Positions 1 to 64,000 of a stretch of 64,000 nt of DNA are shown here, in pieces (within the stretch, counting starts at the first letter, position 1; each line of letters starts with the position of its first letter). The translations under genes and the position numbers were made by a program. The notes below the pieces were generated by a model. It did not search any database. It was given only the letters and a program-made list of their open reading frames with translations, and was not told where the DNA came from. This DNA is from Mycobacteriales bacterium (lineage in GTDB: Bacteria > Actinomycetota > Actinomycetes > Mycobacteriales > QHCD01). The DNA is taken from positions 9,217 to 73,216 of the forward strand of contig JBBSHJ010000002.1 in NCBI GenBank assembly GCA_038253135.1, given 5' to 3'.

Positions 1-507
1 GTCATCGCCGAGATCGACCCGCGCCGGATCGCCCGGATCCTGCGCAACCTGCTCAGCAACGCGATCGAGCACGGCAACGGCGGCCCGATCGACATCGTCC
101 TCGCCGGCGACGACCGCACGGTGACGATCACGGTCCGCGATCGCGGCGCCGGTTTCCGTCCCGGCGACGCGGACCGCGTCTTCGATCGCTTCTGGCGCGC
201 CGATCCGGCCCGCCGGCGCCGTACCGGCGGTGCGAGCAGCGGGCTCGGCCTCGCCATCAGCCTCGAGGACGCGCGGCTGCACAGCGGGGGGCTGGACGCG
301 TGGGGCGGCCGGCCGGGCATGGGCGCGCAGTTCCGCCTGACGCTGCCGGCCCGGGCCGGGATCCCGCCCGGCGATCCGCTGCTGCCCCTGATCCCTGCGG
401 ACGTCGGGCGCCCCGGGCTGCAATCGGCCCGTGCGGCGCCGGCTGCGCCGCGCGCCCCGGCCGAGGACGGCTCCGCCGCGCGGGCCCGGGAGGTGGAGTC
501 ACGGTGA
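1..507 (+). CDS. mtrB: sensor histidine kinase, MtrB-like, C-terminal HATPase part only (5' end outside window)
   Basis: Frame +1 open from nt 1. N-box [11 protein letters not shown]1 DRGAGF, G2 GLGLAI. Stop TGA 505-507 overlaps the GTG of the next gene (GTGA), as in the actinobacterial mtrB-lpqB arrangement. Confidence 0.85.
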
Positions 508-2267
508 TCGTCACGCGGATCCGTCGGCGGCATCTCGCCGGCGGCCTGATCGGTGGCCTCGCGCTGCTCGCGGCCGCGTGCAGCGGCGTACCGACGAGCA
601 CCGATCCGGTGTCCGCGCCGACCCGCATCGAGCGGGAGGTGCCGGTCGCCACCAACACCCAGCTCCCGGTGGCGCGGGCGGGGATGAGCCCGCCGGCGGT
701 GGTGAATGACTTCATCAAGGCGTCGGCGCAATCGGGTGGGCGTCACGACGCGGCGAAGGCATTCCTGACTCCCGACGCGCAGCGGGTCTGGCGGGATAAC
801 GCCGGCGCGACGATCGGCACGGTTCAATACATCGGCTCGTTCGACATCAAGGCGCAGACCGTGGACGTGCAGCTCACCGAGGTCGGTCAGGTCGACGCGG
901 CCGGGGTCTTCACCGCGACGCCGTCGGTCTCCAACTACAAGACGGTCAAATTCCACCTGCGGCGCGACGCCAAGACCAAGAGGTGGCAGATTTCGCAGCT
1001 GCCGGGGCCGGGCGTGATCCTCAGCCCGGCGAACTTCAATTCCATCTACACCCCGATCAACCTTTATTTCCTCAATCGCGGGCAGGACCCGCGGGTGGTG
1101 CCCGACCCACGGTATTTCGACGTGCCGCCCTTGTCGTTGGCCAGCGCGGTCGCACAGGCCCTGGTCAACGGGCCGTCGGCCCGGCTGCGGCCCGCCGTCG
1201 ACACGGCGATCCCGCCGAAGGCGCGACTGCGACAAGGGGTGGTGGCGAAATCCCCGCTGCAGATCGACCTGCGCGGGATCGGCGGGATGACCCAGACCCA
1301 ATTGCACGGCATGGCGGCACAATTCGTCTGGACCATGGATCAGGTGCGGCCGATCCTGCACGTGGAGCGGCTGCAGATCCTCTCCGAGGGCACGGTCGAT
1401 TCCATCAAGGGTTTCGGCACCCAGCCGCTTTCCAAGGACAGCTGGCTCTCCTACGACCCTGAGGCGATGCCGCCGGGGGCGGCGACCTCCTACCTGATCC
1501 AGGACGGCGATGTCATCCGCGGCTCGGACGGCCAGCGGGTCCCGGGAGCCTCCGGCCTTGAGCTGTCCAGCGTCGCCGTGTCGGTCGACGGCCAGTACAT
1601 CGCCGGCGTTGCGCGCAACGGCAAGGGCGCGACGCTGTACGTCGGGAAGTACGCCGGCCGGCTCCGCGCCGTGCTGCACCAGGCCCAGCTGACGACGCCG
1701 ACCTGGCTGCCCGACGATCAGCTGCTGCTGGTCAGCAACCGCCGCGACCTGCTCCGCTTCTCCGCCGCGTCGCCGTCCGGCTCGCCGGCGTCGTACACCA
1801 ACGCCCTCGCCTCCATTCCGGGGGTGCGGTCGCTGCGGGTCTCCCTCGACGGGGCGCGGGTGGCGGTCGTGTCGCTCGACGGCACCGTCTACACCGGCGT
1901 CGTCGGGAGCACCGCCCCGATCGTCGGACTCGCCCAACTTGTCGACGCACCGAGCGACGCGACACAGGTCGCCTGGTCGGGCGCCACCGAGTTGACGATC
2001 CTCGCCCCCGACCCCAACCTGAGCCTGCCGATGGCCGTGTGGACCGCCGAGGTCGACAGCATTGGCGGTAAGAGGTCGTCGCTGCCCACCAGCGGGTTGC
2101 CCGACTCGCCGGTCGCCCTGGCGGCGGCGCCCAACCAATACACGATCGTGCAGCCGAAGAACCAGGACACGCCGTTCTATTACAACAGCGACGACGAGAC
2201 CTGGTCCGGGCTTCCGTCCAACGACGGCTTCCCGCTGCAGGGCAGCGCCCCGACCTATCCGGGCTGA
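504..2267 (+). CDS. lpqB: lipoprotein LpqB (MtrAB-associated)
   Basis: GTG 504 is in frame with ORF 300..2267. N-terminus [26 protein letters not shown] looks like a lipoprotein signal with lipobox Cys. Sits directly after mtrB. Start choice is inference. Confidence 0.8.
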
Positions 2268-2489
2268 GATCAGCTATAGCCGGCGGCTATGGGGGTGCGA
2301 GCCAGCCGACCGGTATCGCACGGTGAGGCTCGGCACCCGTGCGACGCCGAACTGGTCCGCCTCGCCGGCGCCGGCGGCCCCTTAGCATGCCGGCCGGCGC
2401 CCGGCGTACGCCCGTCCACAGCAGCCGCAGCCGTCCACAGGGTCGGCCATCGCCCGTCGCCGGGGTCCTGCATCGGCGAGGCTGACGGC

Positions 2490-3194
2490 ATGTTCGGTGC
2501 GCTGCTCGACCTGGTCCTTCCCGCGGCCTGCGTCGGATGCGGCGCCGAGGGCACGCTGCTGTGCCGCGGCTGCGAGCGCACGGTCGGCACCGCCCGCCGG
2601 CACAGCCCCGACCCGGCGCCGCCCGGGTTGCCGGAGACCTGGACGGCAGGGCGGTATTCTGGCGCGTTGCGGGCGTTGCTGCTCGGTTACAAGGAGCGGG
2701 ACCGCCGCGATCTGGCGCCGGTGATCGGGTGCCTGCTGGCGCGAGCCACGCGCGCCGCGGTCATGTCGGTCGGCGACCCCGACCGGGCGCCGCTGGTGCT
2801 GGTGCCGATCCCGTCGCGGCGCGCGGTCGCCCGCCAGCGCGGCGGGGACCATGTGCGCCGCCTGCTGGTCGCGGCCATCCGGGCCGATCCGCCGCTGGCT
2901 GCCTGCCCGTTGATTCCGGCGCTGCGGGTCGTCGGCCGCCCGGTCGACGCGGTCGGACTGGACACGGCGCACCGGTGGCAGGCGCGGGCCCGGGTCTTCG
3001 CGCCGCGGGCTGGCTGCCTGCGGCTCGTCCAGGGCCGCGACGTCGTACTCGTCGACGACCTCATCACGACCGGCGCCACCCTCGTCGACGCCGCCCGGGC
3101 GCTTGCCGAGGCCGGCGCCCGGCCGGCCGCGGCGGTGACCCTCGCGGCCACGGCGCGCCGGCGACCCGCGCGCCCGCTCGGCGACCGAGCGTGA
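2490..3194 (+). CDS. ComF family protein (phosphoribosyltransferase domain)
   Basis: ATG 2490 inside ORF 2289..3194. N-terminal Cys pairs (CVGCGAEGTLLCRGC) and PRTase motif VVLVDDLITTGATL. Conserved position between lpqB and hpf. Confidence 0.8.
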   Translation: MFGALLDLVLPAACVGCGAEGTLLCRGCERTVGTARRHSPDPAPPGLPETWTAGRYSGALRALLLGYKERDRRDLAPVIGCLLARATRAAVMSVGDPDRAPLVLVPIPSRRAVARQRGGDHVRRLLVAAIRADPPLAACPLIPALRVVGRPVDAVGLDTAHRWQARARVFAPRAGCLRLVQGRDVVLVDDLITTGATLVDAARALAEAGARPAAAVTLAATARRRPARPLGDRA

Positions 3195-3350
3195 TTGCCG
3201 CCGGCCGGGTCTACCGTCGCCACGCCGGTCGGCGCTACCGTCGATTATTCATCCGCCGTCTGTCAATCTCGCCCGAGAGAATCTCGCCCAGAGAGAGGAG
3301 GACCGACCGAGACGGAGCGCAGGGCACAGCACTCAACCCGAGGAGGATCC

Positions 3351-4022
3351 GTGGACGTTGTCGTACGAGGCCGGAATGTTGAGGTCCCCGATCACTACCG
3401 CCAACTGGTGACCGAGAAGCTCACACGGATAGAACGGTTCGACGGCAAGCTGATCCGGATCGACGTCGAGTTGCATCACGAGAAGAATCCCCGCCAGGTC
3501 GATGAGTGCCAGCACGTCGAGATCACGGCGGTTTCGCGCGGCCCGGTCGTGCGGTCCGAAGCGCGGGCCGGCGATTTCTACGCCGCGTTGGACACCGCTG
3601 TCGGCAAGCTCGAGCGGCGGATGGCCAAGGCCGCCGACCGCCGCCGGGTCCACCACGGCAGGCATCGGCCGACCCGCGTCGCCGACGCGGCCGGCCGGAT
3701 CGACGCGGCACCGGCGGAAGCCTTCGGCCAGCCCGGCGACATCGCCACGGTCGCCGAGGCTGGCGATGACGCTCTCTACGACGCGCCGCCCACCGATGAG
3801 CCGGGCCGGATCGTGCGCCGCAAGCGACACGTCGGCACGCCGATGACGAGCGACCAGGCGCTGCACGAGATGGAGCTCGTCGGGCACGACTTCTACCTGT
3901 TCGCCGACGCGGAGACCGGGCTGCCGAGCGTCGTCTACCGCCGCAAGGGCTTCGCCTACGGCGTCATCACGCTCGAGCCGCGGGCGAGCGCGGGCAACGG
4001 GACGACGCAAGCGGCCGGCTGA
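3351..4022 (+). CDS. hpf: ribosome hibernation promoting factor, long form
   Basis: GTG 3351 preceded by AGGAGG (3341-3346). N-terminal S30AE-like domain ([22 protein letters not shown]) and C-terminal domain ([39 protein letters not shown]). Confidence 0.9.
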
Positions 4023-4030
4023 GGCCACTG

Positions 4031-4060
4031 GAACCGGCGTCGGCGCGCCGCCGCCGGTTC
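4031..4060 (+). terminator. GC-rich hairpin after hpf (candidate terminator, no U-tract)
   Basis: GAACCGGCG (4031-4039) pairs with CGCCGGTTC (4052-4060). It starts 9 nt after the hpf stop. Confidence 0.35.
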
Positions 4061-4158
4061 GCAGCGCTGACGTCCCACCGGCCCGAACGCATACCATTGC
4101 CACAGACGCGGGCCAGCGATGCGCCTGCTGTGACAGACGCCGAAGGGGTAAGTCAGTA

Positions 4159-7068
<2,910 letters not shown>

Positions 7069-7074
7069 GCCCAC

Positions 7075-7247
7075 TCAGTCGATCTGGGGCCCGGGACGGC
7101 TTTCTCGGTCGCTGCGCGCCTCGCTCGTTCCTCGCTCGGGTGCTCGCTCCCTCGTCAGCCGATCTGGCGCCCTGGACGGCTTTCTCGGTCGCTGCGCGCC
7201 TCGCTCGTTCCTCGCTCGGGTGCTCGCTCCCTCGTCAGCCGATCTGG
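7075..7247. repeat. 80-bp tandem repeat, 2 full units (7075-7154, 7155-7234) plus 13 nt, filling the secA / Rv3235-like convergent spacer
   Basis: Direct alignment of the two units shows 3 mismatches. The third partial unit is the 3' end plus TGA of the minus-strand gene. Same family as 9604-9639 and 44291-44396. Confidence 0.9.
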
Positions 7248-7888
7248 AGCTGCACGCACCGCCACCTCCCGTCCAGGCCCTCGAGGCGGGCGGCGACCGC
7301 CCGGTAGCGGGCGCCGTGTCGTACGACGGCCGCCAGCTCGACGATCCCGTCGGCCGGTGTGGTGACGTGCACCGAGCGCAGCGGTGAGGCGGGTACGGCC
7401 GGTCCGCCACGCCGCGCTGGTGCGGGGCGGGCGAGCGGCCAGCTCCGCCGGCTCGCGACCCGCTGCGAGACGCCGTGGAACACCGCGGGGCTCAGCATCG
7501 GCTGCACCTGCGTGATCGACCGGCGCCCGGCAAGCACCTCGATGAGGGCGCGGATGAGCACCCGTCCGAACCGCTCGGGATCCGGCAGGTCGGCCGAGCG
7601 GGTCGGCTGCCGCTCGAAGAATCCGGCGACCCGACTCGCGGTCGCCGGTCGCGCAATCGGTCGCGGCGCTGGGGCGGGATCGTCGAAGGGGAGTGGCTCG
7701 GTCTCCGGCGGGACGAGGTGCAGGTGCCGGTGGCCACCTACCGGCTCGGTGACGAGTGACGGGTGCTCATGCTCGGCCCAGTCGCAGACCGGATCCAGCG
7801 GTGGCTCGAACGGTGCCAGCCGCCGGACCGTCGGCACGCGGGTGAGTGTCGGAGCGGGGCTCATCGGTTCGGTCGCGGCTGCGGACAT
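7235..7888 (-). CDS. Rv3235-like conserved actinobacterial protein
   Basis: 217 aa. Segment FGRVLIRALIEVLAGRRSITQVQPMLSPAVFHGVSQRV resembles the Rv3235 family. Conserved position convergent with secA. Confidence 0.65.
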   Translation of the reverse strand: MSAAATEPMSPAPTLTRVPTVRRLAPFEPPLDPVCDWAEHEHPSLVTEPVGGHRHLHLVPPETEPLPFDDPAPAPRPIARPATASRVAGFFERQPTRSADLPDPERFGRVLIRALIEVLAGRRSITQVQPMLSPAVFHGVSQRVASRRSWPLARPAPARRGGPAVPASPLRSVHVTTPADGIVELAAVVRHGARYRAVAARLEGLDGRWRCVQLQIG

Positions 7889-7947
7889 CGCTGGTCCTCC
7901 CTGAGATACGGCTCGACGCCGGGTTGTCGGTGCCTGCCGGTGCGGCT

Positions 7948-8790
7948 TCAGCTCGTTGGATCGGCCGGGACGATCAGGACCTGGCCGGGATGGATGAGGT
8001 TAGGGTCGGTGCCGATCAGAGCGCGGTTCGCGGTGTACCACCGCGGCCACTCGCGGGCGACGCGGGCGTCGGATGCGCCCGCCGGCAGGTGGGCGCGCGC
8101 CAGGTCCCAGAGACAGTCACCCGCCTGTACGACGACGCGGTGAGGTGTGATATGGCGACGGTGGTGGGCGGACACGTGCCGCCGGAGGGGCCGGCTGGTG
8201 GCGTCCGCTGCCCCGGTCGGCCAGTCGATGCCGGTCGGGGCGGGGGTGGTGGCGCGAAAGGCCGGGTTGACCCTCGGCGTGGGGATCCCCGCGCCGGCCG
8301 ATCCGGTCTCCGGCCAGTCGGCATCGATGGGACCGGCCGGCTGGTGGGCGGTATACGCCGCGGACCCGCCGACGGCGGCCGCCGCGACCGGAGTCCCGGC
8401 CGCCCCGTATCCGGCCGGGCCCACGGCGGCGTTGCTGCCGGCAGCGACGCCGGCGCCGCTGGCAAGGGAGACGCCGAGCGCGACCGCGGCCGCACGGCGT
8501 ACCGCCGCCGGCAGCGTGCGCTCGGCCACCGCCTGGGACACCGCGCCGGCCGCCCCGGGGAGCCGCGTCGCCGCAACGGCTCCGACTCCGAGCACCAGCC
8601 AGCCGAGCACCAGCCAGCCCACGACACCGAGCACCAGCACCGCCGCGCTGTCGGGACCGGCCGAGTCGATGTAGTGCTGCGGATCGCGGGCCGCGAGCGC
8701 AACGTCGCGCAGGCTCGGCCCCGCCGCCGCCAGCACGAGCGCGGCCAGGAAGACCGGAGCGAGGGTGACAGCGGTACGAACGGCACGCAC
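7948..8790 (-). CDS. membrane protein with C-terminal LysM peptidoglycan-binding domain
   Basis: GTG 8790 preceded by AAGGAGA. TM segments are present. C-terminus HRVVVQAGDCLWDLARAHL...IHPGQVLIVP is LysM-like. Confidence 0.7.
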   Translation of the reverse strand: MRAVRTAVTLAPVFLAALVLAAAGPSLRDVALAARDPQHYIDSAGPDSAAVLVLGVVGWLVLGWLVLGVGAVAATRLPGAAGAVSQAVAERTLPAAVRRAAAVALGVSLASGAGVAAGSNAAVGPAGYGAAGTPVAAAAVGGSAAYTAHQPAGPIDADWPETGSAGAGIPTPRVNPAFRATTPAPTGIDWPTGAADATSRPLRRHVSAHHRRHITPHRVVVQAGDCLWDLARAHLPAGASDARVAREWPRWYTANRALIGTDPNLIHPGQVLIVPADPTS

Positions 8791-8906
8791 GGCATGCTCT
8801 CCTTTGATCCGATAACGTCTGTTGGCATACCTAAGCTTACTGACCATCGCGTGTCAATACCTTATCATTCGGCTTCTTAGATTCCCTTGCCCTTCGGCAC
8901 TAGCCG

Positions 8907-9491
8907 TTGGCTTCCGAGGCGCGAAAGGATGTGGCCGTGCGCTGGGACCGGTTGTTCGAGGACCTCGAGGCTCAGTTCGATGCCGCGGATGCGGCGGAGT
9001 ACGCCGGCGAGATCGTCGAGCGCACGCGTACGGCGATCGGTGCGTTGCGGCTCGTCGATCGGCTTCGCGCTGCGGGTGATCGCCCGATCCGATTGACGGT
9101 CCTGGGCGCGGGAGCCGTCCGCGGGGAGGTCCGCGCCGTGGGCTCGGAATGGGTGGTGCTCGGGCTCACCGGCGGCGGCGAGGCGCTCGTCCCTCTTGCC
9201 GCGATCATGGGCGTGCACGGCCTCGGCCGGCACGCGGCGACACCCGGCAGCGAGGGTGAGGTGGTCAAGCGTCTCGGCCTACGTCACGCCCTGCGCGCTA
9301 TCGCCCGCGACCGATCCCGATGCCAGATCACGACGGTTGACGGCACGCTCGTCACCGGCACCATCGACCGCGTCGGCGCCGATTTCCTCGAAGTCGCGGA
9401 GCTTCCTGTCGGCGAGGTCCGGCGGCCGAACGCCGTTCGCGGCGTGGACACGGTGCCGCTCTCCGCCATTGCACTGGTACGCACCGCATAG
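8907..9491 (+). CDS. conserved hypothetical protein
   Basis: 194-aa ORF with high GC3 and no recognisable motif. The start may instead be GTG 8931 or 8937 after GAAAGGA. Confidence 0.5.
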   Translation: MASEARKDVAVRWDRLFEDLEAQFDAADAAEYAGEIVERTRTAIGALRLVDRLRAAGDRPIRLTVLGAGAVRGEVRAVGSEWVVLGLTGGGEALVPLAAIMGVHGLGRHAATPGSEGEVVKRLGLRHALRAIARDRSRCQITTVDGTLVTGTIDRVGADFLEVAELPVGEVRRPNAVRGVDTVPLSAIALVRTA

Positions 9492-9603
9492 AAGCGTGGG
9501 TCGGTATTCGCGAATCGGTTTTTGTCGGCCGCGTGGTTGGTGGCTGGTCGTCTTTCGGTGGTGCGCCGTTGGTTGCGGACTTCGATTCGGTGTTGGTGAC
9601 GAT

Positions 9604-9639
9604 GAGCCTGGCGCTCGCTCGATGCTCGCTCCCTCGTCA
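9604..9639. repeat. short (about half-unit) copy of the 80-bp repeat family, abutting the stop codon of the HTH gene
   Basis: Minus strand reads GAC TGA CGAGGGAGCGAGCATCGAGCGAGCGCCAGG. The 20 nt TGACGAGGGAGCGAGCA are identical to the start of the units at 7075-7247. Confidence 0.7.
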
Positions 9640-9864
9640 GTCGACCGGACCGGCGAAGGGGTGCGACTGCACGAATTCCTGCGTGTTGTCGTACATCCGC
9701 TTGATGTACTCCTCCAGCTTGGGCGCCTCGACCCTCCACATGCCCTTGCCGCCGAGCTTGATCGCCTCGAGATCGCCATTGCGGACCAGCGCGTACACCT
9801 GCTTGTCCGACACGTTGAGCACCTCGGCCACGTCGGCGAGGGTCAGGAATCGTCGATCGGGCAT
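9637..9864 (-). CDS. helix-turn-helix DNA-binding protein (excisionase/MerR-like HTH family)
   Basis: ATG 9864. MPDRRFLTLADVAEVLNVSDKQVYALVRNGDLEAIKLGGKGMWRV is a typical excisionase-family HTH. Confidence 0.8.
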   Translation of the reverse strand: MPDRRFLTLADVAEVLNVSDKQVYALVRNGDLEAIKLGGKGMWRVEAPKLEEYIKRMYDNTQEFVQSHPFAGPVD

Positions 9865-10074
9865 GGCACCTGCCTGGGTCTCGCGCCGGCCGGGAAAGCT
9901 GTCTGATCCGCAGTGTCTCACCCGGAACCGCCGCCGTGCGCACGCCATCCACAGCGCGCCAGAGACGCCGTCCTTGTGGACGGGACTGCCGGAGGGGCAT
10001 CGTGCCTGGCATCATCTCCGAGTCCGCACGTGGCAACCGGTGGGCAACGAGCCGGGACGAGGGCTGGGGGAGGC

Positions 10075-10779
10075 ATGGTCGAGGACAAGGCGGCGCGGGC
10101 CCGACGGCTGACACCGCCATCGTGGCTCGACCTGCGACTGGTTCTCGGAGTGCTGCTCGTCCTGGTGGCCGTCGTGGTCGGCGCGCGCGTCTTCACCGAC
10201 GCGGACAAGTCTGTGCGGGTGTGGGCCGCGGCGCGGGACCTGCCGGCCGGATCGCGACTGACGCCCGACGACCTGAGGACCGTACGCGTCCGGCTCTACG
10301 GCAACACCAACGCCTACCTGTCCGCGAGCACCCCTCTCGCCGGACGCCAGACGACGCGGGATCTTAGCAGCGGTGACCTCCTGCCCCGGTCCGCGCTGAC
10401 CCACGCCGACCCGGCGGGCGCGATCGTTCCGTTGTCGGTCCCGCGGGACGCTGTGCCGCCGGGACTGCGGCGGGGGGACCGGATCGACGTGTACGCCGCG
10501 GGCGCGAAGGATTCGACCGGCGATCAGTCGACGTACCGCGTGCTCCGCGCCGTGACGATCCAATCGGTCGACTACGGCAGCAACAGCGCCCTGTCCGCCA
10601 GCCGCGAGACCGTGCAGTTGACGATCGAACTGCCGCCCGAGTGCGCCGCCAAGGCCGTGCCGCGGGTGTCGGGTCAGACCCTGTTCGTCGTGCTGCAGAT
10701 GCGACCGGTGAAGGTCGACGCATGCGCCGACGCGGCGTCTTGGCCGCAGTCCTCCCGGCCCCAGGGGCAGCCGAAATGA
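10075..10779 (+). CDS. SAF-domain protein (CpaB/RcpC-like), N-terminal TM anchor
   Basis: ATG 10075 after GGGGGAGG. TM segment LRLVLGVLLVLVAVVVGARVF followed by a SAF-like segment (VWAAARDLPAGSRLTPDDL). Confidence 0.6.
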   Translation: MVEDKAARARRLTPPSWLDLRLVLGVLLVLVAVVVGARVFTDADKSVRVWAAARDLPAGSRLTPDDLRTVRVRLYGNTNAYLSASTPLAGRQTTRDLSSGDLLPRSALTHADPAGAIVPLSVPRDAVPPGLRRGDRIDVYAAGAKDSTGDQSTYRVLRAVTIQSVDYGSNSALSASRETVQLTIELPPECAAKAVPRVSGQTLFVVLQMRPVKVDACADAASWPQSSRPQGQPK

Positions 10780-10792
10780 TCGTGGCGGCGCG

Positions 10793-12091
10793 ATGAGCGT
10801 TGCGGTTCTCACCGCGGTCACGGGAGCGACCTGGGAAGCCGACCTCGTCTCATCCTTGGGCCGGAGCGACCTGGACATCTCGATCGTCGGCCGGTGCGTG
10901 GACCTCGCCGATCTGCTCGCCGCAGCGGCGGCCGGGACGGCGCGCGCGGTGCTTTTGTCCGCGGAGCTCCGCCGGCTCGACCGCGACGCGGTGGTACGCC
11001 TGACGGCGACCGGCGTCGCGATCGTCGGTCTCGTCACGCCGGGCGACGAGATCGCGGAGCGCACCCTTCACCAGCTCGGCGTGGCGCGGGTGCTGCCGGC
11101 CGACGCGGCGCCGGCCGAGATCGCGGCGAAGGTGCGGGAGTCGGTCGCAGCGCTCACCGCGCCCGGCGCCGAGGATGCGGCCCGCCGCCTCGTCGCCGAC
11201 CCGCGCCCGAAGGTTCCCGAATCACCCGTCGCCGCCGCGGTCGACCCGGCCGGCCCGCCGGCGCCGGGCCGGGTGATCGCGGTGTGGGGCCCGACCGGTG
11301 CGCCGGGTCGCACGACCGTCGCCGTCGGGGTCGCCGACGAGGCGGCCCGGCTCGGTGTCGACACGCTGCTGATCGACGCCGACGTCTACGGCGGCGTGGT
11401 CGCCCAGGTGCTGGGGCTGCTCGACGAGTCTCCCGGCCTCGCCGCCGCGGCCCGGCAGGCCCTGACCGGATCGCTGGACGCGCGTGCGCTCGACCGGATC
11501 GCGTTGCGGATCGGAGACCAGCTGCGGGTGCTGACCGGAATCGCCCGCCCGGAGCGCTGGCCGGAGGTGGCGGGCTCCGCGATGGAGGTCGTGATCGACG
11601 TCGTACGCCGGTGCGTGCCGTTCACGGTGATCGACTGCGGCTTCTCGATCGAGGCGGACGAGGAGCTCAGCTACGACACGGTGAGTCCCCGGCGCAACGG
11701 CGCGACGCTCGCCGCGCTGGCCGAAGCCGATGTGGTGCTCTGCGTCGGCGGCGCGGACCCGGTTGCCCTGCAGCGCTTGGTGCGAGCTTTGTCGGCCCTG
11801 GCCGAGACGGTCGACCGGGTCCGGCCGGAAATCATCATCAACCGGCTGCGCAAAGGCGTGATACCCGGTGAGCCGACGACCGAAATCGCCGCGGCCCTCC
11901 GGCGATACGCGGGCGTCGAAGCGATCGCTTATCTCCCGAACGATCCGGCGGCGACCGATGCCGCGCTGGCGCTCGGCAAGACGCTCGCCGAGGTGTCGTC
12001 GGGTAGCCCGTTGCGGAGCGAGCTCACCGGGCTTGCACGGCGGCTCGCCCGCGTGCCGGCCGCACGCACCCGCGCCCGCCGCAAGGCGTGA
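10793..12091 (+). CDS. ParA/MinD-like ATPase (CpaE/Ssd-like) with receiver-like N-terminal domain
   Basis: 432 aa. Deviant P-loop VIAVWGPTGAPGRTTVAVGVADEAARLG..LLIDADVYGG. Confidence 0.7.
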   Translation: MSVAVLTAVTGATWEADLVSSLGRSDLDISIVGRCVDLADLLAAAAAGTARAVLLSAELRRLDRDAVVRLTATGVAIVGLVTPGDEIAERTLHQLGVARVLPADAAPAEIAAKVRESVAALTAPGAEDAARRLVADPRPKVPESPVAAAVDPAGPPAPGRVIAVWGPTGAPGRTTVAVGVADEAARLGVDTLLIDADVYGGVVAQVLGLLDESPGLAAAARQALTGSLDARALDRIALRIGDQLRVLTGIARPERWPEVAGSAMEVVIDVVRRCVPFTVIDCGFSIEADEELSYDTVSPRRNGATLAALAEADVVLCVGGADPVALQRLVRALSALAETVDRVRPEIIINRLRKGVIPGEPTTEIAAALRRYAGVEAIAYLPNDPAATDAALALGKTLAEVSSGSPLRSELTGLARRLARVPAARTRARRKA

Positions 12092-12292
12092 TCCGGGACC
12101 GGTTACTCGCTGTGATGCCCGGTAACGTTTTGAGATTGCTCTGGCCCGCCCGTAGCCGGGGCGGACAGTATCCGGCTAAGGTTCGTCCGTCTCCCCGCGT
12201 CGTTACAGGCGGTGTGGCTGATTTCGGGGATTAGCGACGAGAGCACGGTTTCGGGGACGTCGAGCGTGTCCGCACTCCCTGATGGAGTTTGC

Positions 12293-13291
12293 ATGTCCTT
12301 GCTCCGGCACCCGTCGCGGCGACCTTCAGCCCTGGCCGGCCTGGCCACGTTTCTCGGCCTTGCACTGGTTGCAATGACTCCTACAACCGCGTCAGCGACC
12401 GCCGAACCGAACTATTCGGTGAAGGTGTCGCCCTATTACGCGAACGGGTGGGGACATCCGCCCAGGCCGAGCGATCTGATGAGCGCCAGCGGTGTCCGGT
12501 GGTTCTCGATGGCATTCATCCTGGCCAACGGTGCGCACTGCACGCCACTGTGGGACGGCGACCGCGCGCTCAGTAATGCGTCCGACACGAGCCGTATCGC
12601 CGCGATCCGAGCGGGTGGCGGCAACGTGCTCGCGTCCTTCGGAGGAGCGACCGGGTGGAAACTCGGCCGTCAGTGCAAGACCGTCTCCGGGCTCGTCGCC
12701 GCCTACCAGAAGGTCATCAACACCTACCACCTCAAGGGAATCGACGTTGACATCGAGGCGGCAGAATTCCACGACCCGACCGCGGTGCAGCGTGAAATCA
12801 ACGCATTGCGCACCCTCAAGGCACGAAATCCGTCGCTGGTCATCTACATCACGTTCCCGAGCCTGAAGACGGGGCCGGACGCCTATGGTGTGGACCTGAT
12901 CAAGCGATCGTCACTGTCGCACCTGTGGATCAGCGCGTGGGTGATCATGCCCTTCGACATGGGCGGCAACCAAATGGGAAATGACACGATCAAGGCGACC
13001 AACGGCCTGAAGAATGTCATCCAGAATTGGTATGGGGTGACGAGCGACCAGGCCTATCGGGTCTCCGGGATCTCGACGATGAACGGCCGGACCGACAACG
13101 GCGAGACCGTCACGCAGGCGGACTTCCGAGCCATTGTCACCTACGCGAACGCGCATCACATCGGACGTCTCGCCTTCTGGTCGAGCAACCGCGACCGGCC
13201 GTGCACCGGCAGCAGCGTCCCGGATTCGTGCAGCCACGTCTCGCAGATCAACTGGGAATTCGACTGGATCGCGTCCGGCTTCCGCGGCTGA
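12293..13291 (+). CDS. secreted glycoside hydrolase family 18-like protein (chitinase-like)
   Basis: ATG 12293. Signal peptide MSLLRHPSRRPSALAGLATFLGLALVAMTPTTASA. GH18 catalytic-type motif GIDVDIEAAEF (DxDxE). Confidence 0.7.
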   Translation: MSLLRHPSRRPSALAGLATFLGLALVAMTPTTASATAEPNYSVKVSPYYANGWGHPPRPSDLMSASGVRWFSMAFILANGAHCTPLWDGDRALSNASDTSRIAAIRAGGGNVLASFGGATGWKLGRQCKTVSGLVAAYQKVINTYHLKGIDVDIEAAEFHDPTAVQREINALRTLKARNPSLVIYITFPSLKTGPDAYGVDLIKRSSLSHLWISAWVIMPFDMGGNQMGNDTIKATNGLKNVIQNWYGVTSDQAYRVSGISTMNGRTDNGETVTQADFRAIVTYANAHHIGRLAFWSSNRDRPCTGSSVPDSCSHVSQINWEFDWIASGFRG

Positions 13292-13494
13292 GACCTCCGG
13301 CCGCCCGCGTCTTCGTACCCGTTCGATCATGCCCGACTACGTCGATCCGGCAGAGGCCGCCGGTACGACGCCCGCGGGGCGCCGCGTTCCGGGCGGCGGG
13401 CACAGGCGATCTGTCACCTGCTCCCACCGGCCCCGGCAACCGTGGTGGACGTAGCGGCCGGGACGGAATCGTCGGCCCGTGCGATCATCGGTCG

Positions 13495-14910
13495 GTGGCC
13501 GATCGACTGAGCGCTCTGGACGCGTCCTTCCTGCATCTGGAGGAGCCGACGACCCCGATGCACGTCGGGAGCCTGGCCCTCTTCACGCCGCCGCGGGGCG
13601 GGCTCGATTTTGACGACTTCGTCGCCCACGTCGGCGCGCGGATCGGCCTCGTGCCGCGCTACCGGCAGCGAATCATCTCCGTGCCCGGCAACGTTGCGAA
13701 CCCGGTCTGGGCCGACGATCCGGATTTCGACCTGAGCTATCACCTGCGGCGCAGCGCCATCCCGCGCCCGGGCTCCGAGGAATCGTTGCTGGAGCTGGTC
13801 GCCCGGCTGATATCCCGGCCTCTGGATCGCAACCGGCCGTTGTGGGAGATGTACGTCGTCGACGGGCTGTCCGGCAACCGGCTGGCCGTAATCAGCAAGA
13901 CGCACCACGCGATGGTCGACGGCCTGGCGGCGGTCGACCTCGGCCAGGTCATGCTCGACCCGACCAGGACTCCGCCGCCGGTTCCCGAGCCCGCCCCGTG
14001 GGAGCCGGAGCCCACGCCCAGCCCGATCGAGCTGGTCCGCGACGCGCTCACCGACATCGCGCACCGCCCGTCCTCGGCGGTGGACGCGTTCCGCGGCGCC
14101 CTGATCGACGTGCAGACGACCGCCGACCGCGTGCTGAGCATGGTCGGTGGCCTGACGTCGGCCGTGGTGACCGCATCCCGGCCCGCGCCGGAGGGCCCGT
14201 TGAACGTCGAGATCGGCAGCAGCCGCCGCTACGCGATCGCCAGGACCACGCTCGCCGACCACAAGGCCGTCCGGGCCCGGCACGGCGGCACGGTCAACGA
14301 CGTCGTGCTCGCCACCGTCGCCGGCGGGCTCCGCTCCTTCCTGATGAGCAGGGGCGAGGACGTGCGGCCCGGAACGGCACTGCGGGCGCTGGTACCAGTT
14401 TCGGTGCGGGCCAGCAGCGAGCCGGCCGCCGGCGACGAGGCCGGCCCGGCGAGCGGGAACAAGATCCTGTGCTACCTGGTCGACCTTCCGGTCGGGGACG
14501 CGGATCCGATCGGGCGACTGGCCAAGGTCAGCGAGTCGACCCGCATGGTCAAGACATCGGGGCAGTCGGTCGGGGCCGACGCGTTGATCAGAATGGCCGG
14601 CTTTGCCCCGCCGACATTGCATGCGGTCGGTGCGCGCGCGGTGAATGCCTGGTCGCGACGGCTCTTCAACGTCATCGTCACGAATGTTCCCGGCCCGCAA
14701 TTCCCGCTGTACGCCGCGGGTGCGCGGCTGCGCGAGGTATTTCCGATCGTCCCGCTGGCCAAGGGTCAGGCGCTCGGCATCGGGTTGACCTCCTACAACG
14801 GCGGCGTCTATTACGGCCTGAACGCCGATCGTCACGCGATGGGCGATGTCGACGTCGCGGCCGGGATGCTCACCGACTCACTGGCCGAGCTGGTCGGGGC
14901 CTCACGATGA
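13495..14910 (+). CDS. wax ester synthase/diacylglycerol acyltransferase (WS/DGAT)
   Basis: GTG 13495. N-terminus LSALDASFLHLEEPTTPMHVG and active-site motif HHAMVDGLAA. Confidence 0.9.
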   Translation: MADRLSALDASFLHLEEPTTPMHVGSLALFTPPRGGLDFDDFVAHVGARIGLVPRYRQRIISVPGNVANPVWADDPDFDLSYHLRRSAIPRPGSEESLLELVARLISRPLDRNRPLWEMYVVDGLSGNRLAVISKTHHAMVDGLAAVDLGQVMLDPTRTPPPVPEPAPWEPEPTPSPIELVRDALTDIAHRPSSAVDAFRGALIDVQTTADRVLSMVGGLTSAVVTASRPAPEGPLNVEIGSSRRYAIARTTLADHKAVRARHGGTVNDVVLATVAGGLRSFLMSRGEDVRPGTALRALVPVSVRASSEPAAGDEAGPASGNKILCYLVDLPVGDADPIGRLAKVSESTRMVKTSGQSVGADALIRMAGFAPPTLHAVGARAVNAWSRRLFNVIVTNVPGPQFPLYAAGARLREVFPIVPLAKGQALGIGLTSYNGGVYYGLNADRHAMGDVDVAAGMLTDSLAELVGASR

Positions 14911-15407
14911 CGCGGGTCTTCGTGTCGGCGACCACCTCGCTGCTGGCCGAGCTGCTGCAGGAGAGCGCGCTCGAGGACGTGCCGCGCACCGCGTTCGCCG
15001 TCACCATCGGGCTACGGGAGTTCTTCGCCGAGGGGACCGAGGAGGAGCTTGAATACCAGGCCCTGCTCGCCGCCGCCCGCGGCTCGCTGCGGCTTCTCGA
15101 CGCCGATCAGCACGCTGCACGGCGACGCGTGGTCATCGTTGCCGACCTGCCCGACGCTGCCCTCAAGGAGGATCCCAGCGTCGATCGCGCGGTGGTGGCG
15201 GTCGCGTCTCGCGTCGCGTTGCGCGACGTCGCGGCCGTCTACATGGACGCACCTGGCGCGGAGGACGACGTACGCCGCGCCGCGGCTTTCGTGCTGGAAG
15301 CCGATATCGGCGGCGCCGACGCGCAGTTCGTCGTCGACAATGCCGAGGGTCACGAACTCGGCTGGTACGCCACGCAGGAGATCGGCCCGCTGCTGGAACT
15401 GCTGTAA
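14907..15407 (+). CDS. conserved hypothetical protein
   Basis: ATG 14907 overlaps the WS/DGAT stop (ATGA). 166 aa, acidic, no motif recognised. Confidence 0.55.
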   Translation: MTRVFVSATTSLLAELLQESALEDVPRTAFAVTIGLREFFAEGTEEELEYQALLAAARGSLRLLDADQHAARRRVVIVADLPDAALKEDPSVDRAVVAVASRVALRDVAAVYMDAPGAEDDVRRAAAFVLEADIGGADAQFVVDNAEGHELGWYATQEIGPLLELL

Positions 15408-15456
15408 GACCGCTCGCTCGCCGAACCCGGTCCGACGAAGTACCCGAGGAGGCTCC

Positions 15457-17085
15457 GTGGACGCCGTCACCGGCCCGCCGACACCGCGCAACGAGCCGGT
15501 GCTCGACTACGCACCGGGCTCACCGGAAGCCGCCGCCGTCGCGGCGGCACTCTCGCAGCTCGCCGGCAGGCGCACGGAGCTGACCATGACCATCGGCGGC
15601 GACCGGATGCTCGGCGCCGGGGAGCCGATCGACGTGGTGGCGCCGCACCGGCACGGCCACGTCGTCGGCACGATGGGCAACGCAACGGCGCCGGATGTAC
15701 GCCGCGCCGTGTCGGCTGCGGTTGAAGCGGCGCCGGCCTGGCGGGCGCTGGGCCCCGACGAGCGCGCGGCCGTAATGCTGCGTGCCGCCGACCTGCTCAC
15801 CGGTCCCTGGCGGGCGCGGATGAACGCCGCGACCATGCTCGGCCAGTCGAAATCCGTCTACCAGTCCGAGATCGACGCGGCCTGCGAATTGGCCGATTTC
15901 TTCCGCTTCAACGTGCATTTCGCCCGGAACATCATGGCCGAGCAGCCGCAGTCCACCGCCGGTACATGGAATCGCTTCGACCACCGACCGCTCGAGGGTT
16001 TTGTCCTCGCCATCACACCGTTCAACTTCACCTCGATCGCGGTCAACCTGCCGACGGCGCCGGCATTGATGGGTGTCCCCGTCGTCTGGAAGCCGTCGCC
16101 GACCCAGCAACTGGCCGCGCACGAGGCGATGCTGCTGCTCGAGGCCGCCGGCCTGCCGCCCGGAGTCATCAACCTGGTCACCGGCGACGGGAGCGCGGTC
16201 AGCGAGGTCGCCGTCCCCTCACCCGACCTCGCCGGCATTCATTTCACCGGGTCGACGGCGACCTTCCGGCGGCTGTGGTCGACGGTCGGCGCGTCGCTGG
16301 GTAATTACCGGAACTACCCGCGGCTCGTGGGGGAGACGGGCGGGAAGGACTTCGTCATCGCCCACCCGAGCGCGGATTCCGTGTCGCTCGCCGTCGCAAT
16401 GGTGCGGGGCGCCTTCGAGTATCAGGGGCAGAAGTGCTCGGCGGCCTCCCGGGCCTACCTGCCGCGCTCCTTGTGGGAGGGCGGGTTGCGGGACCTGCTC
16501 GTCTCCAGCACCGGTGCGTTGCGGTACGGGGACATTGCCGATTTCGGAAATTTCGGCGGGGCCGTGATCGATCGGCACGCATTCGCCAAGCACGCCGCCG
16601 CGCTGCGCCGATTTGCCGGCGATCCGGCCTGCGACGTCCTGGCCGGCGGGTCGGCCGACGACTCGGTCGGGTATTTCGTGCAGCCGACTGTGGTGACGTG
16701 CACCGATCCCGAGCACGAGATTTTCAGCACGGAGTATTTCGGCCCGATCCTCGGCGTCTACGTCTATGACGACGGCGATTTCGAGACGGTCGTGCGGCAG
16801 GCCGCCGGCGTGGCGCCGTACGCCCTCACGGGCGCGGTCTTCGCCCGCGACCGGAGTGCGATCGCCTGGGCGAGCGAGGAATTGCGTTACTCCGCGGGAA
16901 ACTTCTACGTCAACGACAAGCCCACCGGAGCGGTGGTCGGCCAGCAGCCGTTCGGTGGTGCGCGGGCGAGCGGCACCAACGACAAGGCCGGCTCGCCGCT
17001 GAACCTGCTGCGATGGGTCTCGCCGCGAACGATCAAGGAGACCTTCGTGCCGGCGACCAGGCACCGCTACCCCCACCAGGGATAG
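15457..17085 (+). CDS. pruA: L-glutamate gamma-semialdehyde (1-pyrroline-5-carboxylate) dehydrogenase
   Basis: GTG 15457 after GAGGAGG. Aldehyde dehydrogenase fold with ETGGKDF and QKCSAASR catalytic Cys region. N-terminus typical of PruA. Confidence 0.88.
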   Translation: MDAVTGPPTPRNEPVLDYAPGSPEAAAVAAALSQLAGRRTELTMTIGGDRMLGAGEPIDVVAPHRHGHVVGTMGNATAPDVRRAVSAAVEAAPAWRALGPDERAAVMLRAADLLTGPWRARMNAATMLGQSKSVYQSEIDAACELADFFRFNVHFARNIMAEQPQSTAGTWNRFDHRPLEGFVLAITPFNFTSIAVNLPTAPALMGVPVVWKPSPTQQLAAHEAMLLLEAAGLPPGVINLVTGDGSAVSEVAVPSPDLAGIHFTGSTATFRRLWSTVGASLGNYRNYPRLVGETGGKDFVIAHPSADSVSLAVAMVRGAFEYQGQKCSAASRAYLPRSLWEGGLRDLLVSSTGALRYGDIADFGNFGGAVIDRHAFAKHAAALRRFAGDPACDVLAGGSADDSVGYFVQPTVVTCTDPEHEIFSTEYFGPILGVYVYDDGDFETVVRQAAGVAPYALTGAVFARDRSAIAWASEELRYSAGNFYVNDKPTGAVVGQQPFGGARASGTNDKAGSPLNLLRWVSPRTIKETFVPATRHRYPHQG

Positions 17086-17095
17086 TGCGTGCGGA

Positions 17096-17674
17096 TCAGC
17101 GGGCGAGGCGCGCCTGAAGGCCGGTGCGGACGTCCGGCCATTCCGCGGCCAGGATGGAGAAATACGCGGTGTCGCGGACGGTCCCGTCCCAGGTGAGGTT
17201 CGTGGCCCGAAGGACGCCGTCGAAACGCGCGCCGAGCCGGGCGATCGCCGCGCGCGAGCGCTCGTTGCGCGCGTCGGTCTTGAGCGAGACCCGGACCACC
17301 TGCCAGGCCTCGAAGGCCTGGGTGAGAAGGAGCAGCTTCGCCTCGGCGTTGACCGGCGTCCGCTGCGCCGACCGGGAGTACCAGGTGTGCCCGATCTCGA
17401 CGGCATCCGGCGCGGCTCGGCCGGACCAGCGGACGAAATCATGCAAGCGGGTCGAACCGACGATGGTGTCATCGGAGATCCGGATCGCCGCGAACGCCTG
17501 CGCCTCCGGGCCCGTCAGCGCCTGCTGGATATAGACCAGCATCGACCCGGCATCGCCCGGCACCCAGGTGAGGTCGTAGCTGTCGCGCGATTCCGTCGCC
17601 GCGGCGAGGAGTCCCGGAAGGTGCGGCGGCCGGAGCGGCTCGAGCCGTACGTGGCGGCCGGCCAAGGTGGTCAT
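17096..17674 (-). CDS. GNAT family N-acetyltransferase
   Basis: ATG 17674. RimJ/RimL-like sequence (VEIGHTWYSRSAQRTPVNAEAKLLLLTQAFE). Confidence 0.8.
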   Translation of the reverse strand: MTTLAGRHVRLEPLRPPHLPGLLAAATESRDSYDLTWVPGDAGSMLVYIQQALTGPEAQAFAAIRISDDTIVGSTRLHDFVRWSGRAAPDAVEIGHTWYSRSAQRTPVNAEAKLLLLTQAFEAWQVVRVSLKTDARNERSRAAIARLGARFDGVLRATNLTWDGTVRDTAYFSILAAEWPDVRTGLQARLAR

Positions 17675-18342
17675 CGGATCGGCCTGTCGGTGTCGGCGGC
17701 GGGATCCCTGATCGCGGTCGGAGCCGGCTCGGCCGCGAGTCGCTCCAGCAGGTGAGCCCGCGCGCTCGCATCGCCCGGGCCGCGGCGCTCGGACAGCCGG
17801 GTGGCGATGCCCCGGCGTACACCGGCGGTCTTGTTGCCGCCGTACTTGAACTTCGCCCGCACGTCGAGCACGGCGAGCCGGATGCCGCGGATCCCGGGCA
17901 GCAGTCGCGGGTGGGTCGTGGGGTCGTCCATCGGCACGTGCGCCTGCAGGCCGGCCAGCTGGCGGCGCAGGATCTGCACCTTGCCGTCCGCGTCGTCGAC
18001 GACGGTGACCTCGCCGTGCAGTTGCACGGCGCCGTAATAGGTCGTCGGCACCCCGGTCCGGGCCGGAGCCGAGGGATCGGCGTTCCAGTCCGACGGGATG
18101 TAGCTCCAGTCGCCCGCAATGGACAGCGTCGCGGCGGCGCGCTCGGCCAGCGCGGCCCAGACCGGATTGGGTCGGGCCAGGTGCAACCAGACCTCGTCGC
18201 CGACCAGCGAGAACTGGGTCGGTACGACGACCGGATACGCGCGGTCCCGGCCGGTCGCGATGAGGTGCCCGAAACCTTGCGCCGTGACGAAATCCCGCCA
18301 CTCGCGCTCGTCGCGGGCGGCGTCCCAGGGATGCACCAGCAT
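17671..18342 (-). CDS. FMN-binding negative transcriptional regulator (PaiB family)
   Basis: ATG 18342. PaiB-like motifs (FGHLIATG, AKFKYGGNK). Its stop overlaps the GNAT start by 4 nt. Confidence 0.8.
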   Translation of the reverse strand: MLVHPWDAARDEREWRDFVTAQGFGHLIATGRDRAYPVVVPTQFSLVGDEVWLHLARPNPVWAALAERAAATLSIAGDWSYIPSDWNADPSAPARTGVPTTYYGAVQLHGEVTVVDDADGKVQILRRQLAGLQAHVPMDDPTTHPRLLPGIRGIRLAVLDVRAKFKYGGNKTAGVRRGIATRLSERRGPGDASARAHLLERLAAEPAPTAIRDPAADTDRPIR

Positions 18343-18358
18343 TCTGGTCCCTCCAAGC

Positions 18359-18422
18359 CTGAGGTGGCCTTTGGCTGAGGTGGCCATTGACTGACGTGGC
18401 CGTTGACTGACGTGGCGATTGA
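18359..18422. promoter_or_regulatory. four tandem 16-bp direct repeats (CTGASGTGGCNNTTGR) in the paiB / mocR divergent spacer; candidate operator array
   Basis: Units at 18359-74, 18375-90, 18391-406 and 18407-22 read directly from the sequence. An AT-rich stretch follows at 18427-18455. Confidence 0.5.
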
Positions 18423-18445
18423 CGTGTTCGTTACAGTACAAAACA

Positions 18446-19771
18446 ATGTACGTATCAGAACGATATCGGATCCACGGGAAGGATGCCCAGACAATCGCGC
18501 TGGGCATCGAGGAGCTGGTGCGGACGGGCGCACTGCCGGCCGGCGAGCCCCTGCCGACCGTGCGCGGCCTGGCGGGTGAGCTCGCCGTGAGCCCGACGAC
18601 GGTGGCCGCGGCGTACCGCACGCTGCGCGATCGCGGGCTCGTGCAGGGCGAGGGCCGGCGAGGAACCCGGGTCACCGGCGCGCGGTCCGATCGCGCCCGC
18701 ACGGCCCCCGCGGTCCCCGCCGGGATCCGTGATCTGTCCTCGGGTGCGCCGGACCCCGCGCTGTTGCCCCGGTACGGCCCGTTCCTGCGGCGACTCACGT
18801 CCGCGCCCCGGCTCTATGAACGCTCGAGCGTCCTGCCGGCCCTCGAGGAGGTGCTGCGCCTGGACATCGCCGCCGACTTCGGTCGCGCGGTCGCAGACCC
18901 GCTCGCGATCGTCAGCGGTGCCTTGGACGGCATCGAGCGCACGCTGCTCTCGGTCCTGCGACCCGGCGACCGCGTCGCCGTCGAGGATCCCGGTTACGCC
19001 AACCTGATCGACCTCGTCGCGGCGGCCGGCCTCCTCGCCGTACCGGTCATTATCGACGCCGACGGCATGACGCCGGAGTCCCTCCATCGCGCCGTGCGGG
19101 CCGGAGTGCGGGCCGTGGTGATCACCCCGCGCGCGCAGAACCCGACCGGCGCCTCGACCTCCGCCGGTCGCCGCCGGGACCTGCGGGCGCTGCTGCGCGA
19201 GCACCCCGGAGTTCTGGTGGTGGAGGACGACCACGCGGCGGGTATCGCCGGCGCCCCGCTGCACGCCGTCGGTCCGGGACTCGAACGCTGGGTCTACGTG
19301 CGCTCGCTGTCGAAGGCGCACGGGCCGGACCTGCGCGTCGCCGCGCTCCTCGGCGACCCGGAGACGGTCGCGCACGTCACCCGCCGGCACCGCCTCGGCG
19401 CGGGCTGGGTCCCGTTGCTGATGCAGGAGCTGGCGGCCGGTCTGCTGGCCGACCCGGCGGTGGCCGATCGGGTCCGGGCGGCGCAGGCGGCGTACGCCGC
19501 GCGCCGGGACGCGCTGCTGCGGGCGCTCGATGTTCGCGGCATCGCCGCGACCGGCCGGACCGGCCTCAACGTCTGGGTCCCGGTTGCGAACGAGAGCGCT
19601 GCCGTCACGGCGTTGCGCGATGCGGGGTGGGCGGTGGGCGCCGGCGAGCGGTTCCGGCTGCGGTCCGCGCCGGCCCTGCGGATCACGGTGGCGACGCTCG
19701 CTCCGGACGAGGCGCAGCGGGTCGCCGCCGCGGTGGACGCGGGGCAGCGCCAGGGGACGTACGCCGGCTGA
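18446..19771 (+). CDS. MocR/GabR-type regulator (GntR HTH fused to PLP-aminotransferase-like domain)
   Basis: N-terminal wHTH (LPTVRGLAGELAVSPTTVAAAYRTLRDRGLV) and a C-terminal fold-type I aminotransferase domain (YVRSLSKAHGPDLR). ATG 18446 chosen; TTG 18419 is possible. Confidence 0.85.
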   Translation: MYVSERYRIHGKDAQTIALGIEELVRTGALPAGEPLPTVRGLAGELAVSPTTVAAAYRTLRDRGLVQGEGRRGTRVTGARSDRARTAPAVPAGIRDLSSGAPDPALLPRYGPFLRRLTSAPRLYERSSVLPALEEVLRLDIAADFGRAVADPLAIVSGALDGIERTLLSVLRPGDRVAVEDPGYANLIDLVAAAGLLAVPVIIDADGMTPESLHRAVRAGVRAVVITPRAQNPTGASTSAGRRRDLRALLREHPGVLVVEDDHAAGIAGAPLHAVGPGLERWVYVRSLSKAHGPDLRVAALLGDPETVAHVTRRHRLGAGWVPLLMQELAAGLLADPAVADRVRAAQAAYAARRDALLRALDVRGIAATGRTGLNVWVPVANESAAVTALRDAGWAVGAGERFRLRSAPALRITVATLAPDEAQRVAAAVDAGQRQGTYAG

Positions 19772-22700
19772 CTAGTCCGCGGCCACCTGCACCGGTACGA
19801 CGTGCCGGCGGACCACCAGGACGCCGCGGCCCGGCACCGGGGAGGGGCGCCGGCGGGGCAGCCGCACGCCGAGCAGCTCACCGTCGGCCGGCACCGGCGC
19901 GAGCAACAACCCGGCGCCGGCCTGGCGCAGGGCCGCACCGAGCCCGCGATAGCTGCGGGCGATCCCTTCGCCGTGACCCGCCGCCACCACGAGGACGGCC
20001 CGCGCCTGCATGAGCCCGGTGATCCGCTCGCCGAGCGGGAGGTCCCCGATCAATTCGACGTCGTCGACGAGGATCGCGGCCGGACCGGTCGTGGCGGCCA
20101 GCGCGTCGTCCAGGCGGTCGATCGCGTCGCCGGCACCGGCCGGCACGGTGACGAGCGGGCTGCAGGCGCCGAGCGGCGAGCGGGGTGGTGCGATCACGAC
20201 CACCCGCACGCCCGCGCGGGCGAGCTCGGTGGCGAACCGGGACAGGGCGGTGGACCGGCCGCTGCCCGGCGGACCGGCGATCAGGAACCCCGGCCCGTCG
20301 CCGTCCAGGTCGACCGTGACCGGGTCGGCCGTGTCGCCGCCGAGCCCCAGCACGACCTGCAGCGGGCCGTCCCGGCGAGCGGCCGACAGCGTCCCGGCCG
20401 GAACGCGCTCGGGCAGCGGCACCAGGCGGATCGGGCCGCGGCCGGCGGCCGGCGGGGCCGAGGACTCGGCCAGCGCGCGGAGTGACGCGGCCTGGCTGTG
20501 GCCCGGCGCCGGCGCGAGGATCTGCACCTCGGTGGCCGACTCGGCGAGCAGGCCGCGGCCGGGCGGCAGGTCGATCGGGACCTGCCGGGGGCGGATCCCG
20601 AGCAGGCCGTAGTCGGATCGGTCCGGCAGGGCCAGCGCGATCCGGGTGCCCAGCGTGGTGGGCACCCGAGCGGTGAGCGCGGCGCGATCGCCGGCCACCG
20701 CGACGATGAGGCCGGCACCGGGGCCCTCGCGGATCAGTTTGTGCAGCGACTCGACGGCCGGGCCGGCGTCCAGGCCGTCGTACGCCGCCATGAACCCGTC
20801 CCAGCCATCGAGCAACAGCAGCTGGTACGGCAGGATCGCACCGGTCGCGCGGGCCGCCCGCTGCTCGGCCGGCGACCCGAAGCCGCCGGCCGCGAGCACG
20901 GCCTTGCGGCGGTCGAGCTCGTCGCCGAGCCGGGCGAGCAGGCGCTCGCCGCGGGCGGGGTCCTCGCGGTCGCAGTAGGCGCCGCAGTGCGGCAGGGCCG
21001 TGATCGGGCGGAGCCCGCCGCCGGCGCAGTCGAGCAGGTAGACGTGCAGGTCCTCCGGGCCGAGCCGTCCGGCCGCGGCGATCGCGAGGGTGCGCAGGGC
21101 CGTCGTCCGCCCGGTGCGCGCGGCCCCGGCGATCAGCAGCCCGGTGCCGGCCGCGAGGTCCACCTCGACGGTCGTACGCCGCTGCTCGGCCGGACGGTCG
21201 GCGAGCGCGAACGGCAGCCGCGTCGGCTCCGGCAGGTCACCGGCGGGCATCTCGGCGGCGGGCAGGTCGCGCTCGGTCACGACCCGGGGCAGCGGCGGGA
21301 GCCATGGGCGGCGCGCCCGCGCTGTCGTGCTCGCGCGGATGCGGTCGACCAGATCGGCGAGGTCGGTGCGCCCCGGATCACCGATCCCGGCGTCGGGATC
21401 GGCGCCGGCGCGATCCGGTGGCCAGGCCACCCGGCGTACGTCGACGGAGCGGGACGACCGGCGCCGCAGCGGCGCGCCGACATGGGCCGTTTGGAAGGCG
21501 ACGACGCCCTCGGCCCCGATCCTGGCCACCGCGCGGCCGGGCGTGGCCGCCGAGATCGCGGCGGCGTCGGGACCGTCGATGACGTCCGCGGACTCCGCGG
21601 CGTCGGTGACCCGCAGCGCGATCCGCAGGTTGGTGTTGGCCCGGATCAGCGGCGACACCACGCCTCCGGGACGTTGCGTGGCGAGAACGAGGTGGATGCC
21701 CAGCGACCGGCCGCGCATCGCGATGCCGACCAGCCCGTCCACGAAATCCGGCAGCTCGTCGGCGAGCGTCGCGAACTCGTCGACGACGAGGACGAGCCGG
21801 GGGGGCATCCGCGCTCCGTCCGCGCTGCGGGCCCAGAGGGCGTCGATGTCGGGTACGCCGGCATCGGCGAGGACGCGCTCACGGCGGCGCAGCTCGGCCG
21901 ACAGCGACACGATCGCGCGCTCGGTGAGATGGGGGTCGAGATCGGTCACCATCCCGGCGGTGTGCGGAAGCCGCGCGCAGTCCCGGAAAGCCGCGCCGCC
22001 CTTGTAGTCGATCAGCACGAAGGCCAACCGATCGGGTGCATTGGCGACGGCCAGCGAGGCGATCATGGTCTGCAGCAGCTCGGACTTGCCGGCTCCGGTG
22101 GTGCCGGCGATCAGGACGTGCGGGCCGTGCCGGGCGAGGTCGAGGACGAGCGGCCCGGCGGCCGACTCGCCGAGGACGAAACGCGCACTGGCTCCGGTCG
22201 CGACCGCGTCGCCCGGGAGCGCGCCGAGCAGGTCGAGCAGCCGTGAGCGCGCCGGCAGTCCCCCGCTCTCGTCCGCACCGAGATCGCGCAGCGGGGCGAG
22301 GCGGCGGGCGATCCGCTCCGCCGGTTCCGTCCCCAGCGCGTCGATCGTGACGCCCGCGATCGGGTCCGTGCCGGCGCGGTGCAGGAGCATCTCGCCGCCG
22401 GTCTCCCCCGCGACCACGGCGACCCCTCCGCACGCGGCCGGGAGCACGTTGACGCTGCGGCCCAGGCAGAGGGCGTGGATCCCCACCTCCGGCCCACGCC
22501 GCAGCAGCGTCGCGAAAGCCGGCTCGGCGAGCACCCGGCCCGAGGCGATGACGAGCGTCCGTGGCCCCGGCCACTGCGGGCCCGCCGGTCGGGCCCGCTC
22601 GCGCCCGTCGATGACCCGCAGCATCTCGCCGAGCAGCCGAGCCGATCCGGCGCCATCCCCGGCCACGGCGGGCTCGTCCGCGTCGAGGTGCGGCAGCCAG

Positions 22701-23974
22701 CGCAGCCAGGCCCAGTCCTCCGGCCGGTCGACGAGCACGGCCAGGCCCAGGTCGTCCGGGCTGTGCAGCACCGCGGCCTGGGCGATGAGCGAGCGGGTCA
22801 GCCCCAGCACCGGCCCGGCGGGACCGGCGATGCCGAGCACGCCGCAGTCGACGAGCGGCACGACGACGGGCACGTCGGGCAATACGGGTACGCCGTCCGC
22901 GCGCCCCTCGACGGGCACCCGGGCGGGAAGGTCGGCCGTGCCGATCCGCAGCACCAGCGCGTCGGGGTCGGTCCGCCGCCGCTCCCAGATCCGCTGGGTC
23001 GGGCGGTCCGCGATCCGGCGCAGGACCGCGAGATCCGGTGCCGCGGACCGGCGGGCCCGACGCTCTCGGGTGAGGGCAGCGGCGAGCGCGTCCTCGGCCG
23101 CCGCGGTCGCGGCGGCGTACTCGGCCCGGTCGCGGCGGCGGCCGCGGCGGGCGCCGCGCCGCTCGCTCCAAGCGTTGCCGAGCACCATGACCGGCGAGAG
23201 CAGCATGAACAGCAGGTAGAGCGGCGAGCGCATCCACCAGGCGAGCGCGCCACCGAGGACCAGCGGTGCGAGGGCGCTCACCAGCGGGACCGCCGCGGTG
23301 GTACGCCGCGCGGGCTCGCTCGGGACCACGATCGCGCCGGCATCGCCGGGCCCGGCCAGCCGGGGCGGACGGCGTACCGTCGCCGCCCCGTCGGGCCGCG
23401 CCACCACCGTGGCGGGCGGGTCGTCGGTGCCGGCCACGGTGAGCGTGGTGCGGCCGACGCGGATCCGGGCGTCGGCCGGCACCGGCGTCTCGGTGCCGCC
23501 GGGCAGCCGTACGCCGTCCAACGTGCTGCCGTTGGTCGAGCCCAGGTCCCAGCAGGAGATGCCGTCGGGCTCGGTCAGGATGGCGAGATGCCGGCGGGAG
23601 ACGTCGGGATCGTCGATCACCAGGTCGGCGGTGTGGTCGCGCCCGATCACGACGACCGTGCCCGGTCGCAGGTCCCGGGCCGCGCCGGCGTCCGGGCCGC
23701 CGACCACGAGCAGCGCCAGCACCCCGGCGGGACGGGGGGAGCGCGGGCCGGGCCGGCCGACGCCGAGCAGGCAGCCCGACCTGATCGCGGCGGTGCCGAG
23801 GGCACAGTCGCTGCCGAGCCGGGTCGTGCCGGAGAAGATCGGAGCGCCCGGCCGACCGGCGATCGCCGTCAACCGGCCGGCCACCTCGCCGAGCGTGGCA
23901 CCCGGGGGCGCGTCAATCGTGACATCGCCGGATCCGCCTTCCACGGACGAGACCAGCGTTACGGTGATGCGCAC
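19772..23974 (-). CDS. FHA-domain EssC/EccC-like FtsK/SpoIIIE ATPase with three P-loop domains (type VII secretion-type motor)
   Basis: 1400 aa, GTG start. FHA at aa ~85-180 (VVIGRDHTADLVIDDPDVSRRHLAI..GSTNGSTLDG). Two TM helices at aa ~228-268. Walker A motifs GTTGAGKS, GAARTGRTT and GPPGSGRST. Divergent from a WXG100 gene. Confidence 0.88.
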   Translation of the reverse strand: MRITVTLVSSVEGGSGDVTIDAPPGATLGEVAGRLTAIAGRPGAPIFSGTTRLGSDCALGTAAIRSGCLLGVGRPGPRSPRPAGVLALLVVGGPDAGAARDLRPGTVVVIGRDHTADLVIDDPDVSRRHLAILTEPDGISCWDLGSTNGSTLDGVRLPGGTETPVPADARIRVGRTTLTVAGTDDPPATVVARPDGAATVRRPPRLAGPGDAGAIVVPSEPARRTTAAVPLVSALAPLVLGGALAWWMRSPLYLLFMLLSPVMVLGNAWSERRGARRGRRRDRAEYAAATAAAEDALAAALTRERRARRSAAPDLAVLRRIADRPTQRIWERRRTDPDALVLRIGTADLPARVPVEGRADGVPVLPDVPVVVPLVDCGVLGIAGPAGPVLGLTRSLIAQAAVLHSPDDLGLAVLVDRPEDWAWLRWLPHLDADEPAVAGDGAGSARLLGEMLRVIDGRERARPAGPQWPGPRTLVIASGRVLAEPAFATLLRRGPEVGIHALCLGRSVNVLPAACGGVAVVAGETGGEMLLHRAGTDPIAGVTIDALGTEPAERIARRLAPLRDLGADESGGLPARSRLLDLLGALPGDAVATGASARFVLGESAAGPLVLDLARHGPHVLIAGTTGAGKSELLQTMIASLAVANAPDRLAFVLIDYKGGAAFRDCARLPHTAGMVTDLDPHLTERAIVSLSAELRRRERVLADAGVPDIDALWARSADGARMPPRLVLVVDEFATLADELPDFVDGLVGIAMRGRSLGIHLVLATQRPGGVVSPLIRANTNLRIALRVTDAAESADVIDGPDAAAISAATPGRAVARIGAEGVVAFQTAHVGAPLRRRSSRSVDVRRVAWPPDRAGADPDAGIGDPGRTDLADLVDRIRASTTARARRPWLPPLPRVVTERDLPAAEMPAGDLPEPTRLPFALADRPAEQRRTTVEVDLAAGTGLLIAGAARTGRTTALRTLAIAAAGRLGPEDLHVYLLDCAGGGLRPITALPHCGAYCDREDPARGERLLARLGDELDRRKAVLAAGGFGSPAEQRAARATGAILPYQLLLLDGWDGFMAAYDGLDAGPAVESLHKLIREGPGAGLIVAVAGDRAALTARVPTTLGTRIALALPDRSDYGLLGIRPRQVPIDLPPGRGLLAESATEVQILAPAPGHSQAASLRALAESSAPPAAGRGPIRLVPLPERVPAGTLSAARRDGPLQVVLGLGGDTADPVTVDLDGDGPGFLIAGPPGSGRSTALSRFATELARAGVRVVVIAPPRSPLGACSPLVTVPAGAGDAIDRLDDALAATTGPAAILVDDVELIGDLPLGERITGLMQARAVLVVAAGHGEGIARSYRGLGAALRQAGAGLLLAPVPADGELLGVRLPRRRPSPVPGRGVLVVRRHVVPVQVAAD

Positions 23975-24105
23975 CCCGTGAGTGTGTCCAAGGTCCGCCG
24001 CCGGTACGGCGCGTTGTCCACAGGCTGTGAATGCGGCCAGCGGGGGCAGCGGGTATTTGTCTAGCTTCGGGACGTCGTGTTCTTGCGATGTCCTCAGGAG
24101 GGGTC

Positions 24106-24405
24106 ATGTCGGATCAGGGAATTGTCGTCACGCCGGAAATGCTCAGCGAGCACGCCTCATACGTTCATTCCACGGCTGGGCAGATCACCAGTCTCGTCGG
24201 CGGAATGGGCAGCCGTATGACGCAGCTCGCGGCCAGCAACTGGCGCGGCGGCGCGAGCACCCGGGCGCTGCAGCTGCACGAGGAGATCAAGAAACACCAC
24301 AGTGCGATCATTCAAGCGACCAATGAGTTCGGGCAGCTGATTTCGCGGTCGGCGACGCTTTATGCCGAGAACGAGCAGAATGTCGGTCGCATGTTCATCG
24401 CCTGA
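24106..24405 (+). CDS. WXG100 (ESAT-6-like) family protein
   Basis: 99 aa. ATG 24106 after AGGAGGGG. Central W-x-G (SNWRGGAS). C-terminal YAENE matches the YxxxD/E motif. Confidence 0.85.
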   Translation: MSDQGIVVTPEMLSEHASYVHSTAGQITSLVGGMGSRMTQLAASNWRGGASTRALQLHEEIKKHHSAIIQATNEFGQLISRSATLYAENEQNVGRMFIA

Positions 24406-24438
24406 GCGGCCGGGCGGCCGGTCTGCGACAATGTCTGG

Positions 24439-24816
24439 ATGAGCGGTCGAGGTGTCCTTGTTTTCGATGGCGACTGCGGATTCTGCACGTCCTCGGCGCG
24501 GTTTGTCGACCGGCGGGTCCGGCCCGATGCGGATGTCGTCCCGTGGCAGGCGGCTGACCTGACGGCCTTGGGCATCACCGCCGAGCAGGCCCGCGCCGCG
24601 GTCCAATGGGTGGCGCCGGACGGTGCCGTCAGCTCGGGCAGCGACGCGATCGCAGCCGCGCTGCGCAGTGCCGGTGCGCCCTGGCCCGTGTTGGGCCGGG
24701 TGCTGGTGCTGCCGCTGGTGTCGGTGCTGGCGCGGGCGGCGTACCGCGTGGTGTCGGCCAACCGGCAACGGTTGCCCGGGGCTACGCCGGCGTGCTCCGG
24801 CCGGGACGTCAGGTGA
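24439..24816 (+). CDS. thiol-disulfide oxidoreductase DCC family protein (DUF393)
   Basis: N-terminal VLVFDGDCGFCTSSARF motif typical of the DCC family. Confidence 0.85.
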   Translation: MSGRGVLVFDGDCGFCTSSARFVDRRVRPDADVVPWQAADLTALGITAEQARAAVQWVAPDGAVSSGSDAIAAALRSAGAPWPVLGRVLVLPLVSVLARAAYRVVSANRQRLPGATPACSGRDVR

Positions 24817-25814
24817 CCGGGTCCGCGCCGCGGGCGCCCTCGCCCGGCAGCATCGACCGGACCGACGCGAGCCAGGGCTGCTCGTTCGGGCTGCCGAGCG
24901 CCCTCGCGGCCGATTGGATGCTGCCGCGCAGGATGAGCAGCCGCAGCCATCCGCGCTCGACCTTGCCCAAGACGACCTCTTGGCCGTAGCCGGCCAGGAA
25001 TTCCGCACGGGCGGCCGAGGAAATCGGTCTCCAGTGGTGGTAGCCGGTGCCGAGGTGCACGGCGCTCCAGGCCACATCTTCGACGCGACGACCGGGTCGC
25101 GTCTCCTCCAGATCGAGCACGGCGCTGATCCGCTCGTCGTGCCAGAGGATGTTCGCCGCTCGGAAGTCGGTGTTGATCAGCTGCGTCGCCACACCGTCGG
25201 CGGCGACGCCGGCCGCCAGGTGGTCGGCCGCGGAGATCGCGGATGCGAGCGTCGGCTCATCGATGTCATCCGGCGGCCAGCCGGATGACATCGATGTGAT
25301 CGAGGTGGTCCTGGCGATCGCGTCGGACCGCGGGTATTCGGCCAGGGCGCGGTGCAGGCGGCCGAGCACGATGCCGGCGGCCCGGGCCTGGCAGGGACCG
25401 TCCGGATCGAGCAACTTCCCGGGAAAGATGCGCTGCAGGCCGACGGAAAAGGTGATCGCATTGCACCTGCCGGTCACCGGATCGGGCCGGCACCGGGACC
25501 GAGACGGGGACGCCGCGCTCGGGCAGCCAGGCCGTGAGGTCGGCGAGGGCGAGCAGGCGATCGTGCGCGCCCGGATACGCACACGCCTTGGTGAGGAATT
25601 CGCCGTCTTCGCCGGCCAGCCAGAAGATCAGGTTTCCGGCGCTGATCGCCAACCGGTCCACCCGGCGGACGGTGATGCCGTAGCCGTCGGCGAGCTGGGC
25701 CTTGATCCACTGCTGCGCCTCGTCCGGATCGGCGAAACGAAACCGGTTTTGCAGTGCCGTAACGGGATCGGCCGTCTCCCAGAGCATTGTCACCGGGGGA
25801 TCTGAATTCGTCAT
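24809..25814 (-). pseudogene. phosphotransferase (APH/homoserine-kinase-II-like) gene split by a frameshift near 25470-25500
   Basis: The N-terminal half lies in ORF 25266..25814 (to ..GVPVSVPVPA). The C-terminal half lies in ORF 24809..25582 (from ..DPVTGRCNAITFSV.., with catalytic-loop-like NTDFRAANILW and VLDLEE). The two frames overlap at CCGGTGCCGGCCCGATCCGGTGACC. Confidence 0.6.
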
Positions 25815-25985
25815 GTACGTGATATTACCTGACTGGAATAGTACTCTTCAAATGTTTCATCTACAGGGTGGACAATGGTGACGCTCAGTGAATTCCGTGG
25901 CCGCATTCGTTGGAACGCTGTGCGGCGGCGTAAGCTTCGAGCGATCGGGCCGGTGCTTTTCCCAGAGACACGGTAAATTTACATA

Positions 25986-27485
25986 ATGAGCCCCCTTTTG
26001 CGGCGGTCCCGGATTCGCCGGCCGCTGGCCGTCCTCGCGCTGTCTGGGGGCCTCGTTGCGGGAGCGATCGCGCCGCTCGGTGCCGGCGCCGCATCCGCGT
26101 CGCCGAGCCCGATCCAGACGACCAGATGGTCCACGCCGACATACAACCCGCGCTACACCTGGGATGTGCCCGGCGAGCAGTTCTCGTCCCCATCAGTGCT
26201 TTATTACAACGGAAAGACCTACGTCACCGCTGGATTTCCGAACGGGCACATTTACGTCTGGAATGCGTTGACCGGCGGGCGAGTGCTGGATCGCTACGTC
26301 GGCCCCGGCGTCATCGACGCCGCACCGACCATCGTCGACTTTTACCACGACGGCCTTCCCGACATCGTCACCCAGGACACCAATGGCGACGTCGTCGGCT
26401 TCACGCTGAGAAACAAGACGATCTTCAAGGCGAAGTCCGGAGTCGCGTCGTCCAAGCATCCGGGAAACTTCTCCGCCACCAAAATCTTCGACGTCAACAA
26501 GGACGGCCACCTGGACGTGATCCAGACCAGCTGGGACGGCCGACTGCACATCTGGGACGGTCGATACCTGAACGGCGCCCGGTCGACCCGTGAGTTGCCC
26601 GGATTCCCCTACGTCGCCCAGGACACGATCTGGTCGTCTCCTGTCATCGCCGACCTCAACCACGATGGTCGCTGGGACGTCGTCTTCGGTTACGACTGCG
26701 ACGGCGTCTACGGGCAGCGCTGCTACAAGGTCCGCAACTACTACAACCGCGGCGGGTATGTCACGGCGATCAACACGGTCGGCCCGTACCGCGGCGAACC
26801 GCTCTACGGCTGGCCGCGGTTCGTGCACAACCAGACCGTCTGGTCGAGCCCGGCCATCACCGATCTCAACCGTGACGGGAAGCTCGACGTCGTCGTCGGC
26901 ACCGGAAACATGATGACGGGCGGGCAGGAAGTGCTCGCCTACGACCACCAGGGAAATTATGTGAACGGCTGGCCGGTGAAGACCGCGGGGCGGACCACCG
27001 GATCGCCTGCCGTCGGCGACCTAGACGGCGACGGGAAGGTCGAGGTCGTGGAGGCCGACGACAGCGGCTACCTGTACGTCTTCAACAGCAACGGCACTCG
27101 GCGCTTCGTCAAGTGCGTCACCAACAGCCGGACCGGCTGCGGCACGACGCGCTTTCACCCGCATGCGAGCCCGATCATCGCCAACGTCCTCGGTGCGAGG
27201 GGCCACCAGCAGGTCATCGTCGGCGGCGAGCAGCATCTTTACGTCTTCGACGGATCGGGCACGGAGCGGTATCGCGGGATGTTGTGGTGGACCGATCGAC
27301 CCGTCCGCAGCGTGCCCTTCACCGCGGCTCCCACGTATGCCGCCGTACCCGGTCGTACCTCGACCATCTACGTCGCCGCCGGTGAGTCGACCTTCGGTGA
27401 GATCTTCGGCTGGAGCCTCGGCACCAACTACTCCGCGTCGGCGTGGCCGACGTTCCAGCGGACCTTCGCGCACGCCGGCCGGTAG
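25986..27485 (+). CDS. secreted FG-GAP/VCBS-repeat beta-propeller protein
   Basis: Signal peptide with RR (RRSRIRRPLAVLALSGG..GAGAASA). Repeated DxNxDGxxD-type loops (DVNKDGHLDV, DLNHDGRWDVV, DLNRDGKLDVVVG, GDLDGDGKVEVV). Lower GC than the flanks. Confidence 0.75.
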   Translation: MSPLLRRSRIRRPLAVLALSGGLVAGAIAPLGAGAASASPSPIQTTRWSTPTYNPRYTWDVPGEQFSSPSVLYYNGKTYVTAGFPNGHIYVWNALTGGRVLDRYVGPGVIDAAPTIVDFYHDGLPDIVTQDTNGDVVGFTLRNKTIFKAKSGVASSKHPGNFSATKIFDVNKDGHLDVIQTSWDGRLHIWDGRYLNGARSTRELPGFPYVAQDTIWSSPVIADLNHDGRWDVVFGYDCDGVYGQRCYKVRNYYNRGGYVTAINTVGPYRGEPLYGWPRFVHNQTVWSSPAITDLNRDGKLDVVVGTGNMMTGGQEVLAYDHQGNYVNGWPVKTAGRTTGSPAVGDLDGDGKVEVVEADDSGYLYVFNSNGTRRFVKCVTNSRTGCGTTRFHPHASPIIANVLGARGHQQVIVGGEQHLYVFDGSGTERYRGMLWWTDRPVRSVPFTAAPTYAAVPGRTSTIYVAAGESTFGEIFGWSLGTNYSASAWPTFQRTFAHAGR

Positions 27486-27539
27486 CCGCCCGGACCGGTC
27501 CGCGCCGGTGTCGGACCGATCGGCGATACTGGCCGCAGG

Positions 27540-28424
27540 ATGAGCATCGACCTGCACACGCACTCGACCGCGTCCGACGGCACGGTGCCGCCCGCGGACC
27601 TGATGGCCGCCGCACCGGCCGCCGGGGTCTCGGTGATCGCCCTGACCGACCATGACTCGACCGGTGGCTGGGACGAGGCCGCGACGGCGCTGCCGCCCGG
27701 GCTGACCCTCGTGCCCGGCGCGGAGATCTCCTGCCGCTACCCGGTCCCCGTCGCCGGGGGCGGCACCACCCGGGTCGCGGTGCACCTGCTCGCGCTGCTC
27801 TTCGACCGCGCCGAGCCGGCCTTCGCCGCCGCGCGCGAGTCGCTGCGGGTCAGCCGGTCGTCCCGCGGCCGGCGCATCGTCGGTCGACTGCAGCAGGCCG
27901 GGTACGACGTCGACTGGGCCCGGGTCCGGGCGCTGGCGGCCGGCGCCCCGGTCGGGCGTCCGCACCTTGCCCGCGCGCTGGTCGAGATCGGCGCGGTCCG
28001 CGACGTGCCGGAGGCGTTCGTCCGCCTGCTCGAGAGCACCGGCCCCTACTACGAGCCCAAGGCCGACCTCGACGCCGTACACGCGATCGAGATGGTGCGG
28101 GCCGCCGGCGGCGTGCCCGTGCTGGCGCATCCGTTCGCACGCCGGCGCGGCCCGTGCGTCGACCGCGCGGCGATCGCCGTCATGCGCGATGCGGGCCTGC
28201 TGGGCATCGAGGTCGATCATCCCGATCATGACCCGACGGCACGGGCCGACGCGGCCGCCATCGCCGGCGCGCTCGGCCTCATCGGCACCGGCTCCAGCGA
28301 TTATCACGGCACCAACAAGCCGACCGCCCTCGGCATCGAGACGACCGCCCCGGCGGCCTACTACCGCATCGTCGACGCGGCCGGCGGGGTCCGCCCGATC
28401 ACCGCGATCGCGTGCCGGCCATGA
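27540..28424 (+). CDS. PHP domain metal-dependent phosphoesterase (TrpH/YciV-like)
   Basis: MSIDLHTHSTASDGT and ALTDHDS motifs. Confidence 0.88.
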   Translation: MSIDLHTHSTASDGTVPPADLMAAAPAAGVSVIALTDHDSTGGWDEAATALPPGLTLVPGAEISCRYPVPVAGGGTTRVAVHLLALLFDRAEPAFAAARESLRVSRSSRGRRIVGRLQQAGYDVDWARVRALAAGAPVGRPHLARALVEIGAVRDVPEAFVRLLESTGPYYEPKADLDAVHAIEMVRAAGGVPVLAHPFARRRGPCVDRAAIAVMRDAGLLGIEVDHPDHDPTARADAAAIAGALGLIGTGSSDYHGTNKPTALGIETTAPAAYYRIVDAAGGVRPITAIACRP

Positions 28425-29296
28425 CGCCCGCCCAGCTGGGGCTGCCCGGCATGCCCGAGCCGCTCTTCGCCTGCACGCCCACCAAGCTCGCGACCTACCG
28501 CGACTGCCCACGGCGCTACCGGATGACCTACGTCGATCGGCCCGCGCCGAGGCGCGGCGGCGCGTTCGCGCACAACTCGATGGGCGCCGCCTGTCACAAC
28601 GCCCTCAAGCAATGGTGGGACCTTCCGCCAGGGCGGCGTACCCCCGCCGCGGGCGGCACGCTGCTGGACGGCGCCTGGACGGACGAGGGATTCCGCGACC
28701 CGCAGCAGTCCGCTTCCTGGCGCGGCCGGGCGCGGCGGTGGGTCGCGGACTACACCCGCGGGCTCGACCCGAGGGTCCAGCCGCCGGGCATCGAGCGGCA
28801 GGTGGCCGCGACGACCGGCCGGCTGGCGATCAGCGGGCGCGTCGACCGCGTCGATGAGCGCGACGGTGAGCTCGTCGTCGTCGACTACAAGACCGGCCGC
28901 CGCGAGCTCGGCACCGACGATGCGCGCGGATCGCAGTCGCTCGCGTTCTACGTGCTCGGCGTACGCCGCACGATGCACCGCCCGTGCACCCAGGTGGAGT
29001 TGCACCACCTGCCGTCCGGGCGGGTCGCGTCGTTCAGCCACGACGACGCGTCGCTGGCCCGGCAGGTACGCCGCGCCGAGCAGACCGCCGCCGACATCAT
29101 CACGGCGACCGACACGGCGGCCGGCGGCGGGCCGCCGGACGAGGTCTTCCCGGCGCGGCCCGGTGCGCAGTGCGGCTGGTGCGACCTTCGGGCGCATTGC
29201 CGGGAGGGCGCGGCGGCGAGCCGGGCGCGGGAGCCGTGGTCGGGCCTGCCCGACGTCGACTCCGATCAGCCGCAGGACAGGGTGCAGACGGCCTAA
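28421..29296 (+). CDS. PD-(D/E)XK nuclease family protein (RecB/Cas4-like with C-terminal Cys cluster)
   Basis: ATG 28421 overlaps the PHP stop (ATGA). GRVDRVDE..ELVVVDYKTG nuclease core. N-terminal Cys (YRDCP) plus C-terminal CGWCDLRAHC. Confidence 0.78.
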   Translation: MTPAQLGLPGMPEPLFACTPTKLATYRDCPRRYRMTYVDRPAPRRGGAFAHNSMGAACHNALKQWWDLPPGRRTPAAGGTLLDGAWTDEGFRDPQQSASWRGRARRWVADYTRGLDPRVQPPGIERQVAATTGRLAISGRVDRVDERDGELVVVDYKTGRRELGTDDARGSQSLAFYVLGVRRTMHRPCTQVELHHLPSGRVASFSHDDASLARQVRRAEQTAADIITATDTAAGGGPPDEVFPARPGAQCGWCDLRAHCREGAAASRAREPWSGLPDVDSDQPQDRVQTA

Positions 29297-29364
29297 CCGC
29301 CCGGTCATCCCGGGCCCGGTATGGCACCGATTGATAACGGTCTTCCGCGCACCACTTCCGTCAC

Positions 29365-29393
29365 TTGACACCAGGGGAGCGACTTCGTACGGT
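29365..29393 (+). promoter_or_regulatory. candidate sigma-70-type promoter TTGACA-17 nt-TACGGT
   Basis: TTGACA at 29365-29370 and TACGGT at 29388-29393, about 115 nt upstream of ATG 29508. Confidence 0.4.
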
Positions 29394-29406
29394 CCTGACA
29401 CACCAG

Positions 29407-29418
29407 TGAAGCGCTTCA
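29407..29418. promoter_or_regulatory. perfect 12-bp palindrome TGAAGCGCTTCA, LacI/GalR-type operator candidate
   Basis: Lies 14 nt downstream of the candidate -10. A LacI-family regulator gene is at 33477..34553. Confidence 0.5.
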
Positions 29419-29507
29419 ATCCGAGCGGTTCAGCAGGTGATTCGACCCCCGCTCTCGGCGGGACGGTCCCGGCCGGGCCGGGACTCGGGCGGGAGGAAAC
29501 GGTCCTG

Positions 29508-32072
29508 ATGGCGCGGCGTGCCGGGGTGCCGCAAGGGGGCACACCGACCGGCCGGCCGGACGCCCCCGGCCCGCTCGCCCCGACGGCCGCGGACCTCACC
29601 GAGAACGGCAAGCGCCAACGCCGGTGGCTGAGCAACAAGGCCAGCAGGATCGTCCTCAACCCGTTCGCGTTCACCTCGACGCGGACACCGCTGGAGCATG
29701 CGGCGGGGCCATCGGTCCCGCTGCACGTCGGGTACTACGTCGGATCGCAGGCACTCGATCGCACCGGGCTGCTCGGCCTCTACCGCCGGGAGCCGGGCGC
29801 GGCCGGGACGGAGCCGGACCGGGTGGGCGTGCTGTGGGCCGACGAGTTCACGGCACTGGAACCGGGGTGGCGTGCGGGAGACGGGGTTCGGGCGGAGTCG
29901 GTGGCGGGGGACCGGCTGCGCCTGACTCTCGCCCGCGGTGGCGCGGACTACTGGGGGGAATGGCGCCGCCGACTGACGATCGCGGCCCGCCGGACGCCGT
30001 ACCTCTCGATCGGTGTCGCGGCGGCGGCGGACGCCTGGGGGCTCCGGATGCGGGTCCCGCCCGGCGCCGGCGGGCACGAGATCGTGGTCGCCGCGGACAC
30101 GACCCGGACCGGCGAGCACACGTTCGCGCTCGAACCGTTGCTCGGTCCCGACCCGGTCGAGGTCGAGATCGTGCTGCGTGTCGCGACCTGGGAGCAGCCG
30201 GCCGAATTCACCCACCTCCGCCTCCTCGCGGTCGATCCGGTGCTCCTCGGCACGGACTCGGTCGACTACTCGTGGGCGCCGCACGAGCTCGGCTTCGCCG
30301 CCGACTACGCCGGTGCCCGGATTGCCGGCACCGACCGCTTCGCCGACCTCGACACGGTCCTGCGCTCGGTCCGCGTCACCGGGGTCGACGCGCACTGGAC
30401 GCTGGCGGGGATGGTCCGCGGCCGGCCGCGCTGGGAACCGCGCCGCCGCACGCTCTCGATCGAGGAGCGCGGCCACTGCTGCGCGATCGCGCTCGGCGAC
30501 GCGGCCGAGCCGGCCGGGACGGTCCGCTACGCCGTGAGCCTGCCGGGGCTGCTCGTCGACGACACCCGGACCCGGCCGTCGCATGCCGCCGACCCGTTCT
30601 ACTGGTCGCTGCCGGTACGCCTGCTCCGCGACGGCCGCGAACGCACCCTGGCCGCGGTGTCCTTCGCGACGGCGGGGGAGGGCGGAGCGGCGGCTGCGGG
30701 GCGGCGCGCCCGGGCCGCCGCCGGGCGGGCTCCCTCGACGGTCGCGCGCGCCCACCGCCGGAAGTGGGACGGCTTCCTGCGGCGCGTCCCGCACCCGCTG
30801 GCGTTCGACCTGTACGGCGTACCCCGGCTCGGCGTGAGCGCCGCCGACGTCCGCCACACCTACTACGCGGCCTGGGCCTTTCTCGCCGCCAATATCCTGC
30901 CGCCGCTGCCGGAGACCGGCTTCGGATATCCGCAGCACGCCACCGGAAAACCGTCGCTCTACGCCGACGGGCCACCGCAGGCGGCGTCGATCGCGTCGTG
31001 GGAATCGCTGTTCGCGATCCAGCTGTGGGCCTACGTCGACCCGGCTGCCGCGTGGGCGGCGTACGCCGGGCTGATGTCGCTGGTCGCCGAGGACGGGGCG
31101 CTGGCCGGCGAGGCGCTGCCGACCCGCAAGGCCCAGACGGCGGCCGTTCTTTCCGGGCTCGCCCGCGACGACGACGCGCTCGCGGCCGTCTATCCGGCGC
31201 TGCGCCGGCACCTGTCGTGGGCCGCCGACAACCCGCGCTGGATCCTGCGCGGGCTGACGCCGCCCGATCAGAAGGACGCGCAGTTCGTGGCCTCGGCGAT
31301 CATCGACCTCGGATATGCGCGCGACCTCGCCGCCCTGCTCGGCTACGCCGACGACGTCCGACGGTGGGAGCGGCTCCGGGCCGAGCTGCTCGCCAACTAT
31401 CTCGACTGGTTCTGGCCGAAGCCGGACTCGCCGCCGAACCTCTTCTACCTGGCCGAGAGCGGGAAACGCGATCCCGGGAACATTCTGTGGATCGCGCCCG
31501 GGCTGCACATCGACCTTCTCCCTCGCGGTTGCCCGCAGCTGGAATCGATGCAGGAGCGCTTCGACGAGACCTTTGACCCGGCCCGGTTCTTTGCCGGCTT
31601 CGCGCAGCCCAAATATCCGGACCTCTCTTATGCCGCAGCGGGTTTGCTCGATCTCGGCCGGACCAAGGATGCGCGGATGCTGCTCAACGCGGCCCTGCGG
31701 GACGTGTGTCGCTCGCACCAGTTCGCCGAGGAATATCACCTGGTCGCAGACGGGTCCGCGGGCAGACCCCGCGCGGACGGATCGGGTGTGCGGCCCTCGG
31801 TATTCGGCGCGGCAATGGTCATCGACGCCGTCTGGCAGAACAATGGCCTGCGCTTTGATCTCGGCCCGCCGGCGCTGGTCCGGCTCGGAAACAATGCCGC
31901 CGCGGTGCGCGGGCTGCGGATCAACGGCCGGCAGCTCGATCTGCACCGGGCGGCCAATTCGGCGACGACCTCGGTCCGCGGCGGCTATGTCGGCGGCGGG
32001 CCGCACGCCGTACGCCTCGCACCCGGCGAGACCCGGCTGCTCGCGGGCGGCCGCCCGCCGGGGCAGGCATGA
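29508..32072 (+). CDS. large putative glycoside hydrolase with C-terminal (alpha/alpha)6-barrel-like domain (GH63/GH37/MGH1-like)
   Basis: ATG 29508 after GGGAGGAAA. 854 aa. C-terminal half (WESLFAIQLWAY, QFAEEYH) resembles (alpha/alpha)6 glycosidases. The family assignment is inference. Confidence 0.5.
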   Translation: MARRAGVPQGGTPTGRPDAPGPLAPTAADLTENGKRQRRWLSNKASRIVLNPFAFTSTRTPLEHAAGPSVPLHVGYYVGSQALDRTGLLGLYRREPGAAGTEPDRVGVLWADEFTALEPGWRAGDGVRAESVAGDRLRLTLARGGADYWGEWRRRLTIAARRTPYLSIGVAAAADAWGLRMRVPPGAGGHEIVVAADTTRTGEHTFALEPLLGPDPVEVEIVLRVATWEQPAEFTHLRLLAVDPVLLGTDSVDYSWAPHELGFAADYAGARIAGTDRFADLDTVLRSVRVTGVDAHWTLAGMVRGRPRWEPRRRTLSIEERGHCCAIALGDAAEPAGTVRYAVSLPGLLVDDTRTRPSHAADPFYWSLPVRLLRDGRERTLAAVSFATAGEGGAAAAGRRARAAAGRAPSTVARAHRRKWDGFLRRVPHPLAFDLYGVPRLGVSAADVRHTYYAAWAFLAANILPPLPETGFGYPQHATGKPSLYADGPPQAASIASWESLFAIQLWAYVDPAAAWAAYAGLMSLVAEDGALAGEALPTRKAQTAAVLSGLARDDDALAAVYPALRRHLSWAADNPRWILRGLTPPDQKDAQFVASAIIDLGYARDLAALLGYADDVRRWERLRAELLANYLDWFWPKPDSPPNLFYLAESGKRDPGNILWIAPGLHIDLLPRGCPQLESMQERFDETFDPARFFAGFAQPKYPDLSYAAAGLLDLGRTKDARMLLNAALRDVCRSHQFAEEYHLVADGSAGRPRADGSGVRPSVFGAAMVIDAVWQNNGLRFDLGPPALVRLGNNAAAVRGLRINGRQLDLHRAANSATTSVRGGYVGGGPHAVRLAPGETRLLAGGRPPGQA

Positions 32073-32860
32073 ACGCACCGTCGATCACCGACACCGCCTA
32101 TACCGTCGGCCGGCCGGCCGTTGAGGAATTCGACGGCCTCGGGTTCACCCGCATCCGCCGGGTCTTCGACGCCCCTGCACTGCGCGACCTGACCGCCGAG
32201 ATCGAGGCGAGGCTGCAGGGCGCACCGACCCACGACGGCGGCGTCCCCGGCTCCTACCTGTGCGTGCCCAACGTGTGGCGGCACGGCGAGGTGGCGGCCA
32301 GATTCGTGCTCTCCCGCCGGCTGGGCCGGATCGCGGCTGACCTGCTCGGCGTGCGGTCGGTCCGGATCCTGTACGACGTCGCGATGATGCGCCGGCCCGG
32401 TGACGGTGCGGTCCCGTGGCACGTGGACCAGGCGCGGTTCCCCTTCAGCAGCGACCGGGTCGTGACGCTGTGCCTGCACCTGCACGATGTGCTGCCCGAG
32501 TGCGGGCCGATCAGCTTCGCCGCGGGCAGCCATCGGCTCGGCCGGGAATGGCTGGCGGCTCCGGCCGACCGGATCGACCCGTCGTCGTACGGCATCGAGG
32601 AGATCAGCACCGAGCAGTTCGCCTCCGGGGATGCCTCCCTGCACCTGGGCTGGACTCTGCACGGCGCGCAGGTCAACCGCAGCGACCGGCCGGTGCTGAC
32701 CCTCGGCATCGTCTACATCGACGGCGACATCGAGGTCGCCGACCCGGTCAGCGAGGCGCAGGCGCGCGAGCTGCGGCGCTGGATGCCGGGCGCCCAGGTG
32801 GGCCGCGTGCCCGACACCCCGATGAACCCCGTCGTCTACCGAGCACCCATCGCCATCTGA
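32069..32860 (+). CDS. phytanoyl-CoA dioxygenase (PhyH) family Fe(II)/2-oxoglutarate oxygenase
   Basis: ATGA overlap with the upstream gene. VPWHVDQ (HxD) and a distal GSHRLG region. Confidence 0.75.
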   Translation: MNAPSITDTAYTVGRPAVEEFDGLGFTRIRRVFDAPALRDLTAEIEARLQGAPTHDGGVPGSYLCVPNVWRHGEVAARFVLSRRLGRIAADLLGVRSVRILYDVAMMRRPGDGAVPWHVDQARFPFSSDRVVTLCLHLHDVLPECGPISFAAGSHRLGREWLAAPADRIDPSSYGIEEISTEQFASGDASLHLGWTLHGAQVNRSDRPVLTLGIVYIDGDIEVADPVSEAQARELRRWMPGAQVGRVPDTPMNPVVYRAPIAI

Positions 32861-32899
32861 ACCCCCGTCTGAGACCCGTAGGAACCCCGTGCCCGAGGA

Positions 32900-33451
32900 A
32901 CAGCGTCCGGGCCAGGGCGGCAGCATACGCCGCCGCGCCCTTCCCGCGGGGGCGGCCGGACTCGCCGCCGGACAGCAACGACACCGGCGTCTTCACCTAC
33001 GACCTGGCCGGGCGGCTCGGCGCGACCGTCCCGGCGACGGTCGAGCTGATCCTGCGCGTGGCCGTGCAGGAGAAGCCGGCCACCTTCGACTACGTCCGGC
33101 TGGTCGAGGTCACGCCGATGCTCGCCGGCGTGACCAGTCAGGACAGCGCCTGGCAACCGCACGCCCTGCCTTCACGGGGAGGTACGACGACGGCGCGGCG
33201 ATCACCGGGACCGATATCTTCGTGACCACGGGCCCCACATGGTGTTCGCCGGCTACGTGCAGCCGAAGTACCCTGACCTCAGCGGGCGCACCCTCCACGT
33301 CGCCCGTGCGGCCGGAAGCGACGTGACCGTGCTGACCGGTAGCCTGCTCGACGGCCGACCGGCGGTGTGCCGGCGCCTGACGGTGCCCGCCCGTGCCGTC
33401 GTGGAAGTCGGCAGCGCCTGCTCGATCACTCCGACCGCGGGCACCGGATGA
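32900..33451 (+). pseudogene. decayed, internally deleted and frameshifted paralog fragment of the 29508..32072 glycosidase
   Basis: Three frames carry pieces matching the GH. DTGVFTYDLAGRLGATVPATVELILRVAVQEKPATFDYVRLVEV matches TRTGEHTFALEPLLGPDPVEVEIVLRVATWEQPAEFTHLRLLAV. FAGYVQPKYPDLS matches FAGFAQPKYPDLS. The C-terminal tail also aligns. Confidence 0.6.
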
Positions 33452-33476
33452 CAGCTCCGTTCGAGGGGAGAGCGTG

Positions 33477-34553
33477 ATGAGTGCAGGCACGCGGAGCGGC
33501 CGATCCCGTCGGCCGACGATCGCCGACGTGGCGCGGGAGGCGGGCGTGTCGACCGGCGCGGTCTCGCTGGCGATGAACGGGCGCGCCGGCGTCGCGGCGG
33601 CCACCGCCGAGCGCATCCGCGCGACCGCCGACGAGCTGGGCTGGCGGCCGAGCGCCACCGCGCGGGGGCTGACCAGCGCCCGGGCGCAGGCGATCGGCAT
33701 CGTCGTACGCCGTCCGGCCGCTGCCTTCGGCAACGATCCGTTCTTCTCGGCGATCATCGGAGGCATCGAGACCGTCCTTGCCCCGCACGACTACGCCCTG
33801 CTCATCCGCATCGTCAACGACGAGGAGCAGGAGACGGCGGCCTACCAGACGCTGGCCGGCGCCGGCCGCATCGACGGCTTCCTGCTGACCGACATCCGAG
33901 TGAGGGACCCGCGGCTGCTGCTCGTGCAGCAGTTGGGGGCCCCATCGGTGCTCGTCGGCCGGCCCACTTCGGGCTGCGACCTGCCGTCAGTCGGACCGGA
34001 CGATCGCGGGCCGGTGCTGCGGACGGTGCAGCATCTGGTCGAGCTGGGGCACCGCCGCATCGGGCACGTCCGGGGGGCGCACGGCTACATCCACACGGCC
34101 GACCGCGAGCTGGCCTGGCGCGACGGCCTCGCCGCGGCCGGTCTGTCCGACGATCTGCTCGCCGACGGGGATTTCACCCCGGCCGGCGGCGCCGACGCGA
34201 CGCGCGAGCTGCTGGCCGCGCCCGACCCGCCGACCGCGATCGTCTATGCCAGCGATCTGATGGCGATCGCCGGGATGGCGGCGGCCGGCGAGCTCGGCCT
34301 GCGCGTGCCCGACGATCTGTCCGTGACCGGGTTCGACGACATCGACCTGGCCGCGCACGTGGCGGCGCCGCTCACGACGGTCAGCCGGGACATGCTCGAC
34401 TGGGGCCAGCACTGCGCCACGGCCCTGATGGCGCAACTCGACGGCAGCGCCGTCCCCCGACACACGCCGCTACCCGCGCAGCTGGTCATTCGCGAGTCGA
34501 CGTCGCGCCCGCGGCTCAGCCGGCCGGGACCGGCTCGTCCCACGCGTAGCTGA
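33477..34553 (+). CDS. LacI family transcriptional regulator
   Basis: ATG 33477. N-terminal HTH PTIADVAREAGVSTGAVSLAMNG and a periplasmic-binding-fold C-domain. Confidence 0.9.
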   Translation: MSAGTRSGRSRRPTIADVAREAGVSTGAVSLAMNGRAGVAAATAERIRATADELGWRPSATARGLTSARAQAIGIVVRRPAAAFGNDPFFSAIIGGIETVLAPHDYALLIRIVNDEEQETAAYQTLAGAGRIDGFLLTDIRVRDPRLLLVQQLGAPSVLVGRPTSGCDLPSVGPDDRGPVLRTVQHLVELGHRRIGHVRGAHGYIHTADRELAWRDGLAAAGLSDDLLADGDFTPAGGADATRELLAAPDPPTAIVYASDLMAIAGMAAAGELGLRVPDDLSVTGFDDIDLAAHVAAPLTTVSRDMLDWGQHCATALMAQLDGSAVPRHTPLPAQLVIRESTSRPRLSRPGPARPTRS

Positions 34554-36138
34554 CGTCCGTCCCATCCGTCGCGGTCCAGCGGCGCGGGGTCGTCGTCGCC
34601 TGCCAGTCGGCCGGGCGGATGGCCGGTACGCCGGCGGTGTCGGCGAGCGTCCCGATGATACGGCGGATGTCGGCGTCGGTGCCCGCCGTCCGCGCCCCGG
34701 GGTCGATCGAGAAGAAAAGCGCGCTGCCGGTGCGGGCGATCAGGTCCCCGAACTCCCGGTTGCGCTCCCACGGCGTCTGCGGCGTACACGGCACGCAGTC
34801 GGCGTCGACCGTGAAGAACCGCCGATGCTGCGGGAGCCGGAACGCGAGGGCGTTGATGCCCATCCGCCGGGTGCGCTCCCACTCCCGGCCGGAGGTGTCG
34901 TCGCCGATGCGTTGTACGTCGACGAGACCGGCCGCCAGGTGACCGACGGTATTGCAGCCCAGCACGACGGCGCCTCCGGCCGCGGCGCGGATCGTCCGGT
35001 AAAACTCCAGCAGGATTTCCGCATTCGTCCTTGTGTTGTCGGCCGGGGACCATCCGGCGTCCGTTAGCCGGCTAGTCATTCCTGGGCCGAATTGGCCGAA
35101 ATGGTCTAACGTCGAGAAGTCGTGCTTGAGCAGCGTGAAGCCCCAGCCGACGAGGCGGTGTACGTCGGTCGCGACCTGCGCGAGGACCTCGGAGCGGGAC
35201 AGGTCCAGCGGCAGCTCCCGGCTCGGTCGAGGTCCGGCGCGCAGCAGCGACTCGTCGCGCACGGACGTCAGCGCGGCCGGACGGAACCAGATGCCGGGCC
35301 GGGCGCCGCGCCCGGCGATGTCCCGGGCCAGAGCGGGCATGTCGTCGAAGAGCCCCGCCGTGCCCGAGTCCCAGGGACCGCCCGGAGCATGCCCTCCATC
35401 GGACCAGCCGGCGTCGACGACGCAGTACGGCGCCCTATCGCCGGTGAAGGAGTCGCCGGTGAAGGAGTCGCCGCCGATGCGGTCTCCGGCGAGCTCGACG
35501 ATCGTGTCGGCGTCCCGCAGGATCTGGTCGGGACCGAAGTTCTCGCCATAGGCGTAGTACCAGTTGTTGCAGCCGAGCACCGGATCGCGCGAGGGGAGGG
35601 GGTCCTCGCACATCGCTTCGACCAGCGTCTCGAGCGTGGTCCACGGATCGTCGCCCTCGACGCGGACGACCGTGGCCGTGCCGAGCCTGCGGGCCCCGAG
35701 CCGGACCGGCGACCCGCCCGAGTGCAGGTCGAGCCAGAGCGTCGTACCGGCGGCGTCGGCGCGCCACGAGCAGAACGCGCCCGGGCGCACCCGCACACCC
35801 CAGCCGGCGCTGGCGCCGGGCGCGGCCGACACGAAGTACCACGGCAGGATCCGTTCGGGCTGATCGCCGCGCCACTGCAGGTCGCCGTAGGAGCGTTCCC
35901 AGGCGTCGCCGAAATAGGTCGTGCCCTCGGGTTTGGGATCGTTCCAGCGCAGCCCGACCCAGCTGATCTCGCCGGCGGGGCAGGCGACTGCGATGTCGAG
36001 CCCGGCCGCGGCCGGTGTGGGGGTGACGGGGATTCCGGCGCCGGAATAGCGGCCGTCCGATCCCGCAAGCGGGACCGGCGGCGAGCCGGTCGCGGTGGCC
36101 GCGACCGCGACATCCGGCGCGGCGGGAAAGGCGGGCAC
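34516..36138 (-). CDS. alpha-galactosidase-like glycoside hydrolase (clan GH-D, GH27/36-like)
   Basis: GCNNWYYAYGENF, CVVDAGWS and LLKHDFS motifs. GTG 36138 lies 12 nt after the thuA-like stop. Start uncertain. Confidence 0.6.
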   Translation of the reverse strand: MPAFPAAPDVAVAATATGSPPVPLAGSDGRYSGAGIPVTPTPAAAGLDIAVACPAGEISWVGLRWNDPKPEGTTYFGDAWERSYGDLQWRGDQPERILPWYFVSAAPGASAGWGVRVRPGAFCSWRADAAGTTLWLDLHSGGSPVRLGARRLGTATVVRVEGDDPWTTLETLVEAMCEDPLPSRDPVLGCNNWYYAYGENFGPDQILRDADTIVELAGDRIGGDSFTGDSFTGDRAPYCVVDAGWSDGGHAPGGPWDSGTAGLFDDMPALARDIAGRGARPGIWFRPAALTSVRDESLLRAGPRPSRELPLDLSRSEVLAQVATDVHRLVGWGFTLLKHDFSTLDHFGQFGPGMTSRLTDAGWSPADNTRTNAEILLEFYRTIRAAAGGAVVLGCNTVGHLAAGLVDVQRIGDDTSGREWERTRRMGINALAFRLPQHRRFFTVDADCVPCTPQTPWERNREFGDLIARTGSALFFSIDPGARTAGTDADIRRIIGTLADTAGVPAIRPADWQATTTPRRWTATDGTDVSYAWDEPVPAG

Positions 36139-36149
36139 GAGATCGTCCG

Positions 36150-36896
36150 TTACTGGGCGAACCAGTTCTTTTCGGGCTTGTGCATTTCCGGCCCGGTCAG
36201 CGGGCCGGCCGGCTTGCCGGCGGTCGGCGCCGCCCAGAGCACGCCGTTGGAGATGACCTTGCGAATCTCCTTCTGCTGGTAGACGGGGTATTCCTGGTCG
36301 CCGGGGGAGAAGTAGAAGACCCGCCCGGCGCCGCGGGTGTAGCAGCAACCGGAGCGGAAGACCTCGCCGCCCTCGAAGGAGCTGATGAAGACCAGCTCGT
36401 CGGGGTCGGGGATGCCGAACGGCTCGCCGTACATCTCGTGCTCCGGGATGACGATCGGGTTGGGTACGCCGTCGGTGATCGGGTGCCCGGGCTTGACGGT
36501 CCAGACCAGCTCGCGCTCGGCGTCGTTGCGCCAGTGCAGGCTCGGCGTGGTGCCCATCAGCTTGAAGAAGATCTTCGAGAAGTGCCCGGAGTGCAGCACC
36601 AGGATGCCCATGCCCTCGAGCACGCGGGCGTGCACCTTGTCGACGACCTTGTCCTCGACCCTGGCGTGCGCCATGTGGCCCCACCAGGTCAGGACATCGG
36701 TGTTGGCGAGGACCTCGTCGGTGAGGCCGTTCTCGTCCTCGTCGAGCACGGCGGTGCGGACCTCGACCGCGTCACCCAGGTTTTCCTCGATCCCGGCGGA
36801 GATCGCGCCATGCATGCCGTCGGGGTAGAGCGCGCGCACCTCCGGCTGCCTCTGCTCGTGCTGGTTCTCGCCCCACACGGTGACCCGGATCGTCAC
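36150..36896 (-). CDS. ThuA domain-containing protein (trehalose-utilisation-like)
   Basis: GTG 36896 after GAGGAG. VTVWGENQHE..DVLTWWGHMAH..ILVLHSGHFSKIF is typical of ThuA. Confidence 0.82.
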   Translation of the reverse strand: MTIRVTVWGENQHEQRQPEVRALYPDGMHGAISAGIEENLGDAVEVRTAVLDEDENGLTDEVLANTDVLTWWGHMAHARVEDKVVDKVHARVLEGMGILVLHSGHFSKIFFKLMGTTPSLHWRNDAERELVWTVKPGHPITDGVPNPIVIPEHEMYGEPFGIPDPDELVFISSFEGGEVFRSGCCYTRGAGRVFYFSPGDQEYPVYQQKEIRKVISNGVLWAAPTAGKPAGPLTGPEMHKPEKNWFAQ

Positions 36897-36936
36897 GCTG
36901 ATCTCCTCAAGCGGTTGTCGGTCGTGCTGTGCTCTG

Positions 36937-36968
36937 GTTGGCGGCGCTGCCCGCGCGCCGCCGCCAAC
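36937..36968 (-). terminator. 10-bp GC-rich inverted repeat (GTTGGCGGCG / CGCCGCCAAC) between the methyltransferase gene and the thuA-like gene
   Basis: Arms at 36937-36946 and 36959-36968 with a 12-nt loop and no U-tract. Function uncertain. Confidence 0.25.
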
Positions 36969-37060
36969 GGTATCTCGCGCCCGGACGCGCACGACCCGCT
37001 GCCCGGCCCGCTGTCCAGAGCCGGACAATGCGGGATGCTCGGACTATGGCCGGATGGTCG

Positions 37061-37696
37061 TTAGGGCGCTGATGCGTCGCGGCCCGTCGTCCCGACGCGC
37101 AGGACGAACCATTGGTAGTGCCAGTCACGCTCGCTGTCGCCCCAGGTGCGGAAGTCATCGATCGGGCCGAATTGCCCGAACCGGCGTCGTACCGTCTCGT
37201 CGCTGCGGACGGAGAAGAACCGCCGCGGCTCGAAGCGATCCGAATCGAGCACACGCTCCTCGTCGGACGCGGCTCCCCAGAGCCCGATCGCGGCCGGCGC
37301 TCCCGGCGTGAGCACGCGCGCGAGCTCGGTCAGCGCCACGTCGAGGTCGGCGTTGGGAATGTGCAGCAGCGTGCTCATGCACCACGCGGCGTCGAAGGAA
37401 CTGTCCGCGAACGGCAGGGCCCGCAGCGATCCCTGGCGCGCGTCTCGCCCCCGCGCCACCGCCTGATTTACCGATGCCTGGGACAGGTCGACGCCGGTCC
37501 AGGCCAGTCCGGCGGCGGCAAAGCCGTCGCCGTCGCGGCCCGGGCCGCAGCCGGGCTCGATGACGGTACGACGCCCCTCCCGCCGGAGCAGGTCGAGAAA
37601 CTCCTGACGCGCCGCGACCCGTCGCGCGTCGAGCGCCCGGTCCGCTCGGTCACCGGCCTCTTGCTGGTAAAACGCGGCCAGTTCCCCTTCGCTCAC
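37061..37696 (-). CDS. class I SAM-dependent methyltransferase
   Basis: GTG 37696. Motif I VIEPGCGPGRDG. LPFADSSFDAAWCMSTLLH. Confidence 0.8.
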   Translation of the reverse strand: MSEGELAAFYQQEAGDRADRALDARRVAARQEFLDLLRREGRRTVIEPGCGPGRDGDGFAAAGLAWTGVDLSQASVNQAVARGRDARQGSLRALPFADSSFDAAWCMSTLLHIPNADLDVALTELARVLTPGAPAAIGLWGAASDEERVLDSDRFEPRRFFSVRSDETVRRRFGQFGPIDDFRTWGDSERDWHYQWFVLRVGTTGRDASAP

Positions 37697-38034
37697 GGGT
37701 GCGCTACGACGAGGCGGACGGCGCCGCGGAACTCCGGCCGCGTGCGCAAGGGTCCGTGCCGGCGGTCCCACGCCCCGCTGTCGCTGCGCGCGCATCGACG
37801 CCGCCGGCTCGACCGCGACGACATAGCGGTCGTCCGGCTCGTAGGGGCCGGTGCCCGCTCCGACATTGATGACGCCGGCCGTGCCGCTCGTAATCGACCC
37901 TGGCCACCGCGCTCACGTCGCACCCCGCCCTCGCGCCTGCTTCGTGCGCGAGCGTATCGGCCGCCGGAACTGCAGCTCCGCGACCGGCGGTTGCACGAGA
38001 TACTGATCCTCTCGACGACGACCGGAGGCCCTCG

Positions 38035-38523
38035 ATGGCACTGCACGATATCCCGACCGAGACCCTCGACGGTGAGGCCTCGACGTTCGGCGCGCACGCG
38101 GGTAAGGCCGTGCTCGTCGTCAACGTCGCCTCCAAGTGTGGCCTGACGCCGCAGTACACCGGGCTCGAAGGGTTGCAGCACCGGTACGCCGGCCGCGGTT
38201 TCACCGTGCTCGGGGTGCCCTGCAACCAATTCGGTGGCCAGGAGCCCGGCAGCGCCGACGAGATCGCGGAGTTCTGCTCCGCGACCTACGGCGTCACCTT
38301 CCCGATGCTGGCCAAGACCGAAGTCAACGGCCCCGGCCGGCATCCGCTCTACCAGCAGCTGACGTCGTATGCCGACAGCGACGGCGAGGGCGGCGACATC
38401 CAGTGGAACTTCGAGAAATTCCTCATCTCACCGGCGGGAGACGTGGTCGCCCGCTTCCGTCCCGGCACCGAGCCGGAATCGCCCGAGCTGGTCGATGCCA
38501 TCGAGGCCGAGCTGCCGGCATAG
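38035..38523 (+). CDS. glutathione peroxidase
   Basis: VLVVNVASKCGLTPQY and LGVPCNQFGGQEPG signatures. Confidence 0.92.
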   Translation: MALHDIPTETLDGEASTFGAHAGKAVLVVNVASKCGLTPQYTGLEGLQHRYAGRGFTVLGVPCNQFGGQEPGSADEIAEFCSATYGVTFPMLAKTEVNGPGRHPLYQQLTSYADSDGEGGDIQWNFEKFLISPAGDVVARFRPGTEPESPELVDAIEAELPA

Positions 38524-38623
38524 CCCCCGGTTGGCGCGCGCTTCGTGGGTGGCGCACGTGAACCGCTTTGCCGGCCCGTGACGTCAGCCGGCGCGGCGCG
38601 GCTTGCGTACGACCGTCGCGCGG

Positions 38624-39535
38624 CTACCGCTCCGGTGCGGGGACGGCGCTGGCTGCGGCGTCTGGCCAGATCAGACCGAGGTCATCTCGAGCCTTTGCCG
38701 CTCGATACTCACGGGGCGACATGCCGGTGTAACGGCTGAACTGCCGGCTGAAGTAGGACAGGCTGGCGAAGCCGCATCGACGGGAGATGGCTCCGACCGG
38801 CTCGTTCGTCGAGGCAAGAAGGACCCGCGCGGAAGAAAGGCGTAGCCGCGTGACATATTGCACCGGCGTGCACCCGTGCACCCGCCTGACCAGTCGGGCG
38901 AGGTGGGCCCGGCTGACTGCGCTCAGCTCGGCGAAGCGGGGCAGGCCGCCCCGGAGGTTTGACTCGTCGGCCATGGCCTCACAGGCGTCGAGAAACCAGT
39001 CGGGTGCGAGGCTGCGCGTTCGCGCCTCGTCGGAACCGGCAGGCAGCGCCTGGATCGCTGCCGACCAGGCCGGCAGTAGCTCGACCGTGGTCCCACGTCG
39101 CTGATATGCCTCCAGCGCTCGCCGAAACGCCGTCTCGACGGTCGGCCGGCGGCTTTCGGTCAAGACGGCCGTAGGCGGCAGCTCCGGGTCGTCGTAACTG
39201 GCGGTGGGCAGCGCGCAGAGGTCGGCCAGCGCTCGCCACCGCGGCGCGGGTATCGCGATGTTGATGAAGGCGAAATCGGTCGAGTCGGCCCGGCCCGAGG
39301 CTCGGAAGTGGTGGCGGTCAGCCGGCCGGACGAGCACCAGGCTCCCCGCGCCGAGGGTCTGCGTGGTGTCGTTGATCAGGTGATTGCCGGTGCCCGCCGT
39401 CACCAGGAAAAACTCGAGGAAATCCGCATGCGTGTGTATCGGCGTGCTCCAGCGCGGCGAGCTCGCCCGCACCAGCGCGGCGTGATAGTCACGGCCCGCG
39501 GCCACGCTGACGAAGCGGATCGGGTGCACCGCCAT
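38624..39535 (-). CDS. AraC family transcriptional regulator with N-terminal cupin domain
   Basis: ATG 39535. C-terminal AraC HTH (TNEPVGAISRRCGFASLSYFSRQFSRYTGMSPREYR). Confidence 0.85.
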   Translation of the reverse strand: MAVHPIRFVSVAAGRDYHAALVRASSPRWSTPIHTHADFLEFFLVTAGTGNHLINDTTQTLGAGSLVLVRPADRHHFRASGRADSTDFAFINIAIPAPRWRALADLCALPTASYDDPELPPTAVLTESRRPTVETAFRRALEAYQRRGTTVELLPAWSAAIQALPAGSDEARTRSLAPDWFLDACEAMADESNLRGGLPRFAELSAVSRAHLARLVRRVHGCTPVQYVTRLRLSSARVLLASTNEPVGAISRRCGFASLSYFSRQFSRYTGMSPREYRAAKARDDLGLIWPDAAASAVPAPER

Positions 39536-39649
39536 GCGCGAATCGTACAAGTATCTGCGTCGCATCTTCAACTGCAACGGTTGATGGGTGCAAATCGTTC
39601 AACTAGCGTGGGCAGCACTCGATCACCGCGCCGAATCAAGGACCTGGTC

Positions 39650-40423
39650 ATGACGATGACGGACCGCTCGCACACTGCCCACCAACCACGGCTGGAGCCG
39701 ACTGAGGTCGAGCACTTTCACGAGCATGGCTACCTGCTCTTGCACCGGCCGGTCTTCGCACCGGCCGAGCTGGGCCGGCTCTATGAGCTCATGCAGGAGC
39801 AGCTCGACGCCAAGGGCGACAAGCTCTCCGACGAGCTCGACACACCACATTTCCGCGAGCCGCGGTTGCTGGATTTCCTGCTCTCCGACCGGGTGCTCGA
39901 TATTGTCGAGCCGATCCTCGGTCCAGACATCTTCCTGTGGTCGAGCCATTTCATCATCAAGGCTCCGCTGGTCGGCCGCGACACTCCCTGGCACGAGGAC
40001 TCGGCGTATTGGCAGGGTCGGCTCAGCGACTATTCCAAGATTGCCACGCTCTGGCTGGCGATGGACCCGGTGTGGACGGGTAACGGCTGCATGCGCGTCG
40101 TCGATGGATCGCACCAGGGCGGCGGCTTCTCGGCCTACCGGCCGCTGGCCGACCGGAGCAAGCACACCTTCGGATCAGAGATCTCCGCCGACATCGACGA
40201 CAGCAAGGTGATCAATTTCGAGCTGTCGCCCGGCGAGGCATCGTTGCACGACGGCCGGATCATGCACGGGGCCACGGCCAACACCAGCAAGGTGCGCCGG
40301 GCCGGCTACACGATGCGCTACATGGCCGCCACGACCAAGGTCGTCCCCGAGGCCAATCCCGGCTTCCGGATCTGGCTGGCCCGCGGCCAGGACCGCGCCG
40401 GCAACCATTACGAAAACGCGTAA
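39650..40423 (+). CDS. phytanoyl-CoA dioxygenase (PhyH) family oxygenase
   Basis: ATG 39650. TPWHEDSAYW (HxD) and SLHDGRIMHGATAN. Divergent from the AraC gene. Confidence 0.82.
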   Translation: MTMTDRSHTAHQPRLEPTEVEHFHEHGYLLLHRPVFAPAELGRLYELMQEQLDAKGDKLSDELDTPHFREPRLLDFLLSDRVLDIVEPILGPDIFLWSSHFIIKAPLVGRDTPWHEDSAYWQGRLSDYSKIATLWLAMDPVWTGNGCMRVVDGSHQGGGFSAYRPLADRSKHTFGSEISADIDDSKVINFELSPGEASLHDGRIMHGATANTSKVRRAGYTMRYMAATTKVVPEANPGFRIWLARGQDRAGNHYENA

Positions 40424-40599
40424 CCCGGACCACTGTCGGATTGGGTGGTCACGACCGGGTTTATCCACACCGGCGAACCGGGTGGTGTGGGCTGCGATCT
40501 GCGATGTCGGCCCGTCGTACGGGCTGGATGGCCGGTCATCTGCAAGGTCGACGGCTCATGGGCTTGGATCGCCGGATATCTGGTCCGCGTCGGGCGGTC

Positions 40600-41748
40600 T
40601 CAGCCCTGTCGGCGCAGGAGGTAGATCTGGGGCCAGTGGCCCTTGTGAAAGACGCTGGTCGCGCTCACCAGCGAAAGTCGATGCTCACCGCGCAGAAACT
40701 CCTGCATGACCGGCATTTCGGCCGTGAGGATGCAGATCCGGCCACCGGGCAGCGTCGCCTGGATTGCCCGCTCCAGCACGGAGGCGTGCAGCGCGACCAG
40801 ATCGGAGCGTCGCCCGGATTTGTCGCCCCACGGCGGGTCGGCCAGCACGACGTCCCACGGTTCGGCGCCGGTCGCCCCGGGATCGGTGACGTCGCCGAGC
40901 GAGCAGGCAGCGCGGCCGGAAAGCCCGGCCGCGGCAAGATTTTGCCGGGCACCGTCGACAAAGCTCGCATCCACGTCAATTCCGAATCCGGCCGCCGCCG
41001 GCGCCGTCAGCAGCCGCTCGATCAGCAGCGTTCCCGTGCCGCACATGAGGTTGAGGACGAGATCGGCCCTTTTGGGATGCGTCAGCAGGGCCATCGCCGC
41101 GGCAACGGTTGCGTTGGCGCCGGCCGGATGATCGGCGACCCGCCACGGCCGGGCCGACAGCGGGCCGCTCGACAGCCGGACCAGCACGTCCCACCCCGGG
41201 CCGTCGAGCGAGCGGCGTACCCGCACCTGGCACTCGCCGTCGTCCGGGCGGTAAGGCAGGCCGGCCTCATCGGCGAGCGCTGAGCCCAGCCGTTGAAAGA
41301 CCGACGAGTCACTGCCGGCGGCGTCGAAGCGGAACGACGCTGGTGGCGGTTTATTGAGCCGGCTAACGATGTCGATGACTGCCGCGATCGCGCGTAGCTT
41401 CGGCCCGTCGATGAGCGACTTCGGCCGGGGCACGTCGAAACTCAGGACGCGGTACGGCGCGACGACGGTCCGCAGCGCGAGCAGCGGTGCGAAGGATCCG
41501 GCGAGGTCCAGCCGCACCGTGTCCTCACGGCCGGGTATCGCCGCGACATTGCTCGCGCCGGCAAGGCTGCGGGTGACCTCGGTGGAGACGATATCGCGCA
41601 GCCCGGGCAGGCAGACGAGCTCGACCGCGACCGCTGGCTGCGCGGGCCGGGTCGGCCGCCGCTGGCCGGCGGCTCGCGAGCGTGCCTTCGGGCGAGGGTG
41701 TCGTGTCACGTCGCCGCGCGTGTGGCGGGCGTGCGGGTGGGAATTCAC
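40600..41748 (-). CDS. THUMP-like/UPF0020-type SAM-dependent (RNA) methyltransferase
   Basis: GTG 41748 overlaps the stop of the upstream kinase-like gene (GTGA). Motif I LNLMCGTGTLLIE and motif IV DPPWG. Confidence 0.6.
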   Translation of the reverse strand: MNSHPHARHTRGDVTRHPRPKARSRAAGQRRPTRPAQPAVAVELVCLPGLRDIVSTEVTRSLAGASNVAAIPGREDTVRLDLAGSFAPLLALRTVVAPYRVLSFDVPRPKSLIDGPKLRAIAAVIDIVSRLNKPPPASFRFDAAGSDSSVFQRLGSALADEAGLPYRPDDGECQVRVRRSLDGPGWDVLVRLSSGPLSARPWRVADHPAGANATVAAAMALLTHPKRADLVLNLMCGTGTLLIERLLTAPAAAGFGIDVDASFVDGARQNLAAAGLSGRAACSLGDVTDPGATGAEPWDVVLADPPWGDKSGRRSDLVALHASVLERAIQATLPGGRICILTAEMPVMQEFLRGEHRLSLVSATSVFHKGHWPQIYLLRRQG

Positions 41749-42689
41749 GACCCGAGACTAGGCCACTGCGGGCCCTGGGATCGGTAGACCTTGCCGGCCC
41801 GGTCGACGTCGGCGAGCGTGCGGTCAGGGTCGAGCCCGAGCCCCGCGGCCGCCTCGGCCAGCGCGGCCCGGTCGGCCTCGATGGTCTCGTCGTAATGGTC
41901 CGGCTGCGCGACCCGGAAGGCGCGAAATCGCAGCGCAAAGGCGTACCCGAGCCGGTCCATCAGCGTCAGCAGGTGCGCCTCGCCGGCCGCCGGACCTCTC
42001 GCCGCGGCGTACGCCTCGACGAATGCCTCCCGCTGCTCGCCCGCCCAGAGCTTGACGTCCCAAAGCAGCGGGCCGCGCGTCACGGCGCCCCAGTCGCGCA
42101 GTGCCAGCCCGTCCTCGGTCGCCACGAGCTCCGGGCCGTCGCCGTAACACGCGCCCCAGGTCAGATCGGCGCGGAAAACCCCTTCCAGTGCGGCTCGCGA
42201 CGCAGGCACGATCACGTCGCGCCAGGGATACCGTGCCGCGTCGTCGCCGAGGTAGCCGACCATCGTGTCGGGCGCCTCGACGTCACCGAGCGCCTGGTGC
42301 ACGGCTGCGAGCACGCGGGCAGCATCGGCGATGCGCTCGCCGGCCGCGAGCCGGCGGCCGTCGATCCACGGCAGCAGCGCGAGGGGGTGCCGCTCGCCGT
42401 TGACGCTCGGGGTGAGCACCGTCAACGATCCGCCGGAGGCGGGCACCGCCGGCGCCGTCTCGATGCTGGTACGCCGGGCAACCGCGGCCGCGGCGCGCAG
42501 CCCCGGCTCGACGGCCGCGGGCAGGTCGTAGGTCAGCTTGGCGGCGTACCGCCGCCCGGCCGCGTCGGTGACGTCGAAGACATCGGACGTCACGCCGTCG
42601 TGCGCGATCCGACGCACCGTCAGCGGCTCGGCCAGGTGCCAGGACGCGACGAGCGACGCCTCGACGGCCTGCGGCCGGGCATGCTGCAT
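41745..42689 (-). CDS. phosphotransferase (APH/choline-kinase-like) family protein
   Basis: ATG 42689. The kinase-like fold is inferred from GRRYAAKL and the LRDWGAVTRGPLLWDV region. The catalytic loop looks degenerate. Confidence 0.5.
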   Translation of the reverse strand: MQHARPQAVEASLVASWHLAEPLTVRRIAHDGVTSDVFDVTDAAGRRYAAKLTYDLPAAVEPGLRAAAAVARRTSIETAPAVPASGGSLTVLTPSVNGERHPLALLPWIDGRRLAAGERIADAARVLAAVHQALGDVEAPDTMVGYLGDDAARYPWRDVIVPASRAALEGVFRADLTWGACYGDGPELVATEDGLALRDWGAVTRGPLLWDVKLWAGEQREAFVEAYAAARGPAAGEAHLLTLMDRLGYAFALRFRAFRVAQPDHYDETIEADRAALAEAAAGLGLDPDRTLADVDRAGKVYRSQGPQWPSLGS

Positions 42690-42720
42690 CGCCCGAGCAG
42701 ACCACGCAAGCGCCGACTTG

Positions 42721-43524
42721 TCAGCCGTATACCTGCCGGTGCCGCTGCACCACGGTGGCAACGGTCTGCTCGCCGGGCGCCGACCACACCGACTCGTTGA
42801 AGATCTCGACCTCGACTAAGCCGTCGTACCCGGCCGCGTACGCCGCGTCCACCAGGCCGCGGGTGTCGATGCACCCGTCGCCTACGTGAGCGCGCCCGAG
42901 CAGTGCGCCGGCGGGCAGAGGCGTGATCCAGTCACTGACCTGCACCAGCGCGATCCGACCGGCCGCCCGGGCGATCTCCGGCAGCACCCGCGGGTCCCAC
43001 CACACGTGATAGGTGTCGACGACCACGCCGACCTGCGCGGGCGGATGCGGCGCGGCCAGGTCGATCGCCTGACCCAGCGTCGACACGACACCGCGGTCGG
43101 AACAGAACATCGGGTGCATCGGCTCGACCGCGAGCCGCACGCCCGCGGAGGCGGCGTACGGCGCCAGTGCGGCGATCTCGTCGCGCACTCGGGCCCGCGC
43201 GCCCGCCACGTCCGTGCTGCCGGCGGGAATGCCGCCGCACACCAGCACGAGCACCGGGCAGTCGAGCGCGTGGCATTCCTCGACGGCGCGCCGGTTGTCG
43301 GCCCGGCTGCCATCCGGCACGGTGAAAAAACCGCCCCGGCACAGGCTGGTCACCATCAGGCCGGATGCCCGCACCAGCCCGGCGGCACGGGCGAGGCCCG
43401 TCCCGGCGACGCTGTCGCGCCACAGCCCGACCCCCTCGATTCCCACCTCGGCGCAACCGCGCAGCAGCTCCGGCAGTTGCCAGTGCTTCGTCGTCGCCTG
43501 GTTCAGCGCGAGCGGCGGGATCAT
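42721..43524 (-). CDS. sugar phosphate isomerase/epimerase (xylose-isomerase-like TIM barrel)
   Basis: 267 aa. LAVEPMHP and VDTYHVWWD motifs. Confidence 0.82.
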   Translation of the reverse strand: MIPPLALNQATTKHWQLPELLRGCAEVGIEGVGLWRDSVAGTGLARAAGLVRASGLMVTSLCRGGFFTVPDGSRADNRRAVEECHALDCPVLVLVCGGIPAGSTDVAGARARVRDEIAALAPYAASAGVRLAVEPMHPMFCSDRGVVSTLGQAIDLAAPHPPAQVGVVVDTYHVWWDPRVLPEIARAAGRIALVQVSDWITPLPAGALLGRAHVGDGCIDTRGLVDAAYAAGYDGLVEVEIFNESVWSAPGEQTVATVVQRHRQVYG

Positions 43525-44714
43525 CCGTCGAAACCCGCGCTCACCACGAGCAGGCGCCGCATGCGCTCGGCGGCGAGGTCGGGGTCAGGCAAGAGGCCCG
43601 CGGCATCGGCGAGCCGGAACAGATCCACCAGGTGCGGCACCGAGCGCGCCGACTGCGCAGCGCCGATCATCGTGAAATGGTCCTGGTGCCCGGCCAGCCA
43701 GGCGAGGAAGACGATCCCGGTCTTGTAGTGGTAGGTCGGCGCCTCGAAGCACTTGCGGGCCAGCGGCACCGTCGGCGCGAGGATGCCGTCGTACGCCGTC
43801 CGGTCACCGGAGTCCAGCGCCCGCAGGGCGCTTGCCGCAGCCGTGGCGATCGGGTCGAAGATGCCGAGCAACGCATCGCTGTGACCGGCGGCGTCACCGG
43901 CGATGAGGGCGGGGTAATCGAAATCGTCGCCGGTGTAGCAGCGCACGCCGGCCGGCAGGCGGCGGCGCAGCGCGATCTCCCGATCGGCGTCCAGCAGCGA
44001 GATCTTGATCCCATCGACGACGTCGGCGTGCGACTCGATCAGCTCGACCACGACGTCGGTGGCGGCATCGAGATCGGTCGAGCCCCAGTAGCCCGCCAGC
44101 GCCGGGTCAAACATCGGCCCGAGCCAGTGCAGGATGGCCGGCGCCCGCAGGCCGCCGAGCACCGCGTCATACACCTTGTGGTAGTCGTCCGGCCCGCGAG
44201 CCGCGGCCGCGAGCGCTCGGCTGGCCATCAGGACGACGGTCGCGCCGGCGTCGGTGACGACCGCGACCTGCTCCTCGTAGGCGTGCAGCACGTCGTCGAC
44301 CGACGGAAAACCGTTCTCCCTGCGCGGCCTCCTCAGTCGCTGCGCGCCGCGCTCGTTCCTCGCGCGGGTGCTCGCTCCGTCGTCGACCGACGGAAAGTCG
44401 AGCTGGTCGGTGCCCGCGCCGCACGCGAGGCGACCGCCGACCGATCGCGCGTCCGCGCCGCTGCGCCGGATGAGCTCCCTGGTGCTCGCCCAGTCCAGGC
44501 CCATCCCGCGCTGGGCGGTGTCCATCGCGTCGGCGACACCGAGGCCGAGTGACCACAGGTGGGCACGAAAGGCCAGGGTCGCGTCCCAGTCGAGCGCGGC
44601 CGGCGCGCCGGCGGAGCGGTCGGCGAGCGGATCGGCGACGACGTGCGCGGCGGCGTAGGCGACCCGTGACACCGGTGCTGTCGCGCCGGTCGGTACGGGC
44701 AGCGGGTCGCGCAT
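43521..44714 (-). CDS. DUF993 family protein, carrying an in-frame 29-codon repeat-element insertion
   Basis: ATG 44714. AMDTAQRGMGLDW region recalled as DUF993. Usual partner of Gfo/Idh/MocA and TIM-barrel isomerase genes. ATGA overlap with the downstream gene. Confidence 0.65.
   Translation of the reverse strand: MRDPLPVPTGATAPVSRVAYAAAHVVADPLADRSAGAPAALDWDATLAFRAHLWSLGLGVADAMDTAQRGMGLDWASTRELIRRSGADARSVGGRLACGAGTDQLDFPSVDDGASTRARNERGAQRLRRPRRENGFPSVDDVLHAYEEQVAVVTDAGATVVLMASRALAAAARGPDDYHKVYDAVLGGLRAPAILHWLGPMFDPALAGYWGSTDLDAATDVVVELIESHADVVDGIKISLLDADREIALRRRLPAGVRCYTGDDFDYPALIAGDAAGHSDALLGIFDPIATAAASALRALDSGDRTAYDGILAPTVPLARKCFEAPTYHYKTGIVFLAWLAGHQDHFTMIGAAQSARSVPHLVDLFRLADAAGLLPDPDLAAERMRRLLVVSAGFDG
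44291..44396. repeat. copy of the 80-87-bp repeat family inside the DUF993 CDS: 68-nt core flanked by perfect 19-bp direct repeats
   Basis: CGTCGTCGACCGACGGAAA occurs at 44291-44309 and 44378-44396 (spacing 87 nt = 29 codons). The core aligns with units at 7075-7247. The shared peptide ASTRARNERGAQR appears in the ORF track at both loci. Confidence 0.85.
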
Positions 44715-44752
44715 CCGGACCGGTTCGCGCACCCCCGGCAGCCGGATCAGCG

Positions 44753-45904
44753 TCACAGCCTGAGGTCCGGAACGGCCAGCCGCCGGCCGGTGCGCGCCGA
44801 CTCCATTCCCAGCTCGGCGAGCTGCACGCCCCTGGCGCCTGCCAGCAGGTCCCACGCAAACGGGGTGTCGTCGACGACCGCGCGCAGGAACATCTCCCAT
44901 TGCACCCGGAAGCCGTTGTCGAATTCGGCGTTGTCGGGCACCTCCTGCCACTGCGACCGGAAATCGATCGGCGAGGGCAGGTCGGGGTCCCATACCGGTT
45001 TCGGCGTCGCGGACCGGTGCTGCGCGCGGCACCGCCGGAGCCCGGCGACCGCGCTCCCCTCGGTCCCATCGACCTGGAATTCGACCAGCTCGTCCCGGAA
45101 AACCCTGGTCGCCCAGGAGGAATTGATCTGCGCGACGATGCCGCCGTCGAGTTCGAAGATCGCGTACGCCGTGTCGTCCGCGGTGGCGTCGTACGCCTCG
45201 CCCTGCTCGTCGTACCGCACCGGAATGGCCGTCGACGTGTGCGCATAGACGGACCGGACCGGGGCGATGGTCTGGTCGAGGACGTAGCGCCAGTGGCAGA
45301 ACATGTCCTTGGTGATGCCGCCGCCGACCTCGGCCCGGTAGTTCCACGACGGCCGCTGGGCCTCCTGCCAGTCACCTTCGAAAACCCAGTAGCCGAAATC
45401 CCCGCGCACCGACACGATCCGGCCGAAGAATTTCCCCTCGACCAGGCGCTTGAGTTTCCGTAGGCCGGGCAGGAAGATCTTGTCCTGCACGACGCCGGTG
45501 ATGACGCCGGCATCGGCGGCCGCGCGGGCGAGCTCGACGGCCGCCTCCGTGGTCTCGGCCACCGGCTTCTCGGTGTAGACATGCTTTCCGGCCTTGATGG
45601 CACGGCTGATCGCGTCGGCGCGGGCACCGGTGACCTGCGCGTCGAAATAGACCCCGACGTCCTCGCGGCCGAGTGCTTCATCGAGATCCGTGGTCCATTC
45701 CGTCAGGCCGTGCCGCTCGGCCATGTCCCGGAGTTTCCGCTCGCTCCGCCCGATGAGGATCGGATCGGGGATCAGGCGCCGCCCGTCGGTGAGCGGCAGA
45801 CCACCGGATTCACGGATGGCCAGGATCGAGCGGATGAGGTGCTGGCGGTATCCCATCCGACCCGTGACACCATTCATCGCGATCCCGACCCTGCAGATGT
45901 CCAC
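44753..45904 (-). CDS. Gfo/Idh/MocA family oxidoreductase
   Basis: GTG 45904 after GGAGGA. N-terminal Rossmann RVGIAMNGVTGRMG. Confidence 0.88.
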   Translation of the reverse strand: MDICRVGIAMNGVTGRMGYRQHLIRSILAIRESGGLPLTDGRRLIPDPILIGRSERKLRDMAERHGLTEWTTDLDEALGREDVGVYFDAQVTGARADAISRAIKAGKHVYTEKPVAETTEAAVELARAAADAGVITGVVQDKIFLPGLRKLKRLVEGKFFGRIVSVRGDFGYWVFEGDWQEAQRPSWNYRAEVGGGITKDMFCHWRYVLDQTIAPVRSVYAHTSTAIPVRYDEQGEAYDATADDTAYAIFELDGGIVAQINSSWATRVFRDELVEFQVDGTEGSAVAGLRRCRAQHRSATPKPVWDPDLPSPIDFRSQWQEVPDNAEFDNGFRVQWEMFLRAVVDDTPFAWDLLAGARGVQLAELGMESARTGRRLAVPDLRL

Positions 45905-45927
45905 GTAACGTCCTCCGGACCGACTTG

Positions 45928-45941
45928 GGAAAGCGCTTTCC
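45928..45941. promoter_or_regulatory. perfect 14-bp palindrome GGAAAGCGCTTTCC, LacI-type operator candidate
   Basis: Centred in the 54-nt divergent spacer between the oxidoreductase operon and the LacI gene at 45959. Confidence 0.55.
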
Positions 45942-45958
45942 ACACGTAAGGTAGGGGC

Positions 45959-47125
45959 ATGCCGACGACGGGGTCAAGGAGCGCGGGTCGCGGTTCGTCC
46001 CGTCCGAATGAACGCTCTCGCGGCCTTTCGGCGGGTCCCCGCGGCACCCGCGCGGTGACCTTGAGCGACGTCGCGCGGCATGCTGGAGTATCCCTCGCCA
46101 CGGCGTCGCGCGCCCTGAATCCGGGAAGTCGAACGGTTGCCGACGGCCTGCGGGCGAAGGTGGCGACGGCGGCGGCCGAGCTCAGCTACGTCTCCAATGG
46201 CCCGGCGCAGGCGCTGGCCCGGGCCCGGACGTCGATCGTCGGAATGATCGTGCACGACGTGCAGGACCCCTACTTCTCGGCCATCGCGGCGGGCTCGATG
46301 CGGGTGGCGCGTGAGCACGGGCTGATGGTCATGCTCGCCAGCACCTTCCGCGACCAGGACCTGGAGCTCGATTACGTCGAGCGGCTCCGGGCCCAGCGCG
46401 CGCGGGGGATCGTGCTGGTCGGCAGCAGCACCACTCAGCGGAGGTTCACCGAAAGGCTCGGCCTGGTGGTCGCGGCCTACGAGGCCGAGGGTGGCCGGAC
46501 GGCGTCGCTGAACCGGGAGAACCTCGGCTCCGCGGGCGTCGTGGTCGACAACAAGGGCGGTGGCCGCGACGTCGGGCGGCTGCTGCTCGGACTGGGTCAT
46601 CACCGGATCGGCGTGGTGGCCGGGCCGCGGCACCTCGTGACCAACAAGCACCGGCTGGCCGGATTCGGCCTGGCGCTGGCGGACGCCGGCGTCGAGTTGC
46701 CCGACGACGCGGTCGTGGAGGGAGACTTCGGCCGCGAGGGCGGGGCCGAGGCGGCGGCCCGCCTGATCGAGCAACGACCTGACCTGACCGCGATCTTCGC
46801 CCTGAACGACTTGATGGCGCGGGGATGCCTGATGGCATTGTCGAGCGCCGGCCGCGTCGTGCCCGATGACGTGTCCGTCGTCGGCTTCGACGACCTGCCG
46901 GTGGCCTCGGACACCGCTCCGCGGCTGACGACATTCCGGTTGCCGCTGGAGGAGATCGGCGCTCGGGCCATGCGTCTGGTGCTGCGCGACGAGGCCGAGC
47001 CGCGCCACATCGACCGGGTGAGAGGGGAGTTGGTCGTGCGGGAGAGCACGGCACCACCACCCCACGTATCCGGGCGCGGCGGGCGGAGTCGACGGCGCAC
47101 CGATCGACGCGAGGGCACGCCGTGA
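45959..47125 (+). CDS. LacI family transcriptional regulator
   Basis: HTH VTLSDVARHAGVSLATASRALN. Sugar-binding domain. Confidence 0.9.
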   Translation: MPTTGSRSAGRGSSRPNERSRGLSAGPRGTRAVTLSDVARHAGVSLATASRALNPGSRTVADGLRAKVATAAAELSYVSNGPAQALARARTSIVGMIVHDVQDPYFSAIAAGSMRVAREHGLMVMLASTFRDQDLELDYVERLRAQRARGIVLVGSSTTQRRFTERLGLVVAAYEAEGGRTASLNRENLGSAGVVVDNKGGGRDVGRLLLGLGHHRIGVVAGPRHLVTNKHRLAGFGLALADAGVELPDDAVVEGDFGREGGAEAAARLIEQRPDLTAIFALNDLMARGCLMALSSAGRVVPDDVSVVGFDDLPVASDTAPRLTTFRLPLEEIGARAMRLVLRDEAEPRHIDRVRGELVVRESTAPPPHVSGRGGRSRRRTDRREGTP

Positions 47126-47880
47126 TCTCGCCGGGACTGTGCTCGGTCACCCTGCGCGATCTCGACCCGGCCGGCGTGATCGACGTCGTACGCCGGGCCG
47201 GTTTGTCCTGCGTCGAATGGGGCGGCGACGTGCACGTCCCGCCGGGGGACCTGGCCGCGGCCTCGGACGTGCGGGCGCGGTCCGAGGATGCGGGCGTCGC
47301 GATCGCGTCGTACGGCTCGTATTTCCGCGCCGGCGTGCACGATCTCCTCGACGCCAACGCGATCCTCGACACGGCCGCCGCGCTGGGCGCGCCGCGGGTG
47401 CGGATCTGGGCGGGCGACGTGGACTCCGCGGACGCGAGCGCCGCGCAATGGACGTCGATCGTCGCGTCGGTTGCCGGTGTCGCGGAGGCCGCCGCCGCGG
47501 CCGGTCTTTCGGTGGGGCTGGAATTTCATCGCGGCACCTTGACCGACACCGCCGGATCGACGGCCCGCCTGCTGCGCGAGCTGCCGGAAACGGTCAGCAC
47601 CTACTGGCAGCCGCCGGTCGGGCTGACCGACGACGAAGCCCTCGCCGGGCTCGACGAGGTGCGGGGCCGCGTCTCCACCCTGCACGTCTTCAGCTGGTCC
47701 CCGACCGGGAAAAGGCTGCCGCTGCGGCACCGGGAAACCCTGTGGCACCGGGTCTTTTCCCATATCAACGGCGCGCACGACGGCCTGCTCGAATTCGTGC
47801 CGGACGACGATCCCGACGGCGTGGTCCGTGACGCGCGGACCTTGATCGGTCTCGTGCGACCCGAGGAGCAGCCGGCGTGA
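47122..47880 (+). CDS. sugar phosphate isomerase/epimerase family (TIM barrel) protein
   Basis: GTGA overlap with the lacI stop. CVEWGGDVH..LEFHRGTL. Confidence 0.75.
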   Translation: MISPGLCSVTLRDLDPAGVIDVVRRAGLSCVEWGGDVHVPPGDLAAASDVRARSEDAGVAIASYGSYFRAGVHDLLDANAILDTAAALGAPRVRIWAGDVDSADASAAQWTSIVASVAGVAEAAAAAGLSVGLEFHRGTLTDTAGSTARLLRELPETVSTYWQPPVGLTDDEALAGLDEVRGRVSTLHVFSWSPTGKRLPLRHRETLWHRVFSHINGAHDGLLEFVPDDDPDGVVRDARTLIGLVRPEEQPA

Positions 47881-48884
47881 GCCGTCCCACAACGGTCCTT
47901 GCCATGCACCCCGAGCTGCCCGACCGCCTCTTCACGCCGGAATCGCGGGCGCGCCTTTCCGCGATCGCCGAGATCGACCAGAGCGTCGTCGTCACCGACG
48001 TGCACGCGCCGGAGTGGGCCGACGTGCTCGGCCCGGCCGAAGTGCTCTTGACCTGTTGGGGCGTCCGCCCGCTCGACCGGGAGGTGCTCGACCGGGCACC
48101 CGGACTGCGCGCCGTGGTGCACTCGGCCGGTTCGGTCAAGGGGTTCGTGACGCCCGAGCTGTGGGATCGGGGCATCGTGGTAAGTAGCTGCGCGGCCGCT
48201 AACGCGCTCCCGGTCGCGGAGTACACCCTCGCCATGATCCTGCTGGCCGGCAAGCGGGTCTTCGAGCAGTCGCACCGGTACGTCGCCCGCCGGGCACGGA
48301 CCGCGCCGGGCGAGATCTCCGGACCGCTCGGCAATTATGGCCGGCGGGTCGGTCTGATCGGGGCCTCGATGGTGGGCCGTCGGGTCGTCGAGCTGCTCCG
48401 GCCGTTCGATGTCGAGGTGTGGATGAGCGATCCGTTCCTGAGCGATGCCGAGGCGGCGGATCTCGGTGTGCGGCCGGTGTCGCTGGATCGGCTCGCCGCC
48501 GGGTGCGACATCGTCAGCGTGCACGCGCCGTCGCTGCCCTCGACCCGGCACCTGCTCGATCGGAGGGTGCTGGCCCTGCTCCCGGACCGGGCGACGCTGA
48601 TCAACACCGCCCGCGGCGCGCTGATCGACCACGACGCGTTGACCGAGGAGCTGGCGTCGGGGCGGATCGATGCCGTGATCGACACGTCCGATCCTGAGCC
48701 GTTGCCGGCCGGCTCGCCGCTCTACGACCTGCCGAACGTGCTGCTGACCCCGCACGTCGCCGGCACCCAGGGTCTGGAGACGCACCGGCTCGGGAAGTGG
48801 GCGATCGACGAGCTGCACCGCTACGCCGACGGCGAGGCGTTCCGCTTCCCCGTCACCGCCGACGATCTCGCCCGGTTGGCCTGA
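47877..48884 (+). CDS. D-isomer-specific 2-hydroxyacid dehydrogenase family protein
   Basis: GTGA overlap. NAD-binding VGLIGASMVGRRV. LINTARGALID..LLTPHVAG. Confidence 0.85.
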   Translation: MSRPTTVLAMHPELPDRLFTPESRARLSAIAEIDQSVVVTDVHAPEWADVLGPAEVLLTCWGVRPLDREVLDRAPGLRAVVHSAGSVKGFVTPELWDRGIVVSSCAAANALPVAEYTLAMILLAGKRVFEQSHRYVARRARTAPGEISGPLGNYGRRVGLIGASMVGRRVVELLRPFDVEVWMSDPFLSDAEAADLGVRPVSLDRLAAGCDIVSVHAPSLPSTRHLLDRRVLALLPDRATLINTARGALIDHDALTEELASGRIDAVIDTSDPEPLPAGSPLYDLPNVLLTPHVAGTQGLETHRLGKWAIDELHRYADGEAFRFPVTADDLARLA

Positions 48885-48890
48885 GCGGCG

Positions 48891-49436
48891 TTACGGGTGC
48901 AAGTCGAGCCGGTCGGCGAGGCGGGCCAGCGCCCGCTCCGCGGCAGCTCGTACGGCCGGCTCGGGATCGGTGAGCAGCCGGCGCACGACGTCCACGTGCT
49001 CGGTGTCGCCCACGATGCCCAGGGCGCGGGCGGCGGCCTGCCGGACCCGAGGCAGGTCGTGGCCGGCCAGGGCCGCGACACCCGGGCCCGCCTCGCCGAT
49101 CTCCCGTGCGGCGCTCACCTTGACGCACATCTCGGCCGGTCGCCAGTGCTCGTCCGTGAGGCCCGCAACGACGTCCGCGGCGCAGTCATCGGCCCAGACG
49201 TAGAGCAGCCCGCGGGCGCCCCAGCTCCGGGCCCAGTACGGCTTCCAGCGGCCTCCGTCGAGGACGGCACCGGCCGCGCCGATCAGCTCGAGCGTCTCGC
49301 GCTCGTCGGCCGGATCGGTGGCGCGCAGCAGCGCGGCACACCGGTGCGCGGTCTCGACCTCGCCGAAGTGGGCGGCCATGATCCGCCACGACTCGCGCGG
49401 TGAGAGGCCGTCCCGCAATTCCGGTAGCCGCTGCAT
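48891..49436 (-). CDS. HEAT-repeat protein
   Basis: Repeated ..VR.AAA.ALG.. helices (VRQAAARALGIVGD, PAVRAAAERALARL). Confidence 0.55.
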   Translation of the reverse strand: MQRLPELRDGLSPRESWRIMAAHFGEVETAHRCAALLRATDPADERETLELIGAAGAVLDGGRWKPYWARSWGARGLLYVWADDCAADVVAGLTDEHWRPAEMCVKVSAAREIGEAGPGVAALAGHDLPRVRQAAARALGIVGDTEHVDVVRRLLTDPEPAVRAAAERALARLADRLDLHP

Positions 49437-49504
49437 CCCGGCACGGTACGGCGGTCCGGCTCCAGAGGTCGAGCCGTAAGCGGTCTGCGCCGTACCGTTT
49501 GTGC

Positions 49505-51043
49505 ATGCAGCGGTACGACGCCATCGTGGTCGGCGGAGGCCACAACGGCCTCACGGCGGCGGCCTACCTGGCCTCGGCGGGCCGCTCGGTCCTCGTCCTC
49601 GAGGCGGCCGACCACACGGGCGGGGCGGCCGTCTCGGCGCCGGTCTTTACCGGCGTGGATGCGCGGCTGTCCCGCTACGCGTATCTGGTGTCGTTGCTGC
49701 CGCAGCGGATCGTCTCCGACCTCGGCCTGCGGATCTCCTTGCGGCGCCGGAGATTCTCGTCCTACACGCCGGTTCCCGGCTCCGCCACCGGCCTGCTGAT
49801 CGACAATGCTGACCCGGCTGCGACCGGTAGGTCGTTCGCGGCGGTGACCGGGTCGGACGCCGACTTCGCCGCGTGGCAACGGTTTTCTGCGATGACCGGT
49901 CGGCTCGCGGCGCGGATGTTTCCGACCATGCTGGATCCGTTGAAATCCCGCGACGAAATGCGCACGATCGTCGACGACCCGATCGCGTGGAACGGGCTGC
50001 TGGAGGAACCGATCGGGTCGAGCATTCGCACCACCTTCGCCGACGACACCGTGCGCGGCGTCGTGGCGACCGACGCCCTGATCGGCACCTTCACGTCGGT
50101 GGATGATCCCTCGCTGCTGGCCAATCGGTGCTTTCTCTACCACGTCATCGGCGGCGGCACCGGCGGGTGGGACGTGCCGGTCGGTGGCATGGGCGCTGTG
50201 ACGGACGCTCTTGCGGACGCCGCGCGAGCCGCCGGGGTACGCATCGAGACCGGTGCCGAAGTCGTGTCGATCGACCCCGACGGTGAGGTGCGGTGGATCG
50301 CCGGAGAGTCCGAGCAGCGCGCGGCTTTCGGCCACCTGCTCGGCGCGATCGCACCACAGATCCTGGACCGGCTGCTCGGCGATGCGCCGGCCGGGCCGCG
50401 CCCCGAAGGTGCCCAGCTCAAGGTCAACATGCTGCTGTCGCACCTTCCGCGGCTGGCCGATCCCTCGGTCGATCCGGCGGCCGCCTTCGGCGGGACGTTC
50501 CATGTCAATGAGGGGCTGTCCGCGCTGGAGGCATCGTACGCCGGGGCGGCACGCGGCGAGCCGCCCGCAGTACCGCCGTGCGAGAGCTATGGCCACTCGT
50601 TGACCGACCCGTCGATCCTCGGACCGGAGCTGGCGAGGTCCGGCGCGCACACCCTCACCCTCTTCGGGCTGCACCAGCCGGCGCGGCTGTTTGCCAAGGA
50701 CAATCCCGCCGCGCGGGCCGCGGCGCTCGCCGCGACGCTGGACTCGCTGGATGCCGTGCTCGGCGAGCCGATCCGGGACTGCCTGCTCACCGACGCGGAC
50801 GGCCGGCCGTGCCTGGAGGCGCGCACTCCGCTGGATCTGGAACGCGAGATCGGGCTACCCGGCGGGCACATCTTCCATCGCGATCTCTCCTGGCCGTTTG
50901 CCGAAGCCGATGCCGACATCGGGCGGTGGGGGGTCGAGACGGCGTACACCAACGTGCTCCTGGCCGGCGCCGGCGCCCGGCGCGGCGGCGGGGTGAGCGG
51001 GATTCCCGGTCACAACGCGGCGATGGCGGTCCTGCGGACCTGA
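49505..51043 (+). CDS. NAD(P)/FAD-dependent oxidoreductase (phytoene-desaturase/CrtI-like family)
   Basis: ATG 49505. Dinucleotide fold YDAIVVGGGHNGLTAAAYLA. Confidence 0.85.
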   Translation: MQRYDAIVVGGGHNGLTAAAYLASAGRSVLVLEAADHTGGAAVSAPVFTGVDARLSRYAYLVSLLPQRIVSDLGLRISLRRRRFSSYTPVPGSATGLLIDNADPAATGRSFAAVTGSDADFAAWQRFSAMTGRLAARMFPTMLDPLKSRDEMRTIVDDPIAWNGLLEEPIGSSIRTTFADDTVRGVVATDALIGTFTSVDDPSLLANRCFLYHVIGGGTGGWDVPVGGMGAVTDALADAARAAGVRIETGAEVVSIDPDGEVRWIAGESEQRAAFGHLLGAIAPQILDRLLGDAPAGPRPEGAQLKVNMLLSHLPRLADPSVDPAAAFGGTFHVNEGLSALEASYAGAARGEPPAVPPCESYGHSLTDPSILGPELARSGAHTLTLFGLHQPARLFAKDNPAARAAALAATLDSLDAVLGEPIRDCLLTDADGRPCLEARTPLDLEREIGLPGGHIFHRDLSWPFAEADADIGRWGVETAYTNVLLAGAGARRGGGVSGIPGHNAAMAVLRT

Positions 51044-51200
51044 TGCGGGGCCGCGCCGGTCCCGTCAAAGTCTCGATGGAAACCGTCTGCGCCCGCACCG
51101 CCCACCCAGCCGGTGACCGCGGTGCCGAAATGCGCGAGACCGGCCGGATCCTTGGTGTCCAGCGCGACCAGGGCGAAGCGAGCGATTCCCCTCAGCGACC

Positions 51201-51268
51201 TCCGAAACTCCTGGCACTCCGAAACTCCTGGCACTCCGAATCTCCTGGCACTCCGAATCTCCTGGCAC
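51201..51268. repeat. 17-bp tandem repeat x4 (TCCGAAWCTCCTGGCAC)
   Basis: Units at 51201-17, 51218-34, 51235-51 and 51252-68. The first two carry AAA and the last two AAT. Lies in a convergent spacer. Confidence 0.9.
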
Positions 51269-51289
51269 CTCCGAGCCCGCGGCCCTGAG

Positions 51290-51457
51290 CTACCTCCGTC
51301 GCCGGCCCTTGCTTGCGATGCCGCGCCCGCCGAGGACCATGGTCCCGAGGAAGAGCACGGCGGCGATGATCGTGAGCCAGATCAGGCCATGGACGACGGC
51401 ACCGATGATGCCGAGCGCGATCCAGACGATTATGAGAAACAATATGAAGGCGAGCAT
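51290..51457 (-). CDS. small hydrophobic membrane protein (two predicted TM helices, basic tail)
   Basis: MLAFILFLIIVWIALGIIGAVVHGLIWLTIIAAVLFLGTMVLGGRGIASKGRRRR. ATG 51457 after AGAGGA. Confidence 0.5.
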   Translation of the reverse strand: MLAFILFLIIVWIALGIIGAVVHGLIWLTIIAAVLFLGTMVLGGRGIASKGRRRR

Positions 51458-51726
51458 CTGCGGTCCTCTGTTCGGTCGAAGGGTCACTGTGGCCCGGCCC
51501 GCCCGAGGGCGTCAAGCCGTGTGCGTCGAGGCTCGCCCGCAGGGGGCGACGTCTCGAGCGTCGTCTGGGTTCTCGTTCGAGGACGGCAGCGTCGTTCGCG
51601 GTCCGGCCGCCCGCCCCGAGCTGGCCTATGAGGCCCGCGTCGGGGCTCGAGGATTCAGGTACGGCGAGGAAATGATCCTCGAGAGCGTTGCGCACTAATC
51701 CTGCCGCGATCTAGCCCACCCACGCA

Positions 51727-52161
51727 CTACTGCTGCTCGCGTCGCTTCATCTCCGCCTCGTAGACGTGCGGCAGCCCCGAGACGAGCCGGTCCCGCACCA
51801 CCCGCTCGACCGAGCGGAACACCGACCAATAGGAGTCGTCGTACGCCTCGACGATCTGAAATGTCCAATTCCCAGGTACGACGTCCCTGCCGACCAGCAC
51901 GTCGTCGATCTCGTCCGCGAGTGCCGCGTGCCCGGCATCGCGCAGGTCCTCAACGGCCTGCTGCAGCGTCAGGTCAGCGTGTCCCGAGAGCCGGTGAAAG
52001 GCATAGAGGTGCCCGCGCGCATTCTCCACGACCTCCAATGCCTCGGACAGCTTGCCGACGGCATCGATCGTCGCGTCGCCGGCACCGGTCGGTCGCTCAT
52101 GCTCGACCGGCCGGCTCGGGTGTTTGGCCGTTCCGAATTGCGCGCGAAGCTCACCATCCAT
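51727..52161 (-). CDS. conserved hypothetical protein
   Basis: 144-aa ORF with high GC3 and no motif recognised. Confidence 0.5.
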   Translation of the reverse strand: MDGELRAQFGTAKHPSRPVEHERPTGAGDATIDAVGKLSEALEVVENARGHLYAFHRLSGHADLTLQQAVEDLRDAGHAALADEIDDVLVGRDVVPGNWTFQIVEAYDDSYWSVFRSVERVVRDRLVSGLPHVYEAEMKRREQQ

Positions 52162-52212
52162 GCCCGAAGCGTATGCCGACGCGATGCGCTCCGGCGGCCA
52201 ACGGGACCTGGC

Positions 52213-53397
52213 TCAGCCGGCGAAAACCGTGGTGCGGAATGCGGTTGCCACCACGACGCGGCGGCCGACCCGGGATACGACCTTCGCGCCGGCACCGGAG
52301 AGCCCGCTCGAGCGGCCGCCGACGACCAAGTCGCCGGTGACGGCGCTGCGCAGGGTGCAGCCGTGCGCCGAGGGAATGAGCACCTCGTAGCCGTTGACCG
52401 AGGGCGGACCGGTGGCCGGAACGGCATAGGCCACCCGCAGGCCGGTGAGGTCGATGCCGACCACGCTGCTCCCGTCGTATCCGACCTGGGTGGTGTCGAC
52501 CGCCTCGGCGCGCGGCGAGGCGGCGCTCAGGACGTTGTGCAGGCGCTTGTCCTTCAGGGTGGCCCGCACCTTGCCGTTGGCGTCATAGATCACCGCGGCG
52601 GCCCGGCCATCGATCGTGGTCAGCAGCACCAGGCCGTTGGAGGTGCCGAAGACGTGCGTGTCGGTCCACGGCGTGTCGGTGGTCCAGCTCTTCTTGCCCG
52701 TCCACGAATCAAGCACGAGCGTCGAGGACTCGCCGCTCGTGCAGCTGTAGAGGATGACCGCGCCGACGTCGCCCGCCCCCACGTCATCGATGGTGCAGCC
52801 GGACTGGTTCCAGTGCCACGCCTCGCCGCCGGTCTCCTCGTAAAAGGCGCGCACCGTGTTCTTGTCGGCGAGCAGGAAGATGCTCGGCGCCGCGACCGTG
52901 AAGGTGAGCGGCCCCAGATCGGCGTTGAGAAACCATTTGCGGGCGCCGGTCGACGGATCGAACCCGGAAATGTCGCGGCAATCCGTGCCGTCGTGGTAGA
53001 CGGCCACGGCAGCCGTCGGCAGCACGATCCACGAGCACAGCGTGGTGTTGTCCCGCCGGTAGGTCCACCGCACCGTGCCGGTGCCCGGGTTGCGCGCGGA
53101 GATCGAGTGTTGGTCAGCGGTGAGCACAACACCGTCGGTGCTCACCGTGTCGCCGGCCGGGATCAGCCCTCGCTGGGACCACAGGGCGGCGAGCTTCTCC
53201 TGCGGCAGCAGGACCGACGGTGCCTCGGTCGCCGGCACCAGTCCGTTGGCCCTCGTCAGCCTGGCGTTGCTGGCGTCGCTGGTGGCGATCAGCAGCGCGC
53301 CGACACCGACGCCCACGACGACGAGCGCACCGAGCACGAGAAGGTAGCGCCGCCAGGCTCGCCCGGTCCCGGCGCCCGCCGACCTCGTGCGTGCCAC
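52213..53397 (-). CDS. membrane-anchored PQQ-like beta-propeller protein (Rv3212-like)
   Basis: N-terminal TM YLLVLGALVVVGVGVGALLI. Repeated G..RW/G..KW motifs. Sits directly downstream of rhlE, as Rv3212 does in mycobacteria. Confidence 0.6.
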   Translation of the reverse strand: MARTRSAGAGTGRAWRRYLLVLGALVVVGVGVGALLIATSDASNARLTRANGLVPATEAPSVLLPQEKLAALWSQRGLIPAGDTVSTDGVVLTADQHSISARNPGTGTVRWTYRRDNTTLCSWIVLPTAAVAVYHDGTDCRDISGFDPSTGARKWFLNADLGPLTFTVAAPSIFLLADKNTVRAFYEETGGEAWHWNQSGCTIDDVGAGDVGAVILYSCTSGESSTLVLDSWTGKKSWTTDTPWTDTHVFGTSNGLVLLTTIDGRAAAVIYDANGKVRATLKDKRLHNVLSAASPRAEAVDTTQVGYDGSSVVGIDLTGLRVAYAVPATGPPSVNGYEVLIPSAHGCTLRSAVTGDLVVGGRSSGLSGAGAKVVSRVGRRVVVATAFRTTVFAG

Positions 53398-53400
53398 CGG

Positions 53401-55035
53401 CTAATGTCCTCGCTCGCGGCCCGACGTGGAGGCGTCCGGGGTGCTCACCTGCACGCCGCGACGGGTACGCCGCCGGGGCGTGCCCGAGCGGGCCGCCCGC
53501 CGCGGTGCGTCCTCGGCCGGCCCGCTGGACGGCGTGGCGCGCTCGCCCTCGCGCGAGCCACGGCCGCGCCGCCCGGGTGTCCGGATGCGATCCCGGGCAG
53601 GTCCGCCGGTCCGCGCATCGCCGCCGTGCCGCCCGGTCTCGCCGAGGTCCTCGACCTTCTCGGCGTCGAGACCGGCTCGGGTGCGCTTGCTGCGCGGCAG
53701 CCGCCCGGTCGCGCCGGCGGGAATCCCGAGGTCGGCGTAGAGGTGGGGCGAGGTCGAATAGGTCTCCGCCGGATCGTCGAAATCGAGCCCGAGGGCGGCG
53801 TTGATCGCCTTCCAGCGCGGGATCTCGTCCCAGTCGATGAGCGCGACGGCGATGCCGGCGCCGCCGGCACGGCCGGTGCGGCCGATGCGGTGGACGTAGA
53901 TCTTCTCGTCCTCGGGGGTCTGGTAGTTGACCACGTGGGTCACACCGTCGATGTCGAGCCCGCGGGCCGCGACGTCGGTGGCGATGAGGACGTCAACCTT
54001 GCCCGAGCGGAAGGCCCGCAGCGCCTGCTCGCGGGCACCCTGGCCGAGGTCGCCGTGCACGGCGGCGGCCGCGAAGCCGCGATCCTCCAGGTCGTCGGCG
54101 ACCTTGGCGGCGGTCCGCTTGGTGCGGCAGAAGACCAGCGTCAGGCCGCGGTCCTTGGCCTGCAGCACGCGGGCCAGGATCTCGACCTTGTCCATGGCGT
54201 GGGCGCGGTAGACCAGCTGTCGGGTCTGCGGCACCGTGCTGCCCTCGTCGTTGCCGTGGGCGCGCACGTGCGTCGGCTGGCGCATGAACCGCCGTGCGAG
54301 GGCGACGATGGGTGCCGGCATGGTGGCCGAGAACAGCATGGTCTGGCGTTCGCCGGGGACCCGGGCCAGGATCCGCTCGATGTCCGGCAGGAAGCCCAGG
54401 TCGAGCATCTCATCGGCCTCGTCCAGCACCAGGACCGAGATCCGGTCCAGCCGCAGGTGGCCCTGCTGCAACAGGTCGAGCAGCCGGCCCGGCGTACCGA
54501 CGACCACGTCGACGCCGCGGCGGAGCGATTCGATCTGCGGCTCGTAGGCGCGGCCGCCGTAGATCGACAGGCAGCGCGCGCCCAGCCGCCGGCCGGCGGC
54601 CTCGACGTCGCGGGTGACCTGCACGCAGAGCTCGCGGGTCGGTACGACGACGAGCGACTGCGGATGCGCGCCCTTGGACCTGTCGGGGGTGATGCGCTGG
54701 AGCAGGGGTACGCCGAACCCGAGCGTCTTGCCGGTGCCGGTGCGCGCCTGGCCGATGAGGTCGCGGCCCGGCAGGGCGATCGGGAGCGTCAGCTCCTGGA
54801 TCGCGAAGGTGCGGGTGATGCCGACATCAGCGAGGGCGGCCACGATCTCGGGGTCGACCTCGAACTCGGAGAAGAGCGGCGCGGTCTGCTCGACCGGGGC
54901 CCGGGCGGCCAGGGGTTCGAACGTTTCGGGCCCGGTGGCCACATCGGTGCGGTGTTCGGTTTCGACGGCAGAGGTGACCTCGGCTGTCGTCGTGGTAGTC
55001 GTCGTGGGTGTAGTCGTGGTGGATGTTTCTGACAT
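53401..55035 (-). CDS. rhlE: DEAD-box ATP-dependent RNA helicase
   Basis: ATG 55035. Q-motif region, AQTGTGKT-like ARTGTGKT, DEADEMLD, SAT and HRIGRTGRAG. Basic C-terminal tail. Confidence 0.92.
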   Translation of the reverse strand: MSETSTTTTPTTTTTTTAEVTSAVETEHRTDVATGPETFEPLAARAPVEQTAPLFSEFEVDPEIVAALADVGITRTFAIQELTLPIALPGRDLIGQARTGTGKTLGFGVPLLQRITPDRSKGAHPQSLVVVPTRELCVQVTRDVEAAGRRLGARCLSIYGGRAYEPQIESLRRGVDVVVGTPGRLLDLLQQGHLRLDRISVLVLDEADEMLDLGFLPDIERILARVPGERQTMLFSATMPAPIVALARRFMRQPTHVRAHGNDEGSTVPQTRQLVYRAHAMDKVEILARVLQAKDRGLTLVFCRTKRTAAKVADDLEDRGFAAAAVHGDLGQGAREQALRAFRSGKVDVLIATDVAARGLDIDGVTHVVNYQTPEDEKIYVHRIGRTGRAGGAGIAVALIDWDEIPRWKAINAALGLDFDDPAETYSTSPHLYADLGIPAGATGRLPRSKRTRAGLDAEKVEDLGETGRHGGDARTGGPARDRIRTPGRRGRGSREGERATPSSGPAEDAPRRAARSGTPRRRTRRGVQVSTPDASTSGRERGH

Positions 55036-55251
55036 GGAGTTGAGAAGCCCTTCGTCACGGACGCGCCGACGGCCTCGGTCAGGAGCGCTGGCGTTCAGTA
55101 CCCGCCTCGGCCGATCCGGCCGGCGTCGGGACTGCGCACTCAGGTGGCGTCCGCGCACATAGTTGACGCGCAACCGCGTCACCCCCAGGGTACCGCGCTG
55201 CGGCCGCGGCGTGCGCGGCGTGCGCGGCGGCCGGGCGTATCGTTCGTCGCG

Positions 55252-56001
55252 ATGAGCGAGCAGCCGCCCCCTGAAACCGCCTGCGGCGGGTCCGAGCTGA
55301 GGCGATCAGGGTCGGTTACGGCGTCGCCCGACGAGCCGGAGGTCAGGGCCCGCCGGCCGTCCGATCCGCAGGCGGTCGTCGACCTGCTGGGGGTCCTTGC
55401 CTACGGGCAGCTCACCGCGTTCGACCGCCTCTCCAACGATGCCCGCTTCGCCCCCACCATCGAGACCAGGATCACCCTGGCGACGCTCGCCGCCGGCGAG
55501 GTCGAGCAGTTCCACCGGCTGCGCGCACACCTTTCGGGCATGGGCGTCGATCCCGGCGTGGCGATGGGACCGTTCATCCGGCCGATCGACGCCTATCACC
55601 AGTCGACCCGGCCCGGCACATGGTTGGAGAGCCTCGTCAAGGCCTACGTCGGAGACGGCATCGCCGCGGACTTCTACCGCGAGATCGCGGAGTATCTCGA
55701 TCCGGCGACCCGCGATCTGGTCCTGTCCGTGCTTGGGAATTCGGGGCCGGCCGACTTCGCGGTCCGCGAGGTCCGCGCGGCGATCAGCGCCGACGGCCGG
55801 GTCGCCTCACGGCTTTCGCTGTGGGCTCGGCGGTTGGTGGGGGAGGCGCTGTCCCAGGCGCAACGGGTCTCCGGGGAGCGGCCGGCGCTGACCGCACTCG
55901 TCGTCGGCGGGTCGGGCGATCCGGCCGCGGTGAGCGATGTGTTCCGGCGCCTGACCGATGGTCACACCGCACGGATGCGCACCATCGGCCTGTCCAGCTG
56001 A
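55252..56001 (+). CDS. ferritin-like fold protein (MiaE-like family)
   Basis: ATG 55252. LLGVLAYGQLTAFDRLSNDA..GEVEQFHRL helices. Conserved neighbour of rhlE in actinobacteria. Confidence 0.6.
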   Translation: MSEQPPPETACGGSELRRSGSVTASPDEPEVRARRPSDPQAVVDLLGVLAYGQLTAFDRLSNDARFAPTIETRITLATLAAGEVEQFHRLRAHLSGMGVDPGVAMGPFIRPIDAYHQSTRPGTWLESLVKAYVGDGIAADFYREIAEYLDPATRDLVLSVLGNSGPADFAVREVRAAISADGRVASRLSLWARRLVGEALSQAQRVSGERPALTALVVGGSGDPAAVSDVFRRLTDGHTARMRTIGLSS

Positions 56002-56031
56002 GGCGAGCGCCCACACAACATCTATAGCCGG

Positions 56032-57420
56032 CTAAGCAAGCGTCCGACTTCGTCCGCAAATCGAGGCTATGGCCAGCATGCCGGCTCCGAGCGCGATCAC
56101 CGCCGAGACCGCGGCCGCTCGCCTCAGCCCGCCCTGCGGGCCGAGGGACTCTAGCAGCGCGCCGTACGCCGCGACGCCGATCACCGAGCCGGTCTGGCGG
56201 GCGGCGGTGAGCACACCGCCGGCGATCCCCGCCCGGTTGTGTCCCAGGCCACTGAGCACGACGTCCGTCATGGCGGGTACGGCGACGCCCAGACCCGACC
56301 CCAGCCCGATCATCGGTCCGACCAGGGCGGCGTACGTCGTGTGCGCGCCGACGAGGAGCAACCCCAGGCCCGAGAGCATGCTCAGCCCCGCGCCGATGGC
56401 GAGCGTGCCGGCCGACCCGACCATCCGGCTCAATCGGGCCGATGCGGCGTTCGAGAACAGCACCGCCAGCATCGCCGGCCCGAACGCCAGGCCGGCCGTC
56501 AAGACCGAGTAACCGGCCGCCCTCTGCAGGTGGATGCTCAGCACGAAGATGAGGCCGAAGAACACGACGTTCGCCAGGACGCCGTACGCCGTCGCGACCG
56601 AAACCGCACGCGAGCGGAAGATCCCGAGCGGCAGCATGGCGTCCTCGCGCCGCGCCTCGGCCGCCACGAAGCCGGCGCCGGCGAGCCCGGCCAGTCCCAG
56701 CCCGACGATGACGCCCGGGGACCCGAAGCCCGCGACCCCGCCCTGGACCAGCGCCGCCGCGAGCAGGCCGAGGGCGGCGAGCGCCGTGACCTGGCCGCAC
56801 CAGTCGACCCGGCGGGCGACGGCGACCCGCATCGCCGGCACCGACCGGCGTACCAGCGCGGCCGCCACGACCCCGAGAGGCAGGTTGACGGCGAAGATCG
56901 CCCGCCAGCCGAACGCGGAGACCAGCACGCCGCCGGCCAGTGGCCCGGCGACGACGGCGGCGCTCGCGCTGGCCGCCCAGGTGCCGACGGCTCGGGACCG
57001 GGCGCCCGGCTCGGGGTAGGCGGCGCGCAACAGCGCGAGCGACGTCGGCGCGAGCGCGGCGGCGCCGATCCCTTGGAGTGCGCGGGCGGCGATCAGCACG
57101 CCGAGGAAGGGAGCGAGCGCGCAGGCCACCGAGGCGGCGACGAAAACGGCGAGCCCACCCTGGAACACGCGGGCCGCGCCGCACCGGTCGCCGAGCGCGC
57201 CGGCGGTCAGGAGCAGGGCGGCGAACGCGACGGTGTACGCGTTGACCACCCACTGCAGGCCCGCGATCCCCGTGTGCAGCGACCGGCCGATGTCCGTGGT
57301 CGCGACGTTGACGATGCTGACGTCGAGCTGCACCATCCCGAAGCCGAGCGCGGCCGTGACGAGCGTGCGTCGAGGGCCGCTGGTCGGCGAGCGGCGCACG
57401 GTGGGTAGCCGGGCGGTCAC
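56032..57420 (-). CDS. MFS transporter (DHA2/EmrB-like, about 14 TM)
   Basis: 462 aa. LDVSIVNVATTDIGRSL..LQWVVNAYTVAFAALLLTAGALGDRCG. Confidence 0.9.
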   Translation of the reverse strand: MTARLPTVRRSPTSGPRRTLVTAALGFGMVQLDVSIVNVATTDIGRSLHTGIAGLQWVVNAYTVAFAALLLTAGALGDRCGAARVFQGGLAVFVAASVACALAPFLGVLIAARALQGIGAAALAPTSLALLRAAYPEPGARSRAVGTWAASASAAVVAGPLAGGVLVSAFGWRAIFAVNLPLGVVAAALVRRSVPAMRVAVARRVDWCGQVTALAALGLLAAALVQGGVAGFGSPGVIVGLGLAGLAGAGFVAAEARREDAMLPLGIFRSRAVSVATAYGVLANVVFFGLIFVLSIHLQRAAGYSVLTAGLAFGPAMLAVLFSNAASARLSRMVGSAGTLAIGAGLSMLSGLGLLLVGAHTTYAALVGPMIGLGSGLGVAVPAMTDVVLSGLGHNRAGIAGGVLTAARQTGSVIGVAAYGALLESLGPQGGLRRAAAVSAVIALGAGMLAIASICGRSRTLA

Positions 57421-57486
57421 GGAGATCGACGGTAGGTCCGAAACGCTTCGAGACCCGTCGAAGCGTCACCGACCTACGCTGGCGCC

Positions 57487-58263
57487 ATGAGCGCATGGAC
57501 CGACGACACGCGGCCCGCCAACCCGCCCGCGGCGATCAACGGCGATGCCGACCTCGCAGCGATCGGGCGCGTTTTGGCCGATCCGGGTCGCGGCCGGATG
57601 TTGCTCGCGCTCGGCGACGGGCGGGCCCTGCCGGCGAGCCGATTGGCCGCGGAGGCGGGCGTCAGCGCCGCGACCGCGTCCAGCCATCTCGCCCGGCTCA
57701 CCGACGCCGGCCTGCTCGCAGTCGAGCCGCACGGGCGGTTCCGCTATTACCGGCTCGCCGGGCCCGAGGTCGGGCAGCTGCTCGAGACGATCGCACTGCT
57801 CGCGCCGGCCACCCCGGTCCGCTCGCTCCGCCAGGGCACGCAGGCCGCGGCGATCCGCGCGGCCCGGACCTGCTATGACCACCTGGCCGGCCGGCTCGGT
57901 GTCGAGGTCATGGCCGCGCTGCTGGACGCGGGTCATCTAGCCGGCGGCGGCGGTCGCCATGACCCGGATGGATCGGATCCGCGCGCCGGGCACGGGCATG
58001 AGGTGGATTACCGCGTCACGGATTCGGGTCGCGCATTCTTCGCCGAGCTGCAGGTCCCCGTTGCGCGCAAACCGCTGCGCTACTGCATCGACTGGACCGA
58101 GCAGCGGCACCACCTCTCCGGCGCGCTCGGCCGAGCGTTGCTGGCCCGCTTGATCGAGCTGGGTTGGGTACGCCGGGCGCCCGCGTCACGGGCGGTGCGG
58201 CTCACAGACGACGGACGTCGCGGGCTGCTCGACGTGCTCGACGTACGGCTGACTAGCCGGTGA
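57487..58263 (+). CDS. ArsR/SmtB-type winged-helix transcriptional regulator
   Basis: LADPGRGRMLLALGDGRALPASRLAAEAGVSAATASSHLARLTDAGLL. Divergent from the MFS gene. Confidence 0.8.
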   Translation: MSAWTDDTRPANPPAAINGDADLAAIGRVLADPGRGRMLLALGDGRALPASRLAAEAGVSAATASSHLARLTDAGLLAVEPHGRFRYYRLAGPEVGQLLETIALLAPATPVRSLRQGTQAAAIRAARTCYDHLAGRLGVEVMAALLDAGHLAGGGGRHDPDGSDPRAGHGHEVDYRVTDSGRAFFAELQVPVARKPLRYCIDWTEQRHHLSGALGRALLARLIELGWVRRAPASRAVRLTDDGRRGLLDVLDVRLTSR

Positions 58264-58489
58264 CGAAACCGACCCGACGGCTCTCCGCCTCGGCGATCTC
58301 GACGTAGGCGACCTTCGCGGTCGGCACCAGCACGCGCCGCCCCTTCTCGTCGACGAGGGCGAGCACGTCGCCGCTCTTGCTGGAGCCGGTCAGCGCCTCA
58401 CGCACCGCTTGCTCGACCTCGTCCGGGGTCTGATCGGACTCGATCGTGAGCTCTCGCGGCGAATTCTCGACGCCGATCTTGACCTCCAC
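58253..58489 (-). CDS. DUF3107 domain protein (TB9.4-like)
   Basis: MEVKIGVENSPRELTIESDQTPDEVEQAV..VLVPTAKVAYVEI. Confidence 0.85.
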   Translation of the reverse strand: MEVKIGVENSPRELTIESDQTPDEVEQAVREALTGSSKSGDVLALVDEKGRRVLVPTAKVAYVEIAEAESRRVGFVTG

Positions 58490-58589
58490 CGCATACCCTC
58501 CAGCTCAGGCTTTCACTGTCCGTCTGAATAATAGCCGCCGGCCCGCGCCCGCCGGGACGCCGTGCGCGGAGGGCGAACACCGGCGAGTG

Positions 58590-59501
58590 TCAGCTCGGCA
58601 GCGGCGCGCGGTCGGTCAGCGTCGCCGCGTGCAGATCACCCAGATCGTCGACGCGGTCGAGGACGTCGGGTGCGGTGAAGGACGGCCGGCCGCCGCGCTC
58701 CACCTCCTCCCACGTCAATGGTGCGGACGCGGTCGGCGTGGCCCGGGCCCGCAACGAGTAGACCGACACCGTGGTCTTTGCCGCGTTGTTCTTGCTCCAG
58801 TCGATGAAGACCTTGCCGGGGCGCAGTTTCTTCGCCATCGCCGAGACGATCAGCCTCGGATGCTCGGCCGCGAGCCGGTCGGCCACCCGCTTCGCGTAGC
58901 TCGACGTCGCGCCGCCGGGCGCCTCCTCGATCGGGATCGAGAGCTGCATCCCCTTGGAGCCGCTGGTCTTCGGGTAGGCCGTGAGCCCGCCCACCGCGAG
59001 CGCCTCGCGCAGCAGTACCGCGACCTCGCAGCACTGCTCGATCGTCGCCGGCGGCCCGGGGTCGAGATCGAAGACCAGCAGGTCGGCGCCGTGCGCCCCG
59101 CCGCGGGGGCCGATCGCCCACTGCGGGGTGTGCAGTTCGAGGGCGGCGAGGTTGGCCAGCCACACCAGCGTCGGCAGGTCCTGCACCACGACGAAATCGA
59201 TGGTCTCGCGGTCCATGGTGCTGCCCGGGACCGGCAGGGTCACCGTCCGCACCCAGTCCGGTGTGTGCGACGGCGCATTCTTCTCGAAGAAATGGTGACC
59301 CTCGACGCCATTCGGATAGCGCTTGACCGTCAGCGGGCGGGCGGCCAGATGAGGCAACAGCACCGGCGCGATGCGGGTGTAATAGTCGATGACCTCGCCC
59401 TTGGTAAAGCCGGTTTCGGGATAGAGCACCTTTTCGACATTCGTCAGCTTCAGCTGCCGGTCCCCGACCTTGACCCGGACGGATGTCGATTCCTTGGCCA
59501 C
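58590..59501 (-). CDS. ligD: non-homologous end-joining LigD polymerase/primase domain protein
   Basis: GTG 59501 after GAGAGGGGG. LTNVEKVLYPETGFTKGEVIDYY, DLDPG and KTSGSKGMQL motifs. Confidence 0.9.
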   Translation of the reverse strand: MAKESTSVRVKVGDRQLKLTNVEKVLYPETGFTKGEVIDYYTRIAPVLLPHLAARPLTVKRYPNGVEGHHFFEKNAPSHTPDWVRTVTLPVPGSTMDRETIDFVVVQDLPTLVWLANLAALELHTPQWAIGPRGGAHGADLLVFDLDPGPPATIEQCCEVAVLLREALAVGGLTAYPKTSGSKGMQLSIPIEEAPGGATSSYAKRVADRLAAEHPRLIVSAMAKKLRPGKVFIDWSKNNAAKTTVSVYSLRARATPTASAPLTWEEVERGGRPSFTAPDVLDRVDDLGDLHAATLTDRAPLPS

Positions 59502-59517
59502 GATGTCCCCCTCTCTT

Positions 59518-60459
59518 TCAGGCTTGGTCTTCCCGCACCACGTCGCGCGGGTCCTTGTCGTCGCGTACGCCGCGGAAGGTCGGGTGCCGCAACCGGTGGG
59601 TCGGCGTCCACTCGACGTACTGCACATCCACGACCACAGCCGGCGCGCACCACTGCACGTTGGCCAGCTCGGCTCGAGTCATCTCCCCGGAGAACGGGCA
59701 AACCTCCTGCTCCAGGGGACCAACCAGCCGTTGTAGCCGGCCCAGCATCGCGTCGGTAAATCCCGTCCCGACCTGCCCGGCGTACCGCAGCGCCCCGTCC
59801 CCGCCGTGGTAGCCGATCGACAACGACCCGATCCGGCCGGTGCGCCCGCCCCCGCCGCGCTCGTAGCCGCCGACCACGAACGCCTGCCGTCGGGTGAGGC
59901 GGGACTTCACCCACTCCGGGCTCCGCACACCCGGCCGGTATCCCGACGTCAACCGCTTGGCGACGACACCCTCCAGGCCCTGCGCCTTGCTGGCGCCCAT
60001 CGTCGCGGGCCCGTCGTCGAGACTCGGTGGCACGGCCCACGACGGGCCGTCCAGGCCCAGGCGCTCGAGCGTCCTGCGCCGCTCGGTGTACGGCCGCTTG
60101 GTGAGATCGACGCCGTACAGCCGGACGACGTCGAAGATCAGGTAGGTCACGGGCGTCCCGGCGGCGAGCCGGCGCGCCTTCTCGGCGCTGCGGCAGTGCA
60201 TCCGGGGCTGCAGCGCGGCGAAGCTCGGCCGGCCGTCGGCGAAGGCCACGATCTCGCCGTCGAGCAGCGCGTCGGGACACGCGTCGGCGAGCCCCCAGAG
60301 TTCGGGGTACGCCGCGGTGATCGGCCGCTCCGTGCGGCTGGTCATCTGCATCCCGTCGGTGGTGAGATCGGCCACCGCGCGCACGCCGTCCCATTTGAAC
60401 TCGAAGGCCCAGCCGTCCCCGGTCGGCAGCGTGCCGGCGGTGGCGAGCATCGGCTTCAC
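59518..60459 (-). CDS. ligD: ATP-dependent DNA ligase (LigD ligase domain protein)
   Basis: MKPMLAT..WAFEFKWDGVRA adenylation motif I (KxDG). Confidence 0.9.
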   Translation of the reverse strand: MKPMLATAGTLPTGDGWAFEFKWDGVRAVADLTTDGMQMTSRTERPITAAYPELWGLADACPDALLDGEIVAFADGRPSFAALQPRMHCRSAEKARRLAAGTPVTYLIFDVVRLYGVDLTKRPYTERRRTLERLGLDGPSWAVPPSLDDGPATMGASKAQGLEGVVAKRLTSGYRPGVRSPEWVKSRLTRRQAFVVGGYERGGGGRTGRIGSLSIGYHGGDGALRYAGQVGTGFTDAMLGRLQRLVGPLEQEVCPFSGEMTRAELANVQWCAPAVVVDVQYVEWTPTHRLRHPTFRGVRDDKDPRDVVREDQA

Positions 60460-60555
60460 ACGCCCATCCTGCCCATGACCGGCCGGTCAAGGCACCCAGG
60501 TATCGGACTAACAGACCGGCGGGACAAAATCCGGTGCGGATGGGACGCTTGGGCA

Positions 60556-61578
60556 ATGCGAGCCATTTGGAAGGGTGCGGTCTCGTTCGGCCTGGTCAGC
60601 ATCCCGGTGCGGCTGTACTCCGCCACGGAGGAGCGCGACGTCGCGTTTCACCAGGTGCACCGGGAAGACGCGGGCCGGATCCGATACAAGCGGGTCTGCT
60701 CGATCGATGGCGAGGAGGTGCCCTACGCGGACATCGCCAAGGGTTATGAGCTGCCGAGCGGGGACACTGTTGTCATCACGGACGACGACCTGGCCGACCT
60801 GCCGCTGTCGACGAGCCGCGAGGTCGATGTGCTCGCGTTCGTGCCGCTGGAGCAGGTGGACCCGATCTATTTCGCCAAGAGTTACTACCTCGAGCCCGAC
60901 AACAACGCGGCCAAGCCCTATGTCCTGCTGCGGGATGCGCTCGAGCAGTCCGGCCGGGTCGCGCTGGTCAAGGTTGCGTTGCGCCAACGCGAGGCGCTGG
61001 CCACCCTTCGGACCCGCGACGGCGTCCTCGTGCTCGAGACGATGGTGTGGCCGGACGAGGTCCGTGCTCCGGAGTTCGGCTTCCTCGACGAGGACGTGAC
61101 GGTCCGCCCGGCCGAGCTCTCGATGGCCGAGTCGCTGATCGAGAGCATGACCGGCGACTTCGCGCCCGAGGATTACAAGGACGACTACCGCGAGGCGCTG
61201 CAGGCGGTCATCGATGCCAAGGTCGAGGGCCGTGAGGTGGTCGCCGCCGAGGAGGCGGAGGAGACCGGTGCGGGTGACGTCGTCGACCTGATGGCCGCTC
61301 TGCGGCGCAGTGTCAACGACGCGAAGCGGCGCCGGGGCGAGGCCGTCGACGACCAGGACAACACCGACGAGGACGACGCCGCAGGCGCACCGGCCGCCAA
61401 GCGGTCCTCGCCTGGCGCCCGGAAGGCGCCGGCGAAGAAGACCGCGAAGAAGGCGGCCAAGAAGCCGCCGGCGAAGAAGGCCGCCCAGGACAAGAATCCG
61501 GCCGCCAAACAGGCTGCGGCCAAGCGGGCAACTCCGCGCAAACGTTCGGCCGCCAAGGCCGAACGCAAGAGCGCCTGA
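60556..61578 (+). CDS. ku: Ku protein with lysine/alanine-rich C-terminal tail
   Basis: ATG 60556. MRAIWKGAVSFGLVSIPVRLYSAT. C-terminal AKKTAKKAAKKPPAKKAA tail. Confidence 0.95.
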   Translation: MRAIWKGAVSFGLVSIPVRLYSATEERDVAFHQVHREDAGRIRYKRVCSIDGEEVPYADIAKGYELPSGDTVVITDDDLADLPLSTSREVDVLAFVPLEQVDPIYFAKSYYLEPDNNAAKPYVLLRDALEQSGRVALVKVALRQREALATLRTRDGVLVLETMVWPDEVRAPEFGFLDEDVTVRPAELSMAESLIESMTGDFAPEDYKDDYREALQAVIDAKVEGREVVAAEEAEETGAGDVVDLMAALRRSVNDAKRRRGEAVDDQDNTDEDDAAGAPAAKRSSPGARKAPAKKTAKKAAKKPPAKKAAQDKNPAAKQAAAKRATPRKRSAAKAERKSA

Positions 61579-61612
61579 CCTGCCGGGCGTCGCGACGTCG
61601 TACCGTCATCCC

Positions 61613-62677
61613 ATGCGGTCGGTTCCCATGGCGCAGCGCGGACGTGGCGCGGCGGTGCGGTCGGCATTCGGCGACCGGATGCGCGCCGCCGGACTGCGGC
61701 CGCCACCCGGTCCGGTCCGTGTCGCCGCGCTGTCCGACGGTGAGCTGCCCGACGTCGCGGACGACCAGCCGCTGTGGCCGCTGCGGCACATGACGATCGA
61801 CGGAGCGAAGGTCGGCTGCCGGGTCACGCCCGGACCGGCTGGTGCCGATCCCGCGGTCTACGTCCCAGGGCTCGGCGGTACGTCGAGCAACTGGACCGAT
61901 GTCGCGGCCCTGCTGCAGCGGGAGGTCGCGGGCGTCTCGGTCGATCCGGCCGGGTTCGGCGAATCGGATCCGCCGCTGGACGGCAACTACGCGCCGCCTG
62001 CCCACGCGCACCGCCTCGCGCGGTTCATCGAGCAGCAGTTCGGTGGCCGGCCGGTGCACCTTTTCGGCAACTCCCTCGGCGGCGTCGTCACGCTGCTGGC
62101 CGCCGTGCGGCGTCCCGATCTGGTCCGGAGCCTGACGCTGGTCTCGCCGGCGATGCCCGACCTGCGCCCGCATGGCCGCGAGCGGATGATGCTGGTCGCG
62201 ACCGTCGTGCCGGGCGTGCTCACGGTGGCCGAGCGCCGCGGCGGGCTGAGCGCCGAACAGCATGTCCGGATGGTCGTGGACACCGTCTTCGGCGACGCGT
62301 CCGTGGTCAACCCTGACCGGTTCGCCGCCGCGGTCGCCGAGGCCGAACGGCACGCCGGGCAACCGTGGGCGAGCGCCGCGCTGCGCTTGTCGCTGCGCGG
62401 GCTCATCGCGTCGTACGTCGGCACCGGCCGGCGATCGCTGTGGAACCTCGCCCGCCAGGTGCGGGTGCCGTCGCTGGTCGTCTGGGGTGACCGTGACCGG
62501 CTGGTCGACGTGACACTGGCGCATCGCACCGCGCGGGCGCTGCCCGACTCGCGCTTGCTGGTCCTGCCCGGCGTCGGGCACGTCGCGCACATGGAGACGC
62601 CGCGGCTCGTCGCCCGGGCGTTCTGCGGCCTGCTCGAGGAGACCCATCGCCGTGATCTCGCCATCGGCCTGCGCTGA
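61613..62677 (+). CDS. alpha/beta hydrolase
   Basis: ATG 61613. Nucleophile elbow GNSLGG. C-terminal GVGHVAHME. Confidence 0.85.
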   Translation: MRSVPMAQRGRGAAVRSAFGDRMRAAGLRPPPGPVRVAALSDGELPDVADDQPLWPLRHMTIDGAKVGCRVTPGPAGADPAVYVPGLGGTSSNWTDVAALLQREVAGVSVDPAGFGESDPPLDGNYAPPAHAHRLARFIEQQFGGRPVHLFGNSLGGVVTLLAAVRRPDLVRSLTLVSPAMPDLRPHGRERMMLVATVVPGVLTVAERRGGLSAEQHVRMVVDTVFGDASVVNPDRFAAAVAEAERHAGQPWASAALRLSLRGLIASYVGTGRRSLWNLARQVRVPSLVVWGDRDRLVDVTLAHRTARALPDSRLLVLPGVGHVAHMETPRLVARAFCGLLEETHRRDLAIGLR

Positions 62678-62688
62678 GCCCGCGGACG

Positions 62689-62710
62689 GCCGGCGTCGTC
62701 AGACGCCGGC
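62689..62710. terminator. 9-bp perfect GC-rich stem with 4-nt loop between the convergent hydrolase gene and the ECF operon (candidate bidirectional terminator)
   Basis: GCCGGCGTC (62689-62697) pairs with GACGCCGGC (62702-62710), loop GTCA. The stop of the repeat ORF lies in the loop. Confidence 0.45.
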
Positions 62711-62836
62711 GGTGCTCATTGCCGCCTCCGCGGAAACGAGTGCGTCGGCGGTGCTCATTGCCGCCTCCGCGGAAAGGAGTGCGTCGGCGGTGCTCATTGC
62801 CGCCTCCGCGGAAAGGAGTGCGTCGGCGGTGCTCAC
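62699..62836 (-). repeat. 39-bp tandem repeat, 3 full units plus a 21-nt truncated unit, each with SD + ATG + 13 codons (possible small repeat-peptide ORF)
   Basis: Minus strand reads VSTADALLSAEAA / MSTADALLSAEAA / MSTADALVSAEAA / MSTAGV stop. GGAGG lies 5 nt before each ATG. The first GTG overlaps the upstream stop (GTGA). Confidence 0.9.
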
Positions 62837-63042
62837 GCGGCCACGAACCGTTGCCACGACATGACCCGGGTGGACTCGGTGACCAGCCGCCCGGTGGCCG
62901 CGGTGTGCGCCCGCCACCAACTCGAGGGCAGCTGGTCACCGTCGCTGCTCGTGATCGTGGCGAGGATCGCGACGGCGGCACTGTCGGACAGCCGCTGCGC
63001 CCGGCCCCATTCCGCGAGGAGTGCATCAAGCTCGGGCATCAT
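62833..63042 (-). CDS. small hypothetical protein following the ECF sigma gene (possible unconventional anti-sigma partner)
   Basis: ATG 63042/63039 after GGAGGA. The start overlaps the sigma gene end by about 17 nt. No TM helix or HxxxCxxC motif seen. Confidence 0.45.
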   Translation of the reverse strand: MMPELDALLAEWGRAQRLSDSAAVAILATITSSDGDQLPSSWWRAHTAATGRLVTESTRVMSWQRFVAA

Positions 63043-63589
63043 CAAAATCCTCCGCCGTTCCGTCATCGATGTGCAAGGCCGTGCTCAGCGTGCGCCTGGC
63101 CATCGAGAGCCGGTACCGCACGGTGCCGGCCGGTATCTCGAGCGCCTGGCCGATCTCCGCGCTGGTCAGCCCGCTCACGGCGCTCATGCCCACCACGACA
63201 CGCTGCTCCTGCGGCAGCGCGTCGATCGCCCGGCCGAGCGTGGCCACGGTGGCGCGCCGGGCCGCGTCATCGGCCGCGGACTCGGTGTGCGGGGCCGCCG
63301 TCGCGGCGACCGCCCGCAGTTGCGTCGCGGTCGCCGCCCGGGTCGCCCGGCTCCGGTAGGCATCGGTGCTCAGGTTGCGCGCGACGGCGCAGAGCCAGGC
63401 CCGCTGCGCACCGTCGTCCAGCCCGGCGACGTGGTCGATGTTCCGCCAGGCGCGCAGGAAGACCTCCTGCATCAGCTCGTCCGCGGCCCCGTCGTCGCGG
63501 CGCCGGGCGCGGAAGAAGGCCCGCACGCCGTGCCGGTGGGCGTCGTACACCGCGGTGAACCGGGCGGTGCGGGCGTCAGCCGGCCGCAT
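63026..63589 (-). CDS. ECF-type RNA polymerase sigma-70 family factor
   Basis: ATG 63589. Region 2 ELMQEVFLRAWRNIDH. Region 4 LPQEQRVVVGMSAVSGLTSAEIGQALEIPAGTVRYRLSMARRTL. Confidence 0.85.
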   Translation of the reverse strand: MRPADARTARFTAVYDAHRHGVRAFFRARRRDDGAADELMQEVFLRAWRNIDHVAGLDDGAQRAWLCAVARNLSTDAYRSRATRAATATQLRAVAATAAPHTESAADDAARRATVATLGRAIDALPQEQRVVVGMSAVSGLTSAEIGQALEIPAGTVRYRLSMARRTLSTALHIDDGTAEDFDDARA

Positions 63590-64000
63590 CCTCGGCCGCA
63601 CTGATCCGGCCGCGGTTCGTGGTGGCGAGCACCTGGACCACGGGTACGAGCGCGCGGGGCGCAATGATCTGGCCGCTCAGCGCGATCGAAGCCACCTTGG
63701 CCCGGAGAAGGTCGGTGGTGACGTCCTCGCCGATGCTCAGCTCACCGGTCACGATCAGGCTGACCGGCGCGTCGAGCAGATCGAGGAAGGCCGCCCCGTA
63801 GGTCTCGGTGCCGGTGACGAGCCGCGGGTGGTCACCGACGTACCAGATGATCTCCCCGGCGACCGTCATGACCGGCTCGAGCAGGTGCCTCGCGGCCGCC
63901 GGGGCGATCATCATGCCGGCGACGATGATGCGGGCGAAGCCGACGCTGGTCGGCAACCCGTCGACAACGGCCTGGCCGGCGATAAGGAGAATGTCAGCGG
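63576..64000 (-). CDS. hypothetical protein, C-terminal part (5' end outside window)
   Basis: The reading frame stays open to nt 64000. The stop overlaps the sigma gene start by 14 nt. No motif recognised. Confidence 0.4.
   Translation of the reverse strand, partial: ADILLIAGQAVVDGLPTSVGFARIIVAGMMIAPAAARHLLEPVMTVAGEIIWYVGDHPRLVTGTETYGAAFLDLLDAPVSLIVTGELSIGEDVTTDLLRAKVASIALSGQIIAPRALVPVVQVLATTNRGRISAAEDAAG

Follow-up and report, generated by a model that had tools for sequence, protein, structure and literature searches.

The window, the whole stretch of 64,000 nucleotides that was analysed, corresponds to C2:9217-73216 of a 3.33-Mb assembly in 163 contigs. In its first part, secA, which owes its name to the preliminary description of this DNA and to the C-terminal KKYKRCHG motif, and a gene of the DUF6459 family converge, and a tandem array lies between them (Table 1). 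The secA reading frame ends at 7068 and the minus-strand frame at 7235, leaving the 166-nt spacer that had been described. The array itself was recovered by TRF at 7075-7247 with a period of 80, 2.2 copies and 96% matches, and comparison of the two full 80-nt units reproduced the three mismatches reported between them. None of the three mismatches affects the 51-nt core, an outcome with a chance of about 5%, which could hint at constraint, or at gene conversion from other copies, rather than neutrality; alternatively, it may be due to chance.

Table 1. Positions of the array segments, the adjacent genes and further copies of the repeat (positions in the window unless a contig is named)
Feature	Position	Strand	Remarks
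secA, 969-aa ORF	4159..7068	+	Convergent; same arrangement at orthologous loci
Distal 13-nt segment, CCAGATCGACTGA	7075..7087	-	One G to A change; then GTGGGC, then secA stop
Element copy E1, 67 nt	7088..7154	-	Two differences from E2, both in the 3' tail
Middle 13-nt gene-end segment, sense CCAGATCGGCTGA	7155..7167	-	Between E1 and E2
Element copy E2, 67 nt, sense CGAGGGAGCGAGCACCCGAGCGAGGAACGAGCGAGGCGCGCAGCGACCGAGAAAGCCGTCCAGGGCG	7168..7234	-	51-nt core identical to family consensus
Native gene end, proximal 13-nt segment (t), ...CC AG ATC GGC TGA	7235..7247	-	Stop at 7235-7237; segment recurs in each unit
DUF6459 (Rv3235-like) gene, 217 aa	7235..7888	-	Convergent with secA; array on its 3' untranslated side
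Truncated copy, 5' part only	9604..9645	-	Abuts stop of 103-aa gene ending CCG GTC GAC TGA
In-frame copy within DUF993 gene	44292..44396	-	87-nt (29-codon) insert
Standard copy at nuoC-nuoD	G000 C6:36331-36410		Own genome, outside the window

Within the array, the last 13 nt of the DUF6459 gene alternate with 67-nt element copies, and the sum of the segments (13+67+13+67+13 = 3x13 + 2x67 = 173 nt) is the length of the TRF interval. Removal of the 160 inserted nt leaves TGA-GTGGGC-TCA, and the ancestral spacer would thus have been 6 nt long. Every unit had been said to begin with ATCGGC-TGA on the minus strand; this is the case except for the unit nearest secA, which begins with ATCGAC-TGA, and the G to A change of this distal 13-mer brings it into agreement with the family consensus GTCGACTGA. 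At the position of the Shine-Dalgarno (SD) sequence, E2 has GAGAAAG, whereas the family has GAGGAGG. The plus strand does contain the A-free run noted previously, with a length of 60 nt in each unit (7097-7156 and 7177-7236) instead of about 57 nt. We do not regard this run as a signal and consider it unexceptional by itself, because runs of 50 nt or more that lack A or lack T occur 536 times in this genome of 70% GC. The reported lack of dyad symmetry was confirmed, since no inverted repeat of at least 8 nt was found within 60 nt, and both strands of the array fold no better than shuffled sequences (z = 0.0 and 0.4); the array is thus neither a REP element nor a terminator hairpin, as had been proposed. 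An intrinsic terminator (a G+C-rich hairpin followed by a T run) was not found within 7069-7234. The only match, a terminator-like hairpin with a T run at 7054-7036 of the minus strand, is situated beyond the downstream end of the array, inside the secA coding sequence. It is probably incidental, because it overlaps the codons for the C-terminal KKYKRCHG of secA and the same sequence is present in relatives.

The preliminary description had assigned the last codons and the TGA of the DUF6459 gene to the repeat. We looked for the same gene end in orthologues without the repeat and found it in two Mycobacteriales MAGs, whose proteins (46% and 42% identity) end with ...WRCVQLQIG* and whose last 12 nt (cagatcggctga) are identical to those of the window gene. 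Both orthologues are convergent with secA; the spacers measure 32 nt and about 110 nt and show no trace of the repeat. Furthermore, the open reading frame in the window matches the Pfam DUF6459 profile up to its last residue. Such an end in repeat-free orthologues had been named in the preliminary description as an outcome that would refute its assignment. Because two distant, repeat-free orthologues share the identical last 12 nt, the ...QIG-TGA gene end is ancestral and was not supplied by the repeat. Even so, the overlap of stop codon and repeat is not coincidental: the terminal 13 nt of the gene have been duplicated into every unit, and it is the repeat that took over the end of the gene. 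A number of n elements together with n+1 native 13-mers is what would be expected from one insertion with target duplication followed by unequal exchange.

A dispersed family at stop/start overlaps

A 35-nt core of the unit matches the window at 7120, 7200 and 44348, where no match is expected by chance, and profile matches at 9613-9645 and 44321-44392 agree with the further copies in the window that had been noticed before. The truncated copy of Table 1 is the profile match at C2:18829-18861 (E = 7e-4). In the whole genome, the 51-nt core was found by blastn at 47 loci with 92-100% identity, and a family profile built from 37 full copies gave 97 matches in at least 63 loci. The dispersed, MIRU-like family with locus-specific copy number that had been suggested from three loci therefore exists, and extends far beyond them. 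The consensus of its purine-rich strand is GCGTCGACTGACGAGGGAGCGAGCACCCGAGCGAGGAACGAGCGAGGCGCGCAGCGACCGAGGAGGTCGCGC; it is strongly purine-rich and contains three GAGCGAG sub-repeats. The whole window unit aligns without gaps to the standard 80-nt unit (64/80), and its last 32 nt still match at 20 positions, a value reached by 3 of 10000 shuffles. Blastn searches of plasmid and phage collections with the consensus gave no match, where the low-complexity filter may mask the query, and a full-text literature search with 17-19-mers of the core found nothing. A CRISPR-like reading, with a 51-nt repeat and a 29-nt spacer, was rejected, as the "spacers" of any one array are duplicates of one another.

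Many of the loci are tandem arrays of two to four units with a period of 80-82 nt. Several contigs start or end within such arrays (C35:1-124, C103:11121-11311, C159:37-107, C141:107-260 and C133:7435-7505, and C27:192-341 with C89:13686-13755); the copy numbers at these contig-end loci are lower bounds because the repeat breaks the assembly. At C16:17427-17598, C133:4177-4407, C73:1436-1604, C96:2866-3148 and C8:38541-38767, we observed composite arrays, in which sub-modules, either the 5' half or the 3' half of the unit, recur with periods of about 28 and 52 nt, and several of these loci are not co-oriented with the adjacent genes. The family is modular. Variation in copy number was found in a related MAG (G004), in which the contigs L004 and L013, with 96% identity along some 660 nt, differ by one clean 80-nt unit. 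This difference looks like the VNTR behaviour foreseen in the preliminary description, although at another locus and in another genome.

The placement of the loci was analysed with long, high-GC3 reading frames that end or begin beside each locus, as called by a crude codon-usage gene caller. A co-oriented gene end or start adjoins the purine-rich strand at 45 of the 63 loci, compared with 12 of 63 in the mirrored antisense control (binomial p = 1.3e-5). In 12 loci, the downstream start codon lies exactly at +1 of the model end, and 19 loci have it at 0 to +5. The start codon is near the model end because the units end with ...GAGGAGGTCGCGC-N(0-3)-ATGA or GTGA, and in about 24 units this ATGA or GTGA is located +1 to +4 from the model end; many units have another ATGA or GTGA 15-20 nt upstream of the core. 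Standard copies thus lie within ATGA/GTGA stop/start overlaps, with GAGGAGG 7-9 nt before the regenerated start. One of them is located at C51:12033-12104, between frr (ribosome recycling factor) and cdsA. In the 80-nt arrays of C27/C89, C103/C159 and C90 (C90:8997), the units contain mini-ORFs of 27 codons (start at -9, stop at +2), and the ATG or GTG frame of each mini-ORF stops on the TGA of the next junction. The period of 80 is 2 modulo 3, as a chain of -4 overlaps requires. We also considered the only candidate hairpin, which would sequester the SD sequence (GCGACC-GAGGA-GGTCGC), and rejected it as a conserved structure, since it shows no compensatory changes and many A-C mismatches (201 Watson-Crick, 20 G-U and 49 mismatched cells). 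Against this background the window array is exceptional, because it lies behind the last gene of a convergent pair and not between co-oriented genes.

An empty site could be compared with a filled one at nuoC-nuoD. In eleven relatives from ten genera, the nuoC stop is a plain ATGA or GTGA (AGTGA at the junction in G011). In seven of the eleven, nuoD follows directly, and GGAGG is found within the nuoC end of the relatives with direct overlap; in G013 it follows almost directly (20 nt), and in G009, G011 and G012 the nuoD alignment begins 49-146 nt downstream (49-53 nt in G009 and G012). The own genome has exactly 80 extra nt at this junction, with TGAGC on both sides. The insert brings a new GAGGAGG 8 nt before the ATG, and the old SD sequence has decayed to GGCGG.

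A second verified native target is provided by the copy in the DUF993 gene (Pfam DUF993 match, E = 3e-173). An 18-nt direct repeat that encodes FPSVDD borders the insert on both sides (44292-44309 and 44379-44396). When the protein is aligned to PDB 4dnh_A, the alignment is interrupted exactly where the insert lies. SVDD/SIDD is native, and the 18 nt are a duplication of native sequence.

Distribution and comparison with MIRUs

To see the family outside this genome, a sequence-only family model was run against 301 sampled genomes of the order, which represent 83 genera. It matched 68 of the genomes, from 29 genera and several families of Mycobacteriales, and arrays of 77-80 nt are present in other genera of the order as well. 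Outside the order, 7 of 300 other genomes of the class matched with E values up to 1e-4. The part common to the genera is a core of about 41 nt, which in other genera starts at the junction ATG (ATGAGTGAGCATCGCAGCGAGGAACGAGCGAGG...), while the 3' modules are lineage-specific. In other genera, a subfamily (L035, L036, L037, L031, L007, L008 and L026) joins the 5' core to another conserved 3' module, GATGAGCGCYTGCGCGAAGAGCC; its arrays, again of about 80 nt, have ATGA at their end. The sampled Mycobacterium genomes were recognised through their PPE genes; four of them have one or two weak matches each (E about 1e-4).

MIRUs, according to Supply et al. (1997) as summarised in PMC3184786 and PMC12548453, are units of 40-100 bp found at tens of loci, often in tandem and co-oriented between genes, and the ends of their small ORF overlap the stop and start codons of the neighbouring genes (-4 spacing). 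Filled and empty MIRU sites differ by a short (tetranucleotide) direct repeat, and the copy number varies between strains, as far as described in the summaries of PMC3184786 and PMC12548453; translational coupling has been proposed as the MIRU function (PMC12548453). The present family resembles MIRUs in unit size, number of loci, placement, mini-ORFs and filled sites. Its 80-nt unit is within the 40-100 bp range, its 97 matches at 63 loci include arrays of two to four units, and its placement is co-oriented at 45 of the 63 loci, nuoC-nuoD and frr-cdsA being examples. Mini-ORFs that overlap stop and start codons occur in the 80-nt arrays, although the two units of the window lack them. The nuoC-nuoD insert is flanked by a short direct repeat, TGAGC; the repeat at the window locus has 13 nt. 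As to copy number, the difference of one 80-nt unit was seen at one locus of the family, in the related MAG G004. The unit length is 2 modulo 3 here (80) as in H37Rv (77 and 53). On the other hand, the family has no significant sequence similarity to authentic H37Rv MIRUs, it is purine-rich with three GAGCGAG sub-repeats, and some of its copies lie behind terminal stops or in frame within a gene, with target duplications of 13-18 nt. Its host is an uncultured lineage of Mycobacteriales other than Mycobacterium, and in the sampled Mycobacterium genomes the family is nearly absent. In the searchable literature, we found no description of this family or of MIRU-like elements in other actinobacteria.

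Other classes of short repeats resemble the family in single respects. Like REP/BIME sequences and MITEs, it consists of short, non-autonomous intergenic repeats in many copies. Unlike REP/BIME sequences, it has no stable stem-loop, and unlike MITEs, it has no terminal inverted repeats, and its flanking repeats of 5, 13 and 18 nt are not of a fixed length. Rickettsia palindromic elements (RPEs) are palindromic and insert in frame into genes; the DUF993 copy is comparable in that it adds 29 codons in frame and leaves the gene unbroken, whereas the 80-nt family is non-palindromic and its in-frame copies are exceptional.

Origin of the array and alternative explanations

We consider it probable that the array represents a short MIRU-type repeat, neither autonomous nor palindromic, which was placed behind the TGA of the last gene with duplication of 13 nt and then expanded to two tandem copies, and which most likely does nothing beyond lengthening both 3' untranslated regions. 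At its usual site, a copy occupies the ATGA or GTGA overlap of two operon genes, adds 80 nt, keeps a TGA on its upstream side and brings its own SD sequence, GAGGAGG, 7-9 nt before the regenerated ATGA or GTGA. Ribosomes would then be handed from the gene to the mini-ORF and on to the next gene. The SD sequence, its spacing, the stop/start overlap and the mini-ORF all point to translational coupling that would be preserved by the standard copies. At the window locus, where the last gene converges with secA, a copy would have been inserted directly after the TGA of this gene, and the last 13 nt of the gene would have been duplicated beyond the insert to give t-E-t. Unequal recombination or slippage between the 13-mers could then have produced t-E-t-E-t, the present 173 nt; this order of events, insertion before duplication, is inferred from the arrangement of the segments. 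The window array is most likely an inert passenger, a terminal copy retained as a neutral by-product, because its units lack both a mini-ORF and a start codon in the expected position, the SD sequence is degenerate (GAGAAAG), and no gene follows downstream.

As for the mechanism of spread, two possibilities fit about equally well. One is an enzyme that makes staggered cuts and so generates target duplications. The other is homology-anchored copying from another array, in which template switching or recombination would take place on short, TGA-containing look-alikes, whole periods would be copied and the annealed junction would undergo patchy repair. The perfect native 13- and 18-mers favour the staggered-cut enzyme. 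The exact 80-nt period, the flank-like targets and the hybrid distal copy favour homology-anchored copying. The native target ends do resemble the 5' flank of the family, GTCGAYTGA (ATCGGCTGA at the window locus and GGTCGACGAC in DUF993); in both verified cases the core follows such flank-like native sequence, and the truncated copy follows GTC GAC TGA. The flanking repeats at the verified sites measure 5, 13 and 18 nt in the own genome and 24 nt in another genus, and such variable lengths are not easily explained by one enzyme with a fixed stagger. That the period is exactly 80 nt although 13 nt of it come from the target would be either a coincidence or an argument for homology-anchored copying over cut-and-fill duplication.

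A broader reading, which we hold to be possible but rather doubtful, is that the array is a stray copy from an undescribed superfamily of translation-phased mini-ORF elements, with insertion directed at stop codons in a strand-specific manner. The purine-rich core of about 41 nt, GAGCGAGCAYCG-AGCGAGGAACGAGCGAGGMGCGSAGCGA, which in other genera starts at the junction ATG and encodes MSEHRSEERARSGA..., would be its common part. Each of the verified sites, in sense orientation, immediately follows a TGA or a sequence resembling it, and 5-24 nt of the upstream target are re-created on the other side. If this were true, a dedicated enzyme could be at work, or a homology-anchored copying of arrays in whole 80-nt periods, and the elements would be nearly invisible to operon translation.

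Our preferred reading, an inert terminal copy of a MIRU-type repeat, has to be weighed against other explanations. Common descent with the units of M. tuberculosis would make the family a true member of the MIRUs, for which the shared design, size class and copy number would speak, as would the unit lengths of 80, 77 and 53 nt, all 2 modulo 3, and the motif GCGCAGCGA-Y-GAGGAGG, which is equally placed before the regenerated start in both. For this comparison we used G574, with 16 IS6110 primer sites, which we take to be the genome of H37Rv; its loci at 580, 960 and 2996 kb are arrays of 77, 53 and 51 nt. However, the family profile reached only 4-6 bits at the MIRU-4, -10, -26 and -40 loci (E = 88-460 at genome scale), the best match of the family model in the whole H37Rv genome was not significant (E = 0.6), and a profile built across genera had no match in the four MIRU loci. 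The motif is the only sequence in common, and seven of its bases are the SD sequence itself; the weak matches in four sampled Mycobacterium genomes do not add to the case either. Common descent is therefore unlikely in our judgement, and since none of the profile scores at authentic MIRU loci of M. tuberculosis is significant, we file the repeat as a separate MIRU-like family that shares the MIRU design with no detectable kinship of sequence. Another explanation, a purely local tandem duplication (a slippage VNTR) that resembles other loci by chance, would account for two adjacent units with 96% identity. It is refuted by the genome-wide family, with the 51-nt core at 47 loci and related cores in 68 of the 301 genomes of the order, and the orthologous spacers show no trace of a repeat; of all the explanations considered here, we give it the least credit.

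The array may also be thought to have a selected function at its site, namely Rho-dependent termination or insulation between the convergent secA and DUF6459 transcripts, with the unstructured C/T-rich strand in the 3' end of secA and the purine-rich strand in the other transcript. A secA transcript reading past the stop would indeed carry the C/T-rich strand of the array; the plus strand is A-poor and unstructured, with more C than G (68 versus 54), the spacer has neither an intrinsic terminator nor a hairpin, and extra length could have been useful if the ancestral spacer was merely 6 nt. Nevertheless, with a C/G ratio of 1.26 and a G content of 31%, the strand resembles a rut region weakly, and the relatives cope with repeat-free spacers of 32 nt and about 110 nt. 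Across the family, moreover, it is normally the purine-rich and not the C-rich strand that is transcribed, and for this reason termination cannot be the function of the family. We thus see little probability in a selected role at this site. Still more remote is the possibility that the repeat encodes a C-terminal extension, a small protein or a structured non-coding RNA. Stop codons are absent from two of the three sense frames of the consensus; but a comparison of both strands of 6800-7500 with Rfam covariance models, at E values up to 10, gave no match, folding was no better than in shuffled sequences, the SD hairpin lacks compensatory changes, the window units lack a start codon where one would be expected, and the DUF6459 gene stops at its ancestral TGA.

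MIRUs are used worldwide as markers for the typing of tuberculosis strains, and the present family is a second, widespread example of their design. An independent family suggests that repeats in stop/start overlaps recur in high-GC actinobacteria and are not a mycobacterial oddity. The empty and filled nuoC-nuoD sites and the in-frame DUF993 insert, for which the structure of a homologue has been solved, offer material for the study of insertion. The main value of the window array is that the arrival of an element has been preserved beside the ancestral target, which is kept in the orthologues. In practice, arrays of this family break short-read assemblies, because several contigs end inside them, and they can be a source of error when the ends and starts of genes are annotated.

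A second, unrelated MIRU-like family was observed in the window at 62707-62835, where a 39-nt tandem array has 3.3 copies with 98% matches. Its reverse complement is 87% identical to a 38-nt unit that occupies the nuoC-nuoD junction in other genomes, with four units in G001 (L049 1344-1507) and one in G006 (L050 1455-1498). This 38/39-nt mini-ORF repeat resembles the 80-nt family in its placement at stop/start overlaps and at the same nuoC-nuoD junction, whereas its sequence is unrelated and its unit only half as long. Because nuoC-nuoD carries either the 80-nt family or the 38-nt unit in three genera, stop/start overlaps in this group have been colonised repeatedly by small repeats.

What the first reader, a model, noticed from the sequence alone, without database searches (positions are those of the whole stretch)
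19772..24405. Apparently orphan type VII-like pair: FHA-containing triple-ATPase EssC/EccC-like motor divergent from a single WXG100/YxxxE protein
The 1400-aa protein has the following parts, in order:
- An N-terminal segment of about 75 aa (MRITVTLVSSVEGGSGDVTIDAPPGATLGEVAGRL..) that could be a ubiquitin-like/YukD-like beta-grasp. This is inference only.
- One clear FHA domain.
- Two TM helices.
- Three FtsK/SpoIIIE P-loop domains (GTTGAGKS, GAARTGRTT, GPPGSGRST).

FHA-bearing EssC is the firmicute T7SSb design. Actinobacterial EccC normally lacks FHA and sits with eccB/eccD/eccE/mycP. None of those genes, and no essA/essB/esaA analog, is within 15 kb on either side. The neighbours are a MocR regulator, a DCC oxidoreductase, a broken kinase gene and a Sec/Tat-type FG-GAP protein.

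The only candidate substrate is one 99-aa WXG100 protein. It combines W-x-G (NWRGG) with a C-terminal YAENE (YxxxD/E) on the same chain.
Basis: partly seen in the sequence, partly recalled or inferred. Interest (0 to 1): 0.6.

Follow-up and report, generated by a model that had tools for sequence, protein, structure and literature searches.

The report
Ubiquitin-FHA-fused type VII motor with WXG100
This gene pair is a real member of a widespread but unstudied family in soil actinobacteria: a type VII secretion motor with a built-in ubiquitin-like domain and a phosphothreonine-reading domain, paired with one small WXG100 substrate, and it works independently of the classical ESX machinery, which is only a decayed remnant in this genome.

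Summary
Window 19772-23974(-) encodes a 1400-aa protein with, in order: a ubiquitin-like beta-grasp, one FHA domain with intact phosphothreonine-binding residues, a two-helix membrane hairpin, an EccC-type DUF and three FtsK/SpoIIIE P-loop domains. A 99-aa WXG100 gene (24106-24405, W46-x-G48 and Y86-x-x-x-E90) lies divergently, 131 bp away.

It is not a one-off. More than 860 homologues share this design across Actinomycetota. It sits in a conserved chromosomal context, and a WXG100 gene is adjacent in 14 of 19 loci examined.

It is neither a T7SSa EccC nor a T7SSb EssC:
- It scores below all three NCBIfam cut-offs.
- Its D1 domain falls outside a 99/99-supported EccC clade.
- D2 and D3 carry Arg in place of the Walker lysine family-wide.
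- Ten of 16 related genomes that carry it have no EccB, and neither does the cultured Geodermatophilus nigrescens DSM 45408.

This genome does hold eccB-eccE and eccD-mycP elsewhere. That locus keeps only about 120 codons of its own eccC, its eccD is frameshifted, and there is no esxAB pair. It is a decayed ESX, not the missing half of a split locus.

The most likely function is a phospho-regulated WXG100 export module whose fused Ubl replaces YukD/EccD-Ubl. Export itself and any membrane partners are untested.

The parts
19772..23974 (-). Gene for the 1400-aa Ubl-FHA-2TM-DUF-3xFtsK/SpoIIIE ATPase (GTG start at 23972-23974, stop at 19772-19774)
   Evidence: ORF and translation. Codon-position GC 0.81/0.58/0.93. 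Pfam and NCBIfam hits. More than 860 homologues of the same length and design.
23750..23974 (-). Residues 1-75: ubiquitin-like beta-grasp domain (beta-beta-alpha-beta-beta-beta), YukD/EccD-N-like
   Evidence: AF2 pLDDT 90.8 on a 34-sequence alignment. Foldseek PDB hits are ubiquitin, SUMO and NEDD8, plus EccD3 chains 6sgz_E and 6sgw_C. The profile hits ubiquitin-like PDB chains at E about 0.01, and 3 of 34 members hit Pfam YukD weakly. The domain is conserved across the family.
23435..23719 (-). Residues ~86-180: single FHA domain with intact phosphothreonine-binding residues (G111-R112, S126-x-x-H129, N148-G149)
   Evidence: PF00498 49 bits and PF16697 55.9 bits. The nearest solved relatives are pThr-binding FHAs (OdhI, GarA/Rv1827). 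G111 is invariant, and R112, S126, N148 and G149 are at least 90% conserved in a 20-sequence family alignment. AF2 gives a beta-sandwich at pLDDT above 90.
23165..23305 (-). Residues ~224-270: two transmembrane helices joined by a 3-residue loop (..VPLVSALAPLVLGGALAWWM-RSP-LYLLFMLLSPVMVLGNAW..), preceded by the family-invariant RPPR motif
   Evidence: Hydropathy peak at residues 225-247, and direct reading of the sequence. R202-P-P-R205 is invariant.
22205..23107 (-). Residues ~290-590: stalk and EccC-type DUF (degenerate ATPase-like) region
   Evidence: Aligns to the DUF of EccC5 (8rin_A, residues 326-457) and to the DUF regions of T. curvata EccC and B. subtilis YukB.
21470..22177 (-). Residues ~600-835: ATPase domain D1, the only canonical one (Walker A GTTGAGKS 624-631, Walker B LVLVVDE 727-733)
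   Evidence: PF01580 best stretch at 607-770. Motifs. Walker A is GTTG[AS]GKS in the family members checked.
20525..21217 (-). Residues ~920-1150: ATPase domain D2, with Arg in place of the Walker lysine (GAARTGRT 950-957) and no Walker B motif picked up by the pattern search
   Evidence: TIGR03925 alignment covers 873-1271. Motifs. Canonical EccC of related genomes has GKS here.
19775..20347 (-). Residues ~1210-1400: ATPase domain D3, with Arg in place of the Walker lysine (GPPGSGRS 1234-1241) and Walker B-like ILVDD at 1301. By analogy with EccC this is the docking site for the substrate's C-terminal signal.
   Evidence: nSTAND/AAA-type P-loop hits at 1224-1311. Motifs. The role in substrate docking is inferred from published EccC work, not tested here.
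23975..24105 (.). 131-bp divergent intergenic region holding both promoters (not mapped) and the WXG100 ribosome-binding site GGAGG at 24097-24101
   Evidence: Sequence read directly.
24106..24405 (+). 99-aa WXG100 protein with W46-R-G48 and C-terminal Y86-A-E-N-E90 on the same chain
   Evidence: PF06013 51.2 bits and TIGR03930 45.4 bits, both above cut-off. Start codon and SD. Motif positions. Homologous WXG100 genes lie next to the motor in 14 of 19 family loci, and the copies read in full carry YxxxE.

Best explanation
The pair is one copy of a widespread, vertically inherited actinobacterial type VII-like module. It consists of a membrane ATPase of the EccC/EssC superfamily and a single WXG100 substrate. 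The ATPase carries, fused in cis at its N-terminus, a ubiquitin-like domain and one phosphothreonine-competent FHA domain. The module works independently of the ESX core (EccB/EccD/EccE/MycP).

Proposed mechanism:
- The ATPase oligomerises in the membrane through its TM hairpin, stalk and DUF, as EccC and YukB do (inferred).
- D1 is the only hydrolytic domain. This is inferred from the motifs: canonical Walker A and B in D1, but Lys-to-Arg P-loops in D2 and D3.
- D2 and D3 act as nucleotide-binding or regulatory and substrate-docking modules (inferred).
- The WXG100 protein forms a homodimeric helical hairpin. Its own C-terminal YxxxE tail is the export signal, read by the C-terminal ATPase domain (inferred from EsxB-EccC work).
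- The fused Ubl takes the place of the free YukD/EsaB of T7SSb, or of the Ubl of EccD in T7SSa. In B. subtilis that protein clamps the FHA and DUF regions of YukB (PMC12637312). Here the clamp is built in (inferred).
- The FHA domain reads a phosphothreonine made by one of the genome's Hanks-type kinases acting in trans, and so gates assembly or activity (inferred).

Shown here: the domain architecture, the conserved pairing with WXG100, the phyletic independence from EccB, and the decay of the resident ESX locus. Not shown: that anything is exported, and what else, if anything, forms the channel.
For: Architecture.

Family size and spread: 864 hits at E <= 0.001 among the candidates scored. 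The best 120 are 1050-1584 aa, nearly all 1360-1590, with FHA + FtsK_SpoIIIE on record for most. Named sources include Mycobacteriales, Pseudonocardiales, Frankiales, Blastococcus, Jatrophihabitans, Cellulomonas, Oryzihumus, Streptomyces and Acidimicrobiales, plus Geodermatophilus and Jiangellales.

Vertical inheritance: the same flanking genes (WS/DGAT, patatin, aldehyde dehydrogenase, MocR, then PHP and a LacI-family regulator) recur in same-family genomes.

Conserved partner: a WXG100 gene is adjacent in 14 of 19 loci, with W-x-G and YxxxE in the copies read.

Not a T7SSa EccC:
- Below the TIGR03924 and TIGR03925 cut-offs.
- The EccC clade (T. curvata, EccC5 and the canonical EccCs of relatives) has 99/99 support and excludes the family's D1.
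- For the DUF+D1 region, the best single stretch is 182.7 bits to YukB, against 165.1 bits to T. curvata EccC.
- Canonical EccCs have GKS in all three P-loops, whereas the family has GR[ST] in D2 and D3.

Independence from ESX: of 21 genomes, 16 carry the family and 10 of those have no EccB. These include genomes that are 97-100% complete and one single-contig genome. Where EccB exists, a canonical EccC of about 1330-1360 aa usually lies 2-5 kb from it. G. nigrescens DSM 45408 has the family and no EccB.

The genome's own ESX is decayed:
- Contigs C127 and C151 overlap by 141 nt. Together they carry only residues ~14-121 of a canonical eccC, with a frame change, followed by rmuC/ychF.
- eccD is split over two frames.
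- There is only one true WXG100 gene in the genome and no YukC/EssB.

Kinases are available in trans: 8 Pkinase domains, none on this contig.

Mechanistic precedent for a Ubl-FHA-DUF clamp: PMC12637312. Precedent for pThr-competent FHA on TsdC/TseC: PMC11217815. FHA-EccC fusions as signalling outputs: PMC13622651.
Against: - No export has been shown for any member of this family.
- No conserved membrane partner was found next to the gene in any locus. Every studied T7SS needs further membrane components.
- The Arg-for-Lys P-loops in D2 and D3 could mean a different use of the motor.
- A related Streptomyces family keeps Ubl+FHA+DUF+one P-loop domain but shows no TM segment. The N-terminal cassette is therefore not tied to membrane translocation.
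- Five of 19 loci lack an adjacent WXG100.
- The genome is 91% complete, so partners could lie in the missing part.
- The relation to T7SSd TsdC could not be tested for lack of sequences.
Confidence: 0.6

Rival explanations
1. Split ESX locus. The FHA-bearing ATPase is the working EccC of the eccB-eccE and eccD-mycP genes found on other contigs, and the adjacent WXG100 is the ESX substrate.
For: The genome holds EccB (296 bits), an EccE-like gene, EccD and a mycosin on contigs C48 and C127. It has no other intact EccC and no other true WXG100.
Against: - That locus has a remnant of its own canonical eccC (residues ~14-121 only), divergent from eccD and then cut off by rmuC/ychF.
- eccD is frameshifted.
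- In relatives, every ESX locus examined but one has its own canonical EccC beside EccB, while the FHA-type gene is present in 10 genomes without any EccB.
- D1 lies outside the EccC clade.
Confidence: 0.07
2. Not a secretion system. The protein is an FtsK-like motor used for something else, such as DNA or protein handling at septa, or development as with Streptomyces SffA- or TraB-type proteins. The WXG100 protein would then be a cytoplasmic adaptor or regulator.
For: - No accessory membrane components are conserved beside it.
- D2 and D3 have non-canonical P-loops.
- D1 is closest in character to FtsK/YukB (ATQRPGG motif) and sits near the FtsK/YukB attachment point in the tree.
- A TM-less Streptomyces relative with the same Ubl-FHA head exists.
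Against: - The full EccC/EssC body plan (TM hairpin, stalk, DUF, three ATPase domains) is present, with whole-length matches to the EssC and EccC models.
- The one conserved neighbour is a WXG100 protein carrying the canonical export signal YxxxE. This is the universal pairing of type VII systems (PMC11217815).
Confidence: 0.15
3. An output arm of an Esr-type threat-sensing pathway, i.e. an EsrG(FHA)-EccC fusion as noted by Wang et al. 2026. [quoted passage not shown]
For: FHA-EccC fusions are reported as Esr outputs (PMC13622651). The FHA pocket is intact. A secreted FG-GAP beta-propeller protein lies 1.6 kb away (25986-27485).
Against: - No MoxR, vWA, kinase or phosphatase gene was found among the genes scanned, up to about 10 kb downstream of the WXG100 gene and 7 kb beyond the motor's 3' end. 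None appeared in the conserved flanks of relatives.
- No Pkinase domain lies on this contig.
- The FG-GAP gene is not conserved next to the family in any other locus.
- Esr is reported as rare outside Actinomycetales and Propionibacteriales.
- This reading is compatible with the best explanation as a special case of kinase gating.
Confidence: 0.1

Closest known systems
T7SSd TsdC/TsdA of Actinomycetota (Olsenella, Bifidobacterium; Garrett, Higginson & Palmer 2024, PMC11217815)
   Same: Same phylum. The motor has an N-terminal FHA whose phosphothreonine-binding residues are conserved. A single WXG100 partner. No EccB/EccD/MycP.
   Different: T7SSd loci also encode a Ser/Thr kinase (TsdD), TsdH and the large TsdI next to the motor, and are reported to have no ubiquitin-like component at all. 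Here no kinase or large envelope protein is adjacent, and a ubiquitin-like domain is fused to the motor. Sequence kinship to TsdC could not be tested.
T7SSb EssC/YukB with YukD/EsaB (B. subtilis, S. aureus; PMC12637312)
   Same: FHA in front of the TM hairpin, DUF and three ATPase domains. A ubiquitin-like protein belongs to the machine and binds the FHA and DUF regions. A single homodimer-type WXG100. The best single-stretch PDB score for DUF+D1 is to YukB (182.7 bits).
   Different: EssC has two FHA domains that lack the phosphothreonine pocket and bind the pseudokinase EssB/YukC. Here there is one FHA with an intact pocket, and no YukC in the genome. The Ubl is fused rather than free. The score is 468.8 bits against a 778.4-bit cut-off for TIGR03928.
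T7SSa EccC of ESX systems (T. curvata EccC 4nh0; mycobacterial EccC5)
   Same: Actinobacterial host, TM hairpin, DUF and three FtsK-type domains. The best whole-protein PDB match is 4nh0 (256 bits).
   Different: EccC has no Ubl or FHA head, and its Ubl sits on EccD. It has GKS in all three P-loops and lies with eccB/eccD/mycP. It forms a clade with 99/99 support that excludes this family. NCBIfam cut-offs are not reached.
EsrG(FHA)-EccC fusions of Esr-linked Esx systems (Wang et al. 2026 preprint, PMC13622651)
   Same: An FHA signalling module translationally fused to the type VII ATPase in Actinomycetes. This implies post-translational, phosphorylation-dependent control of secretion.
   Different: Those fusions are described in the context of Esr gene sets (beta-propeller sensor, MoxR, vWA, kinase/phosphatase), which are absent around this locus. 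No ubiquitin-like domain is mentioned there.

Membership tests
T7SSa EccC (ESX motor) | TM hairpin + DUF + three FtsK/SpoIIIE ATPase domains | tested here: met
T7SSa EccC (ESX motor) | Scores above the curated NCBIfam cut-offs for EccCa (TIGR03924) and EccCb (TIGR03925) | tested here: not met
   335.8 bits against a cut-off of 509.15, and 334.3 bits against 346.55.
T7SSa EccC (ESX motor) | Encoded with, and co-occurring with, eccB/eccD/mycP | tested here: not met
   None found among the genes scanned on either side. Ten of 16 related genomes with the family have no EccB, and neither does G. nigrescens.
T7SSa EccC (ESX motor) | Branches inside the EccC clade | tested here: not met
   In the D1 tree, the EccC clade has 99/99 support and excludes all family members. 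The tree has only one T7SSb representative and long outgroup branches.
T7SSb EssC | Two N-terminal FHA domains lacking the pThr pocket, which bind the pseudokinase EssB/YukC | tested here: not met
   One FHA with R112, S126, H129 and N148 intact. No PF10140 match in the genome.
T7SSb EssC | Scores above the NCBIfam TIGR03928 cut-off | tested here: not met
   468.8 bits against a cut-off of 778.4.
T7SSd TsdC (Garrett et al. 2024) | Actinomycetota motor with N-terminal FHA that keeps the pThr-binding consensus, plus one WXG100 | tested here: met
   Definition taken from PMC11217815.
T7SSd TsdC (Garrett et al. 2024) | Locus also encodes the kinase TsdD, TsdH and the large Ig-rich TsdI, and has no ubiquitin-like component | tested here: not met
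   No kinase on the contig. No such neighbours here or in relatives. A Ubl is present. There are no models for TsdH or TsdI, so their absence rests on there being no conserved unknown neighbour.
T7SSd TsdC (Garrett et al. 2024) | Sequence or phylogenetic grouping with TsdC | not testable with these tools
   No TsdC sequence could be obtained.
WXG100 (EsxA-like substrate) | Family model above cut-off, about 100 aa, central W-x-G | tested here: met
   PF06013 51.2 bits (cut-off 27.3) and TIGR03930 45.4 bits (cut-off 44.85). 99 aa, with W46-R-G48.
WXG100 (EsxA-like substrate) | C-terminal YxxxD/E export signal | tested here: met
   Y86-AEN-E90. Also present in the copies from relatives that were read.
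WXG100 (EsxA-like substrate) | Actually exported in a motor-dependent way | not testable with these tools
   Needs secretome work in a cultured carrier.
Esr-linked EsrG-EccC fusion (Wang et al. 2026) | FHA fused to the type VII ATPase | tested here: met
Esr-linked EsrG-EccC fusion (Wang et al. 2026) | Esr gene set (beta-propeller EsrA, MoxR, vWA, kinase/phosphatase) present and usually adjacent | tested here: not met
   Not adjacent.
YukD/EsaB-type ubiquitin-like T7SS component | Ubiquitin beta-grasp fold without a C-terminal Gly-Gly, associated with a T7SS motor | tested here: met
   AF2 pLDDT 90.8. Foldseek hits to ubiquitin-like folds and the EccD3 N-domain. At the sequence level only 3 of 34 members touch PF08817, best E 0.029. 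Membership is therefore by fold and context, not by the Pfam model.

The most novel reading that the evidence does not exclude
The Ubl-FHA-EccC protein and its WXG100 partner are a complete, self-sufficient minimal type VII secretion system. A hexamer of the motor, with 12 TM helices, is the whole translocon. The fused Ubl and the phospho-reading FHA do in cis what YukD/EssB or EccD do in trans. The slowly evolving, FtsK-like D1 marks it as close to the ancestral form from which T7SSa and T7SSb diverged.
Probability: 0.15. Interest if true: 0.85.

Novelty: new variant of a known kind. Interest (0 to 1): 0.55.

Why it matters
Type VII secretion is understood from two elaborate machines: mycobacterial ESX and firmicute T7SSb. 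Each needs several membrane partners and a ubiquitin-like component whose role was clarified only in 2025.

This family packs the ubiquitin-like element and a phosphothreonine reader onto the motor itself. It keeps only a WXG100 gene beside it, and it is common in soil actinomycetes, including cultured and tractable genera such as Geodermatophilus, Blastococcus, Cellulomonas and Streptomyces. That gives a simple test bed for three open questions:
- What is the minimal type VII translocon?
- What does the ubiquitin-like domain do?
- How does Ser/Thr phosphorylation gate secretion?

It also matters for annotation. These genes are currently named "FtsK/SpoIIIE domain-containing" or "cell division protein FtsK". 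The T7SSa-j scheme found in the searchable literature does not mention this soil-actinomycete group. Finally, this genome shows that an ESX system can decay while the Ubl-FHA module is retained.

Tried and rejected
- **Split-locus idea.** I pursued it through whole-genome searches for WXG100, FtsK_SpoIIIE, EccB, YukD and YukC. I rejected it after finding the eccC remnant at the C127/C151 junction.
- **Conserved accessory genes.** I looked for them by clustering the neighbours of 16 loci and scanning the recurrent ones in Pfam. All were housekeeping genes: DUF6758, bPH_2, MarC, PD-(D/E)XK, LacI, patatin, and a TDO-like gene between motor and WXG100 in three loci.
- **Nearby kinase.** None found on the contig.
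- **Class-wide co-occurrence.** The phyletic argument therefore rests on 21 + 5 genomes.
- **The search for related loci.** A broad N-terminal alignment had no usable conserved stretch. A narrower one worked, but most of its hits were FHA-only proteins or a different Streptomyces family.
- **Placement against TsdC and more EssC sequences.** Not possible. Only YukB, EccC5 and T. curvata EccC could be taken from PDB alignments, so the tree shows exclusion from T7SSa but not a sister group.
- **SCO4508.** My recollection that this S. coelicolor gene might be a characterised member gave no usable literature.


Full report
**What is there**

Window 19772-23974 (minus strand) is one open frame of 1400 codons with the strong third-position GC bias (0.93) of real genes in this roughly 72% GC genome.

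Pfam finds one FHA domain (residues 108-174, E 8e-13; also the FHA-like Yop-YscD_cpl model at 90-180) and three stretches of FtsK_SpoIIIE (E 2e-56). NCBIfam aligns it almost end to end to the firmicute EssC model (468.8 bits, residues 201-1223) and to the two halves of actinobacterial EccC (335.8 and 334.3 bits). All three scores are below the curated cut-offs of 778.4, 509.15 and 346.55.

Direct reading and a hydropathy scan show a single hairpin of two membrane helices at about 224-270. The P-loops are GTTGAGKS (624), GAARTGRT (950) and GPPGSGRS (1234). A canonical Walker B (LVLVVDE, 727) is found only in the first domain.

The divergent gene is a WXG100 protein (PF06013 51.2 bits, TIGR03930 45.4 bits, both above cut-off). 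Its real start is ATG 24106, four bases after GGAGG (24097-24101). The two start codons are 131 bp apart.

The neighbours are metabolic or regulatory genes with no link to secretion: WS/DGAT, aldehyde dehydrogenase, an FMN-binding protein, GNAT, a MocR-type regulator, DCC1, an N-terminally truncated APH-family gene, an FG-GAP protein, PHP, PhyH and LacI.

**The N-terminal head**

The first ~75 residues are conserved across homologues, with a consensus like M-R-x-x-L-T-x-V...D-V-x-V-x-A..G-T-x-L..V...L......G..L....A-x-L-G...L-R-x-G-A-x-L.

- A profile of 34 such segments hits almost only ubiquitin-like chains in the PDB, though weakly (best E 0.01). Three of the 34 members touch Pfam YukD (best E 0.029).
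- AlphaFold2 on that alignment gives a confident beta-beta-alpha-beta-beta-beta model (pLDDT 90.8, pTM 0.78).
- Foldseek matches the model to ubiquitin, NEDD8 and SUMO. With the highest sequence identities in the list (20-21%), it also matches chains of the ESX-3 core complex, which I read as the ubiquitin-like N-domain of EccD3 (6sgz_E, 6sgw_C).

A model of residues 1-207 keeps both domains confident, but the linker (75-90) less so and pTM is 0.58. The mutual orientation of the two domains is not fixed by the prediction.

In a 20-sequence family alignment G111 is invariant, and R112, S126, N148 and G149 are at least 90% conserved. H129 is present in this protein. By established knowledge of FHA domains these are the phosphothreonine-contacting residues. 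The nearest solved FHA relatives are pThr readers (OdhI, GarA/Rv1827), not the EssC FHAs.

**It is a family, not an oddity**

A search of the 5.8-billion-protein collection gave 864 hits at E <= 0.001 among the candidates scored. The best 120 are nearly all 1360-1590 aa. Most carry FHA plus FtsK_SpoIIIE on record, and they are 39-57% identical over the full length. Sources name them only "FtsK/SpoIIIE domain-containing", "FHA domain-containing" or "cell division protein FtsK".

Named sources include Mycobacteriales, Pseudonocardiales and Frankiales MAGs, Blastococcus, Jatrophihabitans, Cellulomonas, Oryzihumus, Streptomyces and Acidimicrobiales. Geodermatophilus nigrescens DSM 45408 and a Jiangellales MAG were added.

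In genomes of the same family as the window's organism, the gene sits between the same flanking genes: WS/DGAT, patatin, aldehyde dehydrogenase and MocR on one side, and PHP and a LacI-family regulator further on the other. It is therefore inherited vertically.

A profile built from the adjacent small genes finds a WXG100 gene directly beside the motor in 14 of 19 family loci. The copies I read all have W-x-G (or a close variant) and a C-terminal YxxxE. Nothing else recurs beside the pair except housekeeping genes.

A family-wide trait separates it from classical EccC. D1 has GTTG[AS]GKS, but D2 and D3 have Arg where the Walker lysine should be (GxxR[ST]GR[ST] and GPxxSGR[ST]). The canonical EccCs of two related genomes have GKS in all three.

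The assembly (3.33 Mb, 163 contigs, 91% complete) contains:
- Only one EccC-like gene besides FtsK.
- Only one true WXG100.
- No YukC/EssB.
- EccB (296 bits) divergent from an EccE-like gene on contig C48, beside ispH and xseA.
- EccD followed by a mycosin on the 7.8-kb contig C127.

At face value this is the "ESX locus that lacks its own EccC". Three results argue that it is a decayed ESX instead.

1. A canonical EccC from a relative, used as a tblastn query, finds a remnant on the minus strand at the very start of C127 (residues 14-96) and at the start of C151 (residues 79-121). The two contig starts are reverse complements over 141 nt, so they join. Only about 120 N-terminal codons of eccC remain, divergent from eccD and with a frame change between the two TM helices. 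The sequence then runs into rmuC and ychF.
2. eccD is split between two reading frames.
3. There is no esxA/esxB pair.

The truncation of eccC does not depend on single bases.

**Phyletic pattern**

Among the window's genome and 20 relatives, 16 carry the Ubl-FHA family (some cut by contig ends) and 8 carry EccB. Ten carry the family without EccB, among them genomes rated 93-100% complete and one single-contig genome. Two carry EccB without the family.

In all but one genome with EccB, a separate canonical EccC lies 2-5 kb from EccB. It is about 1330-1360 aa, 33-37% identical to the query, and aligns only from about residue 150-270 onward. Geodermatophilus nigrescens and three of four further named genomes also have the family and no EccB. 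The family does not depend on the ESX core.

**Where it sits among type VII motors**

- Over the whole protein, the best solved relative is T. curvata EccC (256 bits), then EccC5 (201) and B. subtilis YukB (199).
- For the DUF+D1 region, the best single stretch is to YukB (182.7 bits) rather than T. curvata EccC (165.1).
- A maximum-likelihood tree of D1 included 28 family and paralogous sequences, four T7SSa EccCs, YukB and the genome's own FtsK as outgroup. It puts the T7SSa EccCs in a clade with 99/99 support on a long branch that excludes the family. The family's D1 sequences are short-branched and unresolved around the attachment points of YukB and FtsK.
- With one T7SSb sequence and long outgroup branches, this shows exclusion from T7SSa and not a sister group.

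**Literature**

- Garrett, Higginson and Palmer (2024, PMC11217815) define T7SSc-j. T7SSd of Olsenella and Bifidobacterium has an FHA-bearing TsdC with a conserved pThr pocket and one WXG100. It also has a kinase, TsdH and a large TsdI, and explicitly no ubiquitin-like component. Streptomyces is not mentioned.
- Wang et al. (2026 preprint, PMC13622651) report "numerous instances" of the FHA output protein EsrG fused to EccC in Esr-linked Esx systems, and show that such an Esx defends Schaalia against Saccharibacteria. No ubiquitin-like domain is mentioned.
- Oka et al. (2025, PMC12637312) show by cryo-EM that free YukD binds the FHA domains, the DUF and a hairpin of ATPase-1 of YukB, and thereby lets YukC bind.
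- Iyer et al. (2006, PMC1779556) state that actinobacterial YukD-like domains are always fused to the 12-TM protein, i.e. EccD.

I found no description of the Ubl-FHA-motor fusion in the searchable literature. Two earlier notes of this scan describe the same architecture in other genomes.

**How it most likely works**

- Shown: the architecture, the conserved pairing with WXG100, the independence from ESX and the local ESX decay.
- Inferred from the known systems: the motor oligomerises in the membrane. D1 hydrolyses ATP, while the Arg-substituted D2 and D3 bind nucleotide and substrate. The WXG100 homodimer presents its own YxxxE tail to the C-terminal domain.
- Also inferred: the cis-fused Ubl does what YukD or the EccD Ubl does in trans, clamping the FHA and DUF region. 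The FHA reads a phosphothreonine made by one of the genome's Hanks kinases, of which there are 8 domains and none on this contig, so that assembly or activity is gated by phosphorylation.
- Open: whether further membrane proteins are needed and where they are encoded.
- One candidate additional substrate exists: a 716-aa protein on contig C39 with an N-terminal WXG100_2 domain (35.1 bits, cut-off 27).

**Rivals**

- The split-ESX reading is now unlikely (0.07).
- A non-secretory use of the motor cannot be excluded (0.15). No partner is conserved, and a Streptomyces relative with the same head has one P-loop domain and no TM segment.
- An Esr-type input is possible, but there is no Esr gene set nearby (0.10).

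**Verdict**

This is a new variant of a known kind: a type VII motor plus WXG100 with a cis Ubl-FHA head and degenerate D2 and D3 domains, independent of ESX. It is widespread, misannotated as FtsK, and present in cultured genera. Interest is moderate to high because it offers a simple system for questions about the minimal translocon, the role of the ubiquitin-like component and phospho-gating. No function has yet been shown.

Noticed in passing
G000 contigs C127 (L009 1-3296), C151 (L125 1-510) and C48 (L008 10332-12940): A decayed canonical ESX locus. A roughly 120-codon eccC remnant spans the C127/C151 junction (141-nt overlap) and runs into rmuC/ychF. eccD is split over two frames and is followed by an intact-looking mycosin. 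eccB is divergent from an EccE-like gene beside ispH/xseA. The genome has no esxAB pair.
   Followed up: yes
G000 contig C39, L010 1715-3865 (+): A 716-aa protein whose first ~100 residues match the WXG100_2 domain (PF25547, 35.1 bits). The rest has no Pfam match. It is a candidate large type VII substrate or polymorphic-toxin-like protein, encoded between DNA-glycosylase genes.
   Followed up: partly
L051-L080 (Streptomyces genomes), e.g. L062 9524-13381: A separate Streptomyces family of about 1150-1500 aa has the same Ubl + FHA head. It continues with a long low-complexity linker with no visible TM segment, an EccC-DUF-like region and only one P-loop domain (GPxGSGRT). The Ubl-FHA cassette is therefore reused on a truncated, probably soluble relative.
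   Followed up: partly
L041 12228-14070 (genome G012, single-contig): Downstream of a divergent family member lie three tandem WXG100-like genes. Two are near-identical (~91-97 aa). The third is 370 aa with a long Gly/Ala/Ser-rich C-terminal extension, so it looks like a WXG100-headed larger substrate.
   Followed up: no
L035 9277-12313 and L037 13239-15322: Second, more divergent copies of the motor (1576-1597 aa, with long Pro/Gly-rich inserts after the Ubl) lie next to CpaF-type ATPase and ParA/CpaE-like genes of a Tad-pilus-like set, and have no adjacent WXG100.
   Followed up: no
window 28854-32072 (+) / 29430-32078 (-): A 1072-aa ORF (and an 882-aa ORF on the opposite strand) with coding-like GC3 but no Pfam match at E < 0.01. 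It is not conserved next to the motor in relatives.
   Followed up: no
window 24809-25582 (-): An APH-family (phosphotransferase) ORF that matches only positions 92-231 of the 239-position profile. Another APH pseudogene was noted elsewhere in this genome by an earlier report.
   Followed up: no
L032 6941-7888, L034 4432-5235, L036 9778-10683: In three relatives, a gene that by eye looks like tryptophan 2,3-dioxygenase is inserted between the motor and its WXG100 gene. The divergent pair can be split by unrelated cargo.
   Followed up: no

Follow-up and report, generated by a model that had tools for sequence, protein, structure and literature searches.

A lineage-specific, in-frame insertion in a DUF993 gene and its probable origin as a short MIRU-like repeat

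Within a 64-kb stretch of DNA from a Mycobacteriales bacterium (the whole stretch analysed here, hereafter the window), a gene of the DUF993 family carries a segment that is bracketed by two perfect 19-bp direct repeats, resembles repeat units lying in the spacer next to secA, and is nevertheless read through by the host gene. This raises the question of whether the segment was inserted into the gene, and, if so, what kind of element it is, how it may have been joined to its target, and what the encoded protein has made of it.

The insert within the DUF993 gene

The locus consists of the following features, given in the direction of the gene.

43521-44756, minus strand: DUF993 gene, encoding a DHDPS-like TIM barrel (PF06187, E 1.3e-173, full-length)
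44378-44396, minus strand: upstream copy, in gene direction, of the duplicated 19-nt target; it reads TTTCCGTCGGTCGACGACG on the coding strand and encodes the first FPSVDD
44310-44377, minus strand: 68-nt core of the inserted repeat, encoding GASTRARNERGAQRLRRPRRENG
44291-44309, minus strand: gene-downstream copy of the 19-nt target duplication, encoding the second FPSVDD

With up to two mismatches allowed, the 19-mer CGTCGTCGACCGACGGAAA has exactly two matches in the 64-kb window, at 44291-44309 and 44378-44396, which confirms the repeats described in the initial annotation; two or more matches were reached in 0 of 100 shuffles. The copies start 87 nt, i.e., 29 codons, apart, and the insertion comprises the 68-bp core and the 19-bp target duplication, 87 bp in total. 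Since 68 + 19 = 87 nt makes 29 codons and the frame is free of stops, the reading frame of the gene remains open, and its translational coupling to the next gene is retained. The minus-strand ORF is read through as ..GTDQLD-FPSVDD-GASTRARNERGAQRLRRPRRENG-FPSVDD-VLHAYEEQ.., with the duplicated FPSVDD bracketing the segment and neither frameshift nor stop, just as had been claimed; one of the two other sense frames of the core does carry a stop. Peptides spanning the two junctions would read ...DDGASTR... and ...ENGFPSVDDVLH..., respectively. The 19-nt target itself holds a small hairpin-forming palindrome, CGTCG-GTCGA-CGACG.

Two gene calls exist for DUF993 (P0001, P0121), of 411 aa from 44756 and 397 aa from 44714. 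The stop codon of the gene overlaps the start of the downstream AP_endonuc_2 (xylose-isomerase-like) gene, so that a frameshift in DUF993 would uncouple the next gene too. The window protein retains 151 of the 155 columns that are invariant among 17 orthologs, and one of the four exceptions is a matter of the called start codon only. Judged from its sequence, DUF993 is still an intact gene despite the insert.

The 17 orthologs, drawn from Kitasatospora, Streptomyces, Pseudonocardia, Actinoalloteichus and Mycobacteriales MAGs (64-71% identity), all show a gap of 27-29 columns at exactly the insert site when aligned with the window protein, and the loop stretch covered by the 19-nt target is present in a single copy in DUF993 orthologs. 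The length of this loop, taken as the stretch from GTDQL to AYEEQ, was measured in 119 orthologs. It is 10-13 residues in 117 of them, 20 and 22 residues in the other two (P0099, P0074), and 39 residues in the window protein, where subtraction of the 29 residues leaves 10, a normal ortholog length. The 29-residue segment is present in none of the 119 orthologs, nor in the crystal structure 4DNH (SMc04132, 55% identical). P0074 was considered as an independent copy of the element and rejected, its 10 extra loop residues coming without a duplication and without clear homology to the element. Among DNA sequences, the nearest available relative is a Logan contig (~79% identity), which aligns on both sides of the insert, the alignment breaking exactly at 44279-44401.

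The identical insertion is found in three non-identical assemblies, namely the window, GCA_051003115.1 (34 SNPs relative to the window over 18,858 nt, including one that lies 8 nt from the insert) and Logan SRR24807095 (10 SNPs over 18,313 nt). As these assemblies agree without being identical, the insertion is not an assembly artefact; as the three genomes are at least 99.8% identical, they are too close for the insertion to be dated. The 87-bp segment is a lineage-specific insertion into DUF993. The alternatives, that the segment is ancestral, that it arose by local duplication within the gene, or that it is an artefact after all, have a negligible probability in our judgement. The loop does vary in length and carries 8-10 extra residues in P0099 and P0074, but an ancestral segment is not expected to be missing from every one of the 119 orthologs and from 4DNH, a local duplication would not explain why only 19 nt are duplicated while the 68 nt enclosed by them share homology with intergenic units 37 kb distant, and an artefact is at odds with the agreement of the assemblies.

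In the AlphaFold2 model of the window protein (mean pLDDT 74), residues 111-133, which correspond to the insert, have a pLDDT below 50 and form the sole long stretch of low confidence. The insert sits between a strand (96-100, followed by the invariant GTDQ) and a helix (139-155). Foldseek matched the model to 4DNH with a TM of 0.85, the next matches being dihydrodipicolinate synthases. According to the model, the insert extends a variable beta-alpha loop on the catalytic face of the barrel, directly after the invariant GTDQ, and the same loop is poorly conserved and length-variable among orthologs. The 29 extra residues are Arg/Glu-rich and predicted to be disordered. The locus therefore presents a conserved TIM-barrel enzyme that tolerates a 29-residue, predicted-disordered insert beside an invariant motif of its active-site face.

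Such a position invites the idea that the insert has been co-opted, the Arg/Glu-rich loop by GTDQ giving the enzyme a new property, e.g., in binding or regulation. In the three genomes sampled from this lineage the insert is fixed, it lies on the catalytic face just after the invariant motif, and three of the seven differences between its core and the units near secA are synonymous in this frame, toward G/C-ending codons. However, fixation says little among three genomes that are more than 99.8% identical, the segment is predicted to be disordered, nothing similar occurs in any ortholog, and the perfect 19-nt flanks argue for a young event. We consider co-option very unlikely.

Related units in the secA spacer

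The units to which the core had been aligned lie 37 kb from the DUF993 locus, between secA and a convergent gene.

4159-7068, plus strand: secA, from ORF and translation, convergent with the DUF6459 gene
7069-7074: original 6-nt spacer, following the secA stop at 7066-7068
7075-7154, minus strand: second repeat unit, made up of a 67-nt core (7088-7154) and a 13-nt target copy that carries one mismatch (7075-7087)
7155-7234, minus strand: gene-proximal repeat unit, made up of a 67-nt core (7168-7234) and an exact copy of the 13-nt target (7155-7167)
7235-7247, minus strand: native 13-nt target CCAGATCGGCTGA, comprising the final codons of DUF6459 and its stop
7235-7888, minus strand: DUF6459 gene (PF20060, E 8e-29, the match extending to the final residue), which hosts the copies anchored at its stop codon

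The alignment holds. A 36-mer from the core occurs, with at most three mismatches, in three places only in the window (DUF993 and the two secA units) where none is expected, and an nhmmer profile of the three copies recovers each with an E of ~1e-20 (1.8e-20 for the DUF993 core) and nothing else in the window. Homology between the loci covers 60 nt, from GAGCGAGCACCC through CAGGG, and 53 of the 60 aligned nucleotides are identical (88%), leaving seven differences. The ends vary: the secA units have five extra bases (CGAGG) at the gene-upstream end compared with the DUF993 copy, and at the other end AGAACGGT in the DUF993 copy stands against CG or CC in the secA units. Relative to its minus-strand host gene, every copy is in sense orientation. 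The peptide GASTRARNERGAQR, translated at the DUF993 locus, is encoded also in one frame of the secA-spacer array, and at the triplet homologous to the TGA of DUF6459 the DUF993 copy has CGA, out of frame. Orientation, peptide and triplet are as the initial annotation had given them; its other factual statements were likewise confirmed, and its reading of the segment is in essence upheld.

Absent from that annotation was the observation that the secA units, too, are flanked by duplications of their native target, here the 13 nt of the DUF6459 3' end. Read on the minus strand, the spacer consists of the gene end CCAGATCGGCTGA, a 67-nt core, CCAGATCGGCTGA, a second 67-nt core, CCAGATCGACTGA, GTGGGC and the secA stop. 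Without its two 80-nt units it would measure 6 nt, which means that it grew from 6 nt to 166 nt. The array begins directly after the DUF6459 stop and holds 2.2 copies in the sense orientation; the neighbouring genes are convergent and do not form an operon. Short-read contigs break at this array, one of them ending 17 nt into the element. No promoter-like sites were found in the spacer, and a lone terminator-like match falls inside secA, outside the spacer.

The secA gene is 83% nucleotide-identical to its counterparts in two Mycobacteriales MAGs (L004 and L005), in which the spacers of the same gene pair measure 32 and 97 nt and contain no element. The gene end CAGATCGGCTGA is common to the window and both MAGs, and as it occurs in these relatives without the element, the 13-mer is a duplicated native target. 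Its duplication left the C-terminus and stop of DUF6459 itself preserved. At the level of sequence, the DUF993 and secA loci share one anatomy, that of a core flanked by a duplicated target of 19 and 13 nt, respectively. The doubling of the secA copy to two 80-nt units (67 + 13) would have its simplest explanation in slippage, or in unequal exchange, between the direct repeats on either side, and may alternatively reflect a second insertion into the regenerated target.

The element had been described as not palindromic, and this is borne out. No terminal inverted repeats were found, and the folds of two isolated cores are not significantly different from shuffles (z +1.07 and -0.20). The only nominally significant fold (z -2.4) is that of a 106-nt plus-strand segment which includes both target copies, and its outer stem is the pairing of these two copies with each other. 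A putative conserved hairpin, CCGNGC-GAGGAACGA-GCGNGG, was rejected because it folds no better than shuffles; within it, tandem G.A mismatches become G-C pairs through two A-to-C differences, both of which are synonymous (CGA to CGC) in the DUF993 frame. A target-site preference, TCGGnnGACGA by eye, was also rejected, the alignment of the two native targets being no better than 40% of random pairs.

The 19-nt flanks of the DUF993 copy are identical while its core differs by 12% from the secA units, which places the donor outside the window, and a donor outside the window is the main argument that further copies exist or existed. With 7 differences in 60 nt, the divergence between the DUF993 copy and the secA units is too great for the former to be a recent copy of the latter. 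The part of the lineage's genome that was searched, ~70 kb, contains the two loci, and to call the repeat a family on the strength of two loci is an extrapolation. No copy was found in the 5.5 kb beyond the window in a sister MAG or in ~37 kb from relatives. The exact core pattern had no match in the GTDB species representatives (one genome per prokaryotic species), nor in JGI metagenomes or viral contigs, and these distribution searches required near-exact matches and are therefore insensitive. Six metagenome matches of a shorter 22-mer were dismissed as chance, there being no similarity in their flanks. No match to the element was obtained by blastn against plasmid and phage collections, or in Rfam at the gathering threshold or at E up to 10, and a search of the literature for core sequence strings gave nothing relevant. 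Six-frame peptides had no match among 5.8 billion proteins, in a search whose second run missed even the window protein, with its 23-residue exact match, so that this negative carries no weight as regards other in-frame copies.

Possible routes of insertion

There are, then, two independent insertions with the same core and the same orientation to the host gene, each accompanied by a direct duplication of the native target (13 and 19 nt). The explanation we favour, and hold to be fairly probable, is that one unit of a short, non-palindromic, MIRU-like repeat was inserted into DUF993 with duplication of its target and was tolerated in frame. Staggered nicks followed by fill-in are the usual origin of target duplications. 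In the present case the target would have been opened by nicks staggered by ~13-19 nt, the core joined, and the overhangs filled in, and the agent may have been a trans-acting activity or host repair, not a transposase recognising inverted ends. By the same process the core would have landed exactly at the DUF6459 stop codon, duplicating the last 13 nt of that gene. Survival in frame would then reflect selection against frameshifting insertions without any special property on the part of the element. Slippage between the perfect 19-nt repeats might also remove the insert precisely.

No transposase, integrase or reverse transcriptase is present among the window genes examined. The window does encode a set of genes for NHEJ, consisting of Ku, an ATP-dependent ligase and a LigD primase-polymerase. 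Imprecise joining, such as template switching or the attachment of a defined DNA species by host end joining, fits better than a classical transposase, given the unequal duplications, the variable junction nucleotides, the lack of inverted ends and the lack of a mobilising gene in view. The differing duplication lengths and core ends look less like precise transposition.

The same features could be taken further, to a one-off act of DNA repair in which a break or stalled fork at the quasi-palindromic DUF993 target copied or captured a unit of an existing array by end joining or template switching, and fill-in produced the 19-nt duplication. The full NHEJ set, the hairpin-forming palindrome inside the 19-nt target, the duplication lengths and junction nucleotides that differ between the loci, and the want of inverted ends and of a mobilising gene all sit well with such an event. 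Random capture, however, does not predict nearly the same core boundaries at two independent loci, and the secA array was not the recent template, since the core is 7/60 off its units while the 19-nt flanks are identical; copying guided by homology is unsupported, as the native targets are not significantly similar. We regard a one-off repair event as a possible but rather unlikely source of the insert.

To our knowledge, the dispersal of MIRU-like units in actinobacterial genomes has never been settled. MIRU units are the basis of tuberculosis strain typing. It is a doubtful proposition that MIRU-type units are, or recently were, mobile elements that lack inverted ends and duplicate 13-19 bp of their target. 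As candidate routes, a transcript or a defined DNA species might be copied in by target priming, or the target might be cut with a stagger in the manner of an integrase. If this were true, the two loci would provide the first clean junctions showing the spread of such units, coding sequence included. Two loci do not establish a new mechanism, though, and under the favoured reading, the insertion of a single repeat unit with target duplication, the event is a well-documented case of a known phenomenon, in which a small dispersed repeat is tolerated in frame in a loop. It is unusual in that the target duplications are long and of unequal length, and in that the element lacks any symmetry. Two sites at which the pre-insertion state can be reconstructed to the base, with duplications of this length, nonetheless constitute a concrete mechanistic clue.

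Comparison with known repeats

Small elements that duplicate their target and at times lie in frame are known from several bacterial groups. MITEs and comparable small repeats that occur fused to ORFs, namely BOX, RUP, SPRITE and cyanobacterial elements, share with the present repeat their small size, non-autonomous nature, target duplications and occasional in-frame position (PMC3184786, PMC10969869). MITEs are characterised by terminal inverted repeats and usually by a short duplication whose fixed length is set by the transposase (PMC3184786, PMC10969869), whereas the present repeat lacks inverted ends and its duplications are long and differ in length.

The initial annotation had drawn a parallel with Rickettsia palindromic elements. 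This parallel stands for the outcome, i.e., an in-frame repeat that leaves the host ORF open and adds a peptide where one is tolerated (Ogata et al. 2000, cited in PMC3184786). It does not stand for the kind of element, as the repeat described here has no dyad symmetry, no significant fold and no sequence relationship to the Rickettsia elements, and is nearest to MIRU units.

Mycobacterial MIRUs (Supply et al. 1997; PMC3184786, PMC2734929) are non-palindromic units of 40-100 bp. They are found at ~40 loci, in tandem arrays that share the orientation of the neighbouring genes and abut or overlap a stop codon, and their copy number varies between strains. Sites filled in one species may be empty in another, and filled sites are reported to have direct repeats of 4 nt at their flanks (PMC3184786). 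In the rnc-fpg1 spacer, for example, repeats account for 279-358 bp in the M. tuberculosis complex, compared with a spacer of 6-20 bp in most other mycobacteria and 54 bp in M. leprae (PMC3184786; PMC2734929). MIRU292, a 53-nt unit of M. avium subsp. paratuberculosis (Table 1 of PMC7977185), aligns over its full length with the DUF993 core; the alignment scores 37, and 40 of its 53 columns are identical. Not one of 50,000 random 68-nt window segments reached this score against MIRU292 (maximum 32), and the three other M. avium tandem repeats of the same table scored 12-22 against the core. A score of 37 was, however, also attained by 14 of 5,000 dinucleotide-shuffled versions of the core, and the secA units scored 19 with MIRU292, which is not significant (p ~0.29). 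The block common to the core and MIRU292 is GCGCAGCGA(C)TGAGGAGG, with GCGCAG and CGCG-CGA motifs on its flanks, and the sense strand of the MIRU matches the strand that codes for the host genes here. On these alignments the element is possibly homologous to mycobacterial MIRU units and at most a candidate member of them; on the whole we take it to be MIRU-like and probably related to them.

The arrangement of the copies can be set beside that of MIRUs in the same way. The host belongs to the Mycobacteriales, the element is non-palindromic with a core of 67-68 nt and periods of 80 and 87 nt, a gene-oriented tandem array at a stop codon fills an otherwise tiny spacer, and filled and empty sites can be compared between relatives. 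It departs from MIRUs in its flanking duplications, 13 and 19 nt as opposed to 4 nt (PMC3184786), and in that one copy lies within a coding sequence, in frame. Taken on sequence and arrangement, the closest described relatives of the element are the mycobacterial MIRU units and not the Rickettsia palindromic elements.

Differences between the two cores and loop length in DUF993 orthologs

The element's core in the DUF993 gene (44310-44377) and that of the secA-spacer unit beside the DUF6459 gene (7168-7234) differ at seven positions. Two of these differences are changes from A to C that mirror each other in CCGNGC-GAGGAACGA-GCGNGG and put G-C pairs in place of tandem G.A mismatches. Because both are also synonymous in the DUF993 frame (CGA-to-CGC), structure and codon usage are inseparable as the cause of these changes.

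The loop that holds the insert is also longer in two DUF993 orthologs, by 10 residues in P0074 (L015 652-1827) and by 8 in P0099. The extra loop DNA of P0074 has neither a flanking duplication nor clear similarity to the MIRU-like element. The extra peptide of P0099 looks like a local duplication (SLSDITA/ALSEVAD).

Tandem arrays and clustered differences

Besides the secA-spacer units, the window has these short tandem arrays:

62707-62835, period 39 nt, 3.3 copies, 98% matches, inside minus-strand ORF 62699-62836
51200-51274, 17 nt, 4.4 copies, CTCCGAAACTCCTGGCA
18359-18423, 16 nt, 4.1 copies, CTGACGTGGCCATTGA

The last two are unrelated to the MIRU-like element. The 39-nt repeat makes up nearly all of the 45 codons of its ORF, in which VSTADALLSAEAAM is read three times, and which has a hydrolase gene on one side and a gene for an ECF sigma factor on the other. 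The gene calls of the sister MAG include this ORF, and one Logan contig terminates within the array.

Half of the window's differences from GCA_051003115.1, a MAG of the same lineage (17 of 34), fall within 157 nt (50104-50260) of an FAD-dependent oxidase gene, a cluster that looks like a recombination tract or hypervariable patch.

End-joining locus and FHA/FtsK protein

A full non-homologous end-joining locus, comprising a LigD primase-polymerase, an ATP-dependent DNA ligase and Ku, occupies 58590-61578, and a further minus-strand gene encodes an FHA/FtsK protein:

59518-60459, minus, ATP-dependent DNA ligase of the end-joining locus
60556-61578, plus, Ku of the end-joining locus
19772-23974, minus, protein of 1400 residues combining FtsK/SpoIIIE ATPase domains with an FHA domain

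The last of these is similar to an EccC-type secretion ATPase.

Follow-up and report, generated by a model that had tools for sequence, protein, structure and literature searches.

The array and its operon

The window analyzed here, a 64,000-nucleotide stretch of DNA, contains a minus-strand operon whose third gene encodes an ECF-type sigma factor of 187 aa (63026–63589; Pfam Sigma70_r2, 2.2e-10, and Sigma70_r4_2, 1.9e-12). The exact 187-aa product is already on record. The last gene of the operon is a 69-aa ORF (62833–63042, minus strand), called as a gene in public assemblies, which starts in an overlap with the end of the sigma gene and stops with a TGA (62833–62835) that lies within the GTGA opening a short tandem array. 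This ORF belongs to no Pfam family, and a homologue search with it returned only a sibling MAG. On the far side of the array there is a 9-bp GC hairpin, GCCGGCGTC-TGAC-GACGCCGGC (62689–62710), which is found in folds of both strands, lacks a U tract, and is a possible bidirectional terminator. It is followed by a convergent alpha/beta-hydrolase gene on the plus strand (61613–62677; Pfam Abhydrolase_1, 4.5e-27), whose start was inferred from a 354-aa gene call in the sibling MAG and whose end is separated from that of the array ORF by 22 nt. On its own strand, the array is thus followed by a six-codon stub, the hairpin, and the convergent hydrolase, with no same-strand gene.

The array occupies 62699–62836 on the minus strand and consists of three 39-nt units plus a 21-nt stub. 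Unit 1 (62798–62836) begins with GTG, carries a Shine–Dalgarno (SD) sequence, GGAGG, at 62803–62807, and has a potential hairpin at 62800–62829. Unit 2 (62759–62797) begins with ATG and has a potential hairpin at 62761–62790, and unit 3 (62720–62758), also with an ATG start, differs by one substitution (CTT to GTT) and has a potential hairpin at 62722–62751. The truncated fourth unit (62699–62719) reads ATGAGCACCGCCG and then GCGTCTGA, and encodes the six-codon stub MSTAGV-stop. The array frame can be read as VSTADALLSAEAA/MSTADALLSAEAA/MSTADALVSAEAA/MSTAGV-stop, a single ORF of 45 codons which ends at 62699.

Several searches recovered the array. Tandem Repeats Finder reported 62707–62835, with a period of 39, 3.3 copies, 98% matches, and a score of 251. 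A search allowing three mismatches recovered the three full units and no further copy in the 64-kb window, against an expectation of 0 in 100 shuffles. When a covariance model was run over the whole 64 kb with filters off, only the array units matched (63.6, 62.1, and 44.4 bits), and the best match outside the array reached 18 bits. The first-pass annotation had made a series of statements about the array sequence, all of which were borne out when we re-read the minus strand: in the array units, 5 nt separate GGAGG from the following ATG; every array ATG is embedded in ATGA; the GTG of unit 1 shares bases with the upstream ORF's TGA (GCG TGA / GTG A); the units differ by the single substitution in unit 3; GC3 in the unit frame is 10/13; and the truncated unit continues into the hairpin at 62689–62710.

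Two relatives of the locus are informative. The sibling MAG carries the same 3.3 copies, with a sole substitution in the array that changes one GGAGG to TGAGG and so weakens one SD. An orthologous operon, L155, was found via the sigma factor, as the search with the 69-aa ORF had given only the sibling MAG; it is 57% identical, has four genes in common with the window operon, and is without the array. At the equivalent position it carries a 65-aa ORF that is 47% identical to the 69-aa ORF (E = 9e-14) and stops 18 nt short of a convergent gene, and the gap contains no repeat. This operon also led us to drop two simple explanations: that the array represents the C-terminus of the 69-aa gene after a frameshift, as the orthologue stops at the equivalent point without the repeat, and that a downstream gene was lost at the window locus, as the L155 operon likewise has none. 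A CRISPR was dropped because spacers are lacking. Consensus promoter and terminator scans over 62300–64000 called nothing, and Rfam 15 covariance models run in E-value mode over 62500–63200 gave a best E above 1, far under the gathering scores.

Because there is no downstream gene to couple and L155 does without the array, we read the window copy as a lineage-specific terminal insertion that is probably neutral or inert. By itself, it carries little biological weight.

A dispersed repeat family at gene junctions

The window array belongs to a dispersed family with a unit of 38 or 39 nt, [A/G]TGAGCACCGCCGACGCACTC-N5-CGCGGAGGCGGCA. An exact 20-mer from the unit was found at 31 genome loci, about 20 of which also have the 3' half, CGCGGAGGCGGC, which the 20-mer does not specify, and then a start codon. 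The hosts were Pseudonocardia, Amycolatopsis, Actinocatenispora, Geodermatophilaceae, and several Mycobacteriales-labelled MAGs, so that the family spans four orders (Pseudonocardiales, Geodermatophilales, Micromonosporales, and the order to which those MAGs are assigned). The unit was present on four contigs in one MAG and on three in another. A metagenome scan with only the two stem arms fixed returned at least 120 loci; among the matches listed, 86 had a 10-nt gap between the arms, and gaps of 8, 9, 11, and 12 nt were represented by 8 to 16 matches each. For unrelated loci in other genera, identity over whole arrays was 80–90%, and about 30 nt of the unit were nearly invariant across the four orders, synonymous positions included, with the qualification that part of the unit was set in advance by each search pattern, in genomes and metagenomes alike, and conservation of the fixed parts is ascertainment. 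Pyrimidine-richness, for which the family-filtered set gave a slightly inflated figure, was 82% by hand count in the unfiltered genome set.

Comparison of the array with PLSDB plasmids and INPHARED phages (blastn, “distant” mode) gave no match. A full-text literature search for the unit DNA strings returned 0 papers, and concept searches for similar repeats in actinomycetes returned nothing relevant. The family is apparently previously undescribed.

The position of the units relative to genes follows clear rules. Family copies are almost always co-oriented with the flanking genes, and Pfam-supported flanking operon pairs include LutA-LutB, PanD-NadB-like, OppB-OppC, permease-ATPase, and EfeO-EfeB. 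At all 18 of the other genome loci whose flanks are long enough, the last mini-ORF stops in an overlap with the start of a same-strand ORF (68 to 738 codons); in the window, the stub MSTAGV-stop occupies the place where the downstream gene starts at other loci. Of 53 evaluable arrays, 36 passed an automatic test of the stop-to-start relay, and inspection added at least four. The 17 automatic failures include arrays at 5'-leader positions, a second orphan array, followed by a hairpin (L059), and two antisense copies (L132 and L145). For the first-pass annotation, a unit scattered over many loci irrespective of gene ends would have counted against its reading. Many loci do exist, but they are tightly tied to gene ends, and its structural description (an SD, a start, and a 13-codon module, with stop/start overlaps and a MIRU-like layout) holds family-wide.

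Two period classes dominate a hand tally of the arrays: 38 nt in 17 arrays and 39 nt in 14, with 37 nt in one. A 38-nt unit is a 13-codon ORF with its TGA overlapping the next ATG. Units of 39 nt instead fuse in frame, with the final stop still overlapping the downstream start; the fused ORFs have 26, 39, 40, or 42 codons and end on that start, and such arrays were seen with at least eight different junction sequences. The relay was also kept in arrays with irregular units, where a 9-nt loop is offset by an additional upstream C (L091), where the frame is recovered over two units (L106), or where an alternative frame is used with a TAG adjoining the ATG (L139). In-frame copies within coding sequence are tolerated at L075, L085, L119, and L131.

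Filled and empty alleles of one junction were observed directly in Amycolatopsis, between efeO and efeB. Three loci are empty and have a plain GTGA overlap (L159, L160, and L161); L156 and L157 have 2 units, L009 has 3, and L162 has 2 units of a different subfamily. All of these units sit precisely at the stop/start overlap. Filled sites have TGA at both ends and CCGCC/GGCGG arms, and on the 3' side they close with an incomplete unit whose length varies. Incomplete last units of 4, 9, and 13 nt are found at L009, L162, and the window array. The interleaving of filled and empty alleles could reflect either repeated gain or repeated precise loss. L043 and L075, whose near-identical flanks look orthologous, differ in the same way, with one unit in the former and two in the latter. 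Copy-number change in whole-unit steps among relatives, a test put forward by the first-pass annotation, is found both at efeO-efeB (0, 2, or 3 units) and at the junction shared by L043 and L075.

Proposed mechanism and rival explanations

We interpret the array as a 3.3-copy tandem of a dispersed 38/39-nt actinobacterial repeat which is built as a translation-transparent cassette, with the window copy a likely neutral terminal insertion; we assign this reading a probability of roughly 0.7. Overlaps of the ATGA type are known to couple translation via termination-reinitiation (PMC6728339; PMC10666635), and the design of the unit suggests that it makes use of this process. A canonical 38-nt unit opens with [A/G]TGA, such that the stop of the preceding gene overlaps the start of the unit, runs for 13 codons with GGAGG placed 5–8 nt before its end, and closes with a TGA that overlaps the next ATG. 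The canonical length is of the form 3n−1, and 39-nt (3n) variants stay in frame. The element sits at NTGA overlaps of co-directional genes and regenerates the overlap at both sides. Ribosomes leaving the upstream gene would be passed from unit to unit to the downstream start, and therefore insertion or expansion would leave translation of the operon unbroken. The SD is placed in the 3' arm of a predicted GC hairpin (CCGCC-GA-CGC / loop / GCG-GA-GGCGG) beside a pyrimidine-rich loop, so reinitiation may depend on a translating ribosome opening the structure. Copy number would shift by slippage, in whole units. In the window, the element would have landed on the GTGA created where the final gene of the ECF sigma operon stops, and if a transcript reaches the array, the 45-codon ORF would be translated up to its end in the terminator hairpin.

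The first-pass annotation had offered three readings of the locus, each of which can be weighed against these data. It proposed that the array is a working spacer that couples or tunes translation at this locus. In favor of such a role, the array overlaps the 69-aa gene through a GTGA, and the spacing from SD to ATG is intact in all units. However, the gene map contradicts it, since only the stub, the hairpin, and the convergent hydrolase follow the array: the last start is followed by six codons, and the spacer has no partner. The one substitution in the sibling array also weakens an SD, and we consider a working coupler at this locus very unlikely. A 45-aa small-protein or multi-core precursor peptide gene with MSTADALLSAEAA repeats under ECF sigma control is hardly credible either. 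The array does have an uninterrupted 45-codon frame with SD-like sites, a gene caller predicted a 45-aa gene there in the sibling MAG, and the only substitution between the window and sibling arrays is synonymous in this frame. Against this, an exact look-up in a collection of 15 billion proteins did not contain the 45-, 32-, or 73-aa repeat ORFs, and the sole Pfam match was weak (E = 0.021). Family-wide, there is free variation at the residues that follow Leu and at the final residue, and Leu itself is replaced by Arg, Phe, or Ile in some members. The array at L139 is read in a different frame, those at L009, L119, and L131 have no internal starts, and the Ala codon that the family conserves is GCA, a rare one. 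The unconserved peptide, the differing frames, and the retained GCA codon contradict a multi-core peptide gene; judged from the sequences, what is conserved is the nucleotide string and its translatability rather than the peptide. The third suggestion, a neutral minisatellite, applies in one respect, the window copy being probably inert; the repeat itself is dispersed and not specific to the locus. In its strict form, as a private product of local duplication of the gene end and terminator, this reading draws on the single locus within the 64-kb window and on the merging of the last unit into the terminator hairpin. It is refuted by the occurrence of the unit at dozens of unrelated loci in other genera.

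Two further readings place the function of the unit in RNA or DNA structure. The array could be an RNA 3'-end module in which the unit hairpins, together with the 9-bp hairpin, shield the operon mRNA from 3' exonucleases or aid convergent termination, much like REP elements. Most units of the family are predicted to form a hairpin with 5 bp, a tandem GA, and 3 bp (a diverged subfamily at L070 is without the outer stem), each window unit can fold in this 5+3-bp GC form, and the array adjoins the 9-bp hairpin between convergent genes; L059 provides a second case of a terminal array followed by a hairpin. The 221-nt array region folds better than shuffles (z = −2.2 and −2.3 for the two strands), but these scores are weak and lie only slightly beyond the shuffled range. 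A covariation test returned only one compensatory pair, for stems that had been fixed by the search patterns, and lends the hairpin no support. Since the hairpin has no U tract, the consensus scan calls no terminator, the orthologous operon L155 does without the array, and the family sits within operons rather than at their ends, this role is unlikely. Alternatively, the unit may be a DNA-level site for binding or recombination by a conserved protein, with the TCCGCGGA palindrome and the CCGCC/GGCGG arms as its core and with start and stop features that merely survive selection within operons. The near-invariance of about 30 nt goes beyond the needs of an SD and a start codon, and the partial, variable 3' boundaries (4, 9, or 13 nt) point to recombination and not to clean cut-and-paste. 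The near-constant co-orientation with genes is something that a symmetric DNA site would not require, and as a full explanation we find such a site quite improbable. It is compatible with the translation-transparent cassette and could be the way in which the element spreads. A purely neutral parasite, for its part, fails to explain near-identity of about 30 nt over four orders; something presumably recognizes the sequence.

A bolder version of the translation-transparent cassette would make the family an active 38-nt non-autonomous mobile element that targets NTGA overlaps in at least four actinobacterial orders, is invisible to operon translation, and uses copy number as a heritable rheostat on downstream translation. 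It would then be a second and much broader counterpart of the mycobacterial MIRUs, and perhaps a relative. This proposal is tentative, and we regard it as rather doubtful.

The family is also of practical interest. Its natural variants (38 vs 39 nt, different frames, and 0–3 copies at one junction) offer material for defining the requirements of termination-reinitiation, and the unit could serve high-GC hosts as a small coupler of translation taken from nature. It also raises the question of how such elements move. The arrays could be used as VNTR markers in Pseudonocardia and Amycolatopsis. They disrupt short-read assemblies, as in a Logan contig that ends within unit 1, and gene callers label them as hypothetical proteins, as in the 45-aa call in the sibling MAG.

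Comparison with known repeat systems

Among known repeats, the REP/BIME elements of enterobacteria and pseudomonads are similar in scale, being GC-rich imperfect palindromes of about 35–40 nt which are extragenic, often clustered, and can lie at gene 3' ends. The REP-type feature of an imperfect palindrome of about 21–65 nt in extragenic DNA is present in our family. REPs form clusters in alternating orientation and are linked to RAYT transposases, and they are not known to carry SD, start, or stop logic. The arrays described here, in contrast, are all head-to-tail, with a fixed 38/39-nt period and a reading-frame logic. MITEs such as Correia/NEMIS are small non-autonomous insertions bounded by terminal inverted repeats and a target duplication. 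The CCGCC/GGCGG arms and the TGA at both ends of filled efeO-efeB sites may be the counterparts of these in our family, but the 3' boundary, an incomplete unit, varies in extent. The unit is also far smaller than a MITE (38/39 nt vs about 50–500 bp, with a related autonomous IS), is tandemly amplified, and targets stop/start overlaps. As with the Rickettsia RPE, some copies are tolerated in frame in coding sequence. Engineered bicistronic-design couplers (PMC12548453) resemble the unit in having a leader ORF that contains the SD of the next gene and a stop that overlaps the next start, an arrangement which delivers a ribosome and unfolds local structure, whereas the family is natural, repeated, and dispersed.

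The closest parallel is provided by the mycobacterial interspersed repetitive units, or MIRUs (Supply et al. 1997), as summarized in passages of PMC3184786, PMC3914561, and PMC12548453. As those passages describe them, MIRUs share with our family short intergenic units that are often tandem, lie in operons, and are co-oriented with genes; a small ORF that overlaps the flanking genes by −4 nt at its start and stop codons (in the window array, on the 5' side only); and copy-number polymorphism, filled and empty sites, and a short duplicated sequence. In a 2025 review they are mobile units whose insertion site is the start codon and whose ORF is coupled at −4 nt (PMC12548453). MIRU units measure 46–101 bp, with classes that include 77 and 53 bp (PMC3914561; PMC4213456), and by arithmetic both of these lengths are 3n−1, like 38.

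The differences are also clear. The unit of our family is 38/39 nt rather than 46–101, a second, in-frame 39-nt mode is common, and the hosts are Pseudonocardiales, Geodermatophilales, Micromonosporales, and Mycobacteriales-labelled MAGs, with no Mycobacterium among the 31 exact 20-mer loci, a search that would miss diverged copies. The family nonetheless shows the kind of layout and behavior described for MIRUs. In the 2025 review, MIRUs are still the one natural case of a start-codon-inserting repeat that couples its own ORF to a host gene (PMC12548453). They have so far been viewed as a peculiarity of mycobacteria; the picture shifts with another family built on this logic, and its span of at least four orders would make translation-transparent insertion a general strategy.

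The array and its operon

The tandem array described by the first-pass annotation at window positions 62699-62836 was recovered by Tandem Repeats Finder (TRF; 62707-62835, period 39, 3.3 copies, 98% matches, score 251), by a mismatch search, and by direct reading of the minus strand, which all agreed. It consists of three full 39-nt units on the minus strand (unit 1, 62798-62836; unit 2, 62759-62797; unit 3, 62720-62758), where chance would give none, and a 21-nt stub after the third, ATGAGCACCGCCGGCGTCTGA. Each unit reads GTG/ATG AGC ACC GCC GAC GCA CTC CTT(GTT) TCC GCG GAG GCG GCA. The finer details of that annotation also held: each ATG is preceded by GGAGG at 5 nt and forms part of an ATGA, the upstream ORF ends in a TGA that overlaps the first GTG, and the stub enters the hairpin GCCGGCGTC-TGAC-GACGCCGGC at 62689-62710. 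With filters off, a covariance model built on the unit found no further copies in the 64-kb window; its next best hit scored 18 bits versus 62-64 for the units (44.4 for the third). The window's strongest repeat is a different one, an 80-bp tandem repeat with CTCG-rich sub-repeats at 7075-7247 (2.2 copies, 96% matches, TRF score 325), and TRF also reported 17 bp × 4.4 copies at 51200-51274 (CTCCGAAACTCCTGGCA, 96% matches, score 127) and 16 bp × 4.1 copies at 18359-18423 (CTGACGTGGCCATTGA, score 88).

The host operon comprises four minus-strand genes: a 74-aa gene, a 313-aa gene, an ECF sigma factor (63026-63589; Pfam regions 2 and 4), and a 69-aa ORF (62833-63042). The 69-aa ORF matches no Pfam family, and only one homologue turned up among 5.8 billion protein clusters searched. 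The closest non-sibling sigma factor (57% identity) lies within the same four-gene operon at an orthologous, array-free locus, L155. Judging by this comparison, the 69-aa ORF is a real gene, because the L155 operon has a 65-aa ORF in the matching position that is 47% identical to it (E 9e-14). No minus-strand gene lies downstream of the array in the window; six codons beyond the last ATG comes the hairpin, and then a convergent alpha/beta-hydrolase (ending at 62677; Pfam 4.5e-27). The hydrolase adjoins an NHEJ gene pair within 59518-61578, a 313-aa LigD-type ligase on the minus strand and Ku on the plus strand. The Ku-containing ORF has a Lys/Ala-rich end, seen as 12-27-bp repeats at 61432-61485, and the ligase/Ku/hydrolase order is the same in the sibling MAG.

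In L155, the small ORF ends ...GCAGCC TGA GCGGGCTGTCGCGGGCGG TCA, leaving just 18 nt, and no repeat, before a convergent peptidase gene; the nucleotide alignment with the window ends at 62951. The array was therefore either gained in the window's lineage or lost in that of L155. Loss of a gene formerly downstream of the array was considered and rejected, since the L155 small ORF also ends at a convergent gene. The sibling MAG, GCA_051003115.1, is 99.7% identical to the window over 7 kb (22 differences in 6975 aligned bases) and has the same 3.3 copies. Its single substitution in the array, GCG to GCT, is synonymous in the unit frame and converts one GGAGG to TGAGG; its annotation gives the array as a 45-aa hypothetical protein. 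Thirteen of the 22 differences are packed into 60 nt of the 69-aa ORF (window 62916-62976 versus the sibling locus), with no indels and with changes in the sibling mostly towards G or C ('ggtggggggcggg'). This patch looks like a low-coverage assembly error beside the repeat, the alternative being a genuine hypervariable patch. Logan contig SRR24807095_318679, an independent short-read assembly with the same sequence, ends 27 nt into unit 1; the array therefore breaks assemblies.

A dispersed repeat family

The 20-mer TGAGCACCGCCGACGCACTC, searched in one genome per species, matched at 31 loci. About 20 of these also have a start codon and the 3' half of the unit, CGCGGAGGCGGC, both outside the search pattern. 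Hosts, with MAG labels taken as given, include Pseudonocardia kunmingensis, P. endophytica, several Pseudonocardia and Amycolatopsis MAGs, Actinocatenispora (Micromonosporales), a Geodermatophilaceae MAG with the unit on three contigs, and several Mycobacteriales-labelled MAGs, one with the unit on four contigs. The other hits were rejected as family members; they lie in coding sequence without the 3' half and are therefore chance matches. In two Micromonospora spp. with near-identical flanks (L005 and L034), the 20-mer forms its own inverted repeat (CCGACGCACTCGC...GCGAGTGCGTCGG) without the SD half of the unit, and this element may be related to the family, may be a terminator-like hairpin of separate origin, or may be a chance occurrence.

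A metagenome scan that fixed the stem arms alone (CCGCCGACGC N8-12 GCGGAGGCGG) gave at least 120 loci. Among the matches listed, 86 have a 10-nt gap versus 8-16 for each other gap length, an excess that is in part a coding-frame effect (Ala-Asp-Ala ... Ala-Glu-Ala), and the loop signature A[C/A/T][T/G] occurs in 32 of 69 listed loci with a 10-nt gap versus 3 of 51 others (Fisher p = 6e-7). The consensus unit, parts of which are fixed by each scan pattern, is [A/G]TGAGCACCGCCGACGCACTC-N5-CGCGGAGGCGGCA; a common subtype, ATGACCGCC, has a spacer 3 nt longer, and more diverged subtypes occur at four loci (L070, L027, L022, and L162). Locus L070 (metagenome contig Ga0075421_100015460, ~2715-5295) carries three arrays within ~3 kb, from a canonical GTGACCGCC subfamily and a diverged ATGATCGACGACGCGCTCTCCTCAGCGGAGGAGAAGGC subfamily without the outer stem, and L036 and L119 carry two arrays each. 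Such multiple arrays suggest that some genomes may be densely populated with the family. A scan of the array's region against Rfam 15 found nothing similar, no match to the array was found in plasmid or phage collections, and the unit's DNA strings are absent from the full text of about 8 million papers.

Across the family's sequences, the unit peptide lacks conservation: there is free variation at the last codon and at the two that follow Leu, Leu itself is replaced by Arg, Phe, or Ile in some members, and some arrays have no internal start codons. Roughly 30 nucleotides are conserved, among them CCGCCGACGCACTC and CCGCGGAGGCGG, together with a 5-nt block rich in pyrimidines (C or T at 82% by hand count in the unfiltered genome set; 84% in the filtered set, to which the family filter adds some bias). 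Translatability is conserved too, and the conserved Ala codon is GCA, a rare Ala codon at the host's G+C content. A hairpin that carries the SD in its 3' arm, CCGCC-GA-CGC / 10-nt loop / GCG-GA-GGCGG, recurs in the predicted folds, and CUCC-like anti-SD strings occur in 46 of 53 distinct loops. Covariation is uninformative on this hairpin because the search patterns themselves fixed the stems.

Units at gene junctions

The commonest period is 38 nt, a start codon plus 12 codons whose TGA overlaps the next start as ATGA, and therefore a length of 3n-1; in 39-nt arrays, the window's included, the units are fused in frame. By hand tally, 17 arrays have a period of 38 nt, 14 of 39 nt, and 1 of 37 nt, with none of 36 or 40 nt among those tallied. 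At all 18 other genome loci with sufficient flank, a same-strand ORF (68 to 738 codons) begins at a start codon overlapping the last mini-ORF stop, and at most of them a long ORF upstream has a stop that overlaps the start of the first unit. An automatic test for this relay (upstream stop, start within a few nt, next stop, repeated until a long ORF) was passed by 36 of 53 evaluable arrays, and at least four further arrays, by inspection, would lead ribosomes into the ORF that follows. The genes on either side are common operon partners, for example an NMT1-type binding protein and its permease, LutA-LutB, PanD and a NadB-like gene, DUF3105-DUF305, OppB-OppC, permease-ATPase, and EfeO-EfeB.

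The relay logic is preserved through natural variation of the units. The 39-nt arrays have at least eight different junction sequences and ORFs of 26, 39, 40, or 42 codons, which still end exactly on the downstream start. Among individual arrays, a 9-nt loop in L091 is compensated by an additional C upstream, a frame shift in unit 1 of L106 is recovered in unit 2, and L139 uses another frame, with 12-codon ORFs and TAG followed directly by ATG. Exceptions are 5'-leader positions (L029, L112, L124, and L136), in-frame N- or C-terminal fusions (L057, L109, L131, L148, L075, L085, L041, and L119), a second orphan array, with a hairpin after it (L059), and antisense copies (L132 and L145).

The Amycolatopsis efeO-efeB junction occurs both filled and empty. 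Empty alleles (L159, L160, and L161) read ...AGGAGG(N5)TC GTGA C..., the efeO stop overlapping the efeB GTG. L156 and L157 carry two units, and L009 carries three in 39-nt steps, which begin directly behind GTGA and run up to an ATGA followed by the same efeB codons. The L162 allele (A. ultiminotia) has two units of a different subfamily (39 + 38 nt), with efeB codons 2-3 altered to the element-like AGCACC. The insertion lies exactly on the overlap and restores it at both sides. On the 3' side arrays end in a partial unit whose length differs between loci (L009, 4 nt; L162, 9 nt; the window, 13 nt). When alleles are ordered by how closely their EfeB matches the L009 query, filled ones fall on either side of the empty ones (L156/L157 98% identity; empty alleles 87, 86, and 84%; filled L162 83%), which argues for repeated gain or repeated precise loss. 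Two loci with near-identical flanks, L043 (one unit) and L075 (two units), look orthologous. So, by their flanks, do L022 and L027, with two units each; their loops are identical within an array and differ from one species to the other, a pattern that suggests concerted evolution.

Role at this locus and relation to known repeats

Gene pairs that overlap as ATGA show translational coupling by termination-reinitiation (PMC6728339, PMC10666635). In the mechanism we propose, the units would be translated and ribosomes handed along the array to the downstream gene, one unit at a time, with the SD-containing hairpin tying reinitiation to the incoming ribosome; arrays would lengthen and shorten by slippage. 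The coupling role originally suggested for the window array did not stand up, there being no gene downstream to serve, and for this reason this terminal copy is most likely inert. Its 45-codon ORF, which ends in the putative terminator hairpin, may be translated; that the array plays a minor part in 3'-end stability seems improbable. The window copy is ordinary in itself, and what it reveals is the family, which appears undescribed and is taxonomically broad.

A 2025 review presents mycobacterial interspersed repetitive units (MIRUs) as elements that appear to be mobile and are inserted at start codons, with an internal ORF coupled to the host gene at -4 nt and expression impact minimised (PMC12548453). 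The repeat family fits this description feature by feature and works in the MIRU manner. Compared by description rather than by consensus sequence, it is not classifiable as MIRU because its size and hosts fail the definition: its units are 38/39 nt versus 46-101 nt, and no Mycobacterium, which the definition requires, was found among the hosts of the 31 loci that match the exact 20-mer. Its reading-frame logic and the direct tandem order of its units set the family apart from REP/BIME elements, and its size sets it apart from MITEs.
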